The notes under the pieces were generated by a model, which saw only the letters and a list, made by a program, of their open reading frames with translations, was not told where the DNA came from and did not search any database. The position numbers and the translations under genes are program-made. Positions 1-64,000 of a stretch of DNA of 64,000 nt are shown piece after piece (positions within the stretch are counted from its first letter, which is position 1; each line of letters starts with the position of its first letter). This DNA is from an uncultured Chitinophagaceae bacterium (lineage in GTDB: Bacteria > Bacteroidota > Ignavibacteria > UBA10030 > UBA8401): contig CAYTOA010000008.1 of assembly GCA_964439265.1 (NCBI GenBank), positions 19,087 through 83,086 of the forward strand, written 5' to 3'.

Positions 1-22
1 AGAGCAGCGGGAAAAAGAAAAG

Positions 23-358
23 ATGGAAGCCGCGATACAGATGTTCCAGACCACGGTGCGCACGATCGCTCACCACATCAACAACGCCCTCGCGATCTTC
101 AAACTCCAATCGTCCGTCTGCGAAAGAAATGTGCAGAAGATGCTCGACCCTGCGCTTGCCACGCCCCTTCTTAAACTCGTATCAGATCTGCGGCGTCAGG
201 CTGAGACAGTGGAATCGATTGTCCGCTCCCTCGTCGGAATTTCCGACATTGTCTATACCAAATATGCCGGTGACCAGGACATCATTGAGATCAGAGCTCA
301 GTTGGAAAAGAATCTTGAGACCTTGAAAGCACAAAAGCTCGAAATGATACAAAAATAA
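23..358 (+). CDS. hypothetical protein; the frame is open back to nt 2, so this may be the C-terminal end of a gene starting upstream of the window
   Basis: 111-aa ORF with no stop between nt 2 and the ATG at 23. The tail looks helical. TIAHHINNALAIF loosely resembles a histidine-kinase H-box, but no ATPase domain follows. Confidence 0.3.
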   Translation: MEAAIQMFQTTVRTIAHHINNALAIFKLQSSVCERNVQKMLDPALATPLLKLVSDLRRQAETVESIVRSLVGISDIVYTKYAGDQDIIEIRAQLEKNLETLKAQKLEMIQK

Positions 359-470
359 GAGTTCATTCACACTTTTCCCCGTTCCTTGCAGTACATGCGT
401 TCCGCTGTTTTCCCCGTATAATGATTCTCGTCGCGGGTATCACCGCACAAAAGCGACCGCTCCCCTTTTC

Positions 471-499
471 TTGACTCAGCGCCTAAAAATTCGTATTTT
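471..499 (+). promoter_or_regulatory. candidate sigma70-type promoter for hrcA operon (TTGACT-N17-TATTTT)
   Basis: TTGACT at 471-476, a 17-nt spacer, TATTTT at 494-499, about 40 nt upstream of the hrcA ATG. Pattern match only. Confidence 0.25.
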
Positions 500-540
500 T
501 CATGTGAGAATCACTGTTTTTGCATATCGGTAGGACAATA

Positions 541-1572
541 ATGGCCGAAAGCCTCAACGAACGGGAAAGAACAATACTGCGGAGCATTATTTTCAGCTTC
601 ATCCAAACTGCTACGCCTATCGGTTCGCGCTATATTTCGAAACGCAATGGTCTGGATCTCAGTCCCGCGACCGTCCGAAATGTCATGTCCGACCTGGAGT
701 TCTTAGGTTATATCGACCATCCTCATACGTCGGCCGGGAGAATTCCAACAGACAAGGGCTACAGATTTTACGTCGATTCTCTGATGGACCTGGAGGCTCT
801 TTCCGCGCGCGATCAATCGACGATCCAGTCGCAGATCCATTCGAGCGCCGACCCTGACGAGATCCTGCGGGAAACGTCAAGAATTCTTGGGAGCATCTCC
901 CATCAATTGGGGATCGTCTCGACTCCCCGGGTAAGTGCCGGAGTCTTTGAGAAACTCGAACTTGTATCGATCTCCAGTTCCCGGATCATGGTGATTCTCT
1001 CGATCCGTTCCGGCATGGTGAAAACGATCATGATGGAAGCTCACTCCGAGATACCCAAAAGCAAGTTAGAAGAAGTGAGCAGAGTTCTCAATGAAAGGCT
1101 GACGGGCCTGACGTTGAAGCAAATCCGGAAAACTTTCCGGGATCGGGTTCGCGACATGCAAAATGAAGAGACAGGATTGATCCGCCTGTTCGTCGAGTCC
1201 GTCGACAAAGTCTTCGACGAGACACGCAACAAAGAGAAGGTCCACATCGGCGGTACGCAGAGCCTCCTGACGCAGCCGGAGTTCAGCAGCGCAGAGAATT
1301 TTCGCGGCATCATAGAATTGCTGGAAAACCACGACATGATCGTCCACATCCTCGAGAAAAAAGAAATTGGCGAGGGAAACATCTCGATATCCATCGGGTC
1401 CGAGAACGAGGAAGAAAAGCTGCGCGAACTGAGCGTCGTCACGTCGCAGTACGCCGTCGGCGATGTCAGCGGTACGGTCGGTATCATCGGGGCAAAGCGA
1501 ATGGACTATTCCCGGATGATCCCCCTTGTCGATTATATGGCGAAGATGATCTCCCTGCTTTTCCGTCCCTGA
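541..1572 (+). CDS. hrcA: heat-inducible transcriptional repressor HrcA
   Basis: N-terminal winged-helix region ERERTILRSIIFSFIQTATPIGSRYISKR...LSPATVRNVMSDLEFLGYIDHPHTSAGRIPTDKGYRFYVD is characteristic of HrcA. ATG at 541 is preferred over the TTG at 520 in the ORF track. grpE and dnaJ follow. Confidence 0.9.
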   Translation: MAESLNERERTILRSIIFSFIQTATPIGSRYISKRNGLDLSPATVRNVMSDLEFLGYIDHPHTSAGRIPTDKGYRFYVDSLMDLEALSARDQSTIQSQIHSSADPDEILRETSRILGSISHQLGIVSTPRVSAGVFEKLELVSISSSRIMVILSIRSGMVKTIMMEAHSEIPKSKLEEVSRVLNERLTGLTLKQIRKTFRDRVRDMQNEETGLIRLFVESVDKVFDETRNKEKVHIGGTQSLLTQPEFSSAENFRGIIELLENHDMIVHILEKKEIGEGNISISIGSENEEEKLRELSVVTSQYAVGDVSGTVGIIGAKRMDYSRMIPLVDYMAKMISLLFRP

Positions 1573-1602
1573 GAATGCAGATTTGTTGAGAGCTAAATAC
1601 TA

Positions 1603-2220
1603 TTGAAAGTGCAAGAATATATGTCCGTAGAGAAAAACGATCGCGAACCGGAGCAGCGGGAGCCAACCTCCGACGAGGGGCAAAAGCCGGCCGGGGAAAA
1701 ATCTGAAGCGGCTGTCCCCGTTGAAAAAGCAGCGGAACTGGAAAAGCAGTACGCGCAGTTAAAAGACCAGCTTCTGCGAAAAGCCGCCGAGTTCGACAAC
1801 TACAAACGGCGGACGGAGAACGACTTTGCCTCCCTCACGAAATTTGCGGCGGAAAACATTATCACGCAGCTGGTCCCGGTTCTCGACGATTTTAACAGGT
1901 CATTAAAAAGCATCAAGGAAAAAGCAGAGAACGACTCGTTCTATAAAGGCATCGAACTCATTTATGCAAAATTTCTCAAAGTACTTGAGGCACAGGGTTT
2001 AAAGACGATGGACGCGGTCGGAAAAGAGTTCAACGTCGATGTGCATGACGCATTGATGCAAATGCCTCGTGCGGATGTTCCGCCCCACACCGTGCTCGAA
2101 GAAGTGGAAAAAGGTTACCTTCTCTTCGATAAAGTGATCCGTCATGCAAAGGTCGTCGTTTCGACAACACCGGCCGACGCGCCGGTTCAGCAGGCAAAAA
2201 CGGAGAATTTCGAAGACTGA
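1603..2220 (+). CDS. grpE: nucleotide exchange factor GrpE
   Basis: [29 protein letters not shown] and the C-terminal beta domain (HDALMQ...[16 protein letters not shown]) fit GrpE. The ORF-track start is a TTG; the ATG at 1621 is an alternative. Confidence 0.9.
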
Positions 2221-2222
2221 TT

Positions 2223-3374
2223 ATGGCAACCAAACGCGATTTTTACGAAGTGCTCGGCGTCCCGCGAAGCGCATCGCAGGACGAGATAAAGAAGGCATAC
2301 CGGAAGATGGCGCTTCAATACCATCCGGACCGCAACCCGAACAACAAAGAGGCCGAAGACAAGTTCAAAGAAGCCGCAGAAGCGTATGAAGCGTTGAGCG
2401 ACCCGGCAAAACGTCAGCGCTTTGACCAGTACGGACATGAAGGAATGCGTGGAACCGATTTCAGGGGCTCCGCCGATATCAACGATATCTTTTCAAATTT
2501 CGGCGACATTTTCGGCGGCTCGATCTTCGATGACGTTTTTTCCGGAGGGAGACAGCAGCGCCGCCGCGCGACCGGCCAAGCCGGTTCCGACCTTAAGGTG
2601 CAATTAAAACTCACTCTCGAAGAGATTGCCGCGGGAGTCGAGAAGAAGATCAAGATCAAGAAATGGAAGACGTGTCAAACGTGTTCCGGCAGCGGCGCAA
2701 AGCCGGGTTCGTCGAAAACGACATGCCCGCAATGCGGCGGAACCGGGGAACTCCGGCAGGTATCCCGTTCAATGTTCGGACAGTTCGTGAATATTACCAC
2801 GTGTTTGAACTGCGGCGGCGAAGGGCAGATCGTCCGCGACCGATGCCCGGCGTGTGACGGCGAAGGGCGCGAACAGGGCGAATCGACGATCAAAGTCAAC
2901 GTGCCGGCCGGCGTTTCAGAAGGAAACTATATCGCCATGCAGGGTCAGGGCAACGCCGGAAGGCGGGGCGGTCCCTCCGGTGACGTGATCGTTGAATTTC
3001 ACGAAGTACGTCACGAACATTTCGTACGGAACGGCGACGATATCGTTTATAATACGCTCATCAGCTTCCCTCATGCGGTGACGGGGGGAGATATTGAAGT
3101 GCCGACGCTGAGCGGGCGTTCACGAATAAAAATTGAACCGGGAACGATGCCGGGAAAAATGCTGCGGATGAAAGAGAAAGGGATTCCGCATCTCAACAGT
3201 TTTGGCCGGGGAGACCAATTGATCAGGATACAGGTGTGGGTTCCCACCAAGCTGAACGCACGAGAGAAAGAATTGCTGCGAGAACTCTCGTCGGCAGAGC
3301 ATATTGTGCCGACGGAGGAAGAGAAGAACGCGAATAAATCGTTCTTCGAAAAAGTGAGGAATACGTTTTCATAA
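2223..3374 (+). CDS. dnaJ: molecular chaperone DnaJ
   Basis: J domain with HPD (DFYEVLGV...YHPDRNP), a G/F-rich linker, and four CxxCxGxG zinc motifs ([32 protein letters not shown]). Confidence 0.95.
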
Positions 3375-3419
3375 CGGGAACGGATCCTGTTTTTCCATCT
3401 CTCAACAGTTGTCGTATCC

Positions 3420-3875
3420 ATGAAGCTGCTGAAGCGCGTGCAGGAGTTCGCTGCGTTCACCAAAAATGAACAGAGAATCTTCCTGTTCTTATCGATTGTC
3501 TTTATTGCCGGCGTCTCGGTGAAAGTTTACCGTGCATATTTTACTCCGCCCCCGACCCATCAGTTCGATTATTCGGCCGCCGACAGGGAGTTCGAGGAGC
3601 GCTCGAAGTATTTGACGCAGGCGGCTCCGGTTGAGGGCGCAGGCGATACCGCCCGCACCGCAAGAACCAAAAAAGACGGCAAAAAGGTTAATCTGAACAC
3701 GGCAACCAAAGACGAACTTGTTGTACTTCCCGGAATTGGCGAGAGCCTTGCCGAACAGATCCTGATCTACCGTGATGAACACGGCGAGTTCTCAACCGTC
3801 GAACAGCTCAGGAAGATCAAGGGCATCGGTGCAAAGAAATTTGAAAAACTACTACCGTATGTGAAGATCAAATGA
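3420..3875 (+). CDS. ComEA-like helix-hairpin-helix DNA-binding protein
   Basis: N-terminal TM helix followed by VNLNTATKDELVVLPGIGESLAEQILIYRDEHGEFSTVEQLRKIKGIGAKKFEKL, a tandem HhH ComEA signature. Confidence 0.75.
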   Translation: MKLLKRVQEFAAFTKNEQRIFLFLSIVFIAGVSVKVYRAYFTPPPTHQFDYSAADREFEERSKYLTQAAPVEGAGDTARTARTKKDGKKVNLNTATKDELVVLPGIGESLAEQILIYRDEHGEFSTVEQLRKIKGIGAKKFEKLLPYVKIK

Positions 3876-4783
3876 AATCGACCGAACGACATATCGCGCT
3901 TATTCTCGAACAATCACAGGTTACCGCCGTCGAGATCGCCCAAAGCCCAAAGGGGCACACGCTCACGGCCGCGGGTTCGTTCAACTCCTCTCTCAATTTT
4001 GACGACCAGGACATGTTCAGCCAGCCCGGCGCTTCTCAACGGGAACGGGGGTTCGCGCAGGAACTTCAGCTATTCTTCAAGGATATCGGCAGCGGTTCGC
4101 GCTCGTTCTCGTTTGGGCTCAACAGCAGGATGGTCGTCGTGCAATCGATCCCCACGGACATGTCGCTCACCGAGAGCGAACTCGACCAGCATTCGCAGTG
4201 GGAACTGAGCCAATATGCGCTTGTGAAGAATGTTAACGCCTTCAACATCAGCTCAATGGTGCTGGACTCCAACGCGGAGGTCCAGGTGAACACGACGGCG
4301 ATCGTGGCTGTGCGGAAGATTTTTCTCAACTTCCTCGCTAACGTGTGCAGGCAGCTGAGCGGCAACTTGAATATCGTCGACGTCGACCACTTCGGTGCTG
4401 AGAATGCACTTCTCTTCAATTACCCCGAGGTCGCTGCCAAGCGGGTTCTGCTTGCCGGCGTGGATGAAAATTCATTTGATGCAAGCGTGATCGCCAACGG
4501 AGAAACGAAGAATATTGTTACGATGGAATGGACGACCGAGAACGACATGGCACAGCTGGCAGAGTATGTCAAAGGGGTGAACGTTGAATCGGTCTTTTTC
4601 CACGGGAGGATCGTTTCGCAGGCACTGGTGACCAGTCTGAGACAGCTCGTTGCCGTTCCGGTCGAAATCATGGACCCGTTCAAAAAGGTCGCCCTTCCTC
4701 GGACGCTCAGAAACTACCGTGACATCGAAGCCAGGAAACAGGAATATGCGTCGGCGGTCGGCCTGGCGTTGAGAGCAGAGTAG
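3872..4783 (+). CDS. hypothetical protein, weakly PilM-like (actin-fold pilus assembly ATPase-like)
   Basis: 4-nt ATGA overlap with the ComEA-like gene supports a real coding region. Length and the C-terminal ...YASAVGLALRAE resemble PilM endings. No pilN/O/P/Q genes follow. Confidence 0.35.
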   Translation: MKSTERHIALILEQSQVTAVEIAQSPKGHTLTAAGSFNSSLNFDDQDMFSQPGASQRERGFAQELQLFFKDIGSGSRSFSFGLNSRMVVVQSIPTDMSLTESELDQHSQWELSQYALVKNVNAFNISSMVLDSNAEVQVNTTAIVAVRKIFLNFLANVCRQLSGNLNIVDVDHFGAENALLFNYPEVAAKRVLLAGVDENSFDASVIANGETKNIVTMEWTTENDMAQLAEYVKGVNVESVFFHGRIVSQALVTSLRQLVAVPVEIMDPFKKVALPRTLRNYRDIEARKQEYASAVGLALRAE

Positions 4784-4785
4784 GC

Positions 4786-5346
4786 ATGCGCGTTATCGCC
4801 GGCAAGCATAAGGGGAGGCAGCTGCGTACCGTCGCCGATTTATCGGTCCGCCCTGCCACGAGCAGAGTCAAGAGTTCAATCTTTAATATTTTGCAGAACC
4901 GGGTCGACTGGGAAGAATCGCTCGTGCTGGACCTGTTCGCAGGAAGCGGGAGCCTGGGGATTGAAGCCTTGAGCCGCGGGGCCCGGCGTGTCGTCTTCGT
5001 AGAGAATTCAAAGCGCGCCGTCGAGTATTTGAAGCAGAATATTGCGCTGATCGACGCATCGTCAGATTGCGAGATTCTCGCTTCTGACGTTTTCGAGTAC
5101 CTTGCGCGTCCGCGTGGATTGTTTGATGTAGTGTTTGCCGATCCCCCATACGATTTTGAAGTGCTGAAGCGGCTGCCGACGATGATCTTTCAGAGCGGAG
5201 TAGTTTCCCCCGATGGCTACCTGATCATCGAGCACCCGCAGGAATTGCGTTTTGAACCGAGTCTGTTGTGGGAAGAGGCGGTGGTAAGGAAATACGGCAG
5301 GACCGTTGTCACGTTCTTCCAATCACCACATGAAGGCCGACCATGA
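4786..5346 (+). CDS. rsmD: 16S rRNA (guanine966-N2)-methyltransferase RsmD
   Basis: MRVIAGKHKGRQL...RPATSRVKSSIFNIL...LDLFAGSGSLGIEALSRGA...DVVFADPPY are the typical RsmD motifs. Confidence 0.85.
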   Translation: MRVIAGKHKGRQLRTVADLSVRPATSRVKSSIFNILQNRVDWEESLVLDLFAGSGSLGIEALSRGARRVVFVENSKRAVEYLKQNIALIDASSDCEILASDVFEYLARPRGLFDVVFADPPYDFEVLKRLPTMIFQSGVVSPDGYLIIEHPQELRFEPSLLWEEAVVRKYGRTVVTFFQSPHEGRP

Positions 5347-5831
5347 AGATTGCACTTTACCCCGGAACATTCGACCCGATAACGAACGGGCATATCGACA
5401 TTCTTGAACGCGGAATGGAGTTGTTCGATAAAGTGATCGTGACCGTTGCCAAGAATTCCACAAAAAACCCCCTCTTCGACGAGGAGGAACGCGTCGAGAT
5501 GATCCAGGAGGTCATCAAGCGAAACAAGTACAAAAATGTTGCGGTGGAAAGTTTCGACGGGCTATTGATCAATTTTGCCCGGAAGAAAAAAGCCGTAGCG
5601 CTCATCCGGGGCCTGCGGGCAATATCCGATTTCGAATATGAATTCCAGATGGCCCTGATCAACCGAAAACAGGACAATAAGATTTTCACTGTATTCCTGA
5701 TGCCCCACGAACGGTACACGTACCTCAATTCCAGCATTGTGCGGGAACTCGCGAGGCTGCACGGTGAATTCAGAACGTTCGTTCCGTCAAATGTCTATGC
5801 ACGGCTGAATAAAAAGGTAAAGGAATTCTAA
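5343..5831 (+). CDS. coaD: phosphopantetheine adenylyltransferase
   Basis: ALYPGTFDPITNGHIDILERG (the T/HxGH nucleotidyltransferase motif), 162 aa, 4-nt overlap with rsmD. Confidence 0.95.
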   Translation: MKIALYPGTFDPITNGHIDILERGMELFDKVIVTVAKNSTKNPLFDEEERVEMIQEVIKRNKYKNVAVESFDGLLINFARKKKAVALIRGLRAISDFEYEFQMALINRKQDNKIFTVFLMPHERYTYLNSSIVRELARLHGEFRTFVPSNVYARLNKKVKEF

Positions 5832-5899
5832 GAAGAACAATGAATAATTATGAATTAAGAAATAGGAATTACAGCCAAGGATGATTGTTCACTTCAGAG
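5832..5899 (+). repeat. degenerate heptanucleotide tandem array (AATNANN type) in coaD-aminotransferase spacer
   Basis: Reads in one register: GAAGAAC AATGAAT AATTATG AATTAAG AAATAGG AATTACA ... It starts right after the coaD stop. Same word family as the arrays at 14139, 36482, 47321 and 48291, which lie on the opposite strand. Confidence 0.7.
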
Positions 5900-5933
5900 A
5901 CCAACACTTAACGGGAAAGGACAAACCAAAGCA

Positions 5934-7133
5934 TTGAAATCGTTATCGAGACAAGTTGCCAAAGCAGAGCCGTCAATGACGCTGGCGCTTTCTGCGGTCG
6001 CCAAGAAGCTGAAGGAAGAGGGCGTGGACGTCGTTACGCTGACAGCCGGTGAACCGGACTTTCCTACACCGTTCCATATCAAGAAAGCTGCGATCTCCGC
6101 TATCGAAAATAATTATACAGGATACACGCTCAATGCGGGCATCCAGGAACTGCGAAAGGCAATTTGCGACAAGTTCAAAGCTGATAACAACATTTCCTTC
6201 CACCCTTCGCAAATTCTCGTGTCGAACGGCGCCAAGCATTCCATCTACAACGCGGTGAGAGCGATCTGCAACAAAGGGGACGAAGTGATCATCCCCGCGC
6301 CGTACTGGGTCACCTATCCTGAAATAGTGAAGCTGGTCGACGCAGTACCGGTGATCGTTACGACCTCGGAGGAGAATGATTTCAAAATGACGCCGGCGCA
6401 GTTGAAGCGCGCCATCACGAAAAAAACAAAGGCTCTGCTTTTCTGTTCTCCTTCGAACCCAACAGGGACTGTTTATTCGAGGACAGAAATTGAAGAATTA
6501 GCGAAGGTCACGGCAAAAGCCGACCTCTACGTCATCTCCGACGAAATTTATGAGAAGGTCATCTACGACGGAACTAAACACTTTAGCATCGGTTCGATTC
6601 CCGAAGTCAAAGACCACGTCATCACCGTCAACGGCGTCTCGAAGGCTTTTTCGATGACCGGTTGGAGGATCGGTTATCTCGGTGCAAAGCAGGAGATCGT
6701 TTCGGCCGCCGAAAAAGTGCAAAGCCAAATCACTTCCAACGCATCGTCCATTTCGCAGCACGCCGCCCTCGCAGCCCTGACCGGCTCGCACGATGAAGTC
6801 AACACCATGAACGCAGAGTTCTTACGGCGGAGGAATTTCATTTATGAGGCAGTTACATCGATCAAGGGAATAACCTGCGTCAAACCAAAAGGGGCATTTT
6901 ATGTCTTTCCGAACGTGAGCGGCTACGTAGGAAAGAAGGCGAACGGAAAAACACTCAGGTCGGGAGACGATATCGCGCAGTACTTGCTGGATGAAGAGCG
7001 TGTTGTCGTCGTCCCGGGGAGCGGGTTCGGTTCGAAGAACCATGTCCGGATATCGTATGCCTGTTCAATGGAAGAGCTGGAGAAGGCGGCGGAACGGATG
7101 CACAGGGGCTTCAAAAAACTTTACGGGAATTGA
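5934..7133 (+). CDS. PLP-dependent aminotransferase class I, aspartate aminotransferase-like
   Basis: LTAGEPDFPTP, PAPYWVTYPE, SPSNPTG and NGVSKAFSMTGWRIGY (PLP lysine) fit fold-type I AspAT. TTG start. Confidence 0.85.
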   Translation: MKSLSRQVAKAEPSMTLALSAVAKKLKEEGVDVVTLTAGEPDFPTPFHIKKAAISAIENNYTGYTLNAGIQELRKAICDKFKADNNISFHPSQILVSNGAKHSIYNAVRAICNKGDEVIIPAPYWVTYPEIVKLVDAVPVIVTTSEENDFKMTPAQLKRAITKKTKALLFCSPSNPTGTVYSRTEIEELAKVTAKADLYVISDEIYEKVIYDGTKHFSIGSIPEVKDHVITVNGVSKAFSMTGWRIGYLGAKQEIVSAAEKVQSQITSNASSISQHAALAALTGSHDEVNTMNAEFLRRRNFIYEAVTSIKGITCVKPKGAFYVFPNVSGYVGKKANGKTLRSGDDIAQYLLDEERVVVVPGSGFGSKNHVRISYACSMEELEKAAERMHRGFKKLYGN

Positions 7134-7142
7134 AGAGCGCGT

Positions 7143-7460
7143 ATGCCGACGTACGAATACAAATGCAAGAAGTGCGGTCACCGGTTCGAAGAAGTTCAGA
7201 AAATGAGCGCAAAGCCGCTGGTGCTCTGCCCAGTCTGCAAAACTGAAAACCTTGTCCGTATTATCAGCCTTGGCGGGGGGATGATCTTTAAGGGGAGCGG
7301 ATTTTACCAGACCGACTACAAGAATTCAGGGTCGGAGTTTAAAGAAACAAAATCGACATCCAAAAAAACAAAACCGAAACCGCCGGCAGCCTCGGAAGAA
7401 AAACCCTCTTCCGAACCAAAACCGGAGCCCCCTCCAACGCCTTCAAAGTCTAAAGAATAA
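7143..7460 (+). CDS. FmdB-family (CxxC_CxxC_SSSS) zinc-ribbon protein with low-complexity P/S/K tail
   Basis: MPTYEYKCKKCGHRFE...CPVCKT is the hallmark N-terminus of this family. Confidence 0.75.
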   Translation: MPTYEYKCKKCGHRFEEVQKMSAKPLVLCPVCKTENLVRIISLGGGMIFKGSGFYQTDYKNSGSEFKETKSTSKKTKPKPPAASEEKPSSEPKPEPPPTPSKSKE

Positions 7461-7502
7461 CTCTCCACGAAGTTCACGAAGAACACGATGACCATATTTA
7501 TT

Positions 7503-7963
7503 TATCTCGTTCCTAACGTCTCGTTGGGAACGGCAACTTCTTAAATTCCGCTTCAACAAGCTAAATTGTTTTCCCAATCTCAACGGAGATACGTTCCCAA
7601 TCGGAGATTGGGAACGAGATGGCCGCAATAAAAATCCCCGAGCTTTACCGGCCCGGGGATTCTTCTTATCTCGTTCCCAGCGTCTCATTGGGAACGCTAA
7701 CCTCTCACACATTGGTTTTGACGCTTGGAGTGGAAATTAAGAAGACGCCCCATGAGAATTTCGTCAACGGTTAGATAAATGTCATTAACTCATGACTCAG
7801 ATTTCTTTCTTACTTAACAATGAAGCAGAGCTTTTGTCCAGTTGCGTTCCCAAACGGAGTTTGGGAACGAGAAGTTAAAAGCGTGGCGTCCCAATCGGAG
7901 ATTCGGAACGAGATGGCTGCCATAAAAATCCCCGAGCTTTACCGGCCCGGGGATTCTTTTATT
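7503..7963. repeat. REP-like palindrome field: five copies of CGTTCCCAAN-5nt-NTTGGGAACG plus a duplicated ~70-nt hairpin+terminator module
   Basis: Palindromes at 7508-7532, 7592-7616 (perfect 10-bp arms), 7672-7696, 7845-7869 (perfect) and 7887-7910 (degenerate). Module 7592-7665 recurs at 7887-7960 with a few mismatches. Confidence 0.85.
7922..7958 (-). terminator. rho-independent terminator of pckA
   Basis: Stem ATCCCCG/CGGGGAT (7928-7934 / 7948-7954). On the minus strand it is followed by a T-run, about 25 nt after the pckA stop. An identical hairpin lies at 7634-7660. Confidence 0.6.
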
Positions 7964-7982
7964 GCTTACATCGCAGCGAGGA

Positions 7983-9626
7983 TTACTTTATCTTTGGTCC
8001 CGCCTCGATAACTTCTTTCGGACAACCATCCTCAAACTTCTTGAAGTTCTCGATAAAACGCGACGCCAACTGTTTGTATTTTGCCAGATGGTTTTCTTTA
8101 CTCGGCCACGAACCGGCTGGATCGAGCACATTGGCCGGGACACCTTCGCAGCTCGTGGGGACTTCAAAGCCGAAGACCGGGTCCTTGGAGAATTTTGCCT
8201 TTTGTAACTCGCCGGTAAGGGCCGCATTGAGGAGCGCGCGCGTATGGCCGATGCTGATCCTTTTTCCGATCCCGAACGGCCCGCCGATCCAGCCGGTATT
8301 GACCAGCCAGCACGTTACACCATGCTTCAATATTTTACGTTTCAGCAGGTCCGCGTAAAACGAGGGATGATGCACCATGAACGGCGCACCGAAGCATGTG
8401 CTAAACGTCATTTCCGGTTCCTTGCCAAGCCCGACTTCGGTCCCTGCGATCTTCGACGTGTATCCCGAGATAAACTGATACATCGCCTGATTCGGAGTGA
8501 GCCGTGCAATCGGCGGCATGACGCCAGAAGCGTCGCACGTCAACAAAATGATATTCTTCGGATGCCCTCCCATTTTTTCGGGAACGGCATTCGAGATATA
8601 CTCGAGCGGGTATGACGCGCGCGTGTTTTCGGTGATCGACTCATCGTCGAGGTCGATCAGCCGCGTGACAGGGTCGTAAACGACGTTTTCGAGGATTGTC
8701 CCGAACATTCTCGTTGTTGCGTAGATCTGCGGTTCGGCGGATGCTGAGAGCCGGATCACCTTAGCATAGCATCCTCCCTCAAAATTGAAGACTCCTTCGT
8801 CGCTCCATCCGTGCTCGTCATCGCCGATGAGGCTTCGCTTGGGGTCGGCAGAGAGCGTTGTTTTTCCCGTTCCGGACAAGCCGAAGAATATGGCCGCATC
8901 GCCGTCCTTGCCGATGTTGGCGGAACTGTGCATCGCCATGACACCCTGCAGCGGCAGAAGATAGTTGAGAATGGTGAAGATCGATTTTTTAATTTCGCCC
9001 GCGTACGCCGTGTTTCCGATAATGCACAGACGCTGCGCAAAGTTGAGCGCGATAAACGTGTTCGTCGGCGTCCCGTCGATTTGTGGTATTCCCTTAAATC
9101 CCGGGAGAGCAATAACAGTAAAGTCGGGTACATGCCGGCGATATTCTTCATTCGTCTGGGGGAGAATAAACATATTTCGCGCGAACATCGCATGCCATGC
9201 ATACTCGCTGATGATACGGATCGGCATCCGGTAATTCGGGTCGGCGCCGCCGTAGCAATCCTGCACGAAGACGTCTCTTCCCTGCAAAAATCCCTGCATC
9301 CGATTGAACAGGTCGTTGAATTTGTCGGCGCTGAACGGGCGGTTGTACTGACCCCACCAGATCTTGTCCTCGGTGGACGGTTCTTTAACGATGAATTTGT
9401 CGTTGGCCGACCGGGCAGTATGCTTTCCCGTGTTGGCAACGATCGGTCCGAGATGTGAAATTTTCGCCTCTCGCCGGAAGGTAATCTCCTCAACCAACGC
9501 TTCCGTCGGCAAATTCCAGTACGCCATACGCAAGTTCTCGATGCCATGGTTGGCGAGCCCATAATCGCTCTTCAACACGGCCGCTTCGCTTTGAGCAGGT
9601 GTTTTAATGTCTAAGATGTTGTTCAT
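7983..9626 (-). CDS. pckA: phosphoenolpyruvate carboxykinase (ATP)
   Basis: 547 aa; TGKHTARSANDKFIV, the kinase-1a loop FFGLSGTGKTTLSADP and IGDDEHGW fit the ATP-dependent PEPCK family. Confidence 0.95.
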   Translation of the reverse strand: MNNILDIKTPAQSEAAVLKSDYGLANHGIENLRMAYWNLPTEALVEEITFRREAKISHLGPIVANTGKHTARSANDKFIVKEPSTEDKIWWGQYNRPFSADKFNDLFNRMQGFLQGRDVFVQDCYGGADPNYRMPIRIISEYAWHAMFARNMFILPQTNEEYRRHVPDFTVIALPGFKGIPQIDGTPTNTFIALNFAQRLCIIGNTAYAGEIKKSIFTILNYLLPLQGVMAMHSSANIGKDGDAAIFFGLSGTGKTTLSADPKRSLIGDDEHGWSDEGVFNFEGGCYAKVIRLSASAEPQIYATTRMFGTILENVVYDPVTRLIDLDDESITENTRASYPLEYISNAVPEKMGGHPKNIILLTCDASGVMPPIARLTPNQAMYQFISGYTSKIAGTEVGLGKEPEMTFSTCFGAPFMVHHPSFYADLLKRKILKHGVTCWLVNTGWIGGPFGIGKRISIGHTRALLNAALTGELQKAKFSKDPVFGFEVPTSCEGVPANVLDPAGSWPSKENHLAKYKQLASRFIENFKKFEDGCPKEVIEAGPKIK

Positions 9627-10840
9627 AGCCAGTCCCTCACAAGTTTACGGTCGCCAATGTAGATTTCGTTTGGTGAAGATGGATCGAGCGCCCACTTTAT
9701 GCGCGCAACGCCTTCAGTAATGTCTTTGATCGAGCCTGCATAACTGAGACGCAGATGCCCCTCCATACCGAATTCTTTTCCCGGCACCGTAACAACAAGG
9801 GCTTTTTTCAAAAGGAGCTGTGAGAGATCCACCGATTTATTATAGTATGCGCGAAAATCCGGAAGGCAATAGTATGTTCCGTTCGGTTTTGTACATTTCA
9901 CTCCGGTGAAAGACTGGAGTTCCTGCATCATGACGTTGCGGTTGTTCTCCAACGTCATGCGGAGACTTTCAGTAACGCTTTGCAGTCCCGTCATTGCTCC
10001 TTCAGCAGCAGCTTGCAGCAGCACCGAAGTGCATGACGTGATTTGTCCCTGAACGTTCGACATGATCCCGACGAGTTCCCTGCTTGCAATCGTCCAGCCA
10101 ATTCTGAAACCGGTCATCCCGTAGAGTTTTGAAACACCGTTGACGACGATGACGTGCGTCGATTCGATATCTTTCTTCGTGTACTTATAGCTAACGGGAA
10201 CGGTCTTACCGTCAAAAACCAGCTTGTGATAAATGTCATCCATGATGACATAGATTCCCTTTGCCTCGCAGAACTCCACAATTTGCGAGATAAATTCCTC
10301 GGAATAGACGACTCCTGAAGGATTGTTGGGACTGTTGACGATGATCGCCTTCGTATACGAACTGACTGCTTTCCGAACGTCTTCCATTCTCGGATAGAAT
10401 CCGCCGTCCTCGGGCGTAACGATAACCGGCACGCCGTAGACCATCTTCACCATATCCGGGTAGCTGACCCAGTACGGTGCGAGAATGATAACTTCATCCT
10501 GCGGATTGACGATCGAGTAGAGAACGTTGAATACCGATTGCTTGGCTCCAGAAGAAACAATGACATTTTCCGGTGCGACGACTTTATCGTAGTTCTCTTC
10601 AGTGTATCGAATGACTGCCTTCTTAAGCGATGGGATGCCGTCAGTAGGCGTGTACTTGATATCGGCCGCGTTAAGCTTGGCGGCGGCGCTGAGAATAGCG
10701 TTGATCGGAGCCTTATTCTTCGGTTCCCCGGCACCAAGGTGAATCACTGCTTCTCCTTTTTCCCGTAATACTCTCGCCTCTTCGTTCAACTTCAACGTCG
10801 GAGACTCAGCGATCGATTTAGCTAGCTGACTGACGCTCAT
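9623..10840 (-). CDS. PLP-dependent aminotransferase class I (second aspartate aminotransferase-like paralog)
   Basis: LGAGEPKNKAP, APYWVSYPD, NSPNNPSG, NGVSKLYGMTGFRIGW. The ATG at 10840 has a GGAGG 9 nt upstream and is preferred over the ORF-track start at 10909. The stop overlaps the pckA start (ATGA). Confidence 0.85.
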   Translation of the reverse strand: MSVSQLAKSIAESPTLKLNEEARVLREKGEAVIHLGAGEPKNKAPINAILSAAAKLNAADIKYTPTDGIPSLKKAVIRYTEENYDKVVAPENVIVSSGAKQSVFNVLYSIVNPQDEVIILAPYWVSYPDMVKMVYGVPVIVTPEDGGFYPRMEDVRKAVSSYTKAIIVNSPNNPSGVVYSEEFISQIVEFCEAKGIYVIMDDIYHKLVFDGKTVPVSYKYTKKDIESTHVIVVNGVSKLYGMTGFRIGWTIASRELVGIMSNVQGQITSCTSVLLQAAAEGAMTGLQSVTESLRMTLENNRNVMMQELQSFTGVKCTKPNGTYYCLPDFRAYYNKSVDLSQLLLKKALVVTVPGKEFGMEGHLRLSYAGSIKDITEGVARIKWALDPSSPNEIYIGDRKLVRDWL

Positions 10841-11209
10841 AGTATGAAACCTCCATGATGAGAAAGATATGAGTGGACCAAGGGTAGCTCTGCTCAAAAC
10901 GTATGCCAAGGTTGACTGGTCAGACCTGCTCTGGTTGCACCCTGACTGCAGATTGAGGCGTGCGATTACACGGATTCACACAGGTTTTTGTACAGATCGA
11001 TATTCTCGATTTTCTAAGCGCCAAAGCAAGCGCCTTTGTTCTCAACTCTGCGAAGATACGGCGAGAATTGTTGGCAGAAGTAATAAAAATGGAACGTGGC
11101 TTTCAATATTACTTGACGAGAAGCAAGTCAAAACCATTTATTGCCTGAATAATATAAGCTGCCTCAACCAACGTCTTAACTTTTCAATAGTTGTGAAACA
11201 TCCCAAGCG

Positions 11210-12967
11210 TCACTTCAACAGAAGCATCCTCCTCACCGCTGTGAACCTGTATGTGGGATCATTGACCGACACTGCCTCAATCCGGTAGAAATACATTCCG
11301 CTTGGAACCGCTGCGTTCCATACCACCTCGCGATACCCAGCCGGCTGTTCCCCGCTAACCAATTCTGTGGTCAATTGCCCCAGGACGTTGAATACCCTGA
11401 TCCGCACGGTGCTTCGGTATGGGAGCGAGTACTGAATAAGCGTCGAAGGATTAAACGGATTAGGATAATTCTGGCTCAGGCCGAATTGATCGGGCAATCC
11501 CGTCTGCGAGAATTCCACCCCGGTTAATGACTGACCGCTTCCGTCCACCATCAATGTATCAGGGGATGTGGCTGAGTTGCTCACGATGAAAATCTGCGCA
11601 AGAACTGGGCCGATTGACGATGGAGAGAAGATGAGGGTGTCGGTAAACGATTGACCGGGAGGGAGGATGTGTCCGGATGGTCTCGCGCTAAAGGCAACTG
11701 ATGCGGATGTAACGCTAATGATCTTCAGCGTGTCCCCGCCGTTGTTGGTGATGGTGAGTGTTGTGTCCTTCGATTGACCGATTTTCACATTTCCGAACGA
11801 AATAGAATGAGTCAATAAATGTAGCTCTGCACTCGTTCCGATTCCGCTTACATATATTGTGTCTGGGGATAAGTCTGCATTGCTGGTAACAATAAACCAC
11901 CCGCTCACAGAACCTGGCACCGCCGGAGAAAACTGCAGTGTGTCAACAAGCGATTGCCCCGGCGGGAGGTTTGCGGATGTGGTCAGAACTGAAAAAGGGG
12001 TTCCCGACGAAGCAATGTTGGAGATGTTGAGAATATTCACTCCGCTGTTCACTATTGTAAACGGGATATTTTGGGAATTTCCCGGAATAACTTGGCCACA
12101 TTCTACACTCCTGGACGGTGTACCGGAAGGGGTTAAGGTAAAAGTATTGGAAACAATTCCCGCATCAATGGCCGCAGTGTACCACAAGTTCGCCAAGTCG
12201 ACCGTCGCGTCCTGAATCTGATTTTGCGTTAACGGGCCGGTCTTTCCCCAGAGTGCGGAATAGTAAGAGCTCTTATACGCGGGGTCGATCGCCTTCGCAT
12301 AGTTATCGCCCTTAAGGATTGAATCGACAAGGCTGTTGCCATGCATAATAAATACAAAATTTGTATCAATCGGCACAGGGATGAAGTGCGCTTGTTTCGC
12401 AGTCACAGTAACCTGGCTTAAATAATTATAATTCGCCAGCATCGTCGATTCGTAACGGCTGTGAATCCCATTGTTGCCCGTCTCTCCGCCATCGTAGTTT
12501 GCCGTTACATGAAGGGGTTGATGAGCATCGCCGACGTAATGCCCCAGGTCCGCCGCAAATTGTAGTGCCCTCGCCGAGTCCCCTCTTCGTAGACAGTTCG
12601 TCAGCGAATCAAAAGACCAGATAATAGACCACGGAACAACGCCGGCGTTCGTCACGAACGCCTGTCCGTGCTTTGCTACGAGCGTGTCATAGTTATGGGA
12701 CAATGTTCGGGTTGAAAACTCGGGGTAGTTTTCAATGTCGATGAAATGTTTGGGTGCCTCCGTCGGGTCGCTGCTCTTACGATTGTCAGCGTCGACTGCG
12801 TGGTCGCTTAACCATTGAATGTTATTTGCAAAGAACGGAAACCCCGTCGGCAGATGTATGGCTGCCTCCTTGTTGATGAATTTATGTGTCGGCCCTCCCC
12901 AGCTCCAAGCGAAAGAATAACAAAAAACAATTACCCCGGCAGCACAAAGAATCCTTCGGGCCATCAC
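11210..12967 (-). CDS. secreted S1/P1-type zinc nuclease fused to two choice-of-anchor-D/ASH-like beta domains and a T9SS C-terminal sorting domain
   Basis: Signal peptide, then WGGPTH (N-terminal Trp ligand), HFIDIENY and LGHYVGDAHQPLHV (S1/P1 motifs). Two repeats of the ~100-aa FGNV.IG....L.I.N.G...L.I module. C-terminal NYPNPFNPSTLIQYSLP...VFNVLGQ. Confidence 0.7.
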   Translation of the reverse strand: MMARRILCAAGVIVFCYSFAWSWGGPTHKFINKEAAIHLPTGFPFFANNIQWLSDHAVDADNRKSSDPTEAPKHFIDIENYPEFSTRTLSHNYDTLVAKHGQAFVTNAGVVPWSIIWSFDSLTNCLRRGDSARALQFAADLGHYVGDAHQPLHVTANYDGGETGNNGIHSRYESTMLANYNYLSQVTVTAKQAHFIPVPIDTNFVFIMHGNSLVDSILKGDNYAKAIDPAYKSSYYSALWGKTGPLTQNQIQDATVDLANLWYTAAIDAGIVSNTFTLTPSGTPSRSVECGQVIPGNSQNIPFTIVNSGVNILNISNIASSGTPFSVLTTSANLPPGQSLVDTLQFSPAVPGSVSGWFIVTSNADLSPDTIYVSGIGTSAELHLLTHSISFGNVKIGQSKDTTLTITNNGGDTLKIISVTSASVAFSARPSGHILPPGQSFTDTLIFSPSSIGPVLAQIFIVSNSATSPDTLMVDGSGQSLTGVEFSQTGLPDQFGLSQNYPNPFNPSTLIQYSLPYRSTVRIRVFNVLGQLTTELVSGEQPAGYREVVWNAAVPSGMYFYRIEAVSVNDPTYRFTAVRRMLLLK

Positions 12968-13053
12968 AATCCTTTTCTATAATTGATATATCCATAATGT
13001 GAATTCGAGCATGCAGATTCATCGACACAGAAAAACTGCCGATTCGTTGTTCA

Positions 13054-14136
13054 CTACTTTGCGACGCGAAAACCTTTTGCGCGGAGTGATTTTGCTGCCA
13101 AGCGTGCTGTTTCGCCCGATTCGAACGACAGGCGAAAAGTCCCTCCCTGTCCTTCACGTACTTTCAATAATTCAATATCGTTGATATTGATCCCCGATCG
13201 GAACAACGTTGTCGTCATGGTTGAAAGCGTACCCGGTTTGTCATCGACCCATACAAAAAGATCATGAAGGGAATGAAGGAAACCCTTTGTGTTCTTCGGG
13301 ATCGAATCGCGGAATGATTTCGCGCGGAGAAACTTTTTACCGACATCGGACAATGAGCGTTGGTTCAGCCTTTTGCGGAATTGTCGAAGGAGTTTCTCGA
13401 ACTCCTGCAGCGCTCGTTTCGTTTCTTTCCTGTTGTTGGAAAGGATGTCTTTCCACACAGGGAACGGGCTCGACGCTATCCGTGTCATGTCCCGGAACCC
13501 GCCGGCGGCAAGCTGCAGGAATGCAGGGTTGCCTTTGTTCTTCCGTGATGCACTGTCCATCAAACCTACTGCGAGAAGTTGGGGGAGATGGCTGATTGCA
13601 GCAGCGACACGGTCGTGCTCGCGAGCATCCATCGTCAATACCCTCGCGCCGATCGACTTCAGAAGCGCAGCCAGCAGCCGGGTCTCTTTCGCCCGGCCGC
13701 GCGGAGGACAGAGAACATAGACGGCATTTTGGAAGAGGAGTGCGTCGGCGTATTCAATACCGCTTCCCTCCGACCCCGCCATCGGGTGCCCACCGATGAA
13801 TATCCCCCGCGATCTAAAATATCTCTTCGCACTGGCCTGCACCACTCCTTTTACACTTCCGACATCGCTGACAATCGTCGTGGAGGATATAAACCGGGAA
13901 ACATCGGAAAGAAGCTTTAAGATAGAATCAACGGGTGTACATAAAAAGACAATTTCTGCATCGGACACGGCGGCTCGAAGCGACGGTGCGGCGACATCTA
14001 TTGCCTTTCGCTTCTTCGCGCGGCGCAACACTCCTGGGGAATCGAATCCAACGATGGTGTTTCCGGAATCAGTCTGCTTGATCGCGAGCCCCAGCGAACC
14101 GCCGATAACACCGAGACCGATGATGGCTATTTTCAT
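13054..14136 (-). CDS. tyrA: prephenate dehydrogenase with C-terminal ACT domain
   Basis: MKIAIIGLGVIGGSLG Rossmann motif, GGHPMAGSE catalytic motif, ACT-like tail. ATG at 14136 is preferred to the TTG at 14148. Confidence 0.85.
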   Translation of the reverse strand: MKIAIIGLGVIGGSLGLAIKQTDSGNTIVGFDSPGVLRRAKKRKAIDVAAPSLRAAVSDAEIVFLCTPVDSILKLLSDVSRFISSTTIVSDVGSVKGVVQASAKRYFRSRGIFIGGHPMAGSEGSGIEYADALLFQNAVYVLCPPRGRAKETRLLAALLKSIGARVLTMDAREHDRVAAAISHLPQLLAVGLMDSASRKNKGNPAFLQLAAGGFRDMTRIASSPFPVWKDILSNNRKETKRALQEFEKLLRQFRKRLNQRSLSDVGKKFLRAKSFRDSIPKNTKGFLHSLHDLFVWVDDKPGTLSTMTTTLFRSGININDIELLKVREGQGGTFRLSFESGETARLAAKSLRAKGFRVAK

Positions 14137-14138
14137 AT

Positions 14139-14250
14139 CAATTAACAATCATCAATGAACAATGAACATGGGGAGTGAACAGTAAACAGTAATCATTAAC
14201 TCTACTCTGAATTCCTAATTCATAATTCTTAATTCATAATTCTTAATTGC
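14139..14250 (-). repeat. heptanucleotide tandem array filling the whole DAHP synthase-tyrA spacer (16 heptamers in one register)
   Basis: Plus strand reads CAATTAA CAATCAT CAATGAA CAATGAA CATGGGG AGTGAAC AGTAAAC AGTAATC ATTAACT CTACTCT GAATTCC TAATTCA TAATTCT TAATTCA TAATTCT TAATTGC. Confidence 0.85.
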
Positions 14251-14252
14251 CT

Positions 14253-15269
14253 CTACGCTATGCTTCTTCCGATCGCTTCTGCGATAATGCGCACCTGCGT
14301 CATTAATTCGTCGAACTGCTCTGGAAAAAGCGATTGTGCCCCGTCAGATTTTGCATGATCGGGATCGTTGTGAACTTCAACCATGATGGCATCGGCGCCT
14401 GCGGCCACCGCTGCACGCGCCATCGGTATCACCTTATCCCGGATGCCGACTCCGTGCGACGGGTCCGCAACAACGGGCAGATGGCTTTTAGCGTGGATCA
14501 CCGGTATTGCGCTGATGTCCATCGTGTTTCGTGTCGCGGTTTCGAAGGTGCGAATGCCGCGCTCGCACATGATCACCTGCTTGTTCCCTCCTGACAAGAT
14601 ATACTCCGCCGACATCAACCACTCCTCGATCGTCGCAGCCAAACCGCGTTTCAGCATCACAGGCGTCCGCGATTTTCCAAGTTCTTTCAAGAAAGTAAAA
14701 TTCTGCATGTTGCGCGCGCCGATCTGAAGGACGTCGGCATAGTTCTCAACAAGCTCTATCTGGTTCGAATCCATCACTTCGGTGATGACAAGCAATCCGA
14801 ACTCGTCAGCTGCGCGGCGCATCAGCTTCAGTCCTTCCTCGCCCATGCCCTGGAACGAATACGGCGATGAACGCGGCTTGAATCCTCCCCCCCGTAGAAA
14901 CTTCGCCCCGTGCGCCGCGACATGCTTGGCGATAGTGAAAATTTGTGCCTCGCTCTCGATCGAACAGGGACCGGCCATCATGACCACTTCCTTCCCCCCT
15001 ATTTTCACCCCTTTGATGTCGAAGACTGAATTCTCCGGATGGAACGATCTGCTCGCAAGTTTGAACGGATCGGTAATCCTGTACACATGTGCAACACCCG
15101 GCAGAAGTTCAAGCTGCCGCGTATCGAAATCCGGTTTCACCCCTATCGCGCCGAGCACTGTCTGATTGATTCCCGTTGACCGGTGCACGTCAAATCCGAA
15201 ATCATGAAGCACTTTGATGATGCGCTCTACATCTTGTTCTGTGGCGTGCTGCTCGAGTACGACAACCAT
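14253..15269 (-). CDS. 3-deoxy-7-phosphoheptulonate (DAHP) synthase, type I-beta with N-terminal regulatory ferredoxin-like domain
   Basis: 338 aa. N-terminal ~65-aa domain (MVVVLEQHATEQDVERIIKVL...), then a KDO8P/DAHP-synthase TIM barrel (MAGPCSIES, LRGGGFKPRSSPYSFQG, ADPSH). Confidence 0.85.
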   Translation of the reverse strand: MVVVLEQHATEQDVERIIKVLHDFGFDVHRSTGINQTVLGAIGVKPDFDTRQLELLPGVAHVYRITDPFKLASRSFHPENSVFDIKGVKIGGKEVVMMAGPCSIESEAQIFTIAKHVAAHGAKFLRGGGFKPRSSPYSFQGMGEEGLKLMRRAADEFGLLVITEVMDSNQIELVENYADVLQIGARNMQNFTFLKELGKSRTPVMLKRGLAATIEEWLMSAEYILSGGNKQVIMCERGIRTFETATRNTMDISAIPVIHAKSHLPVVADPSHGVGIRDKVIPMARAAVAAGADAIMVEVHNDPDHAKSDGAQSLFPEQFDELMTQVRIIAEAIGRSIA

Positions 15270-15334
15270 GTGGCATCCTTATGCGATAATTGATTGAATT
15301 TGTTTTTTAAAAGTCTGTAAGAATTCAGGTATCA

Positions 15335-15429
15335 GGAGACAGGAGGCCGCAGTCCGGGCGGAAAGGTGTATTTGTTTCTCTTTCAATGCTGGCCGGATCA
15401 AAATTTCACTTCTTCTGCCTCCTGTCTCC
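15335..15429 (-). promoter_or_regulatory. long-loop hairpin (13-bp perfect arms) between lptB and the DAHP synthase gene
   Basis: GGAGACAGGAGGC at 15335-15347 is the exact reverse complement of GCCTCCTGTCTCC at 15417-15429, with a 69-nt loop. Function unknown. Confidence 0.3.
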
Positions 15430-15449
15430 AGCCTGCCAACCTTCATCTC

Positions 15450-16265
15450 TCATTCGTACCGATCCAATTTAAAACTCTCCCCGAGATAGAGTTTCCTTGC
15501 CTGAGGGTCGTTCGCAAGCGATTCGGCCGACCCCGCTTTAAGTATCCTCCCCTCGAACAATAGATAGGACCTGTCGGTGATAGAAAGAGTCTCGTGCACG
15601 TTGTGGTCCGTAATCAGAACGCCGATGCCGCGAGACCGCAGTCCCGTTACGATCCTCATGATCTCCTCCACTGCGATAGGATCGATACCCGCAAACGGTT
15701 CGTCAAGCAGGATAAATTTAGGGTCGGTGGCGAGCGCACGGGCTATTTCCGTCCTCCGCCGCTCTCCCCCGGAAAGAACGTATCCTTTACTTTTTGACAA
15801 GTGAGTGAGGCCGAATTCTCCGAGCAGTTTGTCGCACCGCGCGTTCTGTTCCGCCGTCGAGAGTTTCGTCATCTGCAGCACTGCGAGGACGTTTTCCCGG
15901 ACGGTCATCGTCCGAAAAACCGACGGCTCCTGCGGAAGATATCCTATGCCGGCATGTGCGCGCTTGTACATAGGCAGGCGTGTAATATCCTTTTCCTCAA
16001 GATAGACATGCCCGCCGTTCGGACGAATCATCCCGACGATCATATAGAATGTGGTCGTTTTTCCTGCGCCGTTCGGACCAAGTAAACCGACAATTTCTCC
16101 CTGCTGCACCTCTACCGAAATATCTTTCACGACAGCCCGTTTTTTGTACAGTTTCAACAAATTTTCGGCGCGAAGAACAATTCGATTACCGCCTGCCGGG
16201 ATTGCAGCGTTCGGCGCTGATTCATCGCCGGGATTCTTTGCGGGGCCGGGTTGTATATCAGTCAT
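15450..16265 (-). CDS. lptB: LPS export ABC transporter ATP-binding protein LptB
   Basis: Walker [10 protein letters not shown], signature LSGGERRR, Walker [13 protein letters not shown]. It sits directly downstream of lptC/lptA-like genes. Confidence 0.9.
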
Positions 16266-24846: not shown

Positions 24847-26998
24847 CAGGAAGTCCACTCTCCAACGATTCAATGATCTTGAAGGTCGTACGCGTTGTAA
24901 CAACCAGACTCTGGAACGAGATGAGGTCTTTCGCAAGGTGGACAGAGCTGATGAATTCTTCCACTTCAGCTTTGTGTCCTTTTTCAACCGTCAGACTCTC
25001 ATGAACTTTTCGTGCCCCGCCGTGGTACAACTCCAAAATTTTGAAGTTGTCGATGACCGCCGTTTTGCCCCCCGAAAAAATTTCAATACGCTCCTTTGAG
25101 AGCGCAGGATCTCCGTTCGCGAGATACTCAATAACTCCTACTGAACCGTTCGAGAAGCGAATTGTTATCGCGATATTGTCGCTCTGCGACCGTTCTCCGG
25201 TCAGGGACAAAGACTGTGCAAAAACGGCCGTTGGTTCGCCTCCCGTGAGGTACTGGATTGTGTCGATGAAGTGGCACACTTCACCGATAATTCTCCCGCC
25301 CCCTTCCGCCGGATCCTGCGTCCAATGGTCCTTCGGCAGAAAGCCGGCGTTCACCCGGTAATTCACGAGCATCGGCTCTGCCGCATCGGCAAAGAAGGCT
25401 TTCGCCTGACGCACCGACGGCGAAAATCTTCTGTTAAAGCCGACCATGAATCGAAGATGGGATCGTTTCTTTGCCGCGTCATGAGCCTTGATGATTTCGG
25501 CAAGCTCTTTCTCATTAAGCGCGAGAGGTTTTTCAACGAAAACGTGCTTGTGATTATTTAGTGCCTGCACGCACAAGGATGCATGAAGGTTATGACGTGT
25601 GGCGATAAACACGGTATCGATCTTGCTGGACGCATAAATTTCCTTCGGGTCAGTCGTTGCTGACTCGAACCCAAATTTCCGTGCAACATTTTTCGCGTTC
25701 AAACCGTTGGAAGTGCATACGGCTCTCAGAATTACGGACTTGGTATTGAGGAACGGTATAAGCGAACTTTGAGCGAAGTTCCCCGCGCCGATAAAACCGA
25801 TGGAGACCAAACCATTTGATTCACGCTCCGGCGCAACTGAAACAGCATTCGCAACAGATTTCTTTCCATGCGGATATTCCAGCAATACCCCAATATATCG
25901 CTCCTTTGTTCCGCGCTGAATCATGGCATATGCCTTCAGGGCATCGGCGATGGGAAAGGTGTGCGTCGTCAATTTTTCGACGTTGACCTTCTTCGCTTTC
26001 ACAAGCCGAAGGAATTCCTCCATATTGCGCTTCTCCGTCCATCGCACAAACCCGAGGGGATAGTCCTGTCCTTTCTCTTCGTAGGCCTTGTCGTACCGTC
26101 CGGGTCCGTATGACCGCGATATTCTGAATTCCAGCTCTTTCATGTAGTACGGCGTTCTGGGGATGGAAATACCAACGTCCCCGACGAGGATGACGCGCGC
26201 CTTATCACGGGCGATCGCGCCGGCAAGCTGCACCGGGTCGCTGCTTTTTGTTGCCGCCGTGATGATGATCGCATCCACCCCAACACCGTGTGTCTGGGAC
26301 AGGATATCGCTCATCAGACCTTTCGAAGCTCGCTGGTAGGCTGCATCTGCCCCAAGTGATTTGGCCAATGCAACAGAACGGGGGTCAATGTCGATCCCGA
26401 TCACCGAACAGCCGGCTGCTTTTAATATCTGGACAGTTAATTGCCCGACAAGTCCGAGGCCGATGACGGCCGCCGTTTCTCCGAGTGTCGGCGCGGCGAG
26501 TCTTACGCCCTGAAGTGCGATTGCGCCGACGGTGGTGAACGCCGCCTCCTGCATCGTCATATCCGCCGGAACTTTTACGCAGAGATTTTTCGGCACAAAA
26601 AGGATTTCGGCATGATTGGCGGAACTGCCGCCGCACGCAACCCGATCGCCGACGGCAAAGTCATCGACATCCCCGGCGACGCCGATGACCGTCCCTGCTG
26701 AACTGTACCCGAGAGGAGAGAACGCTTCAAGCCTTGTCATCACTTTCCTGTACACATTCAGCACACCCTGCTGCCGCATCTGCTGAATGACGAGCTTTAC
26801 CATGTCGGGATTCGAACGTATTTTGGAGAGCATACTTCCTTTCCGTTTTTGAACGGACGATCTCTCCGTGCCCGAACTGATCAGCGAATACTCATTGCGG
26901 ACAACCACCCCGCCCCCTTTCAGAGCCGGTTCCGGCACGTCCTCTACATGCATCGTGCCTTTCTTCATTTCCTGCGAAACCTGTTTCATAAAGTTCAT
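24836..26998 (-). CDS. bi-domain oxidoreductase: zinc/MDR alcohol dehydrogenase-like domain fused to Gfo/Idh/MocA NAD(P)-binding oxidoreductase
   Basis: N-half has SLISSGTE...VIGLGLVGQL (MDR Rossmann). C-half has IGFIGAGNFA...VFVEKPLA (Gfo/Idh/MocA). Confidence 0.8.
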   Translation of the reverse strand: MNFMKQVSQEMKKGTMHVEDVPEPALKGGGVVVRNEYSLISSGTERSSVQKRKGSMLSKIRSNPDMVKLVIQQMRQQGVLNVYRKVMTRLEAFSPLGYSSAGTVIGVAGDVDDFAVGDRVACGGSSANHAEILFVPKNLCVKVPADMTMQEAAFTTVGAIALQGVRLAAPTLGETAAVIGLGLVGQLTVQILKAAGCSVIGIDIDPRSVALAKSLGADAAYQRASKGLMSDILSQTHGVGVDAIIITAATKSSDPVQLAGAIARDKARVILVGDVGISIPRTPYYMKELEFRISRSYGPGRYDKAYEEKGQDYPLGFVRWTEKRNMEEFLRLVKAKKVNVEKLTTHTFPIADALKAYAMIQRGTKERYIGVLLEYPHGKKSVANAVSVAPERESNGLVSIGFIGAGNFAQSSLIPFLNTKSVILRAVCTSNGLNAKNVARKFGFESATTDPKEIYASSKIDTVFIATRHNLHASLCVQALNNHKHVFVEKPLALNEKELAEIIKAHDAAKKRSHLRFMVGFNRRFSPSVRQAKAFFADAAEPMLVNYRVNAGFLPKDHWTQDPAEGGGRIIGEVCHFIDTIQYLTGGEPTAVFAQSLSLTGERSQSDNIAITIRFSNGSVGVIEYLANGDPALSKERIEIFSGGKTAVIDNFKILELYHGGARKVHESLTVEKGHKAEVEEFISSVHLAKDLISFQSLVVTTRTTFKIIESLESGLPVEL

Positions 26999-27022
26999 CC
27001 TTTTGCGTAAGTGCCGGGACCG

Positions 27023-28060
27023 TTAGCCGGCGTCCTTCACAATTTCAGTGACCCGAATGTGATCTGTGAAAAAATAATACAGCCCTATGACGACCGTCAG
27101 CAGCACCCCGACCTCGTGTGTGAGAATCGAATAGCTGAGTGCCGTTACACTGTCAACATGGTACAACTGAGTGAGAGTGAACGACGTGAAGGAATGATAC
27201 GTCCCAAACCCGCTTGGCGTCGGGACGGCAAACGCCACCGTTGAAACGACGAGCAGTATCGTGGCAGAACCAAAATTGAGCGAATGATTCGCCATCGCGT
27301 CGAAGGCATAAAATGGGATGTACATCAGCAGAAGATACATCCCCTGAATCATGTAGCTCGTGATAATGATCATCACGAACTGCCCCGGGTATTTGGCAAT
27401 GGCAAATCCGCTGATGAACGATTCGAACAGGCTGTCAATTTTCCCGCGGAGTTTTACGGGCAGGAACACGAGGGACCCCTTCAGCAGCGAAAAGATATAT
27501 TCCGCTTTGAAGAACAGAAGGATAAAAAGGAGAAACGCACTCACCGAACCTCCAAGGAAGATCGGCTCTATCGCCGCGAACGACGGGAACAGCTCTGCGA
27601 AGGAATCCGAATAGAAAAACATCACTGCCAGAAGGATTGAAAAAAAGGTGATGATGTCGATAATGCGTTCAATAATGACCGTGCCGAATGCCGCAGTTTT
27701 TGAGATTCCTTCGAGCTTCCCGAGCGTGTAGGGCCGGACAACCTCGCCGACCCGCGGCAAAAAATTATTCACCATGTAACCGATCATCACGGCAGAAAAA
27801 GAATTCCGGAGAGAAACGTTCCGCTTGATGGGAACGAGAAGATATTGCCATCGCCAGGCGCGGACGACATGGCTGAGAATGCCGCCAACAAGGAGATAAA
27901 AGATCCAAACGAAGTGAACCTGCGTCAATGACGTCCAGATGGCGTTAAAGTCCTGCCCGCGAAAAGCGAGGTACATGAACAACGCCATGATGACAAAACT
28001 TAAAACGTATCGGATATATGTTTTGGCGCGTATCATGGGGACAACACTGTGCTCTGGCAA
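27023..28060 (-). CDS. UPF0104 / lysylphosphatidylglycerol-synthase-TM-region-like (flippase-like) membrane protein
   Basis: About 8 TM helices and an RAWRWQYLL motif near TM2, typical of this family. Confidence 0.55.
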   Translation of the reverse strand: MPEHSVVPMIRAKTYIRYVLSFVIMALFMYLAFRGQDFNAIWTSLTQVHFVWIFYLLVGGILSHVVRAWRWQYLLVPIKRNVSLRNSFSAVMIGYMVNNFLPRVGEVVRPYTLGKLEGISKTAAFGTVIIERIIDIITFFSILLAVMFFYSDSFAELFPSFAAIEPIFLGGSVSAFLLFILLFFKAEYIFSLLKGSLVFLPVKLRGKIDSLFESFISGFAIAKYPGQFVMIIITSYMIQGMYLLLMYIPFYAFDAMANHSLNFGSATILLVVSTVAFAVPTPSGFGTYHSFTSFTLTQLYHVDSVTALSYSILTHEVGVLLTVVIGLYYFFTDHIRVTEIVKDAG

Positions 28061-28165
28061 TTCTAAAAGTAATGCCGCGACGGTGAATGTTTGATTAACG
28101 TTCAGGACAAAAATTTGTTGGCTCTATGGAAGAAGGTCATGCCATCACGATCAGGCTCATCAGGC

Positions 28166-28855
28166 TCACTGGTGAGGCGCATTGTGTCCGTTGGAACGGA
28201 GATCGACGACTTCAACATGTTCCGGAACAACGAAGACAAAACGGTCATCCGGAATTCCGGCGTTGAACCGTACATCCTTCAGCGAGTACATTGTCTTCGT
28301 TTCGTTCTTGTCGATGTACTCGACGCCGCGGACACTCCAATCCGCGTCGTCAATCCATACTTTGAGCGATTTCAGGTATTTCGCGACGCCGGATTTCGGC
28401 GAGAGCTTCAACGTGTACGACGCATGGGTATCCCCGCCGCTGTCGTCGACGAGGGCCGCGCGGAAATTTTTAGGAAGTCCGACAAGGAATCTTTCGGGGG
28501 AGAATGAATCCGGAGTTTCCTTGAACGAATCGATGAGCACCTGCTTGTTGACGGGAGAGTACAGCCAGACGGTTGTCCCGTCGGTCACTAGGATCTGCTC
28601 TTGCGACTCGATACGGTATTTGTTCCCCTTCTTCATCATCACCGTTCCGGTATACGTCTGTTCAATTTTCGCATACTTCAATGAAACGGTCTGAGTAAAG
28701 CTGGCAGTGGCATCCTCAACGTTCGAATACGCTCCCTGTACTTTTTCAAGAACGGCGGCAGCGCTCAGTTTTTCCTTTTGGCCGCAGTGAAGCGGTGAGA
28801 CGTGGGCATGCATCAATGTGAACATTATGAAAACTGCCAACGTTCGTAGTTTCAT
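28166..28855 (-). CDS. lolA: outer-membrane lipoprotein carrier protein LolA
   Basis: Signal peptide; FTQTV...YTGTVMMKKGNKYRIE...LVTDGTTVWLYSP is the LolA pattern. 4-nt overlap with ftsK, a common ftsK-lolA arrangement. Confidence 0.75.
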   Translation of the reverse strand: MKLRTLAVFIMFTLMHAHVSPLHCGQKEKLSAAAVLEKVQGAYSNVEDATASFTQTVSLKYAKIEQTYTGTVMMKKGNKYRIESQEQILVTDGTTVWLYSPVNKQVLIDSFKETPDSFSPERFLVGLPKNFRAALVDDSGGDTHASYTLKLSPKSGVAKYLKSLKVWIDDADWSVRGVEYIDKNETKTMYSLKDVRFNAGIPDDRFVFVVPEHVEVVDLRSNGHNAPHQ

Positions 28856-31356
28856 ATCAGGCTCCTGAGAATGGCTTCGAGTTCCGCTTCACTTTCAACG
28901 AGCACCTCACGCGCTTTGCTGCCGTCGAATTGTCCGACAATACCGGCGGCTTCAAGCTCATCGACCAGCCGCGCGGCGCGTGAATAGCCGACTTTGAGGC
29001 GCCGCTGCAGTAACGAAACAGAACCTTGTTGATGGCGGACAATTGTCCGAGCGGCTTCCTGGAACAACTCATCGCGTTCCCCCCCTCCGGAGCTCAACGC
29101 AGCGCGCTGTTTTTCCAGCACCGAGGGGAGCTCAAACGGCCTGCTGTAGCCTTTCTGCTTGCCGATATGGTCGACGATCGATTCCACTTCATCGCTCGAA
29201 ATGAACGCATTCTGGATGCGGATCGGCTTCGGGCTGGATGACGGCATATAGAGCATGTCGCCGTTGCCGAGAAGTTGTTCGGCGCCGTTCATGTCGAGGA
29301 TCGTGCGCGAGTCCGTTTTGGACGATACCTGGTATGCAATGCGGGCAGGGAAATTCGCCTTGATGACACCAGTGATAACATCGACCGATGGGCGCTGTGT
29401 CGCAACAACGAGATGGATCCCGACGGCACGTGCAAGCTGTGCCAGCCGCGTGATCGGTTCTTCAACCTCGCGTGCAGCTGTGATCATAAGATCGGCGAGC
29501 TCATCGATGATGATCACGATATACGGAAGCTTCCGGTGCTTGAATGTGTCGGAATCCTTCAGTCGTCCGGATGTAATGCGTTCATTATAGTCGGCAATAT
29601 TCCGCACACCGGCATGCGCGAGCTTGTCGTAGCGCTGTTCCATCTCAAGCTCGACAGATTTTAACGCCAGAACAGCGTTCTGCGGCATTGTAATGATCTT
29701 CTCGTCGATGTCTTTTGAAATTGCGAGATAATGATGCTCGAGCTTCTTGTACAGACTCAACTCGATCTTTTTGGGATCGATGATCAGGAATTTTACTTCC
29801 GAAGGATGAAGCCGGTAGAGAATGCTTGCAAGGATCGTGTTGATGCCGACGCTTTTTCCGGAGCCGGTTGAACCTGCGATAAGAAGGTGCGGCATTTTCG
29901 ACAGGTCGTCGACGTAGACTTCGCCGGAAATCGTCTTACCCATCGCCAGCGGAAGCGCAGCCTGTGCGTCACGGAATTTCGCGGAGTTGATAATGCTTCG
30001 GATCGTCACGAGCGACGGTTTGCGATTCGGAATTTCAACGCCGACCGTTCCCTTTCCCGGGATCGGCGCTTCGATACGGATGCCTTTTGCCTGCATGGCA
30101 AGAGCAAGGTCGTTCGCAAGGTTGACTATTTTTGCGACCTTGACTCCCGTTGCCGGAACAAGTTCGTATAATGTCACAACGGGGCCGGGCGTGACGCTGA
30201 CGTTGGCAACCTCGACATCGAAATCGGCAAGCTTCGCCCGAAGCAATTCTGCGTTGGCCTTCAATTCTGCATCGTCGATCGTTTCGGCCTGACGCTGCGA
30301 GTTCAGAAGGTCGACCGAAGGAAATACGTAGTCGATCTCCTCGTCCTGAATATCCCGCTCGTCCAAACCGACTTCTTCTTCACGCACCATTTCCTTGATA
30401 TCGAGCGGCGTCTCCTCATCCGATCCGGGCGGGCTCTCTACCGCGGGATCCTCTCTCTCTCCGGCGCCGTTGACAGGCGGCATCACTTCGACAGCAACCG
30501 CTTGCACCTGACGGGGCGAAACGATTTTAGGTACGGCAACGCGCCCGGGATTCTGCGAAATCTCTTCTGCCGGACGCTTTACCTGTATTAACGCCTTTTG
30601 TTTTTCTTTTTCCGCGATGCGGACGGCACGCCGCTCTTTCCAGCGATCGAGCGCTTCACTGACGGCCGACGCGATCGAGACGAAGAAATTTTTCAGACGT
30701 TCGGATGTGACGTGAAGGTCGAGGTCGATGGCAAGCGTAAGCGTGACGAAGAGGAGCGACACCGTAACGATAATTCCTCCCGCCGCGCCGATCAGTTGGC
30801 GCAGCACACTCGAGAGAAATGCCCCGACCGCCCCGCTCCATTGCGGCGAAAGGTCCTCAGACATTCCGACAAGTCTCAGGAGCCCGCAGAACGTGGCCCA
30901 CAGCACAGCGATGGCAATAACGTAATTCGTGAAATACACCAGGCGGCGGATATCGCCGCGTCGGAGCGTCATCCATCCCCAGGCAATGAGCATGAAGGGA
31001 AGTACGAAGACGGCGTAACCGACCGTCGAATTGATGAGAAAATTCGACGTAATCGCCCCGGTCAGGCCGAGCCAGTTGTTCGTGGCGTTCGCTTTCTCCT
31101 GGATCAGCGGGTCGTTGGTAAAGATCTTGAAAAGTTGTGAAACGGGGACATCGCCGCTCGCTTCATCGGCGGGAGAATACGATACAAGGCAGAGAAGAAT
31201 GAGGATCCCCAGCACCATAACGAGGAATGACGCGATCTGCTTATTGCGGCGCGACTTTTTTTCCTCGTCATTTTTCTTCCGGCGAGGTGCCGGGTGTTCC
31301 GTTGAGATTGGGGTGTCGTCCATTGAAAAAAAATTCTTATCCCTCTTGAACATCAA
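28852..31356 (-). CDS. ftsK: DNA translocase FtsK/SpoIIIE
   Basis: N-terminal TM helices, a P/E-rich linker, Walker A AGSTGSGKS, a DELADL Walker B region, and a C-terminal gamma winged helix (SVSLLQRRLKVGYSRAARLVDELE). Confidence 0.95.
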   Translation of the reverse strand: MMFKRDKNFFSMDDTPISTEHPAPRRKKNDEEKKSRRNKQIASFLVMVLGILILLCLVSYSPADEASGDVPVSQLFKIFTNDPLIQEKANATNNWLGLTGAITSNFLINSTVGYAVFVLPFMLIAWGWMTLRRGDIRRLVYFTNYVIAIAVLWATFCGLLRLVGMSEDLSPQWSGAVGAFLSSVLRQLIGAAGGIIVTVSLLFVTLTLAIDLDLHVTSERLKNFFVSIASAVSEALDRWKERRAVRIAEKEKQKALIQVKRPAEEISQNPGRVAVPKIVSPRQVQAVAVEVMPPVNGAGEREDPAVESPPGSDEETPLDIKEMVREEEVGLDERDIQDEEIDYVFPSVDLLNSQRQAETIDDAELKANAELLRAKLADFDVEVANVSVTPGPVVTLYELVPATGVKVAKIVNLANDLALAMQAKGIRIEAPIPGKGTVGVEIPNRKPSLVTIRSIINSAKFRDAQAALPLAMGKTISGEVYVDDLSKMPHLLIAGSTGSGKSVGINTILASILYRLHPSEVKFLIIDPKKIELSLYKKLEHHYLAISKDIDEKIITMPQNAVLALKSVELEMEQRYDKLAHAGVRNIADYNERITSGRLKDSDTFKHRKLPYIVIIIDELADLMITAAREVEEPITRLAQLARAVGIHLVVATQRPSVDVITGVIKANFPARIAYQVSSKTDSRTILDMNGAEQLLGNGDMLYMPSSSPKPIRIQNAFISSDEVESIVDHIGKQKGYSRPFELPSVLEKQRAALSSGGGERDELFQEAARTIVRHQQGSVSLLQRRLKVGYSRAARLVDELEAAGIVGQFDGSKAREVLVESEAELEAILRSLI

Positions 31357-32104
31357 GAGTAATGGAGTGCTTCGCCTCTTCCTTTTTCAGTTTGATCACA
31401 TTGCCGATCAGGAGGGGGAGCACGGGAATGGAATCGACGCTCACGCATGTTTTCAGGTCGCTCTCGAAGCCGATGTCGACAAGGTACTTTCCGTGGTCGG
31501 AGCTTTTTGCCATTTTGAGCAGATTTTTGCCGACTGTTTTGTAAAGGACCTGTGCTGCTCCAGCTGCGTCATTCACGTCGACGACAACGGGGGAATCCTC
31601 AACGAGCATTTTTACAAGCATGCCCGCGCAGACCGCGTCTTCCATGCAAAAGAGCTGCTTTTCGCCGGCGCAGACGATTGAGAAATCCTCCCCCGCCTGG
31701 CGGATGAAATCAGCCACGAGCGATACGTTGATGAAGCCGCCCACCGCCATTCGTTTGGCGTATTTCGCCTTCACCATCGCTGACGATCCGTTCGTCGTGC
31801 AGAAAATAATTGATTTTCCTTTCACTGCATCTTCCGTATACTCGCTGGGAGAATTGCCCAAATTGAAACCGGTAATGATTTTGCCGTTTCGTTCACCTCC
31901 GCGAAGCACAACGTCGCCAAAGAGGTTTCCGGAGACCTTCACCGCCGATTCGATCGAACCGACCGGGATGATCTCCCGCGCTCCGTTATTTAGAGCCGTC
32001 ACGATCGTCGTGCTTGCTCTCAACACGTCGATCACGACAACGTTCTTGTCGCGCAGCTGCATTTCATCGACTTGAGCAGGAGAAAAGTACACGTCAATTT
32101 TCAT
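31337..32104 (-). CDS. 2-phosphosulfolactate phosphatase (ComB) family protein
   Basis: VVVIDVLRASTTIVTALNNGA and the FCTTNGS pattern typical of the ComB family. Confidence 0.75.
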   Translation of the reverse strand: MKIDVYFSPAQVDEMQLRDKNVVVIDVLRASTTIVTALNNGAREIIPVGSIESAVKVSGNLFGDVVLRGGERNGKIITGFNLGNSPSEYTEDAVKGKSIIFCTTNGSSAMVKAKYAKRMAVGGFINVSLVADFIRQAGEDFSIVCAGEKQLFCMEDAVCAGMLVKMLVEDSPVVVDVNDAAGAAQVLYKTVGKNLLKMAKSSDHGKYLVDIGFESDLKTCVSVDSIPVLPLLIGNVIKLKKEEAKHSITLDVQEG

Positions 32105-32256
32105 TGCAACACCTTGTCTCTGTAATCATCTGTGACGCTGACACTACACTCGCTTAGGCTTTGGTTCTTGGGGATCAAGGTCTAAAAGCCTTCCTCGCAC
32201 AAAGCCGCCAAGACGCAAAATAGATCAAGATAAAACTTACGCAGCTTTACATAATG

Positions 32257-33336
32257 CTATTTTTTAAGAAACGGCAGCGCCGTAATTTTGCCCTTTACTT
32301 CTTTCCCGCGCACATCGATGTGGACCGGACTGCCGTCTGCAAAGTGCGCGGCATCCACATATCCCATCGCGATAGCTCTTTCGAGGGAGGGGGAAAATGT
32401 TCCGCTCGTGACCGACCCGATCTGAGTCCCTTTCGAGAGGATCGCGTAGCCGTGACGAGCAATCGCCTTCTCTTCGATCTCGATTCCCACAAGCTTCCGC
32501 TTAAGACCTTCTGCTTTTACTTTTTCTAATACCGGTTTTCCGAGGAATTCTCCCTTTTTGAGCTTTGTGATCCACCCAAGCCCCGCTTCAAGCGTATTTG
32601 TGGTCTGATCGATATCGTTTCCGTACAGACAATATCCCATTTCAAGGCGCAGCGTATCCCGGGCACCGAGGCCGATCGGCTTGATGCCGCAGTCTTTACC
32701 TGCCTTGAAGAGCGCATTCCAAACATTCTCGGCGTACGACGGTGAGAAATAAATTTCATAACCAAGTTCACCGGTATATCCTGTCCGAGAGAGGATCATA
32801 TCAACTCCCGCGACACTTGCTTCTTTAAACCGATAATACGGAATCGATTTCAGATCGACAGACGTGAGTTTCTGAATGACCGTCTGCGATTTTGGACCCT
32901 GAATCGCCAGCAACGCAGTAGCATCGCTCTCGTTCCTGAGATCAACATCGGGCATCAGATGCCGGTTCATCCATTCGAAGTCTTTTTCAACGTTCGACGC
33001 GTTCACGACAACCATGAAATGGTTCTCGCCGATCTTGTAAACAAGAAGGTCGTCGACGATCCCCGCATCGTCATAGCACATTGCAGAGTATTGAGCTTCT
33101 CCCGGCACAAGCACCGCGACGTCGTTGACCGTCATGCGCTGCAAGAATGCCTGAGCGTTCTTTCCCTTCACTACAAATTCCCCCATGTGCGAGACATCGA
33201 AAACGCCGACCGCAGTGCGTACCGCTTTATGTTCTTCGATGATGCTGGTGTATTGCACCGGCATTTCATAGCCGCCGAAAGGAACCATCTTCGCTCCGAG
33301 CTGCCGATGGATCGAATGGAACGGCGTCTGTTTCAT
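32257..33336 (-). CDS. gcvT: glycine cleavage system aminomethyltransferase T
   Basis: [37 protein letters not shown] are GcvT motifs. Confidence 0.95.
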
Positions 33337-33980
33337 TTCTTTTTGCCTTTGTTCCAGTCGGCAAGAAACTTTTGGATGCCGATATCGGTCAGCGGATGCT
33401 TGATGAGCTGGTCGATCACTTTGAATGGCATCGTGCAGATATCGGCACCCATCATTGCTGCGTCAATCACGTGAAGCGGATGACGCACGCTTGCGACGAG
33501 CACCTGTGTGTCGTACCCGTAATTGTGGTAGATCGTGACGATCTGTCCGATCAATTCCATTCCGTTCTGACTGATATCATCGAGCCTGCCGACGAAGGGG
33601 CTGATGAAATACGCGCCTGCTTTTGCGGCAAGAAGAGCCTGGTTGGCGGAGAAGCAGAGGGTTACGTTCGTTCTGATGCCTTCAGCCTTCAGCGCCTTCA
33701 CCGCCTTCAGCCCGTCTTTGATAAGCGGAACTTTGACGACGATGTTCTCGTGTATCTTCGCGAGCTCGCGTCCTTCTTTCATCATTCCGTCGAATTCGGT
33801 CGAAACAACTTCTGCACTTATCGGACCGTGGACGATCGCGCAGATCTCTTTCAGCAGGGGGATGAACTCTTTTCCCTCTTTCGCGACGAGGCTCGGGTTC
33901 GTGGTAACGCCGTCCAGTACTCCAAGGTCGTTCGCTTCTTTTATTTCTGTGAGGCTTGCTGTGTCGATAAAGAACTTCAT
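33333..33980 (-). CDS. fructose-6-phosphate aldolase / short transaldolase (TalC/FSA family)
   Basis: [13 protein letters not shown]...[13 protein letters not shown] (Schiff-base lysine region), ISPFVGR; 215 aa. Confidence 0.9.
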
Positions 33981-33992
33981 TGAATAATCCTT

Positions 33993-35651
33993 CTACGTTT
34001 TATATTGAGCAGTGATGTCTTTGTCTTGTTTCCGCGAAATAAATCTGAACTCGTCGATCGCGAGGGCTTTGTCTTCTTCAAGCTTGATCTGGACGAAGAA
34101 CCGGAGCTTGATCTTCGTGAGCCGGCTGATCGTCCCTCCCATCAAGTGTGCCGCGATACTCGGATGCACGCGCAGGATAAGGCGGAACTCCTTCGATTCC
34201 GATTTGAACCGCCGGATCCATCGTTCGATCTGGCTGACGATGGTGGTCTTCGACTGGATCAAGCCGCTGCCGCCGCACACAGGGCATGGTTCCGTGAAGC
34301 TATGAATGATGCTTTGCCGGATCCGCTGTCGTGTGATCTGGACGAGGCAAAACTCTGTCATTGGAAGCACTGTCGCCTTGGCCCGGTCTTTCCGGAACTC
34401 CTTTTTCATTTCATCGTACACTTTCTTCTTGTTCTTTTCTTCCGAGATGTCGATGAAGTCGATAACGATGATGCCTCCAAGGTCGCGCAAACGAAGCTGC
34501 CGGCATATTTCGCGGGCCGCTTCAAGGTCCGTCTTCAGCGAGTTCAATTCCTGTTCCTGCTTCGCGGCATAACGGCCGCTGTTCACGTCGATCACGGTCA
34601 TCGCCTCGGTATGGTCGATGATGATGTAGCCGCCGCTCTTCAGCCACACTTTCCGCGCGAGGGTTGTGGCAATTTCCTTTTCCACGCCGAAGACATCGAA
34701 GATCGGTTCCCGTTTCCCGTAGTACTCGATCTTCTCGACCATTTGGGGGGAAACAAGTTTCACGTACGTCTTGATCTCTTTAAACAATTTCTTATTATCG
34801 ATCACAACACGCTGGACATCTTCGCTGAACAGATCCCTGATCACGCTCGATGTGGTTGCCATGTCTTTATAGAGGAGCGCCGGAGCAGTTTCTTCCTTCA
34901 CCGCTTTCTCAATCTCCTTCCAGGTCGTCAAGAGAGATTCCAGGTCCTGGAGAAATACTTTCTCATCCTGATTCTCTGCGTTGGTGCGGACGATAACGCC
35001 GAACGACGGGGGGAGAATGCTGCGCACGAGTTTTCTCAGGCGCCTTTTCTCTTTGAAGCTGCTGATCTTTTTCGAGATACCGACTTTGCCGTCGAACGGC
35101 AAGAGCACGAGGAAGCGGCCGGGGAGCGAAACTTCCGTCGTCACACGGACTCCTTTCTTCCCGACAGGCTCTTTGGTGACCTGGACGATGATCTCCTGGC
35201 CTTTGGTGAGATTGACGTTGCGGTGCTGCCGTTCATACCGGGGCCGATGATCGTGACGCTCCCCTTGTCTGACAGGCGGCGGCGGCACAGCCACAGCGAC
35301 AGCCGTCCCATCGGAGGGCGCTGCAACAACCGGAGGTGCGGGATGATGCTGCTCTTCCTCATCGTCGTCCCCTTCCGTGTCGATCTCAGAGTCCTCTCCG
35401 ATCATGGCGTTGTATTGCCCTAACGATGCACCGATGTCGGAAAAATGGAGGAACGCATCCTGCGGCAGGCCGACGTCAATAAATGCGGCCTGGATCCCAG
35501 GCATGACTTTCGCGACCTTGCCGACATAAATGTCCCCCACCAGCCTTTCCTTTTCAGGGGTCTCGACGAACAGCTCGGCGAGCTTACCTTCTTCGGTTAT
35601 TGCTATGCGAACTTCGTTCGCGGTGGAGTTGATAACTATTTCTTTTCTCAT
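33993..35651 (-). CDS. rng: ribonuclease E/G family endoribonuclease (Rng/CafA-like) with an acidic/proline insert after the S1 domain
   Basis: S1 domain GDIYVGKVAKVMPGIQAAFIDVG, catalytic region GGYIIIDHTEAMTVIDVNSG...GGIIVIDFID, and a zinc-link CPVCGGSG. Confidence 0.9.
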   Translation of the reverse strand: MRKEIVINSTANEVRIAITEEGKLAELFVETPEKERLVGDIYVGKVAKVMPGIQAAFIDVGLPQDAFLHFSDIGASLGQYNAMIGEDSEIDTEGDDDEEEQHHPAPPVVAAPSDGTAVAVAVPPPPVRQGERHDHRPRYERQHRNVNLTKGQEIIVQVTKEPVGKKGVRVTTEVSLPGRFLVLLPFDGKVGISKKISSFKEKRRLRKLVRSILPPSFGVIVRTNAENQDEKVFLQDLESLLTTWKEIEKAVKEETAPALLYKDMATTSSVIRDLFSEDVQRVVIDNKKLFKEIKTYVKLVSPQMVEKIEYYGKREPIFDVFGVEKEIATTLARKVWLKSGGYIIIDHTEAMTVIDVNSGRYAAKQEQELNSLKTDLEAAREICRQLRLRDLGGIIVIDFIDISEEKNKKKVYDEMKKEFRKDRAKATVLPMTEFCLVQITRQRIRQSIIHSFTEPCPVCGGSGLIQSKTTIVSQIERWIRRFKSESKEFRLILRVHPSIAAHLMGGTISRLTKIKLRFFVQIKLEEDKALAIDEFRFISRKQDKDITAQYKT

Positions 35652-35985
35652 GAAACAAAATTCCTTGTAGTGCGCCGAATAAAATGATCGTCAATCCCCT
35701 TCAGGCGTGTGACAATCGAATAGTGGAATAGCGCGATTTCCTGGCTATCATTACTTATGTGGTGAATTTCCAACAGCACGAATCAGTGACCCCCTTCGCC
35801 AGCAAGTTCAACTCAGTGCCCTTTTGGGGAGCGAAATTCAAATACCCCTACGGAACAGAGCAGACCATGCTCTTTGTTGCGCTAAAAAAGGCGCTTCTGC
35901 CCTTTTTATAAAATTCAAGGTAAAAGTACGAAAAATAAGGCAGGCTTGCAAGCTCTTTAATTAACGAGGATTTACGCCAAGGGGA

Positions 35986-36028
35986 AATAAAAAAGGCCAA
36001 GATTCCTGTATCACACTTTCGGCAGCGG
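35986..36028 (-). repeat. displaced, diverged duplicate of the SRP RNA 3' tail plus terminator
   Basis: 39/43 identity to 36374-36416, by my hand alignment: AATAAAAAAGG[C/T]CAAG[A/C]TT[C/A]CTGTATCACACTTTCGG[C/T]AGCGG. Confidence 0.8.
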
Positions 36029-36358
36029 TCGACGATTCAACGAGTCGTCGACTCGTTGAGGGTCGGGCGAAAGTGTACGTTCTGACTGAAGCAACTCTTC
36101 AATTTTTATGTGATTAAATTGGGAAATCAGCCGCTTTTTCCTTTCGGTATTCCATTTCTTTTTCAATTCCTGCTCACGCCACATTGCCTCCGATCGCCGA
36201 TCAAAGACTTCAAAATAGCCCAATTGCCACGGTGATTTCTTCCGAGTAGATTGAACTCTTCCTGAATTATGAAGTTTTAGTCTCGCATGAATATCTTGAG
36301 TCTGTCCAGTATAGAGGGTTCCGTCAGCGTCGCTCACGAGAATGTAAACGTAAAACAT
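36011..36358 (-). CDS. small standalone GIY-YIG nuclease-domain protein
   Basis: FYVYILVSDADGTLYTGQTQDIHARLKLHN...RRSEAMWREQELKK gives the GIY...YTG, R, E and N core. ATG at 36358 follows GGGGAGGG. The last codons and stop lie inside the duplicated SRP RNA tail. Confidence 0.8.
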   Translation of the reverse strand: MFYVYILVSDADGTLYTGQTQDIHARLKLHNSGRVQSTRKKSPWQLGYFEVFDRRSEAMWREQELKKKWNTERKKRLISQFNHIKIEELLQSERTLSPDPQRVDDSLNRRPLPKV

Positions 36359-36382
36359 TAATCCCTCCCCACGAATAAAAAA

Positions 36383-36477
36383 GGTCAAGCTTACTGTATC
36401 ACACTTTCGGTAGCGGGCCGTTGCTTCCTTCCGGACCTGGCGGGGTTGGGCGACTTACGGTTGTACAGGGCTTGACC
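36383..36477 (-). ncRNA. ffs: signal recognition particle RNA (small/4.5S type)
   Basis: Minus strand reads GGTCAAGCCCTGTACAACCGTAAGTCGCCCAACCCCGCCAGGTCCGGAAGGAAGCAACGGCCCGCTACCGAAAGTGTGATACAGTAAGCTTGACC. It contains the conserved domain IV CAGGUCCGGAAGGAAGCA with a GGAA tetraloop, a terminal stem GGTCAAGC/GCTTGACC, and a following T6 run. Confidence 0.85.
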
Positions 36478-36481
36478 TTTA

Positions 36482-36544
36482 CAATTAACAATGAACAATC
36501 AACAATGATCATTCATTCTTAATTCATAATTCTTAATTATTAAT
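36482..36544 (-). repeat. heptanucleotide tandem array between tRNA-Ala and ffs (9 heptamers in register)
   Basis: CAATTAA CAATGAA CAATCAA CAATGAT CATTCAT TCTTAAT TCATAAT TCTTAAT TATTAAT. Closely related to the array at 14139-14250. Confidence 0.85.
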
Positions 36545-36554
36545 TGCTCTCTTG

Positions 36555-36627
36555 TGGAGCTGATCGGGATCGAACCGACGACCTATTCGTTGCGAACGAA
36601 TCGCTCTCCCAACTGAGCTACAGCCCC
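36555..36627 (-). tRNA. tRNA-Ala (anticodon CGC)
   Basis: Reverse complement is GGGGCTGTAGCTCAGTTGGGAGAGCGATTCGTTCGCAACGAATAGGTCGTCGGTTCGATCCCGATCAGCTCCA. It folds as a cloverleaf with anticodon loop TTCGCAA, a G3:U70 alanine identity pair and a GTTCGATC T-loop. No encoded CCA. Confidence 0.95.
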
Positions 36628-36836
36628 AATTTAAGGTCTTCGTTGTGAATGAATTTCGCGATACATCCTTTTCATTCACGCCCAAGATTTCAAGTTTTGG
36701 ACCAATTCGTCCAGCTGGTAATTATCCAAATCTCTGAGACAATATAGTGAACAATAGAAGTTAATTCAAGGCTAATTCTGCCCGTCAAATTGGCATCTGA
36801 GTATTGAGAGAGAGCCCAAATTGCAGCCTTTCGGTC

Positions 36837-37031
36837 TTAGCCCTGTTCCAGCGCCAAATAATCGTTACCAAACTCCGTATCCGAGTATTCTAATGCGAAA
36901 GCTTCAATCCCCCGGCCGCGACAGAAGGGAATGGCGAGTAACCGCCTTTCCAGACTCGTGATCGCGCCATCTTTCCTTTTTTTGAATTTACAATCACGCC
37001 GCTGAATTTGGAAATGAGGGTCTATATTCAT
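36837..37031 (-). pseudogene. possible truncated remnant of an FdtA/WxcM-like sugar 3,4-ketoisomerase (64-aa ORF)
   Basis: The start shares one base with the methyltransferase stop (TGATG). DGAITSLERRLLAIPFCRGR resembles the RGSL.A.E....IPF.IKR N-terminus of FdtA-type cupins, but the ORF ends after 64 aa. This is my recollection of the family pattern only. Confidence 0.25.
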
Positions 37032-38260
37032 CAGACAATTTCAATTTCAGGCAACGGAAAAATGAATTTGCCCCCCTGTTCTATGTACTCTCTTTCCCTC
37101 TCCAAGATTGAATTCTTGAAGTGCCACGGGAGCGCCAAAAAATAGTCCGGCTTCATTGCTCTCGCTTCCTTTTCTGAAATGATCGGGATGTGCGTTCCGG
37201 GAGTATAGCAGCCAAATTTTTGTTCGTTTACTTCGGCGATATACGGCACATGACTGGTTGTAATTCCGCAGAATTGCAGCAGTACATTTCCTTTCGTGGA
37301 GGCGCCGTATCCAAAGACTTTTTTCCCATCGTTTACCAAAGCCTCTATTAACTCCGTCAGATTCTTTTTGTGCTTAAATACTCTTTCTTCAAAATCACGA
37401 TACGGCTTAGGAGTGTCCAGTCCCATATCTTCTTCTTGCTGCAGCATCCAGTTTATGATCGGCGTATTGGAGACATACGACGCGTGCTTCTTCGAGGCCG
37501 TAACAGCAAAACTTCCGCCATTGATGGCATTCATCTGAACATCTAGCACCCGCATGCCGCAATTGTCAAGCAGATTTTTAACGACTTTGAAGGAATAGAA
37601 TTCCAGGTGTTCGTGACAAACGGTATCGTATGAATTGGAACGCAGCATAGACGGCATGTAACTTTGCTCAAAATGCCATATTCCGTCCTCGGCCAGTATT
37701 GCTTCAATATCTTTCACAAATTTCATGGGGTCTTCTAAATCATAGAACATTGCGATCGAGGTAATGATTTTTGCCTTCGTTTTGGGGAATGCCCTTTCAA
37801 ATATTTCGGCCGAAAAAAAATCGGGAATGAGAACAATATCGCTGGTGTAGAACTCCTTGAATTTGACGCCGGTGGGGTCAATGCCGACCTTCGTATACTC
37901 TCCGGAGTAGGCCTTCAGAGTTGTGGTGTCGTTGCTGCCGATATCCAGAACCAGATCACCTTTTGACAATGATATCAAGCGTTCTAACGCGCGAATTTTA
38001 TTGGTCAGATGCTTTACCATCGATGCATTCAAGCCCGAGCGATAACCATAATTATCCCCATACATTTCCTCGGGCGAGTACGATTGTTTCATCTGAAGTA
38101 ATCCGCTGTCCGGGCACCATACTAAATCTAAAGGGCCTTTCGTGATGATCTCATCTTTCGATTTTGGAAAAGTACCGGTAAGACAAAGTTCTCCGAGGGA
38201 AAGTACGGTGATAAGATTTTTACTTTTGCCTATCCTGCATTTCGAAATTTCATTATACAT
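37031..38260 (-). CDS. SAM-dependent NDP-hexose C-methyltransferase (TylCIII/ Methyltransf_13-14 type)
   Basis: N-terminal zinc-ribbon-like segment (CRIGKSKNL...LGELCLTG), YGDNYGYRSG, VLDIGSNDTT SAM motif, and a C-terminal C-methyltransferase domain; 409 aa. Confidence 0.75.
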   Translation of the reverse strand: MYNEISKCRIGKSKNLITVLSLGELCLTGTFPKSKDEIITKGPLDLVWCPDSGLLQMKQSYSPEEMYGDNYGYRSGLNASMVKHLTNKIRALERLISLSKGDLVLDIGSNDTTTLKAYSGEYTKVGIDPTGVKFKEFYTSDIVLIPDFFSAEIFERAFPKTKAKIITSIAMFYDLEDPMKFVKDIEAILAEDGIWHFEQSYMPSMLRSNSYDTVCHEHLEFYSFKVVKNLLDNCGMRVLDVQMNAINGGSFAVTASKKHASYVSNTPIINWMLQQEEDMGLDTPKPYRDFEERVFKHKKNLTELIEALVNDGKKVFGYGASTKGNVLLQFCGITTSHVPYIAEVNEQKFGCYTPGTHIPIISEKEARAMKPDYFLALPWHFKNSILEREREYIEQGGKFIFPLPEIEIV

Positions 38261-38272
38261 AAATTTCCTCGC

Positions 38273-38722
38273 CTAGGGTTTTGTACTCTGCTTCATGACC
38301 ATCATCTGAAATTGGCTGTCGATGCGATCTATGCATTTGGTGCGAATCAGATTGAGCTTCGCAAGCTGCTTTATGACAGCATCTTTTTCCGCCATGGGTA
38401 CTTTCTCAAATTCATAGACTTTTTCCTGTTCATGCCATAAATCGCAATTGGTTTTCGCCAGCTCTGAAACAATCTGTCCGATACTGCCTGTGACTTCACT
38501 TATTTCATTACCGTCTTTTTTGTATACTTTGTTCGATGAAAAGATCAGCTTTTCCGGCGAAATCACTCCAGAAACTGCATCAGAAACATATGAATTTATT
38601 TCGTCTCTAAGCTGATTCTCCTGGAGGGCAAGGCTCTCAAGTCTTGTGGGATCATCAGCATGGTATTGCTTTAGCTTTACCACGGTGAGTTTGTCGCAAA
38701 GCGAGCCTAAGGTCTCGGCCAT
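38273..38722 (-). CDS. hypothetical helical protein, possibly DUF4254-like
   Basis: ATG at 38722 is preceded by AGGAG. NCDLWHEQEKVY and RTKCIDRID resemble what I recall of DUF4254 motifs. It lies 12 nt upstream of the C-methyltransferase gene. Confidence 0.45.
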   Translation of the reverse strand: MAETLGSLCDKLTVVKLKQYHADDPTRLESLALQENQLRDEINSYVSDAVSGVISPEKLIFSSNKVYKKDGNEISEVTGSIGQIVSELAKTNCDLWHEQEKVYEFEKVPMAEKDAVIKQLAKLNLIRTKCIDRIDSQFQMMVMKQSTKP

Positions 38723-39278
38723 ATCATCTCCTGCTTTCACTTGGTGGTGTTTCCCGGTTCGATCGACCAATCAAACACCGGGTTCTTCAAGCCTCTCGCT
38801 CGGCGCACATTTGGAGCCGGTATCAATAATTGTCATCGACGATTCGTTCGGGACAAAATCGATTGCATGGTGGTCGGAGATCGGCATTGCTTTCCGGACT
38901 CAGAATATTTCCGGGAATAACCGCATTGACGATTTCAATTTCAGCATCGTCCATGGAGTCAATTTTCAATTCGCTATCGGATGGGAACTCATTTCCCCGC
39001 AATCGAGCACTCTTATGCTTCTCTCTGCACTGCTAATCCATCTATTGATAGGCCACGTAATCGCGCGAGCAGCATGCCGGCAACGGCTCATCCATTGTTA
39101 ACGTTTTCGGTCCCGGGCGAGCCGCAACCGCAAGGGCAAACCTCGATACCATATCGGACGGAATATGTCCTATCGCCGCAGCGACGAATGACTCAACTTC
39201 AGCGAAGAAAAAGACCCGACATCGGGAACATAAAGTGAAGCCAAATAATATAGAAAAGAATAGAAGTGAATTCAAGGC

Positions 39279-39533
39279 GAATTCTGGTAGTGTCCTAATT
39301 TGAATAATCAGTGCCATAAAATGATCCCAGAATGACATTGATGGGATTGGAGGGCTTAAGAATGATGAAGGCACCAAAAACTATAGGTCATTCCGAGCGA
39401 AGCGAGGAATCTATGCGGTAAGAAAGATTCTCCCGAAGGGATGCCTTCGGCATTCACTCCGCTTCGCTCCGTTCAGAATGACATTCCTCAGGCTTTTTAC
39501 ATGTCCATTCAAATTAGGACACTACCCGAATTC
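39279..39533. mobile_element. MITE-like non-coding element with 27-bp terminal inverted repeats and internal inverted repeats
   Basis: GAATTCTGGTAGTGTCCTAATTTGAAT (39279-39305) against the reverse complement of 39507-39533 is 26/27. Internal imperfect inverted repeat GTCATTCCGAGCGAAGCGAGG (39387-39407) / 39459-39482, and hairpin CCGAAGG-GATG-CCTTCGG (39433-39450). No ORF. Confidence 0.5.
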
Positions 39534-40361
39534 TTCACTCCGGTGATGACGGCAGTGAATGCACAAATGAAGACCTAACAGAAAAATGAAAGGGGGCTCC
39601 GTGTTGTTCTTTCTTTACCTCTCTGTCTTTCTTCAGTTACTCCCGTTACCACCATAACTTCAACCAACTCGATCAGGTCCACAACCGAGCCGGAGACAAG
39701 ACCAAATTGAAAGGTCCGGATTTCATACGTCGTTCGCAGGCGTTCTTTTTCGAACGCAAAGTTAAATATCCGCAAACGACTGTTTGCGGCAGCAGATTGA
39801 GTATAGGGTAATCGTACATTAGTTGTTCAGCTCAAAGAATCTTATTTCTTGATTATTCTTTTGGATCCTCATACATTTATTCACTTGAGGGAGCAAATAT
39901 AAATCCCCTGATTCGATCTTGGTGACTGATGTTGTTTGCCGTGAGATAGTCATTCTACCATCTTCAGCTTGTCGATGCCTGAAAGAAGTTACTCCTTTTT
40001 CGTTGGCACATGAATCCGGCGCAGGCCAGGCACAAGCCGCATTGAACGGCAGCATCGTACATTGAGGATGAACAGACGACGCTTCGCAATTCTCACAAGC
40101 GCCTGAGGAAACAACGAGGGTTTCATCAGGCGGCGATCGCTCTGCATTTCTATGCACATAATTTTCTCCACATTCATCAAAGCCTCAGAATTGCGCCAGC
40201 AGCAAAATCAGGAATCACAAATCGAATTTAGAATCGGTCAGACGACCGGACATGACGAATTCAAAAATAACGGCACAACACTTTCAATTTTGAGCACTAC
40301 GAGAGATTCGAACAACTTAATCCCAGCTGGAATGAGTTAATTAAGTGAGTGAGGAAGCAAC

Positions 40362-41219
40362 GTGAATCTTGTCGAATCGATAAACTCCTTCGCGCTTAAA
40401 CAATATTCTTCGATCGTGATGCCTGCGAAGATTGAACCGCAAGGGCGTGTTTTAATTTACTCGAATATGGGATACGGCGACCTTGTGTTTTATCTGCCGG
40501 TATTGAAGGCGATAGAGAAGAAATTTGAAACCGTGATAGTTCTTGAAAATCAGGTGAAGACGAACTTTCTGCGCAGCATGGGGATCGAATCGCTCATTGT
40601 GAAAGCCGATCACCTCACCTCTGAGGCGGCAAATCGAAAATTCGACACCGTTGTCTGCCACTGGCTTCAACAGTGGACGCCTATTATCCGTCAAATCATT
40701 ACACTGAGAATTCCTTGCCGCATAGGACATGACTGGCGCGAGAAATATAATTGGCTGTGGACGCATCCTGCACGCTACCGGGACAATGGGCATTATCGAG
40801 TTTCAAATGAATCACTTCTTGAGCCATTTGGACTTGAGCCGGTTTACGATACGGCCAGGATAGAAGATCCAATCACAGATAATGAAATCATAATTGTACC
40901 GAATAGCTCTCAGCCAAAACGAGATTGGCCAGGATTTAATAGTCTTTACGAAAAGCTATCGACCCGATACAGGGTCTATAATTTGTGGAATTCTGTTCCG
41001 ATGGACGTTGCAGTCAGAACGCTTGCGGGAGCGAGGCTTGTTATTGGAAACAATTCGGGAATGCCGATAATAGCAGATTACCTGAAAGTCCCTTCAATTC
41101 AAATTTTCAGACAAGGCGAAATAGTGACACCACAGATTGCAGGACTTTCGCACGGCATTGACTTCATAGAGCCGACCGTTGATGAAGTGTATACTAGAGC
41201 TAAGACTATACTCGAATAA
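40362..41219 (+). CDS. glycosyltransferase family 9 (heptosyltransferase-like) protein
   Basis: GYGDLVFYLPVLKAIEKKF near the N-terminus and LVIGNNSGMPIIADYLKVPSIQIF near the C-terminus match the GT9 pattern (GD.. / L.IGNDSG..H.A.A.G.P...). GTG start; shorter than typical GT9 enzymes. Confidence 0.55.
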   Translation: MNLVESINSFALKQYSSIVMPAKIEPQGRVLIYSNMGYGDLVFYLPVLKAIEKKFETVIVLENQVKTNFLRSMGIESLIVKADHLTSEAANRKFDTVVCHWLQQWTPIIRQIITLRIPCRIGHDWREKYNWLWTHPARYRDNGHYRVSNESLLEPFGLEPVYDTARIEDPITDNEIIIVPNSSQPKRDWPGFNSLYEKLSTRYRVYNLWNSVPMDVAVRTLAGARLVIGNNSGMPIIADYLKVPSIQIFRQGEIVTPQIAGLSHGIDFIEPTVDEVYTRAKTILE

Positions 41220-41513
41220 ATGGCTAAGCGATTCCTTGAGGGGCTTAACCAATAGATTTCGACAAAAAGGAGCAACGCTCCAGAAGGAGACCGAGAAATA
41301 AAAGAAGTGTGTCATTGAAGAAAATCTTCGGCAGGGCTTCATACTCCTGTATTCACTTCAGTCGCTTCCAGATTTAACAAATTCCCGGGTAAAAGAATGA
41401 AAATGGCATCCGGCAACCGGCACGCTGCCGAATGTGGCGGTATCGTCGGAGGATTCAGTTGATTTGAAGGAGAGAGGATCGGAAACGAGACCTGAACACA
41501 ATAAATGCAGAGT

Positions 41514-41957
41514 TCACATCAGATCTTTTTCCATCCTTTGATGAGGGATCGTTACTTCCACGAATTCCCCTCCAATTTTTTCATACCCCAATCTTTCATA
41601 GAACCCCACCACTGTTTTCCTGGCATTCAGGACAACTCTCCTATATCCCCGTTCCTTCGCAAAATCTTCCGCAAAAGTAACCAACCTCGCTCCGACATTT
41701 TTGCTTCTCCAACTTTCCTCCACGCCGACTTGCCTCATTTTCACTTCGCGGTCATTCATAACGGTTAGAATAAGAACACCGATAAGAACGTCCCCGTTGA
41801 ACGCTCCGATATGGTAATCGTCGACCTCTTTTGTGAGGTTCTCATCAAACAAGTTCAACCCAAGCGGTTTTCGCAAAACCCGGTCTCTCAGCCAGAGTGC
41901 ACCCTGGTATTCGTCCGTGCCAAACTGAATTTGCCGCAGAAGGATCGGAGGGTTCAT
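41514..41957 (-). CDS. GNAT family N-acetyltransferase
   Basis: MRQVGVEESWRSKNVGARLVTFAEDFAKERGYRRVVLNARKTVVGFYERLGY is the acetyl-CoA binding motif A region (Q/RxxGxG/A). Confidence 0.8.
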   Translation of the reverse strand: MNPPILLRQIQFGTDEYQGALWLRDRVLRKPLGLNLFDENLTKEVDDYHIGAFNGDVLIGVLILTVMNDREVKMRQVGVEESWRSKNVGARLVTFAEDFAKERGYRRVVLNARKTVVGFYERLGYEKIGGEFVEVTIPHQRMEKDLM

Positions 41958-42351
41958 TTCAATAAGGGCTTCTTGATCGAATGACGGTATTCATCTTGAA
42001 ATCTATCTGTACGGGCAGTAGAATTTCGGATTATCCGCCGCAATTGTCAATGGCCTGGCGGCGCAGGTAGTGCTCAATTTTGAGGTTGCTGTGAAAGGTG
42101 ACGGACACCTCAGTACAAACACTACATTATGCCGAAATATCTGGTAGGGTAAATCGGTAAAGTGTCCGTCTCCTTACCACACTTGAGCACTGCCGCGATG
42201 CGAACCGGCTCGAAATAAGTTGAACTTCAGCAGGAATAGTCGTACAATATTCACGCTTTTCGCCGGTAAACATAACCCTGCCGATACTCGCAATGTCCGT
42301 GTATAAAAGAACACTCGTCATGACTAACTAACAATCCTCCAGGAGGACGCC

Positions 42352-43677
42352 GTGGTTAATAAACGATTCTTCAGTTTTGTGCTCACACTGTTTGCCTGGA
42401 GTGCGCTGGCAGCCCAGGTCAACTTAAAATTCGTTGAGTATACGCTTCCGAACGGCCTTCACGTGATCCTGCACGAAGATCATTCAACGCCGATCGTCTC
42501 CCAGGTAGTAGTGTACCACGTCGGGTCGAAAAATGAAAATCCAGACAGAACCGGCTTCGCGCATTTTTTTGAGCACCTGATGTTTGAAGGATCCCCGAAT
42601 ATTCCGCGCGGCGGATTCTTTAAAATGGTGCAGAACGCAGGGGGCGAGCTCAATGCCTTCACCAGCTTCGACAAGACCGTCTATTTCATTACCGTCCCGT
42701 CGAACCAGCTGGATCTCGCAATGTGGATGGAATCGGAACGCATGATGCACCTGAAGGTCGATTCGATCGGCATCGAGACGCAGCGCGGCGTTGTGAAAGA
42801 AGAACGGAAACAGAGCCTCGACAACAGGCCGTACGGTTCCATCATCGAACAGACATTTTCACATTCGTATAAAGTCCATCCCTACCGATGGGTGCCGATC
42901 GGGTCGTTCCAGTACATTGACAGGGCGACGTACGACGAGTTCTATCAATTCTACAAATCATTTTACCTCCCGAATAATGCGTGCCTCGTGATAGCCGGGG
43001 ACATCGATGTCGCGAAAACAAAGGCATTGGTCGAAAAGTACTACGGAGAGATTCCAAAAGGGACGAAAGAAATTTACAGGCCTTCGGCGGTCGAACCGCC
43101 GCAGACCGCGGAAGTGCGGGATACCGTGTACGACAACATCCAGCTTCCTGCCGTCATTGAAGCGTACCACATGCCTGCGCAAGGAACGAAAGACTACTAC
43201 GCTCTCAGCATGCTGACGACCCTCCTTTCGGGAGGAGAAAGTTCACGGTTAACCAAACGCCTGGTCGACAAGGAAAAGACCGCCCTTGGCGTACAGTCGT
43301 TTCCTTTTGAACTCGAAGACCCTTCTCTCTTTCTCCTCTTCGGAGTTGCGAATTTTGGAAAGTCGCCCAAGGACATCGAAGCGAGCATTCAGGACGAAAT
43401 ACGCAAGGTGCAGGACAGCCTCATCACCGATAACGAGTTGACAAAGATACGCAATGAGGAAGAGACGAGCTTTATCGAAAAAAATTCCACCGAGCAGGGA
43501 AAGGCCATTGAGCTGGCCAACTATTATGTCTTTTTCGGGGATACGAACCTCATTAATTCCGAGATCGACAAATTCATGGCGGTCACAAAAGACGACCTCC
43601 GACGCGTTGCCAATCTCTACCTCACGGAAAAGAACAGGACTGTTCTCTACTACTTACCAAAAACAAAAGTACAGTAG
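42352..43677 (+). CDS. M16 family zinc peptidase (catalytic subunit, HxxEH)
   Basis: Signal peptide; GFAHFFEHLMFEG inverted zinc motif with the downstream E (VVKEERK); 441 aa; GTG start. Confidence 0.9.
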   Translation: MVNKRFFSFVLTLFAWSALAAQVNLKFVEYTLPNGLHVILHEDHSTPIVSQVVVYHVGSKNENPDRTGFAHFFEHLMFEGSPNIPRGGFFKMVQNAGGELNAFTSFDKTVYFITVPSNQLDLAMWMESERMMHLKVDSIGIETQRGVVKEERKQSLDNRPYGSIIEQTFSHSYKVHPYRWVPIGSFQYIDRATYDEFYQFYKSFYLPNNACLVIAGDIDVAKTKALVEKYYGEIPKGTKEIYRPSAVEPPQTAEVRDTVYDNIQLPAVIEAYHMPAQGTKDYYALSMLTTLLSGGESSRLTKRLVDKEKTALGVQSFPFELEDPSLFLLFGVANFGKSPKDIEASIQDEIRKVQDSLITDNELTKIRNEEETSFIEKNSTEQGKAIELANYYVFFGDTNLINSEIDKFMAVTKDDLRRVANLYLTEKNRTVLYYLPKTKVQ

Positions 43678-43696
43678 AACTTAAGGAGCTTTCACA

Positions 43697-45763
43697 ATGA
43701 AAAAATTCTTATCAGCATCAATTGCGCTTCTGTGTGCAACGTTGACCATCGCGCATGCTCAACTGGACAGGAGCAAAATACCAGGGCCGGGCCCCGCGCC
43801 GGCAATAGCGTTTCCCGATTACGATATTCTCACGCCTCCGAACGGAATACGCGTCATCATCGTAAAGAACTCGGAGCTGCCCACGGTCAGCATCAGCTTA
43901 CTCATCGACAGGAAGCCCGTCCTCGAAAAAGGAGATGCCGGCTGCATCGATATCGCCGGCCAGCTATTACGGAGCGGGACAACGACGCGGACAAAGGATC
44001 AGCTTGACGAAGAGGTCGACCTTATCGGCGGAGACCTGAGCTCGAGCGGAACCAATGTGTACGCTTCGGGTCTGTCCAAAAACACGGAAAAACTTTTCGA
44101 GCTCATGTCGGATATCACTCTCCATCCCTCATTCCCGCAGGACGAACTGGATAAGATATTGACCCAGACGAAATCAGGACTGCAGTACAGGAAAACCGAT
44201 CCGGGAATGATCGCCGACGTCGTTCGAAAAAAACTTGTCTACGGCGCCGAACATCCGTACGGCGAGGTTGAAACCGAAGCGACAGTCGCCAATGTCACCA
44301 GGGAAAAATGCATCGAAGCGTATAACAATTACTTTAAGGCGAACTACGCGATCATGGCGGTCGTCGGCGATGTGGACAAAGACATCGTCATGAAACTCGT
44401 GAATAAATACTTCGGATCATGGACCAAAGGAACGCTCCCATCGTTTACGTACGCGGACCCGAAGCGCCTCGACAAAGTGCACGTCGCCTTCGTCGACAGG
44501 CCAAGCTCTGTTCAGTCCATGATCAGAATTGCCCAGGCCGTCTCCTTGCAGCGGACATCTCCCGACGTTCTGCCGGTCCAGGTCATGAACACGATCCTTG
44601 GAGGAGGAATGTTCCGGCTCTTCATCAACCTTCGCGAAAAACACGCCTACACGTACGGAGCGTACAGTTCGCTCAGTCCGGATGATCTCATCGGCAACTT
44701 CACTGCGTCCACGTCGACGAAGAACGGCGTGACCGACAGCGCGATTACCGAAGTCTTCAACGAAATCAACCGCATCCGCAACGAGAAGGTGGACTCGACG
44801 GAACTGCAGATGGCGAAGAACTACCTCAGCGGCTCTTTTGTCCGGGGGCTTGAGCATGCAAACACCATCGCCGAGGATGCGATTACGATCGAGCGGTACG
44901 GCCTTCCAAAAGATTACTATAAGACCTATCTCAAACGCCTCGACGCCGTGACGGCGGAAGACGTTCAGACCGCCGCCAAGAAATACCTCGACCCCGCAAC
45001 CATGCTCGTCGCCGTCGTGGGCTCGGCGAACGACGTGAAAGACAAACTCGCGAAGTTCGGACCTGTCGACGTCTACGATGAGGACGGGAACATGGTCGTC
45101 GTGAAAGCAACTCCGGCCATCACGATGACGCCGGACGAGATATTTGCCAAATCCATCGAGAGCAGCGGAGGAAAAGCGAAATATAAAGCGATGAAAGACA
45201 AGACGGTCGAGATGAGCGGAAAGATTCAAAATATGGACATAAAAATTAAGATCGTGCAAAAATCTCCCAACAAGATATTTGCCGAATCGGAAATGGTGGG
45301 AATGTTCAAGCAGCAACAGGGATTTGACGGAAAGCACGGATGGTCCGTATCCCCGCAAGGCACGAAAGAACTCAGCGGAGATCAGCTGGAAGAAATCAAG
45401 GTTGAATCTGTCTTTGACTTCTACGGTCAATACAAAGCACTGGGATTCAAAGCCGGGGTGAGCGGGGTGAAGAACGTAAACGGAAAGGACTGCTATGAAG
45501 TCACCTTTTCGAACGCTTCGGGAAAATCGATGCGGGAATATTTCAGCGTCGAAAATTTTCTCAAATACCGAGAGGTGAAGTCGATGACGGCTCCCAACGG
45601 CCCGGTTGAACAGACTACCGATTACTTTGACTATAAGGATTTCGACGGCTACGTTGCGCCGGGACGGATGAAACAATCCGTCATGGGACAATCATTCGAA
45701 TTTACAACGGATAAGTATGAGGTAAATAAAAAGGTGGGCGACAAGATATTCAAGAAGCCGTAG
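43697..45763 (+). CDS. M16 family peptidase-like subunit (no HxxEH) with ~220-aa C-terminal beta-rich extension
   Basis: Signal peptide and M16 inactive-domain pattern (GCIDIAGQLLRSGTTTRTKDQLDEEVDLIGG). The extra C-terminal domain (residues ~470-688) looks LolA-like / lipoprotein-sorting-like to me. Confidence 0.8.
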   Translation: MKKFLSASIALLCATLTIAHAQLDRSKIPGPGPAPAIAFPDYDILTPPNGIRVIIVKNSELPTVSISLLIDRKPVLEKGDAGCIDIAGQLLRSGTTTRTKDQLDEEVDLIGGDLSSSGTNVYASGLSKNTEKLFELMSDITLHPSFPQDELDKILTQTKSGLQYRKTDPGMIADVVRKKLVYGAEHPYGEVETEATVANVTREKCIEAYNNYFKANYAIMAVVGDVDKDIVMKLVNKYFGSWTKGTLPSFTYADPKRLDKVHVAFVDRPSSVQSMIRIAQAVSLQRTSPDVLPVQVMNTILGGGMFRLFINLREKHAYTYGAYSSLSPDDLIGNFTASTSTKNGVTDSAITEVFNEINRIRNEKVDSTELQMAKNYLSGSFVRGLEHANTIAEDAITIERYGLPKDYYKTYLKRLDAVTAEDVQTAAKKYLDPATMLVAVVGSANDVKDKLAKFGPVDVYDEDGNMVVVKATPAITMTPDEIFAKSIESSGGKAKYKAMKDKTVEMSGKIQNMDIKIKIVQKSPNKIFAESEMVGMFKQQQGFDGKHGWSVSPQGTKELSGDQLEEIKVESVFDFYGQYKALGFKAGVSGVKNVNGKDCYEVTFSNASGKSMREYFSVENFLKYREVKSMTAPNGPVEQTTDYFDYKDFDGYVAPGRMKQSVMGQSFEFTTDKYEVNKKVGDKIFKKP

Positions 45764-45777
45764 CGCGTCGGGGGGAT

Positions 45778-45934
45778 GCGTTGTGCGTTAGTAGGTATAA
45801 GTTTTAAGCTATAGGTTGTAAGTTGTATGCTTTGCGTCTTAGGTTTTACGCTATAGGTCTACGCCATGATTTATAACTTAGGACTTAAAACTCATGACCT
45901 ATAACTCAGAACATACAACACAAAACGCACAACG
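45778..45934. repeat. heptanucleotide array (~22 units) between convergent genes, bounded by an 11-bp inverted repeat
   Basis: In one register: ...AAGTTTT AAGCTAT AGGTTGT AAGTTGT ATGCTTT GCGTCTT AGGTTTT ACGCTAT AGGTCTA ... ACTTAGG ACTTAAA ACTCATG ACCTATA ACTCAGA ACATACA ACACAAA ACGCACA. CGTTGTGCGTT (45779-45789) pairs with AACGCACAACG (45924-45934). Confidence 0.75.
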
Positions 45935-45943
45935 TATCGCCGT

Positions 45944-47245
45944 TCACGCTTTATGTACCGAACCCTTTGTACGGACCACAATGTTTCGAGTATCGACAAC
46001 GGGCCCGGTAAATTGGTCGAAATTGATCTTCTTGAATTCCTCGTGGGCGGTAGCGACCAAGACAAGGTCGAACGTATTCGTGATCTCGACGGATTTCCTT
46101 CCGGCGAGCTTCGGGAATTCCCGAGTATGCTTGATGGTCGGGATATACGGATCGTTGTAACTGACTGATGCCCCCTTCTCTTCAAGCTTCTCAATCAAGT
46201 GGTACGAAGGGGATTCGCGGTCGTCGTCGACATTCGCCTTGTACGCGAGACCGAGCATGAGGATCTTGGACCCTTTCAACGGTTTCCCCACTTCGTTCAA
46301 CGCTTCCATCACGCGGCTGACGACAAAATCCGGCATCGCCGTATTTATTTCCCCTGCGAGCTCAATAAATTTCGTGGTAACGCCGTATTCGCGTGCTTTC
46401 CACGTGAGGTAGAACGGATCGATCGGGATGCAATGTCCTCCCAGACCCGGCCCGGGATAAAACGGCATGTATCCGAATGGTTTCGTTTTTGCCGCATCGA
46501 TGACATCCCATACATCGATGCCCATTTTCATGAATGTCACTTTCAGTTCATTAACGAGCGCGATATTCACAGCCCGGAAGATGTTTTCCATCAGCTTCGT
46601 CGCTTCGGCAACTTTAACGCTCGAGACGGGAACGGTTCTCACAACGATCTGTTTGTAGATCGAATCGGCTACGGCGAGTCCGTCAGGAGATGTGGAGCCG
46701 ACGACTTTCGGAATTGTCTCGGTAGTGTAGTTCGGGTTGTTGGGATCTTCCCGTTCGGGGGAAAACGCAACGTAAAAATCCTTGTCGACCTTAAGACCGT
46801 TTCTTTCGAGGATTGGTACCATTACTTCTTCAGTGGTCCCGGGGTAGGTTGTCGATTCCAGAACAACCATCTGGCTTTTCCGGAGATGCGGCGCAATCGC
46901 CTCACACGTGGAAACGATGAACGACATATCCGGCTCTCGATTCTTGTTCAACGGCGTGGGTACGGCAATGAGGATCGCGTCGCATTCTGTCAATCTGGAG
47001 AACTCTGTCGTTACGCTGAAACGTCCCGAGGCGACCGCCCGTTGGATCCTTTCCGATGAAATATGCTTAATGTACGATTTTCCTTTCGCCAGGGAATCAA
47101 CCTTCGAGGCGTCGATGTCGAACCCAATCGACCGAAAACCCTTCTCCACAAAACAATGCAGCAGCGGAAGCCCGACGTATCCCAAGCCGATAACGCCTAC
47201 GACGAATGATTTGTTTTCAAGCTTTGCGAGCAGTTGGTTTTTCAT
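45944..47245 (-). CDS. nucleotide-sugar dehydrogenase, UDP-N-acetylhexosamine 6-dehydrogenase type (WecC/WbpO/Cap5O-like)
   Basis: VGVIGLGYVGLPL Rossmann motif, catalytic GGHCIP, C-terminal UDPG_MGDP_dh domain. ATG at 47245 (MKNQLL...) is preferred to the ORF-track start. Confidence 0.85.
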   Translation of the reverse strand: MKNQLLAKLENKSFVVGVIGLGYVGLPLLHCFVEKGFRSIGFDIDASKVDSLAKGKSYIKHISSERIQRAVASGRFSVTTEFSRLTECDAILIAVPTPLNKNREPDMSFIVSTCEAIAPHLRKSQMVVLESTTYPGTTEEVMVPILERNGLKVDKDFYVAFSPEREDPNNPNYTTETIPKVVGSTSPDGLAVADSIYKQIVVRTVPVSSVKVAEATKLMENIFRAVNIALVNELKVTFMKMGIDVWDVIDAAKTKPFGYMPFYPGPGLGGHCIPIDPFYLTWKAREYGVTTKFIELAGEINTAMPDFVVSRVMEALNEVGKPLKGSKILMLGLAYKANVDDDRESPSYHLIEKLEEKGASVSYNDPYIPTIKHTREFPKLAGRKSVEITNTFDLVLVATAHEEFKKINFDQFTGPVVDTRNIVVRTKGSVHKA

Positions 47246-47312
47246 AATTTTTAGTCCGTAGCATTTAGTCCATGGTCCCAAGCCGGCAGCGCAGAATGAC
47301 GCGTTAACCGAC

Positions 47313-48257
47313 TCAAAACCGAATTTTCAAATTCCTAATTCTTAATTCATTATTCTTAATTGCATTCTCGCACCATTCGATTGTCCGCTGAATTCCTTCG
47401 TCCAGCGAGACTGTCGCCTTCCAGCCCAGTGCATTGATCTTACCGACGTCGAGCAATTTCCGGGGCATGCCGTCCGGTTTTGTCCCATCGAAACTAACCG
47501 CGCCTGTAAAGCCCGACATTTCCCTTACTAGGTGAGCCAGGTCAAAAATTGAGATATCCTCCCCGCTTCCAATATTGATGATCTCGCTGCTGTCGTAGCG
47601 CTTCATAAGAAATACGCAGGCATTCGCCAGATCGTCAACAAAAAGGAACTCCCGTTTCGCCTTTCCAGTCCCCCACAAAAGCACCGACGCAGCGCTGGAA
47701 TTGCGGGCTTCGATAAATTTCCGGATCAACGCGGGCAGAACGTGCGAATTCTCGAGGTCGAAATTGTCGTTCGGTCCATACAAGTTCGTAGGCATGACGG
47801 AAATAAAATTCGTTCCGTACTGTTTGTTGTAGGCCTGGCACATTTTGATCCCGGCAATTTTGGCGACCGCGTACGCATCGTTCGTCGGCTCCAGCTTGCC
47901 GTCAAGCAAGTATTCTTCCTTGATCGGCTGCGGTGCAAACTTGGGATAGATACAGGAGCTCCCAAGGAAACAGAGCTTCTTCACCTTGTTAAGGTACGAC
48001 GAGTGGATAACATTGTTCTGAATCTGGAGGTTGTCATAAATAAATTCGGCGGAATGCGTGTCGTTTGCGTAGATCCCCCCCACGATCGCAGCAGCCAAAA
48101 AAACATATTCCGGCTTTTCTTTCTCGAAAAAATCTTCCACCGCCCCCTGATTTTCCAGCTCCAATTCCTCATGGGTGCGTGCAACGATATTCGAATATCC
48201 TGCGAAATCGAGTGCACGCACTATAGCCGACCCGACGAGTCCGCGGTGACCGGCCAC
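47313..48257 (-). CDS. fcl: GDP-L-fucose synthase (GDP-4-keto-6-deoxy-D-mannose 3,5-epimerase/4-reductase)
   Basis: [36 protein letters not shown] are Fcl motifs. GTG start, with in-frame upstream codons SKIY but no canonical start. The last ~15 codons are encoded by a heptamer array. Confidence 0.9.
47321..47362 (-). repeat. heptanucleotide array overlapping the 3' end of fcl
   Basis: ...CAA ATTCCTA ATTCTTA ATTCATT ATTCTTA ATTG. Same family as 14209-14250 and 48340-48363. Confidence 0.8.
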
Positions 48258-48290
48258 GTATATTTTAGAGGAGTAGTCCGTAATCTATGG

Positions 48291-48363
48291 CTCTGAGGTT
48301 TGAGTTGTAGTTTGTTAGTTGTTAGTTGTGGATTTCAAATTCATGATTCTTAATTCTTAATTG
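48291..48363 (-). repeat. heptanucleotide array in gmd-fcl spacer
   Basis: CTCTGAG GTTTGAG TTGTAGT TTGTTAG TTGTTAG TTGTGGA TTTCAAA TTCATGA TTCTTAA TTCTTAA TTG, all in one register. Confidence 0.85.
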
Positions 48364-48369
48364 TTTCGC

Positions 48370-49413
48370 TCAATAGCCTCTTTTCGAAATCTTTTCATAA
48401 TCCGCCTTCACCATGATCTTGACCAGCTCCTCGAATCTTACAGTGGGAATCCAGCCCAATTTTTCCTTTGCCTTCGCCGGATCGCCGATCAAGAGTTCCA
48501 CCTCGGTGGGACGGTAATGACGCTCGTCGATGCCGACGATCACCTTCCCGGTTTTCTTATCAACGCCTTTTTCATCGGCGCCCTTCCCCTCCCAGGCCAA
48601 TTCGATCCCCAATTCCTTAAACGAAAGGTCGGCAAATTCGCGCACGGTATGGGTCTCGCCGGTCGCGAGCACAAAATCCTCCGGATGGTCTAGCTGCAGC
48701 ATCCTCCACATCCCATCCACATATTCCGGGGCATAGCCCCAATCGCGTTTTGCGTTGAGGTTACCGAGAGAGAGTTTCGCCATCAATCCCAGCTTGATCT
48801 TGGCCGCAGCTCTCGTAATTTTTTTCGTCACGAATGTTTCGCCTCTCCTCGGGGATTCATGGTTGAAAAGAATTCCGTTGCACGCAAAAATATTGTATGC
48901 TTCCCGGTAGTTTACGATGATCCAATAGCCGTACAATTTTGCGACGCCGTACGGGCTCCGGGGATAAAACGGGGTCTTCTCATTTTGCGGGACCTGCTGG
49001 GCCTTGCCGAAGAGCTCGCTTGTCGACGCCTGATAGAATTTCGGCTTGATGCCGACTTCACGAATCGCGTCCAGAAATCGGACGGTTCCGATCGCGTCGA
49101 CCTCTGCCGTATACTCCGGAAGCTCGAACGAGACCTTGACATGGCTTTGAGCGGCGAGGTTGTAGATTTCATCGGGCTGGATCCTCTCCAGTATCCTGTT
49201 CAAATTGCTCGTATCTGTCAGGTCGCCATAATGGAGGAATAGTTTCTTTCCGAGAATCTCAGGGTCATTATAGAGGTGGTCGATTCTCCCGGTATTGAAC
49301 GAACTGCTGCGGCGGATAATGCCGTGCACTTCATATCCTTTTTTGAGAAGCAATTCGGCCAGATAGGACCCATCCTGTCCCGTGATGCCTGTGATAAGTG
49401 CTTTTTTTGTCAT
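48370..49413 (-). CDS. gmd: GDP-mannose 4,6-dehydratase
   Basis: [44 protein letters not shown] are Gmd motifs. ATG at 49413 (MTKKALITG) is preferred. Confidence 0.95.
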
Positions 49414-49484
49414 GGTAATATGGGGTGATTTCGCTGTATGTCCGGAGTTCATCGTCCGGAGTCATTTTATGTTATTTCCAGACT

Positions 49485-50441
49485 TCATTGCTTTTCCATC
49501 CACCAGGCAAGCAGGTCTGCAAGCGTTCTTTCCAAGGGGATTTCCGGCTGCCATCCTGTTGTGCTCTTCAACAATGTATTCGAACCTGCAAGCAGTTGGA
49601 TGTCGTATCCGCGCAGCCTCTTTTCTTCGATGTGAAGTTCGAATTTTACCCCGGCCAGGTTCTCATACATCCGAATGACCTCCTCGATCGAATAGATCTT
49701 CCCGGAACAGACATTAAAAATGAATTCTTTAGCGTTAGGCAGTCTTCCGAGCAGCCAATATGCGCGCACAACGTCACGCACGTCGGTAAAGTCTCTCTGC
49801 GGCTTGATGTTTCCGATCTGGATCACCGGCGGGACGTTCGTCTTCCGGGCAAGGGCTATCTGACGCGCGAGTGACGAGCAGACGAACGACGACTTCTGAC
49901 GCGGGCCGGTATGATTGAACGGCCGGGCAATAACGATGTTGAGACCCTCGTGCGTCTTATACGTTTGAGCAATGTAATCTATGCTCGTCTTGCTTGCCGC
50001 GTAGGGATTTTCCGGATGCGGGATCGAACGCTCGGTATGGATCGCCGGCAGACCGCTGGTCTCGCCGTACACCTCGCCCGACGTTACGACGACGATCCGA
50101 GGAGCGATGTCGACCGCTTTCACGGCTTCAAAGATATTGATCGGAGCGATAACGTTGACCTTGAACGTCTCGGCGGTGTGTTCAAAGGAATTCGGAACGA
50201 ACGCCTGTCCGGCAAGGTGAAAAATAATATCCGGCTTGACTTCCTTCAATACCCGGAAGATCGATTGAAAGTCGACGATGTCGCATTCATAGAGTTGAAT
50301 GTTCTTTTCGTGAGAACGAATGTTCTCATTTTTCTCGAGATCCCGCACGACTCCGGCGACCTCTGCCAGGTTGTGGTCGATAATATAATCCGCGAGGTGG
50401 CTTCCGGCGAAACCGCCGACCCCGGTAATCAACACTTTCAT
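49485..50441 (-). CDS. NAD-dependent epimerase/dehydratase, GDP-4-dehydro-6-deoxy-D-mannose reductase (Rmd)-like
   Basis: MKVLITGVGGFAGSHL, YAASK, ARPFNHTGPRQ fit the Rmd-type SDR pattern. It is adjacent to gmd. Confidence 0.6.
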   Translation of the reverse strand: MKVLITGVGGFAGSHLADYIIDHNLAEVAGVVRDLEKNENIRSHEKNIQLYECDIVDFQSIFRVLKEVKPDIIFHLAGQAFVPNSFEHTAETFKVNVIAPINIFEAVKAVDIAPRIVVVTSGEVYGETSGLPAIHTERSIPHPENPYAASKTSIDYIAQTYKTHEGLNIVIARPFNHTGPRQKSSFVCSSLARQIALARKTNVPPVIQIGNIKPQRDFTDVRDVVRAYWLLGRLPNAKEFIFNVCSGKIYSIEEVIRMYENLAGVKFELHIEEKRLRGYDIQLLAGSNTLLKSTTGWQPEIPLERTLADLLAWWMEKQ

Positions 50442-50635
50442 TGGTACGGCAATCATTAGTTATGGTATCAACACCGCCGCGCACACGGCGAATCCGCGAC
50501 AGGTTCAATGGTGCGCATAATATACATAATCCGTCGTGCCTTTTCAACGGCTGGAACTACGATCTCCTGCCCTGTCGAATGACTAGAGGGTGCCGCGGAT
50601 GGTAAGGGTAGCAGGGATGTTCTGCGTCGAAGCCT

Positions 50636-51580
50636 TTATTCCAAGTTCAATCTGCGTTTGAAGTACTCGATCGTTCGAAGGAGCCCTTCACGGCGGGGAA
50701 CCCGGGGTTCCCATCCGAGCATTTGCTTTGCCTTTTCAATATTCGGCTGGCGGATGCGGGGATCGTCCTGGGGAAGCTCTTTAAAAACAATTTTGCTTGA
50801 GCTGTGAGTCAGCTGAACGATCTCTTGTGCGAGCTGGAGCATCGTCAGTTCGGAGGGATTCCCGACGTTCATCGGAAGTGTATAATCAGACATCATCAAT
50901 TTAAATACGCCGTCGATCAGATCAGAAACATAACAGACGCTGCGCGTCTGACTGCCGTCGCCGAACACCGTAACGTCCTCACCGCGGAGTGATTGCGAAA
51001 TGAATGCCGGGATCGCGCGTCCGTCATTGACCCTCATCCGTTCGCCGTAGGTATTAAAAATTCTGATGATACGTGTTTCAACGTTATGGTACCGCTGATA
51101 GGCCATCGTCATCGCCTCGGCGAACCGCTTCGCCTCATCGTAGACTCCGCGGGGACCGACGGGATTGACATTTCCCCAGTATTCTTCCACCTGCGGATGG
51201 ATCTCGGGGTCGCCGTAGACCTCCGACGTGGAAGCGAGGAAGAACCGGGCGTTCTTCGCTTTCGCCAGGCCGAGCGCTTTATGCGTTCCCAGGGAACCCA
51301 CTTTGAGCGTCTGGATCGGGAATTTGAGATAGTCGATGGGGCTAGCGGGCGATGCAAAATGAAAGACATAATCGACGCTGCCGTCGAGAAAAATATATTC
51401 CGTCACGTCATGCTGGAAGAATTTGAAGCGAGTATTGCCGAACAAATGCGCGATGTTCGCAGTGTCGCCGGTAATAAGATTATCGATGCAGATCACGGAG
51501 TGGCCCTCGGCAAGCAGCCGGTCGCACAGATGGGACCCGAGAAAGCCGGTGCCGCCGGTAACAACGGATGTTTTTTGCAT
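50636..51580 (-). CDS. UDP-glucuronate decarboxylase (UDP-xylose synthase)
   Basis: [47 protein letters not shown] fit the UXS family. Confidence 0.9.
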
Positions 51581-51627
51581 TATATTTTTAGTCTTATGAC
51601 GATAGATCTATTAATCGAATTGCGATG

Positions 51628-51745
51628 AGTCAATAGTAAACAGTGAACAGTAAATCGTAACTATGAAATGCCGACTAATCCGGATAAAAATAAATCATAT
51701 CCCATCACCATTGACTTTTCACTATTTACTATTTTCTATACTCCT
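51628..51745. repeat. heptamer arrays downstream of / overlapping the 3' end of the four-helix-bundle gene
   Basis: AGTCAAT AGTAAAC AGTGAAC AGTAAAT CGTAACT (51628-51662) and CATTGAC TTTTCAC TATTTAC TATTTTC (from 51709). The AGTRAAC words also occur at 14174-14194. Confidence 0.7.
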
Positions 51746-52114
51746 GACCAACCCACTAAGCAATTTCTGAATTCCGATAACCTCATTTTGAACAACATCA
51801 AATTTCGTTAGCGCAATGTAGTGCAATCTCAACGAAATTTCGATTTGAGTATCCAGTTCGCTGAGCGATGCCTGGGAGATATTCAAAAAGTGGAGTTTGT
51901 CGTTCTTAGATTTTCTTGCCAGCCCTTCTGCTATGTTCGAAACTACCGAAACAGAAGCCCGACGCAGTTGCGACTTTAATCCAAATTCTTCTTCTCTTGG
52001 GAATGCTCTCGTCAATTCATAGGCCTGCACGACCAATGCCATCGCCTCCTGCCATAACAACAGCTTCTTATGCGGTCTATATCCCTTTGTCCCCTTTATA
52101 TTCTCCTCCATCAC
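51722..52114 (-). CDS. four-helix-bundle protein (23S rRNA intervening-sequence protein family)
   Basis: LLLWQEAMALVVQAYELTRAFPREEEFGLKSQLRRASVSVVSNIAEG is the family signature as I recall it (TIGR02436-type). The first codon is GTG and an ATG follows at 52111. Confidence 0.85.
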   Translation of the reverse strand: MMEENIKGTKGYRPHKKLLLWQEAMALVVQAYELTRAFPREEEFGLKSQLRRASVSVVSNIAEGLARKSKNDKLHFLNISQASLSELDTQIEISLRLHYIALTKFDVVQNEVIGIQKLLSGLVRSIENSK

Positions 52115-52119
52115 TCCCC

Positions 52120-52152
52120 CTGTCTATTTACTATTGACCATTTACTCTGTGC
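52120..52152. repeat. heptamer array upstream of the four-helix-bundle gene
   Basis: CTGTCTA TTTACTA TTGACCA TTTACTC TGTGC, between the ugd stop and the four-helix-bundle start. Confidence 0.6.
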
Positions 52153-52158
52153 TTCGGC

Positions 52159-53466
52159 CTACTCCCCATTCCTCCCTATTCCGTAATAGACAAACCCTCT
52201 GTCTTTCATGAGCTTCGGGTCGTAAAGATTCCTGCCGTCGAAAATGACGGGACGCTTCATAAGAGATTTCATCCTGTCAAAATCGGGACGTCGGAATTCG
52301 TTCCATTCGGTGATCACTGCCAAGGCGTCGGCTCCCTTCAGCGCATCGTAGTTATTGTCGAAAAATTCCACCCTCCCGTCGAAGAGCGGTTTCACTTTCG
52401 GCATCGCAATCGGATCATGGGCTCGGATCTTTGCTCCCATTTCCAGCAAGTTATTGATGATTACCAACGCCGGCGCTTCGCGAATATCATCGGTCTGCGG
52501 TTTGAACGAAAGCCCCCAGACAGTGATGACCTTCTGGTTCATCTGGTTATTGAAGTGCTTCATCATTTTCTTGACGATGACGCGTTTTTGTCTTTCATTC
52601 ACTTCATCGACTGCGCGAAGAATCTTGAACTCGTACTCATGTTCCTGGGCCGTCTTGATCAAGGCTTTGACATCTTTCGGAAAACACGATCCGCCATAGC
52701 CGACGCCGGCAAAGAGAAATTGCTGGCCGATGCGCGGGTCGGACCCCATCCCTTTTCTCACCCAGTCGATGTCCGCACCGGTCTTCTCACAAAGATTGGC
52801 AAGCTCGTTCATGAACGAAATCTTCGTCGCAAGAAAGGAATTCGCCGCGTATTTTGTCATCTCGGCACTTCTTTCGTCCATGACCATAATCGGATTACCC
52901 GTACGCATGAACGGCGTGTAAATGTCCGTCATGACCGAGACGGCGCGTTTGCTTCTCGAACCGATGACGATGCGATTGGGCCTCAATGAATCCTCCAGGG
53001 CGGAACCCTCTTTGAGGAATTCGGGGCTGGAGACCACATCGATCTCGGTCTTTCCCTTTTTCCTCATGATCTGCCGGATCCGATCGACGGTCCCGACGGG
53101 GACCGTACTTTTGCTCACGAGTATTTTATAGCCGCTTGCGTACGATGCGATCTGCTCGGCGACGGACAACACGCGCGTGAGATCGGCAGAGCCGTCGTCC
53201 GATTGCGGCGTGGGAAGACAGAGAAATATGACCTCTGCATGTTCGACTGCGGTCTTGAGCGAGGTCGTGAACTCAAGCCGTTTTTCCTGGGCGTTTCGTT
53301 GCACGATTTCTTCCAGCCCCGGTTCATAGATCGGAATATTGCCTTTTTTCAAATTCGCGATTTTCTTTTCGTCGATATCCATGCACATGACCGAGTTTCC
53401 CGTGTCGGCGAAACACGCGCCCTGCACCAAGCCCACATATCCTGTCCCAACGATTGAGATTTCCAT
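52159..53466 (-). CDS. ugd: UDP-glucose 6-dehydrogenase
   Basis: ISIVGTGYVGLV, catalytic GGSCFPKD, 435 aa. Confidence 0.95.
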   Translation of the reverse strand: MEISIVGTGYVGLVQGACFADTGNSVMCMDIDEKKIANLKKGNIPIYEPGLEEIVQRNAQEKRLEFTTSLKTAVEHAEVIFLCLPTPQSDDGSADLTRVLSVAEQIASYASGYKILVSKSTVPVGTVDRIRQIMRKKGKTEIDVVSSPEFLKEGSALEDSLRPNRIVIGSRSKRAVSVMTDIYTPFMRTGNPIMVMDERSAEMTKYAANSFLATKISFMNELANLCEKTGADIDWVRKGMGSDPRIGQQFLFAGVGYGGSCFPKDVKALIKTAQEHEYEFKILRAVDEVNERQKRVIVKKMMKHFNNQMNQKVITVWGLSFKPQTDDIREAPALVIINNLLEMGAKIRAHDPIAMPKVKPLFDGRVEFFDNNYDALKGADALAVITEWNEFRRPDFDRMKSLMKRPVIFDGRNLYDPKLMKDRGFVYYGIGRNGE

Positions 53467-53647
53467 TGCTGATAATTATCTTTCGAAATAAAATTGATGA
53501 ATAGTTGGTTATCTACTTGGTTTGTTCAAAAATCCAACAGACATGAGCCGCTGCAATGCGTGCGGCACGGCCATGACCGATTCGGCCGGATTCACCGAAA
53601 ACGTTTCACTGTTTGATTAATCTGCGATGTGCGGGAAATCAGCGGAA

Positions 53648-55096
53648 TCAATAAGCGCCCTTGCCGAACAACACGACCGGAATGGTTTCAAACATGATCT
53701 CAAGGTCAAACAACAGGGAGTGGTTTTCCACGTAGTACAGGTCAAGCAGGATCATCTCTCTAAATTTTATGTCGCTTCTCCCAGACACTTGCCATAAGCC
53801 GGTCATGCCTGGCTTCACCGATGCGCGATCCTGAATTGTTTCCCAGAACTCATCGGACTCGTTCACAGTTTCAAAATCGGTCAATGGGAGCGGACGCGGC
53901 CCCACCAAGCTCATGTCGCCCTTCAAGACATTGAACAACTGAGGGAGTTCGTCAATGCTCAATTTGCGGATGATACTTCCGATCCTGGTCACGCGCGGGT
54001 CGTTCTTCATTTTGAACAAGGCACCGTCCGATTCGTTGTGGCCCCACAATTCATCTTTCATCTGGTCCGCATTATCCACCATGCTGCGAAACTTGATGAA
54101 ATCGAATTGCTTCCCCCTCTTAATGCTTGCCCGTGCCTGAAGGAAGAAAAATGGGCGGCCGCTTTCAAAGTAAATTGCGATGATCGTGAGAAGGAAGATC
54201 GGACTGAACAGGATTATCGCCACCGAGGATCCGACAATGTCACAAACCCTTTTGATGAACATTTTTATTGCGTCGACGTTGTAGCGCGGCGGAGTCGTCA
54301 ACGTGATGCCGGCGATGTCATAGATGCGGGCGATTTTCAACAACTCTTCGGCATGGGGGGAAAGTATTTTGAGCTTGATGTGATGGTTTTCGCCTTTCTT
54401 TTTGAGAGATGCATATCCGTTGACGACCATGTCGGCGGACGGGATGAATACTCTGTCGATCATTTCGTCCGCGATGACCTCATCGAATTGAGCAAGCGTG
54501 TACTGCGGCTGCAAGGAGCTCGAAGGGTTTTTTTCACGGACGATGAATCCTTTGATCTTATAGCCGAGTTCAGGAAAAGAAGTAAACCGCCGGAAGATCT
54601 TGAAAGCATCTTGATCATACCCCACGATCAATGAATTATGCACGCCGTAGCCCCTCTTTTGAAAGAACAAATTTATTTGCCGTAAAATTATCCTCCCTAT
54701 CACGAAAAAGAACGGCAGCGTGAAAAGGAACGCGATGAGGGCGTGCCGGCCGATAGAAAGATTGTTTATGAGTGAAACGATCGTTAAAGTTACGAGCACA
54801 CAGAGAATGAATGCCCGGCCCATGATCATGTTTTGAAGGCTGAGACTAAGATGAAAAGAGCCCCGGTACAATCCCATCATGACGGCAATCGTGATATACG
54901 TGATGACAAAAATAACGTACCCCGTCAGCAGAACATCGTCGGGTGTTCGAATGACGATAATTGAATATCTCTTCAGGCAGAAAACCACCAGCCCTGCACT
55001 TATCATGGCGAGAAGGTCGATGAGCTGCGAGATGGCGACGAAGAGTATTTTCCAGTTGCGTTTGATCATTAAAATTTTGCGAATCTCCAAATTCAT
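53648..55096 (-). CDS. undecaprenyl-phosphate sugar phosphotransferase (WbaP/EpsB-type priming glycosyltransferase)
   Basis: Four or five N-terminal TM helices and the C-terminal bacterial sugar transferase domain (KRVCDIV...RPFFFLQ.R....G..F...KFRSM...DELPQL.NVLKGDMSLVGPRP). Confidence 0.9.
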   Translation of the reverse strand: MNLEIRKILMIKRNWKILFVAISQLIDLLAMISAGLVVFCLKRYSIIVIRTPDDVLLTGYVIFVITYITIAVMMGLYRGSFHLSLSLQNMIMGRAFILCVLVTLTIVSLINNLSIGRHALIAFLFTLPFFFVIGRIILRQINLFFQKRGYGVHNSLIVGYDQDAFKIFRRFTSFPELGYKIKGFIVREKNPSSSLQPQYTLAQFDEVIADEMIDRVFIPSADMVVNGYASLKKKGENHHIKLKILSPHAEELLKIARIYDIAGITLTTPPRYNVDAIKMFIKRVCDIVGSSVAIILFSPIFLLTIIAIYFESGRPFFFLQARASIKRGKQFDFIKFRSMVDNADQMKDELWGHNESDGALFKMKNDPRVTRIGSIIRKLSIDELPQLFNVLKGDMSLVGPRPLPLTDFETVNESDEFWETIQDRASVKPGMTGLWQVSGRSDIKFREMILLDLYYVENHSLLFDLEIMFETIPVVLFGKGAY

Positions 55097-55360
55097 CCCC
55101 TACATGGAGCGCCGAATAATATACAAAATATCAAATGAAGACAACACTATTCTTTTTGAAAGGAGGCCTCAGACGCCTGAATGGTGCTTGCAAAACGCCC
55201 CGAACAATATCTGTCGCAAATAGACAGCTTTCCACACGCCCTGGTGTTGCATTATTGTACAATGCTGCCAGAATTAACGATAACAACGCCGGATATGGGG
55301 TTTCTCACTTTTGCACATCGACCGAATGCCGAACGCCACTGAAAGCAGGCGATCAACGAT

Positions 55361-58300
55361 TTATTTCAAGTAAAGCGCTTTTTTAATATTCTGAAATCTT
55401 TTTGAGGAAGAAAGTATACTCTCGGCATTAACCACGATGATATACACGCCTGATGAAAAATTCTGCGGACTCCACCGATATTCGTAGAACTGCGGCTCCT
55501 GTGTCTCGTTGACAAGCGTCGCCATAAGCTGTCCCAAAATATTGTACACTTTGATGGATACCTTGCTTGGTTCAGGGATCCCGTAGCGTATTGTCGTTGC
55601 CGGATTAAACGGATTGGGATAATTTTGATAAACAATATAGTCCTTCGGCATGATGGGATGCTGCCCGTTCAATGACAGTATTGTTCCCGTGGTAACAAAA
55701 TATATGGTATCTCTAGACCACGTGGATTTTCCACCGTTGATCATCGCAGATACCGTCCACCGATATGATGTACGGACGGATAATTTTTTCATCATCGCCA
55801 ATGAACTATAAAGAGTGTCGTACAAACCGCTGATGGTCGTATCGACGCCTCCTCCCCATAGCTTCACCGCATACCGCACTGTGTCTCCAGGGTCGTGGCC
55901 GTGAGACGGCTGCCACGTCAGCGTCAGAGCTTTACCATAATCGATGGTGAGGCTATCGGTGTGTGAGAGATTCACCAATTGAAATGGGGTTGGCGGCAGC
56001 AACACCGGTATTACGACGATCTTCCAGGTCCGTTGAGCGATTATACCCTTTTTGTCAATTACTGCGACCGTAATAATACTATCGCCAGCATTAGCGTTGA
56101 TCGGCACTCCGACAAGTGTATCATTCACCAAATGCAGCCATTGCGGCCCGGCGATCAGTTTAAACGTCAAAGAATCCCTTCCGTAGACGGCATCCGAATC
56201 TACGGCCGGAATAACAATCCGGTAGGCGGAATCGGCTCGCGCCAGCGTATCCCGCACTGGAAGGATGAGAGGAGGATGGTTTACGTTCACAACGTGCAGC
56301 GCAAAGTGTCTCGTTGTCGACAAACCATGGTTGTCGCTCACGGTAAGTTCCATCACGGTATCGGCGGCACTCCTTCCGTACGGAATTCCGGTTAGCGTGT
56401 GCTGCACGGGATCGTGATGCATCCATGTCGGCAGCAAGGGAGCAGTAACCGTCAGGCTATCGCCGAAGAATGAGGCATCAATGTCATAAATTGTGTATGA
56501 GGAACTGTAGAGCGAGTCTTCGACCGCCGATGAATCAGGAGTGCTTGTAAAGACCGGCGCGTGATCGGTATGCAGTATTGCCAGCGTATAATTCTGCCGT
56601 GCAACTCCTCCGCTGCCATCGCTGGCAGACAGGCTGACCGGAAACGTTCTGTATTGAGCGGAATCAAATGCTGCATGTACGCCGGAAACGGTTTTCTTTG
56701 CAGAGCGGGAGACCGTTGGAATAAGTTTTGAAACGCTGTTTCGTATTACGCTCGTACGAACCTTGCTTCCAATCGCCGCTCTACTAGATCTCGTTGAAAG
56801 CGAATCGACGACTAAACTCGGTATGCCGCCGAGAATACCGCTGGCAGAATCTATCGTCAGAAAATTCGGAGCCGTGATGATCGCGTACCGGATTTTGTCC
56901 CCGAACAGCGATGTGTCAGGATCGGTTGCGATCGCTCTATAAAAGTACGATGAATCTTCCACGCCGCTGATGGGAGGGACCGAGACGAAAACCGGCGGAT
57001 GATTCACATGCCTGATATGAATTCCATATCGAAACGAAGTCACTCCTCCCTTGCCGTCATACGCCTGAACGATCATAGTTGTGGAATCGACAAGGTCGCT
57101 GCCGCGCGGCGTTCCGGATATTACTCCCGTCACTGAGTCGATGGAGATCCAATGCGGCTTGGATGCACAACGATAATGCACTACATCTCCGAACTGAGCG
57201 GAGTCGATATCGCTCGCTCGTATCGCGGCGGTGTAGAGAGAATCTTCCGTCGCGGTCGAATCAGGAAAGAGAACAATGACCGGTGCATGATTTGTATGCC
57301 TCACCGTGAGATTAAAACTGTACTCGCTCGCCCCCCCCTTGTCGTCCCATACCGCGATCGTAACGGGAAAATCTCTGGATGTGTTGTCAGTTTTTATACC
57401 TGAGATTTGCGCCACCTTCATCTTGGACTTTACGCTATAGAACTTTATCGCCTTCGCCTTGTTGAGGATTTGCGTTACTCTGGCATTCGTCCTTTGAGCG
57501 GCGAGCGACGCAGAAGGCGAAGTAATTCCTTCAAGGTTTGGTACACCCTGAATGATCCCCTTGAGTGAATCAATCGAGAGCCAGCTCGGACTTTGGGCGA
57601 TGCCGAAGTAGTCCTTATCTCCCCACATCAGCGAGTCCTGATCGGCTGCTCCTGCGATCGAATAATAAAGAGAATCTTCTACGGCACTGTCCGCCGGAAC
57701 CGAGATAAATTGCGGAGCGTGGTTCGTATGAATAACATGCAGGACAAATTGCTGTGCCGATACACCGCCATTATTGTCGTACGCCTGGATACGCACGATC
57801 GTGTCGCGCGCATTTGTACCCGACGGAAGTCCGGTGAGGGTTCCTGCAACACTGTCAATAGTTATCCAGCTAGGTTTGACCGAGAGCTTGTAGCGAACCC
57901 GATCCCCAAATAAGGCACTGTCTTGATCCTGCGCCACCGCTGCGTACCGATACAACGAATCTTCCGTTACAACGCTGTCCGGCACCGAAACAAATAAGGG
58001 ATTGTGGTTTGTATGGATTACCTTAAGATGATAGGTTTGATTAATTAGACCGCCGTGCCCGTCGCCGACCTTGACCGTGACCACGGAATCGCCGACATTT
58101 ATTCCTTGCGGCATCCCGGAAACTATTCCACCTGAAGAAACGGTTATCCAACTCGGCTTTTGCGTCAACGAATAATTCAAGACCTGACCTATCAGTGTAT
58201 CCGGGTCGTGCGCGACAACCGTATATTGATACAGAGTATCTTCATGCGCCGTAAACAGGGGCAATGAAACTATAGTCGGCGCGTGATTTACCAGCGTGAT

Positions 58301-61300
58301 CGTAAGAGAATATTGATGCTGGGCCAGACCTCCATGGCCGTCATATGCCTGCAGCACGACTACGGTATCAAATGCATTCTGAACATGAGGAGTACCAAAG
58401 AATATCCCCGTCGTGCTGTCTATCGCCAGCCATGCCGGTTTGATAAGCCGGTAGTGAACAACGTCTCCAAAGAGTGTACTGTCCTGATCACTCGCATACA
58501 CTCTCGATTGATACAATGTGTCTTCCGTTGCCGGCGGAAGGCTTGAGGTTTTTATCACCGGCGAATGGTTTGTATGGATGACATGAAGAGCATAACTCTG
58601 TGTCGCCGTCCCTCCCTTCCCGTCGCTGGCTACCACCGTAACCGTCGTATCCCCAATGTTATTCCCTCGCGGTGTCCCCGTGACCACTCCGCTTATACTA
58701 TCGATCACCGTCCAACTTGGATGTATCGTCAAATGATAATGTACTCGGTCCCCAAATAACAGACTGTCCTGATCCGATCCCCATACCGCATACCGGTACA
58801 ATGTGTCCTCCGCCGCATGGGTCACCGCTGAACTTACGATCACCGGCGCATGGTTCGTATGGACAACATGAATCGAATAACTCTGGCTCGATGCGCCCCC
58901 TTTTCCGTCATACGCTGACACTGTTACAATCGTATCCTGCGCATTCATCCCGCTCGCCGTCCCGGTGATCATCCCGCTCACACTATCGATCTTCAACCAC
59001 ACCGGCTTTATCGTCAGCCGGTAATGAACAACGTCTCCAAAGAGTGTACTGTCCTGATCACTCGCATACACTCTCGTTTGATACAATGTGTCTTCTATTG
59101 CCGACGGAAGGCTTGAGGTTTTTATCACCGGCGAATGGTTTGTATGGATGACATGAAGAGCATAACTCTGTGTCGCCGTCCCTCCCTTCCCGTCGCTGGC
59201 TACCACCGTAACCGTCGTATCCCCAATGTTATTCCCTCGCGGTGTCCCCGTGACCACTCCGCTTATACTATCGATCACCGTCCAACTTGGATGTATCGTC
59301 AAATGATAATGTACTCGGTCCCCAAATAACAGACTGTCCTGATCCGATCCCCATACCGCATACCGGTACAATGTGTCCTCCGCCGCATGGGTCACCGCTG
59401 AACTTACGATCACCGGCGCATGGTTCGTATGGACAACATGAATCGAATAACTCTGGCTCGATGCGCCCCCTTTTCCGTCATACGCTGACACTGTTACAAT
59501 CGTATCCTGCGCATTCATCCCGCTCGCCGTCCCGGTGATCATCCCGCTCACACTATCGATCTTCAACCACACCGGCTTTATCGTCAGCCGGTAATGAACA
59601 ACGTCTCCAAAGAGTGTACTGTCCTGATCACTCGCATACACTCTCGTTTGATACAATGTGTCTTCTATTGCCGACGGAAGGCTTGAGGTTTTTATCACCG
59701 GCGAATGGTTTGTATGGATGACATGAAGAGCATAACTCTGTGTCGCCGTCCCTCCCTTCCCGTCGCTGGCTACCACCGTAACCGTCGTATCCCCAATGTT
59801 ATTCCCTCGCGGTGTCCCCGTGACCACTCCGCTTATACTATCGATCACCGTCCAACTTGGATGTATTTGAAACGAATACGCTATTCGATCTCCCCACAAC
59901 GCACTATCCTGATCAGTTGCAATGAAGCGATAGGAATATGCAGTATCCTGCTGTGCAAGTGTGTTCGCCAGGGAAAGGATGCGGGGGGCGTGATTGACGT
60001 GCGCTACGTGCAGAGTAAATTGCTGGGTGGCCGTTCCTCCTTTATTGTCATACGCCTGCACAGCGACCACGGTGTCACGGGCGTTCATGCCGGAGGGGAG
60101 GCCGGAGATGACGCCGGCAACGCTGTCAATGCTCAGCCAGCTTGGTTTGAGAGACAGACGATACCGTATCACATCCAGATAAGCCGTCGTGTCCCTGTCT
60201 ACGCCGATGACTCTGTACTTGTACGGGGAGTCTTCCGTCGCCGTCGAATCTGGCGCCGTAATAATTTTAGGATTGTGATTTGTATGAAGAACTGTCAGAG
60301 TGTATGATTGGGTTGAGATCTGGCCTGCGCCATTACTGAGTTGTATCGTTACCGTTGTATCGCCGACATTATTGGCCCCCGGTGTTCCATAAATGATTCC
60401 GGTCAAATTGTTGATTCTCAACCAACTTGGTTTTATTAAAAGGGCGTATCTCAGCGTGTTGTCTAAGAATGCGGTTTGAGAAACTACTGTGTCTCTATAA
60501 ATAGAATCTTCATGGGCCACAAACAACGGAGTTGAAATAATTTTGGCAGGGATATTCTTCCTAAGAATTGCAGAACTGGATACTAAATAGAGCGTATCAA
60601 ATGTCTGAGTGGCTGCCCGTTCAAGGTAAATAGATTTATTTACCTCATTTGCCAGCGTACTCGGCGTTTCAAAGACAGTGAAGCAATCACTCAGCAATCT
60701 CGACGAAAAAAATCCTGGAACATTATTGAACCCGGTGGGATACCTCGTCATTCCCCACGCATCCATTGGAGCGAACGCATTGACGGTATTAATCAAATTA
60801 CCGCAAAAAATTATTTGCTTTATCCCTTTACTCTTGAGATAGGTATACAAGGAAGTCTTATCATTAAAGGTCAACTCACTTCCAAGAGGTGCGCACGATG
60901 AATCTATCGCTTGTCCATTCGCGATATGAAAAACCCTAATGCCGAAATTTCTGGCCCATTTAATAAGTGGTGCAATGTTATTTCGGTTGTTGTTCTGAAC
61001 CCGGGCCAGCCATCCTGCATTGGGAAAATAACTCCATGCGTTGACAACAACCAATGCGGTTTGGGCGGGATTAATAGAGGGACCAAAGGTAGAATCATAG
61101 TTTATCGACGCGAGGAGAGAAGGTCTTTGTACTGTCAATGTACTTACACTCTCGCCAAGCGCCGATGCCAAAGACGTCAGCAGGGTCGTTTGAAATTTCG
61201 TTTCAACGGCATTAATACCCCAATTATAGGCAAGTTGCGACCAGCTTATGATACAATCTTTGATCCCAATGATTTTGTATGTATTTGGAAATTTAAGGCT

Positions 61301-62080
61301 CAGGGTGTTGATACTGATTGGACGGGTAAAGAGAACGCATTCCGATGCATCACCGCCAGTATACAGAAGTGTTGTCAAACCCTTACGACTCAGCATCGTG
61401 TCAGGAATGGCGGAGATGGTGGCACTGACATCCCATGGCTTCAACAGCACTGTAGGATAGAGCGGCCCGTCGTGGTTGAAAAGGAAAACCGGAATATTGT
61501 GCTTTCGAGCGACATTCAGCATCGTGACGATGTTAACGACATTGCTATCAGCGGCCGACGCCCACACGTCACACAGTATTAATGCCGTTTTTCCAATATC
61601 TATGGAATCAGTAAAAGTAATAGTATGTGAAGATGATTCCGAAACATAATTAACGGAATCAATCGCCGGAATAAATTTGAAATTCTGAAACGTCAGGTAA
61701 TGTCCCGTCGTGAACCATGAGGTTTGACCTGAGACATTGCTGGTATCGTTCACGGCTTGAAGTTTCCAAAAGTACGTGGTCGATGGCAGGAGGTTGCTGA
61801 CGACCAGATAGGAACCGGTCACAACGGTATCCATGATACCCCACGACACCGAATCGGTTCCGACGAAGATCCTATACGAATGAGTCGAATCGGCCCACTG
61901 AAGAACAACTTGCTTGTAGTTTTGATTCGTCGCACCGATTTCCGGCGAAAGAATGTTCTGGCCGAAACCTTGAACGGAGGCGGCCAAGACAAACAAGAGG
62001 GCAATTCCGCAATTTCTCAGACGGAAAATTCGTAGCAGAGCGGCTGTCGTTCGACAGATGTTTAATTTAGATATCGACAT
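55361..62080 (-). CDS. giant (~2240 aa) T9SS-secreted surface protein: FN3-like + two isochorismatase-like(?) modules + ~15 cadherin-like/He_PIG Ig modules + FN3-like + T9SS CTD
   Basis: ATG at 62080 gives a signal peptide (MSISKLN...LLFVLAASVQGFGQ). The recurring ~95-aa module is V.HTNH.P.I......A.EDS.Y.Y.V.A.DQDS..FGD...Y.L...PSWL.IDS..G...G.P.G.N..DT.V.V.A.D..GG. C-terminal YQNYPNPFNPATTIRYGIP...VYNILGQ. Confidence 0.85.
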   Translation of the reverse strand: MSISKLNICRTTAALLRIFRLRNCGIALLFVLAASVQGFGQNILSPEIGATNQNYKQVVLQWADSTHSYRIFVGTDSVSWGIMDTVVTGSYLVVSNLLPSTTYFWKLQAVNDTSNVSGQTSWFTTGHYLTFQNFKFIPAIDSVNYVSESSSHTITFTDSIDIGKTALILCDVWASAADSNVVNIVTMLNVARKHNIPVFLFNHDGPLYPTVLLKPWDVSATISAIPDTMLSRKGLTTLLYTGGDASECVLFTRPISINTLSLKFPNTYKIIGIKDCIISWSQLAYNWGINAVETKFQTTLLTSLASALGESVSTLTVQRPSLLASINYDSTFGPSINPAQTALVVVNAWSYFPNAGWLARVQNNNRNNIAPLIKWARNFGIRVFHIANGQAIDSSCAPLGSELTFNDKTSLYTYLKSKGIKQIIFCGNLINTVNAFAPMDAWGMTRYPTGFNNVPGFFSSRLLSDCFTVFETPSTLANEVNKSIYLERAATQTFDTLYLVSSSAILRKNIPAKIISTPLFVAHEDSIYRDTVVSQTAFLDNTLRYALLIKPSWLRINNLTGIIYGTPGANNVGDTTVTIQLSNGAGQISTQSYTLTVLHTNHNPKIITAPDSTATEDSPYKYRVIGVDRDTTAYLDVIRYRLSLKPSWLSIDSVAGVISGLPSGMNARDTVVAVQAYDNKGGTATQQFTLHVAHVNHAPRILSLANTLAQQDTAYSYRFIATDQDSALWGDRIAYSFQIHPSWTVIDSISGVVTGTPRGNNIGDTTVTVVASDGKGGTATQSYALHVIHTNHSPVIKTSSLPSAIEDTLYQTRVYASDQDSTLFGDVVHYRLTIKPVWLKIDSVSGMITGTASGMNAQDTIVTVSAYDGKGGASSQSYSIHVVHTNHAPVIVSSAVTHAAEDTLYRYAVWGSDQDSLLFGDRVHYHLTIHPSWTVIDSISGVVTGTPRGNNIGDTTVTVVASDGKGGTATQSYALHVIHTNHSPVIKTSSLPSAIEDTLYQTRVYASDQDSTLFGDVVHYRLTIKPVWLKIDSVSGMITGTASGMNAQDTIVTVSAYDGKGGASSQSYSIHVVHTNHAPVIVSSAVTHAAEDTLYRYAVWGSDQDSLLFGDRVHYHLTIHPSWTVIDSISGVVTGTPRGNNIGDTTVTVVASDGKGGTATQSYALHVIHTNHSPVIKTSSLPPATEDTLYQSRVYASDQDSTLFGDVVHYRLIKPAWLAIDSTTGIFFGTPHVQNAFDTVVVLQAYDGHGGLAQHQYSLTITLVNHAPTIVSLPLFTAHEDTLYQYTVVAHDPDTLIGQVLNYSLTQKPSWITVSSGGIVSGMPQGINVGDSVVTVKVGDGHGGLINQTYHLKVIHTNHNPLFVSVPDSVVTEDSLYRYAAVAQDQDSALFGDRVRYKLSVKPSWITIDSVAGTLTGLPSGTNARDTIVRIQAYDNNGGVSAQQFVLHVIHTNHAPQFISVPADSAVEDSLYYSIAGAADQDSLMWGDKDYFGIAQSPSWLSIDSLKGIIQGVPNLEGITSPSASLAAQRTNARVTQILNKAKAIKFYSVKSKMKVAQISGIKTDNTSRDFPVTIAVWDDKGGASEYSFNLTVRHTNHAPVIVLFPDSTATEDSLYTAAIRASDIDSAQFGDVVHYRCASKPHWISIDSVTGVISGTPRGSDLVDSTTMIVQAYDGKGGVTSFRYGIHIRHVNHPPVFVSVPPISGVEDSSYFYRAIATDPDTSLFGDKIRYAIITAPNFLTIDSASGILGGIPSLVVDSLSTRSSRAAIGSKVRTSVIRNSVSKLIPTVSRSAKKTVSGVHAAFDSAQYRTFPVSLSASDGSGGVARQNYTLAILHTDHAPVFTSTPDSSAVEDSLYSSSYTIYDIDASFFGDSLTVTAPLLPTWMHHDPVQHTLTGIPYGRSAADTVMELTVSDNHGLSTTRHFALHVVNVNHPPLILPVRDTLARADSAYRIVIPAVDSDAVYGRDSLTFKLIAGPQWLHLVNDTLVGVPINANAGDSIITVAVIDKKGIIAQRTWKIVVIPVLLPPTPFQLVNLSHTDSLTIDYGKALTLTWQPSHGHDPGDTVRYAVKLWGGGVDTTISGLYDTLYSSLAMMKKLSVRTSYRWTVSAMINGGKSTWSRDTIYFVTTGTILSLNGQHPIMPKDYIVYQNYPNPFNPATTIRYGIPEPSKVSIKVYNILGQLMATLVNETQEPQFYEYRWSPQNFSSGVYIIVVNAESILSSSKRFQNIKKALYLK
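58447..59866 (-). repeat. ~2.5 tandem copies of a 570-bp (190-aa, two Ig modules) unit inside the giant gene, near-identical at DNA level
   Basis: Sequence from 58531 onward matches the sequence 570 nt later by my line-by-line reading, until divergence at 59866. Plus-strand shadow ORFs 58565-58759 and 59135-59329 (and 58717-58968 / 59287-59538) have identical translations. Confidence 0.9.
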
Positions 62081-62149
62081 CAGGACCGGATTATTAACGA
62101 TGAAATAAATATATCCTGCGGGCAACTTGTGAAGCAAGCATCTTTCTGC

Positions 62150-63862
62150 TCAGTACCAGTTATACCGGACGCCAAGCAAGAAATCGAACTTCCCGGAAAA
62201 ACTTGGGCCAAGCAAATAATCAAAAGGATTATTCAAAAACTCATTGTAGCCGGGGGTTACCGTGTTATCCGTGGTAGAGGGCGTCATCTGCGTGGTGAAA
62301 CGTGCTCGCAACGCGTGAAAATCAATAAACAGGTCGCGCAGCGGCTGATACGTTCCGACAATACCGAATGACTGTTGTTTAGTGACAGGTCCGTACAGGA
62401 ATCCCGGATCGCCGCCGTCGTACTGGTAAAACGTGGCCTCCTTTCCCCCTTTCCTCAACGACTGGAACTTCAGACCGACTTCAAGATTGTACGCCGGACG
62501 ATGGTACACGCTCATCGCAAAGAGATCGGCGTTCTGCCCGATCCAATCGCCCAAATTGACACCATGATCCTGATAGGTGTCCTCTACATACTGGTGATTA
62601 TACACCCACGGATTGATGCGCGTGTATTCAACATTGATCCGTGTGTCATGATAGAAGAGGTCGTACGCATTGCCGCCGGCCGTAAAACCCAACTGATTGC
62701 GATTTTGAGTTGGACTGAGGAACGTCGACGTCGAAAATTCATCGATAAATACCGGAAGGTAGAAATCAAAGTTCTTTACAGCGGTGATTTTCATATTGAC
62801 AAATATCTGAGAGTTATCTTCGTTGTCCAAATAATGCTCGGCCGTTTTGAAAAACATTATTGGAATGAGGTACAATAATTCCGGAGTACGGCCGGGACCT
62901 CCGTATATTTCCGATTGCCCGACGGCAATATTGACGCCGGCCCACGGAGTAATCTCCAGCATGTTCGCGGCGATGTATTTATTCATATATACCGGTCTCG
63001 CTCCAAAATACTGGGTACTGTACGTCCGCGAAGAATCTATTATTCCGGAAAAGAGCCACCCGTGAATGTACGTAAAATCGATATCCTTGCCGAGCCGCGC
63101 ATGCACCTTCAATTGCGGATATGCGGGAGACTTGGTCGAAAGAATAATATTGCCGTTCTCGCCTCCGCCCCACACATTCTGCATTTGCTCTGCTGTGAGT
63201 GTAACAAATCCGAGATCGACGTTTACCTGGGCATTGAACACGTCGTAATCATACGCCGTGGCGGTTCCATTGGCCCCCATCGTGGAGGTAGAAGGAACCA
63301 CTGCAGTCACCGGGGAAAGCGGGTGCAGGGGCGACTGAGACCCTAGCATACTAAGGTATGATCCGCCGTCATGCGTGTCGTGATAATAAAAATATGCGCC
63401 GACATTGTTCCCCGCATATCCGTACGCCATGATTCCGTTTGAAAGAGTATGAAGAATCGATCCATCTGCCTGATGATTGTATGACATCGAACCGATAAGG
63501 TCGATCATCAGGTGCGATGTCTCGCCCTTGTAATGATACAAATGCCAACGCTCAGCGGAGATATGGCTAACCGTAAGACTTCTCATCTCTTCTTGAAATT
63601 CTTCGCGGTAGAATTTCAGCTGCTGCCGATCGACCGCCGTCAATTGAGCTTCCGCACTGTCAACGCGAATCAAAAACCCTGCAATGGATTGCCGGGAAAG
63701 CGGCTTAACCGCATCGCGATAATCATGAATGATCTGTTTTGCGGCCATCCTGTTTAGAAAACCGTAAACCTCGTGGGTTGCGGGCAAGTAAACCGTCTGA
63801 GAATATAATAGAGAGCTCCAGAAAAAGAGCGCTAGAGCTCCCTTAAAATTCTTACCCATCAC
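62150..63862 (-). CDS. outer-membrane beta-barrel protein, capsule-assembly Wzi-like
   Basis: Signal peptide. The N-terminal helical segment YLPATHEVYGFLNRMAAKQII.DY....PLSRQSIAGFL resembles the Wzi N-terminus. Long beta-rich body ending in ...GVRYNWY (terminal aromatic). Confidence 0.5.
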   Translation of the reverse strand: MMGKNFKGALALFFWSSLLYSQTVYLPATHEVYGFLNRMAAKQIIHDYRDAVKPLSRQSIAGFLIRVDSAEAQLTAVDRQQLKFYREEFQEEMRSLTVSHISAERWHLYHYKGETSHLMIDLIGSMSYNHQADGSILHTLSNGIMAYGYAGNNVGAYFYYHDTHDGGSYLSMLGSQSPLHPLSPVTAVVPSTSTMGANGTATAYDYDVFNAQVNVDLGFVTLTAEQMQNVWGGGENGNIILSTKSPAYPQLKVHARLGKDIDFTYIHGWLFSGIIDSSRTYSTQYFGARPVYMNKYIAANMLEITPWAGVNIAVGQSEIYGGPGRTPELLYLIPIMFFKTAEHYLDNEDNSQIFVNMKITAVKNFDFYLPVFIDEFSTSTFLSPTQNRNQLGFTAGGNAYDLFYHDTRINVEYTRINPWVYNHQYVEDTYQDHGVNLGDWIGQNADLFAMSVYHRPAYNLEVGLKFQSLRKGGKEATFYQYDGGDPGFLYGPVTKQQSFGIVGTYQPLRDLFIDFHALRARFTTQMTPSTTDNTVTPGYNEFLNNPFDYLLGPSFSGKFDFLLGVRYNWY

Positions 63863-64000
63863 TATATTTACGTTCAGTATGCCGTTTGTGAAATCAACTG
63901 AAAAAAAATCCCGTCAACTTCTGCAAATAAACAATGACGTCATGCTTATGGATTCGACAACGTCAAGACGATCATTTCATGCAGCTTCATATCCGGTATG

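What the first reader, a model, noticed from the sequence alone, without database searches (positions are those of the whole stretch)
14139..14250. Operon-internal spacers built from degenerate heptanucleotide tandem arrays (STRR-like), oriented with transcription
Seen directly: the 116-nt spacer between the DAHP synthase gene and tyrA is 16 heptamers in one unbroken register: (CAATNAN)x4, CATGGGG, (AGTRAWC)x3, ATTAACT, CTACTCT, GAATTCC, (TAATTCN)x4, TAATTGC.

The same word families recur at several other sites:
- 36482-36544, between tRNA-Ala and ffs.
- 48291-48363, between gmd and fcl.
- 47321-47362, in the fcl 3' end.
- 51628-51745 and 52120-52152, flanking the four-helix-bundle gene.
- 45778-45934, between convergent genes.
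- 5832-5899, in the opposite orientation, between plus-strand genes coaD and the aminotransferase.

In all five co-directional cases the TAAGAAT/TATGAAT-type array, read on the transcribed strand, begins within about 10 nt of the upstream stop codon or tRNA 3' end. The orientation therefore tracks transcription.

Established knowledge: heptameric short tandemly repeated repetitive (STRR) sequences are known from heterocystous cyanobacteria, and one of them is CAACAGT-like. I am not aware of them as a feature of FCB-group genomes.

Inference: these are a genome-wide spacer family. Possible roles include unstructured AU-rich RNA, RNase E/G or ribosomal protein S1 entry sites, slippage-prone spacing modules, or landing pads for small selfish genes. 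The function is unknown.
Basis: partly seen in the sequence, partly recalled or inferred. Interest (0 to 1): 0.7.

Follow-up and report, generated by a model that had tools for sequence, protein, structure and literature searches.

The report
Heptamer-repeat hairpin inserted between operon genes
The spacer between two aromatic amino acid genes is a recently inserted stretch of 7-base tandem repeats whose two ends pair into a long hairpin; this kind of element is already known in cyanobacteria and is shown here to be widespread in other bacteria, often bracketing one small gene family.

Summary
The window holds nine period-7 segments at eight intergenic sites. No other lag reaches the same score, and intergenic lags 7, 14 and 21 give z = 6.2, 5.2 and 5.1.

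The focal 116-nt spacer lies between the DAHP synthase gene and tyrA. It is a lineage-specific insertion: relatives with 82% identical DAHP synthase have a 10-nt junction and almost no period-7 arrays.

Its outer arrays pair with each other and fold the whole spacer into one imperfect hairpin. The 5' arm is five TAAGAAT/TATGAAT units and the 3' arm is four TTCATTG-type units. The same design fills the tRNA-Ala/ffs spacer (z = -3.7).

In 2 Mb of related loci from many phyla, neighbouring arrays are complementary (p = 6e-13). They fill tRNA-tRNA and ribosomal-protein spacers. They bracket PF05635 "23S rRNA intervening-sequence protein" genes in 8 of 11 independently sampled cases.

Precedents exist:
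- STRR sequences in cyanobacteria.
- Heptamer simple-sequence repeats (Mrazek 2007).
- TAACTGA repeats in Bacteroidetes (MacGregor 2015).
- The Nostoc trnL-intron P6b hairpin.
- Heptamers in the Coxiella intervening sequence.

The "unstructured RNA" reading fails at two sites.

Verdict: a new member of a known kind. The PF05635 link is the most interesting by-product.

The parts
14137..14252 (-). Whole 116-nt spacer between the DAHP synthase stop (14253-14255) and the tyrA ATG (14134-14136). It is a lineage-specific insertion that folds into one hairpin spanning 14139-14249.
   Evidence: Relatives L236 and L237 have a 10-nt spacer.
14209..14250 (-). 5' arm: five TAAGAAT/TATGAAT/TAGGAAT units, preceded by CAAT. 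It starts 7 nt after the stop codon.
14174..14194 (-). Apical array: about three CTGTTTA/CTGTTCA units on the sense strand (AGTAAAC/AGTGAAC on the + strand).
14139..14168 (-). 3' arm: four TGTTCAT/TGATGAT/TGTTAAT units ending in TTAATTG, 2 nt before the tyrA ATG. It pairs with the 5' arm, with 4 G.U pairs.
36481..36547 (-). Second copy of the same design, filling the tRNA-Ala to ffs spacer: CAATTAAT..TAAGAAT arm, loop, TTGTTCA..TTAATTG arm.
   Evidence: (z = -3.7).
5832..5899 (+). TATGAAT/TAAGAAA array after the coaD stop, with a short TGATTGTTCAC partner. The hairpin is weak.
   Evidence: z = -0.53.
45772..45941 (.). Long hairpin between convergent genes. The arms are TAAGTTN/TAGGTNN arrays and their complement (56-nt arms, 71% complementary).
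   Evidence: (z = -1.65 on the + strand, -3.07 on the - strand).
47319..47365 (-). TAAGAAT-type array that is read through as the last 18 codons of fcl. It has no partner arm.
   Evidence: z = +0.59.
48292..48367 (-). gmd-fcl spacer: a TAAGAAT-type array followed by CAACTAA units. It is unstructured on the sense strand.
51624..51749 (-). Arrays at and downstream of the 3' end of the PF05635 gene (ATTTACT/GTTCACT and ATAGTAA units). They form a hairpin with arms at 51632-51658 and 51707-51733.
51722..52111 (-). PF05635 (23S rRNA intervening-sequence protein, four-helix-bundle) gene, bracketed by inverted heptamer arrays.
52120..52152 (-). Weak upstream array (TAAATGG TCAATAG TAAATAG on the sense strand), complementary to the array downstream of the gene.
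15320..15440 (-). Empty bracket in the lptB to DAHP synthase gap. An 18-nt, 89% complementary inverted repeat lies at 15335-15352 and 15412-15429, with a 13-bp perfect core GGAGACAGGAGGC. Close relatives carry a PF05635 gene between (CAGAATT/CAGGAGA)n and its complement at this position.

Best explanation
The 116-nt spacer is a recent insertion into what was a tight, roughly 10-nt junction between the DAHP synthase gene and tyrA. It belongs to a widespread class of self-pairing elements whose arms are arrays of degenerate heptamers.

Shown:
- On the transcribed strand, five TAAGAAT/TATGAAT units (5' arm) pair with four TTCATTG-type units (3' arm).
- The whole insert folds into one imperfect AU-rich stem-loop. 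Its base (CAATTAA/TTAATTG) leaves only 3 nt after the stop codon and 2 nt before the start codon.
- The same design fills the tRNA-Ala/ffs spacer.

Inferred about origin:
- Such elements arise and spread like REP, MITE or intervening-sequence palindromes.
- They change length in 7-nt steps by slipped-strand mispairing.
- They persist in operon junctions, tRNA clusters and ribosomal-protein operons because they fold out of the way.
- They also form the usual bracket around PF05635 genes.

Inferred about the effect on RNA, not shown:
- The stem is a double-stranded RNA module that is cut or removed by RNase III-type processing. This would uncouple or stabilise the neighbouring RNAs.
- The inference rests on analogy with 23S rRNA intervening sequences and with Correia elements.
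For: Insertion:
- L236 and L237 (82% identical DAHP synthase) have 10-nt spacers and 0 to 1 true period-7 arrays in 21 kb.
- The window has 9 segments in 64 kb. Closer relatives (95%, 89% and 88% identity) have spacers of 109, 244 and 130 nt that begin with the same array.

Hairpin:
- The minimum-energy fold pairs the two outer arrays over the whole spacer, both in the window and in L232.
- The sense strand is 9-14 kcal/mol more stable than the antisense strand: -25.8 versus -15.3, -18.1 versus -8.9, and -23.7 versus -9.3.
- The twin at tRNA-Ala/ffs has z = -3.7.

Generality:
- 138 pairs of adjacent arrays have a median duplex energy of -19.9 kcal/mol, against -11.5 when re-paired (p = 6e-13).
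- Three tRNA-tRNA spacers in L313 are each a hairpin built from a different heptamer family.
- The spacers between ribosomal-protein genes in L151, a Chloroflexia contig, each hold a long, near-perfect hairpin of the form (AATTCTT)n-loop-(AAGAATT)n.
- Many metagenome hits have the form (GAATTAW)n-loop-(WTAATTC)n.

Bracket around PF05635 genes:
- By my reading of the flanks, 8 of the 11 distinct PF05635 genes retrieved by protein similarity alone have inverted heptamer arrays.
- The gene is present or absent between the same arrays at lptB/DAHP synthase.
- L358 and L359, which are 69% identical and sit in contigs of 39% and 57% GC, share CAATTGA/CAATGGA arrays.

Precedents:
- The Coxiella intervening sequence has tandem GACAGAT repeats, and RNase III cuts at the first repeat (PMC4990558).
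Against: - The focal hairpin is not significant by energy alone (z = -1.45, 16 of 200 shuffles).
- Three window sites show no hairpin (47.3 kb, 48.3 kb and 5.8 kb).
- Across phyla the sense strand is not favoured over the antisense strand (14 versus 12). Selection at the RNA level is therefore unproven.
- No RNA data exist, and RNase III cleavage is analogy only.
- No mobility enzyme was identified, and no identical copy was seen in two different contexts.
- Genes bracketed by arrays are mostly ordinary housekeeping or phage genes. The arrays are therefore not simply gene-cassette ends.
Confidence: 0.55

Rival explanations
1. These are neutral microsatellites. Heptanucleotide simple-sequence repeats expand by polymerase slippage in AT-rich intergenic DNA, with no role for structure and no function.
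For: - Heptamers are the over-represented long simple-sequence-repeat class in many bacteria, and a slippage explanation tied to the polymerase footprint has been proposed (Mrazek 2007, as cited in PMC4692102).
- The unit sequences are very diverse.
- There is no orientation bias across genomes.
- Some window arrays have no partner arm.
Against: - Neighbouring arrays are complementary far beyond re-paired controls (p = 6e-13).
- The purine-rich arm comes first in 44 pairs against 11.
- The same two-array design, with the same CAATTAA...TTAATTG ends, occurs at two unlinked window sites.
- No unit-number polymorphism was seen in the population.
- There is a specific association with PF05635 genes.
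Confidence: 0.2
2. The arrays are a single-stranded AU-rich platform on the mRNA. They would bind ribosomal protein S1, a Csp/CsrA-type protein or RNase E, and so set translation of the downstream gene in a lineage that makes little use of Shine-Dalgarno sequences.
For: - The 3' array ends 2 nt before the tyrA ATG, and no Shine-Dalgarno sequence is present.
- The gmd-fcl spacer is CA-rich and unstructured on the sense strand only (-6.6 versus -19.7 kcal/mol).
- TAACTGA repeats sit just upstream of start codons (PMC4679880).
Against: - The same arrays lie between tRNA-Ala and ffs, between tRNAs, and between convergent genes, where nothing is translated.
- In the focal spacer the region before the start codon is predicted to be paired.
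- Relatives express the same operon with a 10-nt junction.
Confidence: 0.12
3. The arrays work at the DNA level as reiterated binding sites. The binding protein could be a nucleoid protein, a recombinase, or the pentameric PF05635 protein itself, with AATT cores spaced every 7 bp.
For: - AATT cores recur at a 7-bp spacing.
- Sense and antisense strands are equally favoured across phyla.
- PF05635 genes are co-inherited with their arrays at 66% protein identity or above.
Against: - The unit sequences differ widely between loci and between PF05635 cassettes.
- Most arrays have no PF05635 gene nearby.
- No binding data exist.
Confidence: 0.08
4. The hairpins are weak intrinsic terminators or pause sites, with a U-rich 3' arm.
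For: - The purine-rich arm comes first, which places a U-rich arm last on either strand.
- One long hairpin lies between convergent genes.
Against: - The terminator consensus scan finds no hit in the spacer.
- The stems are AU-rich and have no U tail.
- They lie inside tRNA clusters and ribosomal-protein operons, where termination would be harmful.
- L285 carries a canonical terminator next to its array.
Confidence: 0.05

Closest known systems
P6b stem-loop of the Nostoc tRNA-Leu(UAA) group I intron (Costa et al. 2002, as described in PMC3488679)
   Same: - Two arms of degenerate heptanucleotide repeats base-pair into a hairpin in a transcribed RNA.
- Variation comes from copy number and from indels of elements that are not heptamers. 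The 8-nt indel and the roughly 190-nt insert in L233 are comparable.
   Different: - The P6b stem-loop lies inside a group I intron of a cyanobacterium.
- Here the hairpin sits in operon junctions and a tRNA/ffs spacer of an Ignavibacteria-like member of Bacteroidota, and the unit sequences are different.
STRR sequences of heterocystous cyanobacteria (Mazel et al. 1990; from my own knowledge) and heptanucleotide long simple-sequence repeats (Mrazek 2007, cited in PMC4692102 and PMC4679880)
   Same: Both are tandem heptamers that are intergenic, often lie within operons, and occur at many sites per genome.
   Different: - The STRR units (CCCCAGT, TTGGTCA, CAACAGT) do not occur in tandem here.
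- The host phylum differs.
- As far as I know, the pairing of neighbouring arrays is not part of the STRR description.
TAACTGA direct repeats in Beggiatoaceae, Cyanobacteria and five Bacteroidetes (MacGregor 2015, PMC4679880)
   Same: - Both are intergenic heptamer arrays that abut gene ends.
- Shine-Dalgarno sequences are scarce near them.
- They occur upstream of essential genes such as ribosomal-protein genes.
   Different: - The unit differs; there is no tandem TAACTGA in the window.
- Those arrays are oriented forward and lie just upstream of start codons. Here the dominant array follows the upstream stop codon and pairs with a second array.
23S rRNA intervening sequences carrying S23p/PF05635 (Leptospira, Coxiella; PMC4990558)
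   Same: - A PF05635 reading frame lies between inverted repeats that form a stem.
- Tandem heptamers lie upstream of the reading frame (GACAGAT in Coxiella; GACAGAA/GACAGGA-like units in L232-L234).
- The element is a selfish insertion into a transcribed region.
   Different: - Those elements lie in helix 25 or 45 of 23S rRNA, and RNase III excision has been demonstrated for them.
- Here the element lies in mRNA and small-RNA spacers, the focal copy has no reading frame, and processing is untested.
REP/BIME elements, and Correia (NEMIS) elements of Neisseria (from my own knowledge)
   Same: - Both are dispersed palindromic insertions between genes of operons.
- They are transcribed into hairpins that affect mRNA processing and stability. 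Correia hairpins are RNase III substrates.
   Different: - Those families have a conserved consensus sequence, and REP elements have a dedicated RAYT transposase.
- Here the arms are heptamer arrays of many different sequences, and no mobilising enzyme is known.

Membership tests
STRR (cyanobacterial short tandemly repeated repetitive sequences) | Tandem repeats with a 7-nt unit | tested here: met
   Only lag 7 and its multiples stand out.
STRR (cyanobacterial short tandemly repeated repetitive sequences) | Canonical units CCCCAGT, TTGGTCA or CAACAGT in tandem | tested here: not met
   No tandem copy of any of the three occurs on either strand. The central AACAGTA/AACAGTG units only resemble CAACAGT.
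STRR (cyanobacterial short tandemly repeated repetitive sequences) | Host is a heterocystous cyanobacterium | tested here: not met
   The named homologues are from Bacteroidota, Ignavibacteriales and Ignavibacterium. Relatives carry Por_Secre_tail neighbours.
Heptanucleotide long simple-sequence repeats (LSSR5-11, Mrazek 2007) | Tandem iterations of a 5-11 bp unit, enriched in intergenic DNA | tested here: met
   All nine segments are intergenic or lie at gene ends. Coding lag-7 identity is 0.243, against 0.295 in intergenic DNA.
Heptanucleotide long simple-sequence repeats (LSSR5-11, Mrazek 2007) | Length polymorphism in whole units, from slippage | tested here: inconclusive
   None was seen within the population. 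The spacer length and array make-up differ between relatives at 88-95% identity.
Heptanucleotide-repeat hairpin (Nostoc trnL P6b type) | Two arrays of degenerate heptamers that base-pair with each other | tested here: met
   This holds at the focal spacer and the tRNA-Ala/ffs spacer. It does not hold at 47.3 and 48.3 kb. It is general in related loci.
Heptanucleotide-repeat hairpin (Nostoc trnL P6b type) | Located in the P6b arm of a group I intron | tested here: not met
   Rfam finds only the tRNA and the SRP RNA in the window. The sites are operon junctions.
23S rRNA intervening sequence (S23p type) | PF05635 reading frame between stem-forming inverted repeats | tested here: met
   This holds at 51722-52111 and in L232-L234. 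It does not hold in the focal spacer, which has no reading frame.
23S rRNA intervening sequence (S23p type) | Inserted in 23S rRNA helix 25 or 45 | tested here: not met
   There is no rRNA in the window. The hosts are protein-coding operons.
23S rRNA intervening sequence (S23p type) | Excised by RNase III | not testable with these tools
   This needs RNA end mapping or an in vitro cleavage assay.
TAACTGA repeat network (MacGregor 2015) | TAACTGA units in tandem, oriented forward, ending a few nt upstream of start codons | tested here: not met
   There is no tandem TAACTGA. The position relative to the start codon is similar only for the 3' array.
REP/BIME or MITE (Correia-like) dispersed palindromes | Many near-identical copies with a family consensus in one genome | tested here: inconclusive
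   The window has two full copies and three partial copies that share CAATTAAGAAT. L151 has at least six similar copies in 7 kb. The whole genome is not available.
REP/BIME or MITE (Correia-like) dispersed palindromes | A cognate transposase (RAYT) or target-site duplications | not tested
   No transposase was looked for, and no target-site duplication is evident at the DAHP synthase/tyrA junction.
Intrinsic terminator | GC-rich stem followed by a U tract | tested here: not met
   The scan finds no site within 14137-14252.

The most novel reading that the evidence does not exclude
Heptamer-arm hairpins and PF05635 four-helix-bundle genes together form one mobile 'intervening-sequence' system found across bacteria. 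On this reading:
- The system colonises any transcribed spacer, whether in mRNA operons, tRNA clusters or rRNA.
- The classical 23S rRNA intervening sequences are only its best-known landing site.
- Hairpins without a gene, such as the spacer between the DAHP synthase gene and tyrA, are empty or decayed cassettes.
- The heptamer arrays are the cis-acting ends, possibly read by the pentameric PF05635 protein.
Probability: 0.25. Interest if true: 0.8.

Novelty: new member of a known kind. Interest (0 to 1): 0.5.

Why it matters
Taken alone, the finding extends a known but poorly understood class of repeat to an Ignavibacteria-like lineage. It also shows, with a clean before-and-after comparison, that a whole array spacer can be inserted into a 10-nt operon junction.

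More broadly, the data suggest four things:
- 'STRR-like' arrays are usually the two arms of a hairpin, not loose repeats.
- The same architecture sits in tRNA clusters and ribosomal-protein operons of several phyla.
- It is the normal bracket around PF05635 genes, whose function and mobility have been open questions since the 23S rRNA intervening sequences were described.
- Together these give a testable handle, through RNase III processing and through binding of PF05635 protein to its own arrays, on both the repeats and the gene family.

Tried and rejected
1. Orientation relative to transcription as a general rule. I tested GAATTAW arrays between co-directional genes in loci from the viral and genome scans, and the arrays from the metagenome scan. 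The counts were 77:96 and 24:18, so I rejected the rule.

2. A bias towards G.U pairs on the sense strand across phyla. The result was 14 versus 12, which is no support. The effect is seen only in the window lineage.

3. Genes flanked by arrays being small or selfish. They show no size bias, inverted and direct flanks are 36 versus 35, and the Pfam families are ordinary.

4. Duplex energy between the 100-nt flanks of each gene as a test that ignores the arrays. GC content confounds it (background median -29 kcal/mol), so it gave only weak support.

5. Slippage polymorphism within the population. None was found.

6. A promoter or terminator within the spacer. None was found.

7. A known RNA family within the spacers. 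None was found.

8. Mobility of the exact PF05635 protein of the window. It always sits in the same context.

9. A locus search with a broad PF05635 alignment failed because no block was conserved enough. I repeated it with four closer sequences.

10. Derivation of the empty lptB/DAHP synthase loop from a deleted PF05635 gene. The alignment shows homologous arrays, but the loop has no clear origin.

11. Stop codons as the reason the purine-rich arm comes first. Read by eye, both arms close all three reading frames, so this gives no discrimination.
Full report
**1. Observation**

It lies on the minus strand between the stop codon of a DAHP synthase gene (14253-15269) and the ATG of a prephenate dehydrogenase/ACT gene (13054-14136).

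Tandem Repeats Finder reports period-7 and period-14 arrays at the focal site and at the sites near 36.5, 45.8, 47.3, 48.3 and 51.6 kb. The sites at 5.8 kb and 52.1 kb fall below its score.

A sliding lag-identity test shows that only lag 7 and its double reach high scores. At lag 7, 38 windows score >=26 of 35. At lag 14, 14 windows do. No window does at any other lag from 3 to 15.

Merging these windows gives nine segments at eight sites. All are intergenic or lie at gene ends.

I then restricted the test to the 5.9 kb of intergenic DNA. Lags 7, 14 and 21 have z = 6.2, 5.2 and 5.1 against shuffles, and every other lag from 2 to 20 has |z| <= 2.7.

The gene and RNA identifications are correct. 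A small GIY-YIG gene follows ffs.

**2. Organism and population**

The closest named DAHP synthase homologues come from Bacteroidota, Ignavibacteriales and Ignavibacterium. The window is therefore from an Ignavibacteria-like member of the FCB group.

The identical DAHP synthase occurs on more than 20 metagenome contigs. Among 10 of them, the spacer is the same length in 7, with one G/A difference in two. The other 3 carry an 8-nt indel (CCAGCAAT) plus a few base changes.

In up to nine contigs covering 45.7-52.2 kb, every array has the same length. All are identical apart from single-base differences in three contigs. The arrays are therefore not hypervariable on this time scale.

**3. The spacer is an insertion**

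Two relatives with 82% identical DAHP synthase and the same gene order have a 10-nt junction between the DAHP synthase gene and tyrA. They have 0 and 1 true period-7 arrays in 21 kb.

Relatives at 95%, 89% and 88% identity have spacers of 109, 244 and 130 nt. All begin with a TAAGAAT-type array directly after the stop codon.
- In L233, an inverted repeat (GGATAAATTAGGAATTAAGAA ... GCTAATTCTTAATTTATCC) flanks about 190 nt of other sequence.
- In L235, an ORF6N gene follows the array.

The neighbouring gap between lptB and the DAHP synthase gene is 21 nt in one distant relative. In the three close relatives it holds a PF05635 gene between (CAGAATT/CAGGAGA)n and its reverse complement. In the window, the arrays remain as an 18-nt inverted repeat with a 13-bp perfect core, but there is no gene.

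**4. The arrays are hairpin arms**

Folded as sense RNA, the focal spacer gives one hairpin. The TAAGAAT arm pairs with the TTCATTG arm, from 3 nt after the stop codon to 2 nt before the ATG. The energy is -25.8 kcal/mol with z = -1.45. L232 gives the same topology.

The tRNA-Ala/ffs spacer has the same two arrays and the same ends (CAATTAA...TTAATTG). It folds strongly, with z = -3.7 and 0 of 200 shuffles as stable.

In these three cases the sense strand is 9-14 kcal/mol more stable than the antisense strand, because of G.U pairs.

The spacer between convergent genes at 45.8 kb is a long hairpin on both strands.

Not every array is paired. The gmd-fcl spacer and the array at the fcl 3' end are unstructured, with z = +0.29 and +0.59. 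No sigma-70-type promoter, intrinsic terminator or Rfam family lies in the spacers.

**5. Distribution**

The 25-nt pattern (GAATTAW)3GAAT occurs in 101 stretches of IMG/VR contigs.

The hosts include many Bacteroidota and many cyanobacteria. They also include Lentisphaerae, Treponema, Ruminococcus, Chloroflexia, Kapaibacterium, Patescibacteria and Verrucomicrobia.

Many of these loci carry several period-7 arrays of many unit types and few or none at period 6 or 8. The loci with the lowest GC content are the exception.

A second pattern, in metagenomes, returned many short hairpins of the form (GAATTAW)n-loop-(WTAATTC)n. They come from contigs of 30-65% GC.

**6. Tests in the pooled loci**

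*Orientation.* GAATTAW arrays between co-directional genes are 77 same versus 96 opposite, and 24 versus 18 in the metagenome set. There is no general link to transcription. Arrays with the same orientation as the genes do sit close to the upstream stop codon, at a median of 11 nt.

*Complementarity.* Adjacent arrays in one spacer are complementary. Their median duplex energy is -19.9 kcal/mol, against -11.5 for arrays re-paired between loci (p = 6e-13).

*Polarity.* The purine-rich arm comes first in 44 paired arrays and second in 11 (p = 9e-6). Excluding the unit family used to find the loci, the counts are 13 versus 1. A purine arm followed by its complement reads the same on both strands. 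I have no firm explanation for the polarity itself.

*Strand preference.* There is no preference for the sense strand over the antisense strand across phyla (14 versus 12).

*Bracketed genes.* Genes bracketed by arrays are ordinary. They include ribosomal proteins L14, L24, L5, S17 and L6, phage tail proteins and enzymes.

*Examples.*
- In a Chloroflexia contig, the spacers between the ribosomal-protein genes each hold a long, near-perfect hairpin (AATTCTT)n-loop-(AAGAATT)n.
- In L313, the three spacers of a Thr-Tyr-Gly-Thr tRNA cluster are each a hairpin built from a different heptamer family.

**7. PF05635 genes**

A local profile found further PF05635 genes in the pooled loci. Nearly all lie between heptamer arrays, and most of those arrays are inverted.

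I then took a sample retrieved by protein similarity alone. By my reading of the flanks:
- Of 12 loci (11 distinct, since L364 and L365 are near-duplicates), 11 have a heptamer array on at least one flank.
- Eight of the 11 distinct genes have clearly inverted arms, and the unit sequences differ between them.
- Automated calls, which miss degenerate arrays, find arrays near 10 loci.

Two proteins that are 69% identical, from contigs of 39% and 57% GC, share CAATTGA/CAATGGA arrays. Upstream flanks are richer in purines than downstream flanks, compared with other genes (p = 0.0015). The exact protein of the window always sits in one context.

**8. Literature**

- Heptamer simple-sequence repeats are over-represented in many bacteria, and a slippage explanation has been offered (Mrazek 2007, cited in PMC4692102).
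- TAACTGA heptamer arrays occur in Beggiatoaceae, cyanobacteria and five Bacteroidetes. S1, Csp or CsrA binding has been proposed for them (PMC4679880).
- In the Nostoc trnL intron, degenerate heptanucleotide repeats base-pair into the P6b hairpin. It varies by copy number and by indels that are not heptamers (PMC3488679).
- The Coxiella 23S intervening sequence carries a PF05635 reading frame preceded by strain-variable GACAGAT repeats. RNase III cuts at the first repeat (PMC4990558).
- I found no paper linking PF05635 genes in general to heptamer arrays. That is not proof that none exists.

**9. Interpretation**

Shown:
- The arrays are real.
- The focal spacer is a lineage-specific insertion.
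- Its outer arrays pair.
- The architecture is widespread.
- It is the usual bracket around PF05635 genes.

Inferred:
- The element behaves like a REP, MITE or intervening-sequence palindrome.
- It is tolerated because it folds out of the way.
- It changes length in 7-nt steps.
- It is probably cut by double-strand-specific RNases.

Rivals, each with partial support, are given in the rival-explanations section:
- neutral slippage repeats;
- a single-stranded platform for translation or RNase E;
- reiterated DNA-binding sites;
- weak terminators.

**10. Verdict**

This is a new member of a known kind, the heptanucleotide-repeat arrays and hairpins. The cross-phylum link to PF05635 genes and the purine-first polarity are the parts most worth following up.

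Noticed in passing
window 7504-7914: The 522-nt gap between 7460 and 7983 holds a cluster of about five copies of a roughly 29-nt palindromic repeat (ATCTCGTTCCCAnnnnCTCnTTGGGAACG). It resembles REP/BIME elements and is unrelated to the heptamer arrays.
   Followed up: no
window 39279-39305 and 39507-39533: A 27-nt, 96% complementary inverted repeat with 201 nt between its arms. One arm overlaps the 3' part of an unannotated 111-aa reading frame (39042-39377). It could be a small MITE.
   Followed up: no
window 58446-59866: Five copies of a 285-bp tandem repeat (66% matches) lie inside the 2258-aa reading frame 55361-62137. This points to a repeat-domain surface protein.
   Followed up: no
window 36011-36388 (-): A small GIY-YIG gene lies immediately downstream of ffs, so the order is tRNA-Ala, heptamer hairpin, ffs, GIY-YIG. 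No heptamer array was seen on its downstream side.
   Followed up: partly
window 47313-47369 (-): The fcl reading frame runs through the TAAGAAT-type array. Its last 18 codons ([18 protein letters not shown]) are encoded by repeat DNA, because the array's one open frame is the one in use.
   Followed up: partly
L232 2887-3504; L233 1117-1731; L234 2414-3045; window 15270-15449: A PF05635 gene is present or absent between the same inverted (CAGAATT/CAGGAGA)n arrays in the gap between lptB and the DAHP synthase gene. The units resemble the GACAGAT repeats of the Coxiella intervening sequence.
   Followed up: yes
L235 1281-1790 (and L234 4193-4393): In a relative at 88% identity, an ORF6N (PF10543) gene follows the TAAGAAT array downstream of the DAHP synthase gene, where tyrA sits in the window. 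The contigs end before the downstream flank.
   Followed up: partly
L151 2507-6329 (Chloroflexia MAG DASVQO010000194.1): The spacers between the ribosomal-protein genes (S17, L14, L24, L5, L6 and others) each hold a long, near-perfect hairpin (AATTCTT)n-loop-(AAGAATT)n, the longest stem about 39 bp. The pyrimidine-rich arm comes first. Some loops are related to each other, which suggests recent spread.
   Followed up: partly
L313 2988-3454: A Thr-Tyr-Gly-Thr tRNA cluster has three spacers, each a whole-spacer hairpin with arms from a different heptamer family.
   Followed up: partly
pooled loci L011-L237: Paired heptamer arrays have a polarity that does not depend on strand: the purine-rich arm comes first in 44 pairs and second in 11 (13 versus 1 without the unit family used to find the loci). 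The cause is unexplained. One possibility is that it gives an enclosed gene a purine-rich, Shine-Dalgarno-like leader whichever way the gene points.
   Followed up: partly
L358 1424-1870 and L359 1408-1940: PF05635 proteins that are 69% identical, in contigs of 39% and 57% GC, are flanked by the same CAATTGA/CAATGGA arrays. This suggests that the gene and its arrays travel together.
   Followed up: partly
L001, L005, L008 (orthologous to window 14230-14245): Three of 10 population contigs carry an 8-nt insertion (CCAGCAAT) after the first TAAGAAT unit. It breaks the 7-nt register and duplicates the GCAAT motif.
   Followed up: yes

What the first reader, a model, noticed from the sequence alone, without database searches (positions are those of the whole stretch)
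35986..36627. GIY-YIG gene cassette inserted into the 3' end of the SRP RNA gene, flanked by a duplicated 43-nt ffs tail
Seen directly on the minus strand:
- tRNA-Ala(CGC) runs 36627-36555, followed by a heptamer spacer and then a 95-nt SRP RNA (36477-36383). The SRP RNA has the domain IV CAGGTCCGGAAGGAAGCA motif, a terminal stem GGTCAAGC/GCTTGACC and a T6 terminator.
- About 20 nt later comes GGGGAGGG and the ATG (36358) of a 115-aa GIY-YIG ORF.
- The last six codons and the stop of that ORF (CCG CTG CCG AAA GTG TGA) lie inside a second copy of the ffs 3' tail plus T-run. 35986-36028 matches 36374-36416 at 39/43 positions, with an offset of 388 bp.
- The distal copy reads ATCTTGGCC where the proximal copy reads AGCTTGACC. 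It can no longer pair cleanly with the ffs 5' strand, so it looks like the displaced, decaying original end.
- A perfect palindrome CAACGAGTCG-T-CGACTCGTTG (36038-36058) sits just inside the distal repeat, within the non-domain tail of the ORF.

Inference: this is the footprint left when an element inserts into the 3' end of a structural RNA gene and regenerates that end, as tRNA- and tmRNA-targeting islands do. Here the only cargo is a tiny nuclease gene and there is no integrase. That suggests homing-like mobility of a standalone GIY-YIG gene into ffs, which I do not know to be described.
Basis: partly seen in the sequence, partly recalled or inferred. Interest (0 to 1): 0.75.

Follow-up and report, generated by a model that had tools for sequence, protein, structure and literature searches.

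The report
Nuclease cassette nested in RNA genes
A tiny nuclease gene sits just after the signal-recognition-particle RNA gene and is followed by a second, broken copy of that gene's tail; close relatives lack the insert, and about 25 related loci show the same design at SRP RNA or tRNA-Ala genes, which points to an undescribed kind of selfish gene cassette in bacteria.

Summary
On the minus strand lie tRNA-Ala(CGC), ffs (Rfam, 55 bits), a 115-aa GIY-YIG ORF and a 43-nt second copy of the ffs tail (39/43).

The finding turned out larger than reported:
- **Empty sites.** Close relatives (RNase G 94-97% identical) have ffs joined directly to the window's downstream flank.
- **A family-wide design.** In about 25 loci from Ignavibacteriota/Bacteroidota MAGs and metagenome contigs, this GIY-YIG subfamily lies next to ffs or tRNA-Ala in 23. 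At least 24 carry a partial copy of that RNA gene next to the ORF. Four arrangements occur, and ORF start or stop codons are often supplied by tRNA sequence.
- **Palindromic modules.** The partial copies are cut up by short palindromes (about 16 nt, TCTACGA/TCGTAGA type). The window's "perfect palindrome" is one. Almost none occur elsewhere.
- **Co-variation.** With modules removed, each partial copy still matches its own genome's intact gene.
- **The protein.** It resembles UPF0213/Slx1 (structure-specific nucleases), not Tev/Seg homing enzymes. It is under purifying selection (dN/dS about 0.15-0.2).

Best reading: a selfish, recombination-propagated nuclease cassette that preserves its essential RNA target by partial duplication. 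The closest analogue is the fungal mitochondrial mobile ORF. The cleavage target and the role of the modules are untested.

The parts
36554..36627 (-). tRNA-Ala(CGC), intact. First gene of the tRNA-Ala/ffs RNA locus. In related genomes it is the alternative home of the same cassette.
   Evidence: ARAGORN; Rfam RF00005, 66.4 bits. Types B/C in relatives.
36478..36553 (-). AT-rich spacer with tandem 7/14-nt repeats between the tRNA and ffs.
   Evidence: family D2. The same motif recurs in other intergenic regions of the window.
36374..36477 (-). Intact SRP (4.5S) RNA gene ffs plus its T-run. The proximal copy of the duplicated tail is 36416-36374.
   Evidence: Rfam RF00169, 55.1 bits, model positions 1-97. 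Repeat D1.
36363..36370 (-). Shine-Dalgarno-like GGGGAGGG. Only about 15 nt separate the end of the ffs tail repeat (36374) from the ATG, so there is no room for a separate promoter.
   Evidence: Sequence. No promoter-like site between ffs and the ORF.
36083..36358 (-). GIY-YIG nuclease core (aa 1-92), UPF0213/Slx1-like. This is the conserved part of the ORF.
   Evidence: PF01541, E 5e-16. 59 homologues, mostly 90-96 aa. Invariant Y16, G18, H30, N31, E50, R55, E62. AF2 pLDDT above 90 over most of aa 1-96. PDB 1zg2, 1ywl and Slx1. dN/dS 0.14-0.21.
36011..36082 (-). Non-conserved C-terminal extension of the ORF (aa 93-115 plus stop). It reads through the ffs remnant, the palindromic modules and into the distal ffs tail.
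   Evidence: Absent from most homologues. pLDDT about 50-60. Stop TGA at 36013-36011 lies inside the repeat.
36060..36068 (-). Remnant of ffs nt 27-35 (GCCCGACCC). This is the start of the partial (distal) ffs copy.
   Evidence: Compared with L032, L008 and L038, where GCCCAACCC is followed by modules and then ffs 35-105.
36029..36059 (-). Two palindromic modules (TCAACGAGTCGACGA + CTCGTTGAATCGTCGA). They sit where ffs nt 36-61 has been lost.
   Evidence: Orthologous modules at ffs position 62 in L008 and L038. Module catalogue.
35986..36028 (-). Distal copy of ffs nt 62-104 plus T-run, 39/43 identical to the proximal copy.
35826..35985 (-). Native downstream flank. In cassette-free relatives it follows ffs directly.
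   Evidence: BLAST against L036 and L039. Sequences.

Best explanation
This is a small selfish gene cassette, not an ordinary gene. It has two parts. One is a minimal Slx1/UPF0213-type GIY-YIG nuclease of about 92 aa. The other is a partial copy of the RNA gene it lives in.

Its home is the tRNA-Ala/ffs RNA locus. The ORF is joined to the RNA gene at a fixed internal point: ffs nt about 26/27, or the tRNA anticodon stem-loop at nt about 25-40. The essential RNA survives because the segment beyond that point is duplicated. One full gene therefore remains on one side and a truncated copy lies on the other.

The cassette has no promoter of its own. In the window it must be expressed by read-through from the ffs promoter. 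In other arrangements it borrows start or stop codons from tRNA sequence.

It is gained and lost by recombination that uses the universally conserved RNA gene as homology. This could be double-strand-break repair or Campbell-type, ends-in integration, with precise loss between the direct repeats. The nuclease is the likely source of the initiating breaks.

The truncated copy is punctuated by short DNA palindromes. These break the direct repeat into blocks of about 15-45 nt. They are also plausible cruciform substrates for a structure-specific nuclease. They probably suppress deletion of the cassette, or are where the nuclease acts, or both.

**Shown:** anatomy, family-wide conservation, empty sites, co-variation of the two copies, purifying selection on the protein.

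**Inferred:** that the nuclease drives mobility, what it cuts, and what the modules do.
For: **Presence/absence at one site.**
- Occupied: the window, L008, L032, L038.
- Cleanly empty: L036, L039, L033. Their RNase G is 90-97% identical to the window's, with dS 0.59-1.4.
- The two states are interleaved among relatives.

**Family-wide linkage.**
- 23 of about 25 loci have the ORF within about 200 nt of an intact ffs or tRNA-Ala.
- At least 24 have a partial copy of that RNA next to the ORF. L030, cut short by its contig end, shows only 12-15-nt matches.
- More distant GIY-YIGs (L027-L029) lack any tRNA or ffs nearby.

**Fixed junctions.**
- Partial ffs copies start at nt 25-27 where that end is preserved; the copy in L013 is cut back to about nt 53.
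- tRNA copies end at nt 31-40 or start at nt 24-29.
- ATG in the anticodon loop: L022.
- TGA in the anticodon stem: L010, L011, L025.
- TAG at tRNA nt 7-9: L016, L019, L020, L022, L017.

**Signs of a gain, decay and loss cycle.**
- Degenerate copies: L024, L026, L030.
- Tandem or stacked copies: L015, L043, L045.
- L017 has full tRNA copies on both sides.

**Mosaic or foreign partial copies.**
- L024's copy matches L018-type ffs at 13/15 variable sites, against 9/15 for its own.
- The 5' block in L012 is of the window-clade type.

**Co-variation.** Partial copies match their own intact ffs at 12/13 to 14/14 lineage-variable columns. Meanwhile they keep position-specific, orthologous modules.

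**Modules are confined to these partial copies.** One search found none elsewhere in the 64-kb window or in the flanks (up to 3 kb) of 20 loci. The one exception is a cluster just downstream of the cassette in L008.

**The protein is functional.** dN/dS is 0.14-0.21. Catalytic-type residues are invariant. The fold is confident.

**Fold class.** The nearest folds are UPF0213 and Slx1, a structure-specific nuclease.

**Known precedent.** Fungal mitochondrial mobile ORFs carry a duplicated gene terminus. The endonuclease is reported as biochemically shown to be responsible for mobility in Allomyces (PMC3630166, read).
Against: - There is no immunity mechanism. Over the stretches recovered, intact ffs shows no consistent difference between occupied and empty genomes. 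An ffs-specific nuclease would therefore cut its own host gene. In the fungal analogue the two copies are divergent.
- Each genome-scan locus comes from a different genome, so one copy per genome was seen. The protein tree roughly follows host clades.
- dS of the GIY gene (0.69, window against L008) is of the same order as dS of the host RNase G (1.03). Long vertical residence with occasional precise loss therefore explains the presence/absence pattern as well as horizontal gain does.
- No within-species polymorphism was seen. All 14 contigs of the window species were retrieved by exact protein match and so are occupied by construction.
- No nuclease activity, target or circular intermediate has been observed.
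- Module sequences differ between lineages (L043, L023), so they need not be sequence-specific nuclease sites.
Confidence: 0.6

Rival explanations
1. This is a resident host gene, not a mobile element. On this reading a UPF0213/Slx1-like protein has a housekeeping role tied to the tRNA-Ala/ffs operon, for example RNA processing or repair of a highly transcribed, hairpin-rich locus. The partial RNA copies are by-products of local unequal crossing-over. Absence in some relatives is simple gene loss.
For: - Purifying selection.
- The tree roughly tracks host clades, and the locus is stable across a phylum-level group.
- dS is comparable to that of host genes.
- The family is described as vertically inherited repair enzymes, and one fusion to a TrmH-like tRNA methyltransferase hints at RNA metabolism (PMC1564403).
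- It is co-transcribed with RNA genes by position.
Against: - The gene is dispensable in very close relatives, and their empty sites are clean.
- Four different insertion geometries occur around two different RNA genes, and all have the same partial-duplication signature.
- Pseudogenised copies exist.
- Foreign-type partial copies occur in L024 and L012.
- A host gene needs neither a flanking pseudo-copy nor start/stop codons embedded in tRNA sequence.
Confidence: 0.17
2. This is a mini integrative element moved by a site-specific recombinase acting in trans. On this reading the direct repeats are attL/attR formed in the RNA gene, as for tRNA- and tmRNA-targeting islands. The GIY-YIG gene is only cargo.
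For: - The geometry is the classical attL/attR picture: an intact gene, cargo, then a 3' fragment starting in the anticodon arm.
- L015 and L010 are compatible with Campbell integration of a circle.
Against: - No integrase was seen in the window neighbourhood or in the flanks (up to 3 kb) of the relatives' loci for which genes were listed.
- The only conserved protein is the nuclease.
- Repeats reach about 80 nt and include species-specific flank (L010), which is more than a core att site.
- Both 5'-type and 3'-type duplications occur.
- Palindromic modules and co-variation of the two copies are not features of att sites.
- No relatives were found in viral contigs.
Confidence: 0.06
3. The partial copy plus modules is a functional RNA element. 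It could be a structured 3' or 5' UTR that stabilises or processes the nuclease mRNA (tRNA-like or SRP-like punctuation for RNase P/Z/E). It could also be a decoy for Ffh or tRNA-binding factors. On this reading its identity to the real RNA is maintained by selection, not by recombination.
For: - Modules lie mostly at loop or helix-junction positions, which preserves the RNA helices: D-loop, anticodon loop, variable/T boundary, the ffs GGAA tetraloop, internal loops.
- In L008 a pseudo-tRNA has its T-arm replaced by another GC hairpin.
- Recurrent hits on the Ffh-binding CCAGG motif occur in five partial copies. This suggests selection against a dominant-negative SRP RNA, which implies the copy is transcribed.
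Against: - Modules show no strand asymmetry. Summed folding energy is -388.6 for sense and -396.6 for antisense. G-U pairs number 10 against 6. This fits DNA palindromes, not RNA hairpins.
- Many 16-nt units barely fold.
- Which RNA parts are retained varies widely. Domain IV is deleted in the window, L014 and L018.
- No Rfam family matches, even at E up to 1.
Confidence: 0.1

Closest known systems
Mobile endonuclease ORFs (mORFs) of fungal mitochondria that carry a duplicated gene terminus (Allomyces macrogynus atp6 GIY-YIG ORF; Glomus atp6/atp9/cox2/nad3)
   Same: A free-standing endonuclease ORF is inserted in the 3' part of an essential gene. A duplicated terminus keeps the gene intact. 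The other copy is displaced downstream. The ORF can be in phase with host sequence. Relatives lack the insert (PMC3630166).
   Different: - The host here is a bacterial chromosome.
- The targets are structural RNA genes (ffs, tRNA-Ala), not protein genes.
- The nuclease is a 92-aa Slx1/UPF0213-type protein.
- Here the two copies are usually identical and co-vary. In fungi they are 63-81% identical and one is foreign.
- 5'-side versions exist.
- The displaced copy carries conserved palindromic modules.
Free-standing GIY-YIG homing endonucleases of T-even phages, e.g. SegB in the T4 tRNA gene cluster
   Same: A GIY-YIG gene sits among tRNA genes and spreads by break-induced gene conversion with co-conversion of flanking markers. 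This rests on my own knowledge; the reference was seen as PMC2330249.
   Different: - Seg enzymes belong to the Tev/UvrC+ lineage and have extra DNA-binding domains.
- They involve no duplication of the target and no palindromic modules.
- They are phage-borne, whereas this subfamily is absent from IMG/VR.
Integrase-mediated islands in tRNA, tmRNA or ffs genes
   Same: An intact RNA gene is regenerated and a 3' fragment is repeated at the far end. The crossover region lies in the anticodon arm.
   Different: There is no integrase. The cargo is about 0.3 kb. 5'-type duplications occur. Repeats are long and interrupted.
Bacterial UPF0213 / prokaryotic Slx1-like GIY-YIG proteins (BH0048, PDB 1zg2; EF2693, PDB 1ywl)
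   Same: These are the best sequence and fold matches (E 4e-13; Foldseek rank 1). They represent the minimal stand-alone GIY-YIG domain.
   Different: Those proteins are regarded as vertically inherited repair factors of unknown function (PMC1564403). No link to RNA genes, duplications or palindromes is reported for them.
Ultra-short palindromic mobile elements (double-hairpin elements of Allomyces mtDNA, GC clusters of yeast mtDNA; bacterial REP/RAYT)
   Same: Short palindromic inserts, in some cases near endonuclease elements. This comparison rests on my own knowledge.
   Different: The modules here are not dispersed. They occur only inside the partial RNA copies beside the nuclease gene. 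They show no target-site duplication and have a conserved TCGTAGA 3' half.

Membership tests
GIY-YIG nuclease superfamily (PF01541) | Domain profile match above the curated threshold | tested here: met
   59.1 bits against a cutoff of 22.6, residues 1-71.
GIY-YIG nuclease superfamily (PF01541) | Conserved catalytic-type residues (Tyr of GIY and YIG, Arg, Glu) | tested here: met
   Y16, G18, H30, N31, E50, R55 and E62 are invariant; Y5 and R26 are at least 90% conserved in 33 sequences.
Prokaryotic Slx1-like / UPF0213 clade | Closest sequence and fold relatives are UPF0213 and Slx1, not the UvrC/Tev lineage; minimal stand-alone domain | tested here: met
   Profile against PDB: 1zg2 E 3.8e-13, 1ywl 2.8e-9, SLX1 0.013, UvrC 0.087, I-TevI 0.35. 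Foldseek ranks 1zg2 and then six Slx1 entries ahead of I-TevI.
Homing endonuclease gene (free-standing) | Presence/absence polymorphism at the same site in related genomes | tested here: met
   Clean empty sites L036, L039 and L033 against occupied window, L008, L032 and L038.
Homing endonuclease gene (free-standing) | The enzyme makes a site-specific break in the endonuclease-free allele | not testable with these tools
   Needs biochemistry.
Homing endonuclease gene (free-standing) | The occupied allele is immune because its target is disrupted or divergent | tested here: not met
   Intact ffs shows no consistent difference between occupied and empty genomes over the stretches recovered. No sequence-level immunity is visible if the target is the RNA gene itself.
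Homing endonuclease gene (free-standing) | Co-conversion of flanking markers from the donor | tested here: inconclusive
   Mosaic partial copies in L012 (foreign 5' block) and L024 (L018-type 3' block). The other loci match their own genome.
mORF-type element with terminal gene duplication (fungal mitochondria) | Endonuclease ORF flanked by an intact gene and a displaced duplicate terminus | tested here: met
mORF-type element with terminal gene duplication (fungal mitochondria) | The inserted terminus is foreign and divergent from the native one | tested here: not met
   Copies are 91-100% identical and co-vary with the host gene.
Integrase-mediated tRNA/tmRNA-type island | Tyrosine or serine recombinase encoded in the element | tested here: not met
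   The only ORF between the repeats is the GIY-YIG gene. The neighbours are housekeeping genes.
Group I intron with homing endonuclease in a tRNA gene | Ribozyme core interrupting the tRNA | tested here: not met
   No intron family in Rfam scans, including at E up to 1. An uninterrupted tRNA or ffs is present.
REP/MITE-type dispersed palindromic repeats (for the modules) | Many copies dispersed through the genome | tested here: not met
   One cluster in the 64-kb window. None in the flanks (up to 3 kb) of 20 loci outside the partial copies, apart from one adjacent site in L008.
REP/MITE-type dispersed palindromic repeats (for the modules) | Associated RAYT/TnpA-type transposase | not tested
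   No whole genome was available. None was seen among the neighbours examined.

The most novel reading that the evidence does not exclude
This would be a previously unrecognised class of bacterial selfish element. A minimal Slx1-like structure-specific GIY-YIG nuclease travels with a piece of a universally conserved RNA gene, which serves as portable homology. The palindromic modules inside that homology are the nuclease's own cruciform or hairpin substrates. Breaks at the modules would drive ends-in recombination with the intact RNA gene. That one process would both integrate the cassette into naive genomes and continually homogenise the two copies. It would explain the co-variation, the duplication geometry and the lack of any need for target immunity.
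Probability: 0.25. Interest if true: 0.88.

Novelty: new variant of a known kind. Interest (0 to 1): 0.76.

Why it matters
- **A role for an unassigned protein family.** Stand-alone bacterial Slx1/UPF0213 GIY-YIG proteins have solved structures but no known role. They are thought to be vertically inherited repair factors. This subfamily behaves like the payload of a selfish cassette.
- **A new route into essential RNA genes.** An element could colonise such genes without an intron ribozyme or an integrase, simply by duplicating part of the target. That principle is so far documented for protein genes in fungal mitochondria.
- **Two concrete, testable puzzles.** One is the palindromic modules. 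The other is the maintained identity of 15-45-nt blocks between them. Both concern how short interrupted repeats recombine, and what a minimal structure-specific nuclease recognises.
- **A practical consequence.** Such cassettes create pseudo-tRNA and pseudo-SRP fragments, and ORFs that run into RNA genes. These can confuse annotation. They also mark a recombination hotspot beside ffs.

Tried and rejected
- **Hidden RNA family.** An Rfam scan at E up to 1 on three loci found only the intact tRNA and ffs.
- **Phage origin.** There are no relatives in IMG/VR viral contigs.
- **RNA-level hairpins.** I folded 37 modules on both strands and found no strand asymmetry. I therefore dropped RNA-hairpin selection as the main reading.
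Neither the 43-nt tail nor the palindrome occurs elsewhere in the window.
- **Own promoter or terminator.** None was found between ffs and the ORF. The scan uses a sigma-70 consensus, which may not suit this phylum.
- **Gain versus loss from dS.** GIY dS is 0.69 and RNase G dS is 1.03 for the same genome pair. The gene is too short for this to be decisive.
- **Gapped local alignment of partial copies to all ffs genes.** It aligned through the modules and was uninformative. I replaced it with module-stripped alignments.
- **Module sequence co-varying with protein clade.** This was not convincing. L023 has AT-rich palindromes but an ordinary protein.
- **Literature.** Eight searches found no description of GIY-YIG cassettes at ffs or tRNA-Ala, nor of the modules. 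Subscription journals are not covered.
- **Missing data.** One context look-up (P0020) returned no DNA.
Full report
**1.

Reading the minus strand and running independent detectors confirms every feature.
- tRNA-Ala(CGC) lies at 36627-36554 (ARAGORN; Rfam 66.4 bits).
- The bacterial small SRP RNA lies at 36477-36380. It matches RF00169 over model positions 1-97 at 55.1 bits, against a gathering score of 40.
- GGGGAGGG precedes an ATG at 36358. The ORF is 115 aa and ends at 36011. Its first 71 residues match PF01541 GIY-YIG at E 5e-16.
- A 43-nt direct repeat joins 35986-36028 to 36374-36416 at 39/43, spaced 388 nt.
- The shared 17-mer occurs exactly twice in 64 kb, against 0.01 expected.
- The palindrome core occurs once, against 0.05 expected.
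- The flanking genes are housekeeping: RNase G, transaldolase, GcvT, a C-methyltransferase and a DUF4254 protein. There is no recombinase.

**2.

I scanned metagenome contigs for the intact ffs core of this clade. The scan returned 11 loci.
- Three relatives have ffs followed directly by the sequence that in the window lies 3' of 35986...GCTTGACCTTTTTTATT-CCCC.GGCGTAAATCC..TAATTAAAGAGCTTGCAAGCCTGCC.... These are L036, L039 and L033. Their RNase G is 94-97%, 95% and 86-90% identical to the window's (tblastn; global alignment).
- In L036 a single 44-nt stretch aligns to both window repeats.
- L041/L031 and L037 carry other insertions in the same intergenic region. One includes an IS1-like transposase and the other is a REP-like palindrome.
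- Occupied relatives are L008, L032 and L038, with GIY proteins 75%, 74-79% and 66-68% identical.
- Measured by RNase G dS, occupied and empty genomes are interleaved.

**3. The cassette is one member of a conserved architecture**

The protein has 59 close homologues, mostly 90-96 aa. A scan of one genome per GTDB species found 21 loci, 18 of them true relatives. All 18 come from MAGs labelled Ignavibacteriae or Bacteroidota, apart from one labelled Synechococcus. With the metagenome and look-up loci there are about 25 loci with DNA.

In 23 of them the ORF lies within about 200 nt of an intact ffs or tRNA-Ala gene. Four geometries recur:
- **Type A:** tRNA-Ala(CGC), ffs, GIY. Seen in the window, L008, L012-14, L018, L021, L026, L032, L038, L043 and L045.
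- **Type B:** GIY, tRNA-Ala(CGC), ffs. Seen in L015, L016 and L019.
- **Type C:** tRNA-Ala, GIY. Seen in L010, L011, L025 and L042.
- **Type D:** GIY, tRNA-Ala(GGC). Seen in L020 and L022.

At least 24 of the loci carry a partial copy of the adjacent RNA gene on the other side of the ORF; L030, cut short by its contig end, shows only 12-15-nt matches. The junctions are fixed.
- Partial ffs copies begin at nt 25-27 where that end is preserved (L013's copy is cut back to about nt 53).
- Partial tRNA copies either end at nt 31-40 or begin at nt 24-29, that is, in the anticodon arm.

The ORF's own signals come from RNA-gene sequence.
- In L022 the ATG is anticodon-loop nt 32-34.
- In L010, L011 and L025 the stop TGA is the anticodon stem (GCG-TGA-ATGGCATTCACG).
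- In types B and D and in L017 the stop TAG is tRNA nt 7-9. This explains the common ...LGL* C-terminus seen.

Other details fit the same picture.
- L017 has a full tRNA on both sides.
- L015 has a tandem arrangement: GIY fragment, tRNA 1-31, GIY, tRNA.
- L043 and L045 have two partial ffs copies.
- More distant GIY-YIGs (L027-L029) have no tRNA or ffs nearby.
- No relative occurs in viral contigs.

**4. Palindromic modules**

The partial copies are not simply truncated. They are split into colinear blocks, mostly 100% identical to the intact gene, separated by short inserts.
- The basic unit is 16 nt, of the form xyz-(T/A)AC-z'y'x' + TCGTAGA. Examples are GCCTACGGCTCGTAGA, GTCTACGACTCGTAGA and CCCAAAGGGTCGTAGA.
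- Double units form palindromes of 31-33 nt, such as TCTACGACTCTACGAGTCGTAGACTCGTAGA.
- There is no target-site duplication.
- The window's palindrome is two such units, TCAACGAGTCGACGA + CTCGTTGAATCGTCGA. They sit at ffs position 35/62, and ffs nt 36-61 between those positions has been lost. L008 and L038 have orthologous modules at position 62 with the intervening domain IV still present.
- Insertion points recur and are mostly loops or helix junctions. In ffs they are nt 35, 46/47 (inside the GGAA tetraloop), 61-64 and 84/85. In tRNA they are D-loop nt 19, the anticodon loop and the variable/T-arm boundary. A few lie inside a stem (L042, L011).
- Modules are essentially confined to these pseudo-copies. 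None occurs elsewhere in the window or in the flanks (up to 3 kb) of 20 loci. The exception is one cluster just downstream in L008.
- Other lineages use different palindromes in the same places. L043 has TCCGACTCG...CGAGTCGGA. L023 has AT-rich hairpins.
- Folding both strands shows no asymmetry: -388.6 against -396.6 kcal/mol summed, and 10 against 6 G-U pairs. They therefore look like DNA palindromes, not RNA hairpins.

**5. The two copies co-vary**

I removed the modules and aligned the partial copies with the intact genes. The partial copies are colinear with ffs nt about 27-105.
- At the 12-15 columns that vary among intact ffs genes of the second type-A clade, each partial copy matches its own genome. 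The scores are 12/13, 12/12, 13/14, 14/14, 14/14, 14/14 and 14/14. Against other genomes the scores are 4-13.
- Yet the modules at a given position share position-specific sequences across genomes. For example, CCCAAAGGGTCGT(A/T)GA occurs at position 85 in L021, L026 and L045. The GCCTACGGCTCGTAGA type occurs at position 47 in L012, L018, L021, L024 and L045. The modules are therefore older than the divergence of these genomes.
- Blocks of 15-45 nt between old modules thus track the host gene. This implies recurrent gene conversion, or re-integration, between the intact and partial copies.
- There are two exceptions. L024 has a decayed ORF 2 kb from the resident ffs, and its copy is L018-type at 13/15 against 9/15 for its own. 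The 5' block of L012 is of the window-clade type. Both are hints of transfer between lineages.
- The window copy (39/43 over the tail, plus an internal deletion) is one of the decayed ones.
- Five partial copies independently hit the CCAGG motif: a deleted G in three, G>C in one and G>A in one. From general knowledge of SRP RNA, this motif belongs to the Ffh-binding loop.

**6. The protein**

- dN/dS is 0.14-0.21 among the window, L008 and L032.
- Y16, G18, H30, N31, E50, R55 and E62 are invariant.
- AlphaFold gives mean pLDDT 86. Residues 1-96 are confident and the window-specific tail 97-115 is disordered. This fits accidental read-through into the ffs remnant.
- The best solved relatives are UPF0213 BH0048 (1zg2, E 4e-13) and EF2693 (1ywl), followed by Slx1. 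UvrC and I-TevI are marginal. Foldseek gives the same order.
- In the published classification these prokaryotic Slx1-like proteins are minimal, vertically inherited, putative repair enzymes. The selfish GIY-YIGs derive from the UvrC+ lineage (PMC1564403).
- Degenerate copies exist: L024 (N-terminus lost), L026 (frameshift) and L030 (truncated).

**7. Interpretation**

The best-supported reading (about 0.6) is a selfish cassette: nuclease gene plus partial RNA-gene copy. It lives in the tRNA-Ala/ffs locus and is expressed by read-through, since there is no room for a promoter. It is gained and lost by recombination through the RNA-gene homology.

The structure is what ends-in or Campbell integration of a piece carrying an internal RNA-gene fragment would give. 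It is also what break repair copying a donor allele would give. The closest documented analogue is the fungal mitochondrial mORF, which brings a duplicate gene terminus (PMC3630166).

Three things do not fit classical homing:
- Over the stretches recovered, the intact target shows no consistent difference between occupied and empty genomes, so the occupied allele has no visible immunity.
- The enzyme is Slx1-like.
- The duplicated copy is kept identical to the intact gene instead of diverging.

I therefore leave open, at about 0.25, that the modules are the nuclease's real substrates (cruciforms or hairpins), and that breaks there drive both integration and homogenisation. A simpler role for the modules is to break a long direct repeat into short blocks, which would suppress deletion of the cassette. 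L032, with an uninterrupted 71-nt repeat, would be the young or unstable state.

The rivals are scored in their own sections: resident host gene (0.17), functional structured UTR or decoy (0.10), and integrase in trans (0.06).

**8. Limits**

- The direction of change (gain or precise loss) cannot be set. GIY dS (0.69) and RNase G dS (1.03) for the window and L008 are compatible with long residence.
- No within-species polymorphism, enzymatic activity, transcript map or circular form is available.
- Most loci are MAG or metagenome contigs.
- The literature search covers open-access text only.

**9. Verdict**

The finding is real, and richer than reported. It is a new variant of a known kind (an endonuclease ORF with target-terminus duplication), here in bacterial structural RNA genes and with two unexplained, conserved features: the modules and the co-variation of the two copies. 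Interest 0.76.

Noticed in passing
window 36478-36553 (-); also 14139-14248, 47330-47361, 48338-48363 (-): The tRNA-ffs spacer contains an AT-rich tandem motif (CAATTAAGAATTATGAATTAAGAAT..., then CATTGTTGATTGTTCATTGTT). It recurs on the same strand in at least three other intergenic regions of the window. It may be a small intergenic repeat or a promoter-associated family.
   Followed up: partly
L008 2517-2650 and 2770-2807: The intact tRNA-Ala(CGC) is flanked by pseudo-copies with no nuclease gene next to them. Upstream is a full-length copy with a 31-nt module in the D-loop and its T-arm replaced by a GC hairpin (CCCCGCC-AAAA-GGCGGGG). Downstream is a 3' fragment with a similar hairpin. This may be the relic of a type-B cassette.
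   Followed up: partly
L008 3500-3720: A MITE-like element with inverted ends TTGTCATGCCC...GGGAATGACAA lies about 40 nt after the distal ffs copy. It contains the only module-type palindromes found outside a partial RNA copy.
   Followed up: no
L041 140-3190 (= L031); L037 790-1000; L038 after about 1100: The same ffs-RNase G intergenic region is an insertion hotspot in relatives. One has a roughly 3-kb insert with an IS1-like transposase. Others have a different REP-like palindrome family (GCTCCCACGC..GCGTGGGAGC).
   Followed up: partly
partial ffs copies of L018, L024, L026, L021, L012 (alignment): Recurrent independent changes hit the CCAGG motif of domain IV: a deleted G in three, G>C in one and G>A in one. 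This would be expected if a transcribed pseudo-SRP RNA that still binds Ffh were harmful.
   Followed up: partly
L015 3001-3453; L045 1785-2075; L043 1335-1890: Stacked or tandem cassette parts occur: a GIY 3' fragment plus tRNA(1-31) ahead of a full GIY-tRNA unit; two tandem partial ffs copies, the second more decayed; and partial ffs copies on both sides of the ORF. These suggest repeated rounds of recombination at the locus.
   Followed up: partly
L021 (CALRIY020000038.1): This contig is labelled as a Synechococcus sp. MAG. However, it carries the Ignavibacteriota/Bacteroidota-type tRNA-Ala/ffs/GIY locus, so it is probably a binning contaminant.
   Followed up: no
window 36628-36696: An imperfect 26-nt inverted repeat (73% complementary) lies just upstream of tRNA-Ala. 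A sigma-70-like site at 36769-36741 (-) may be the promoter of the RNA operon.
   Followed up: no
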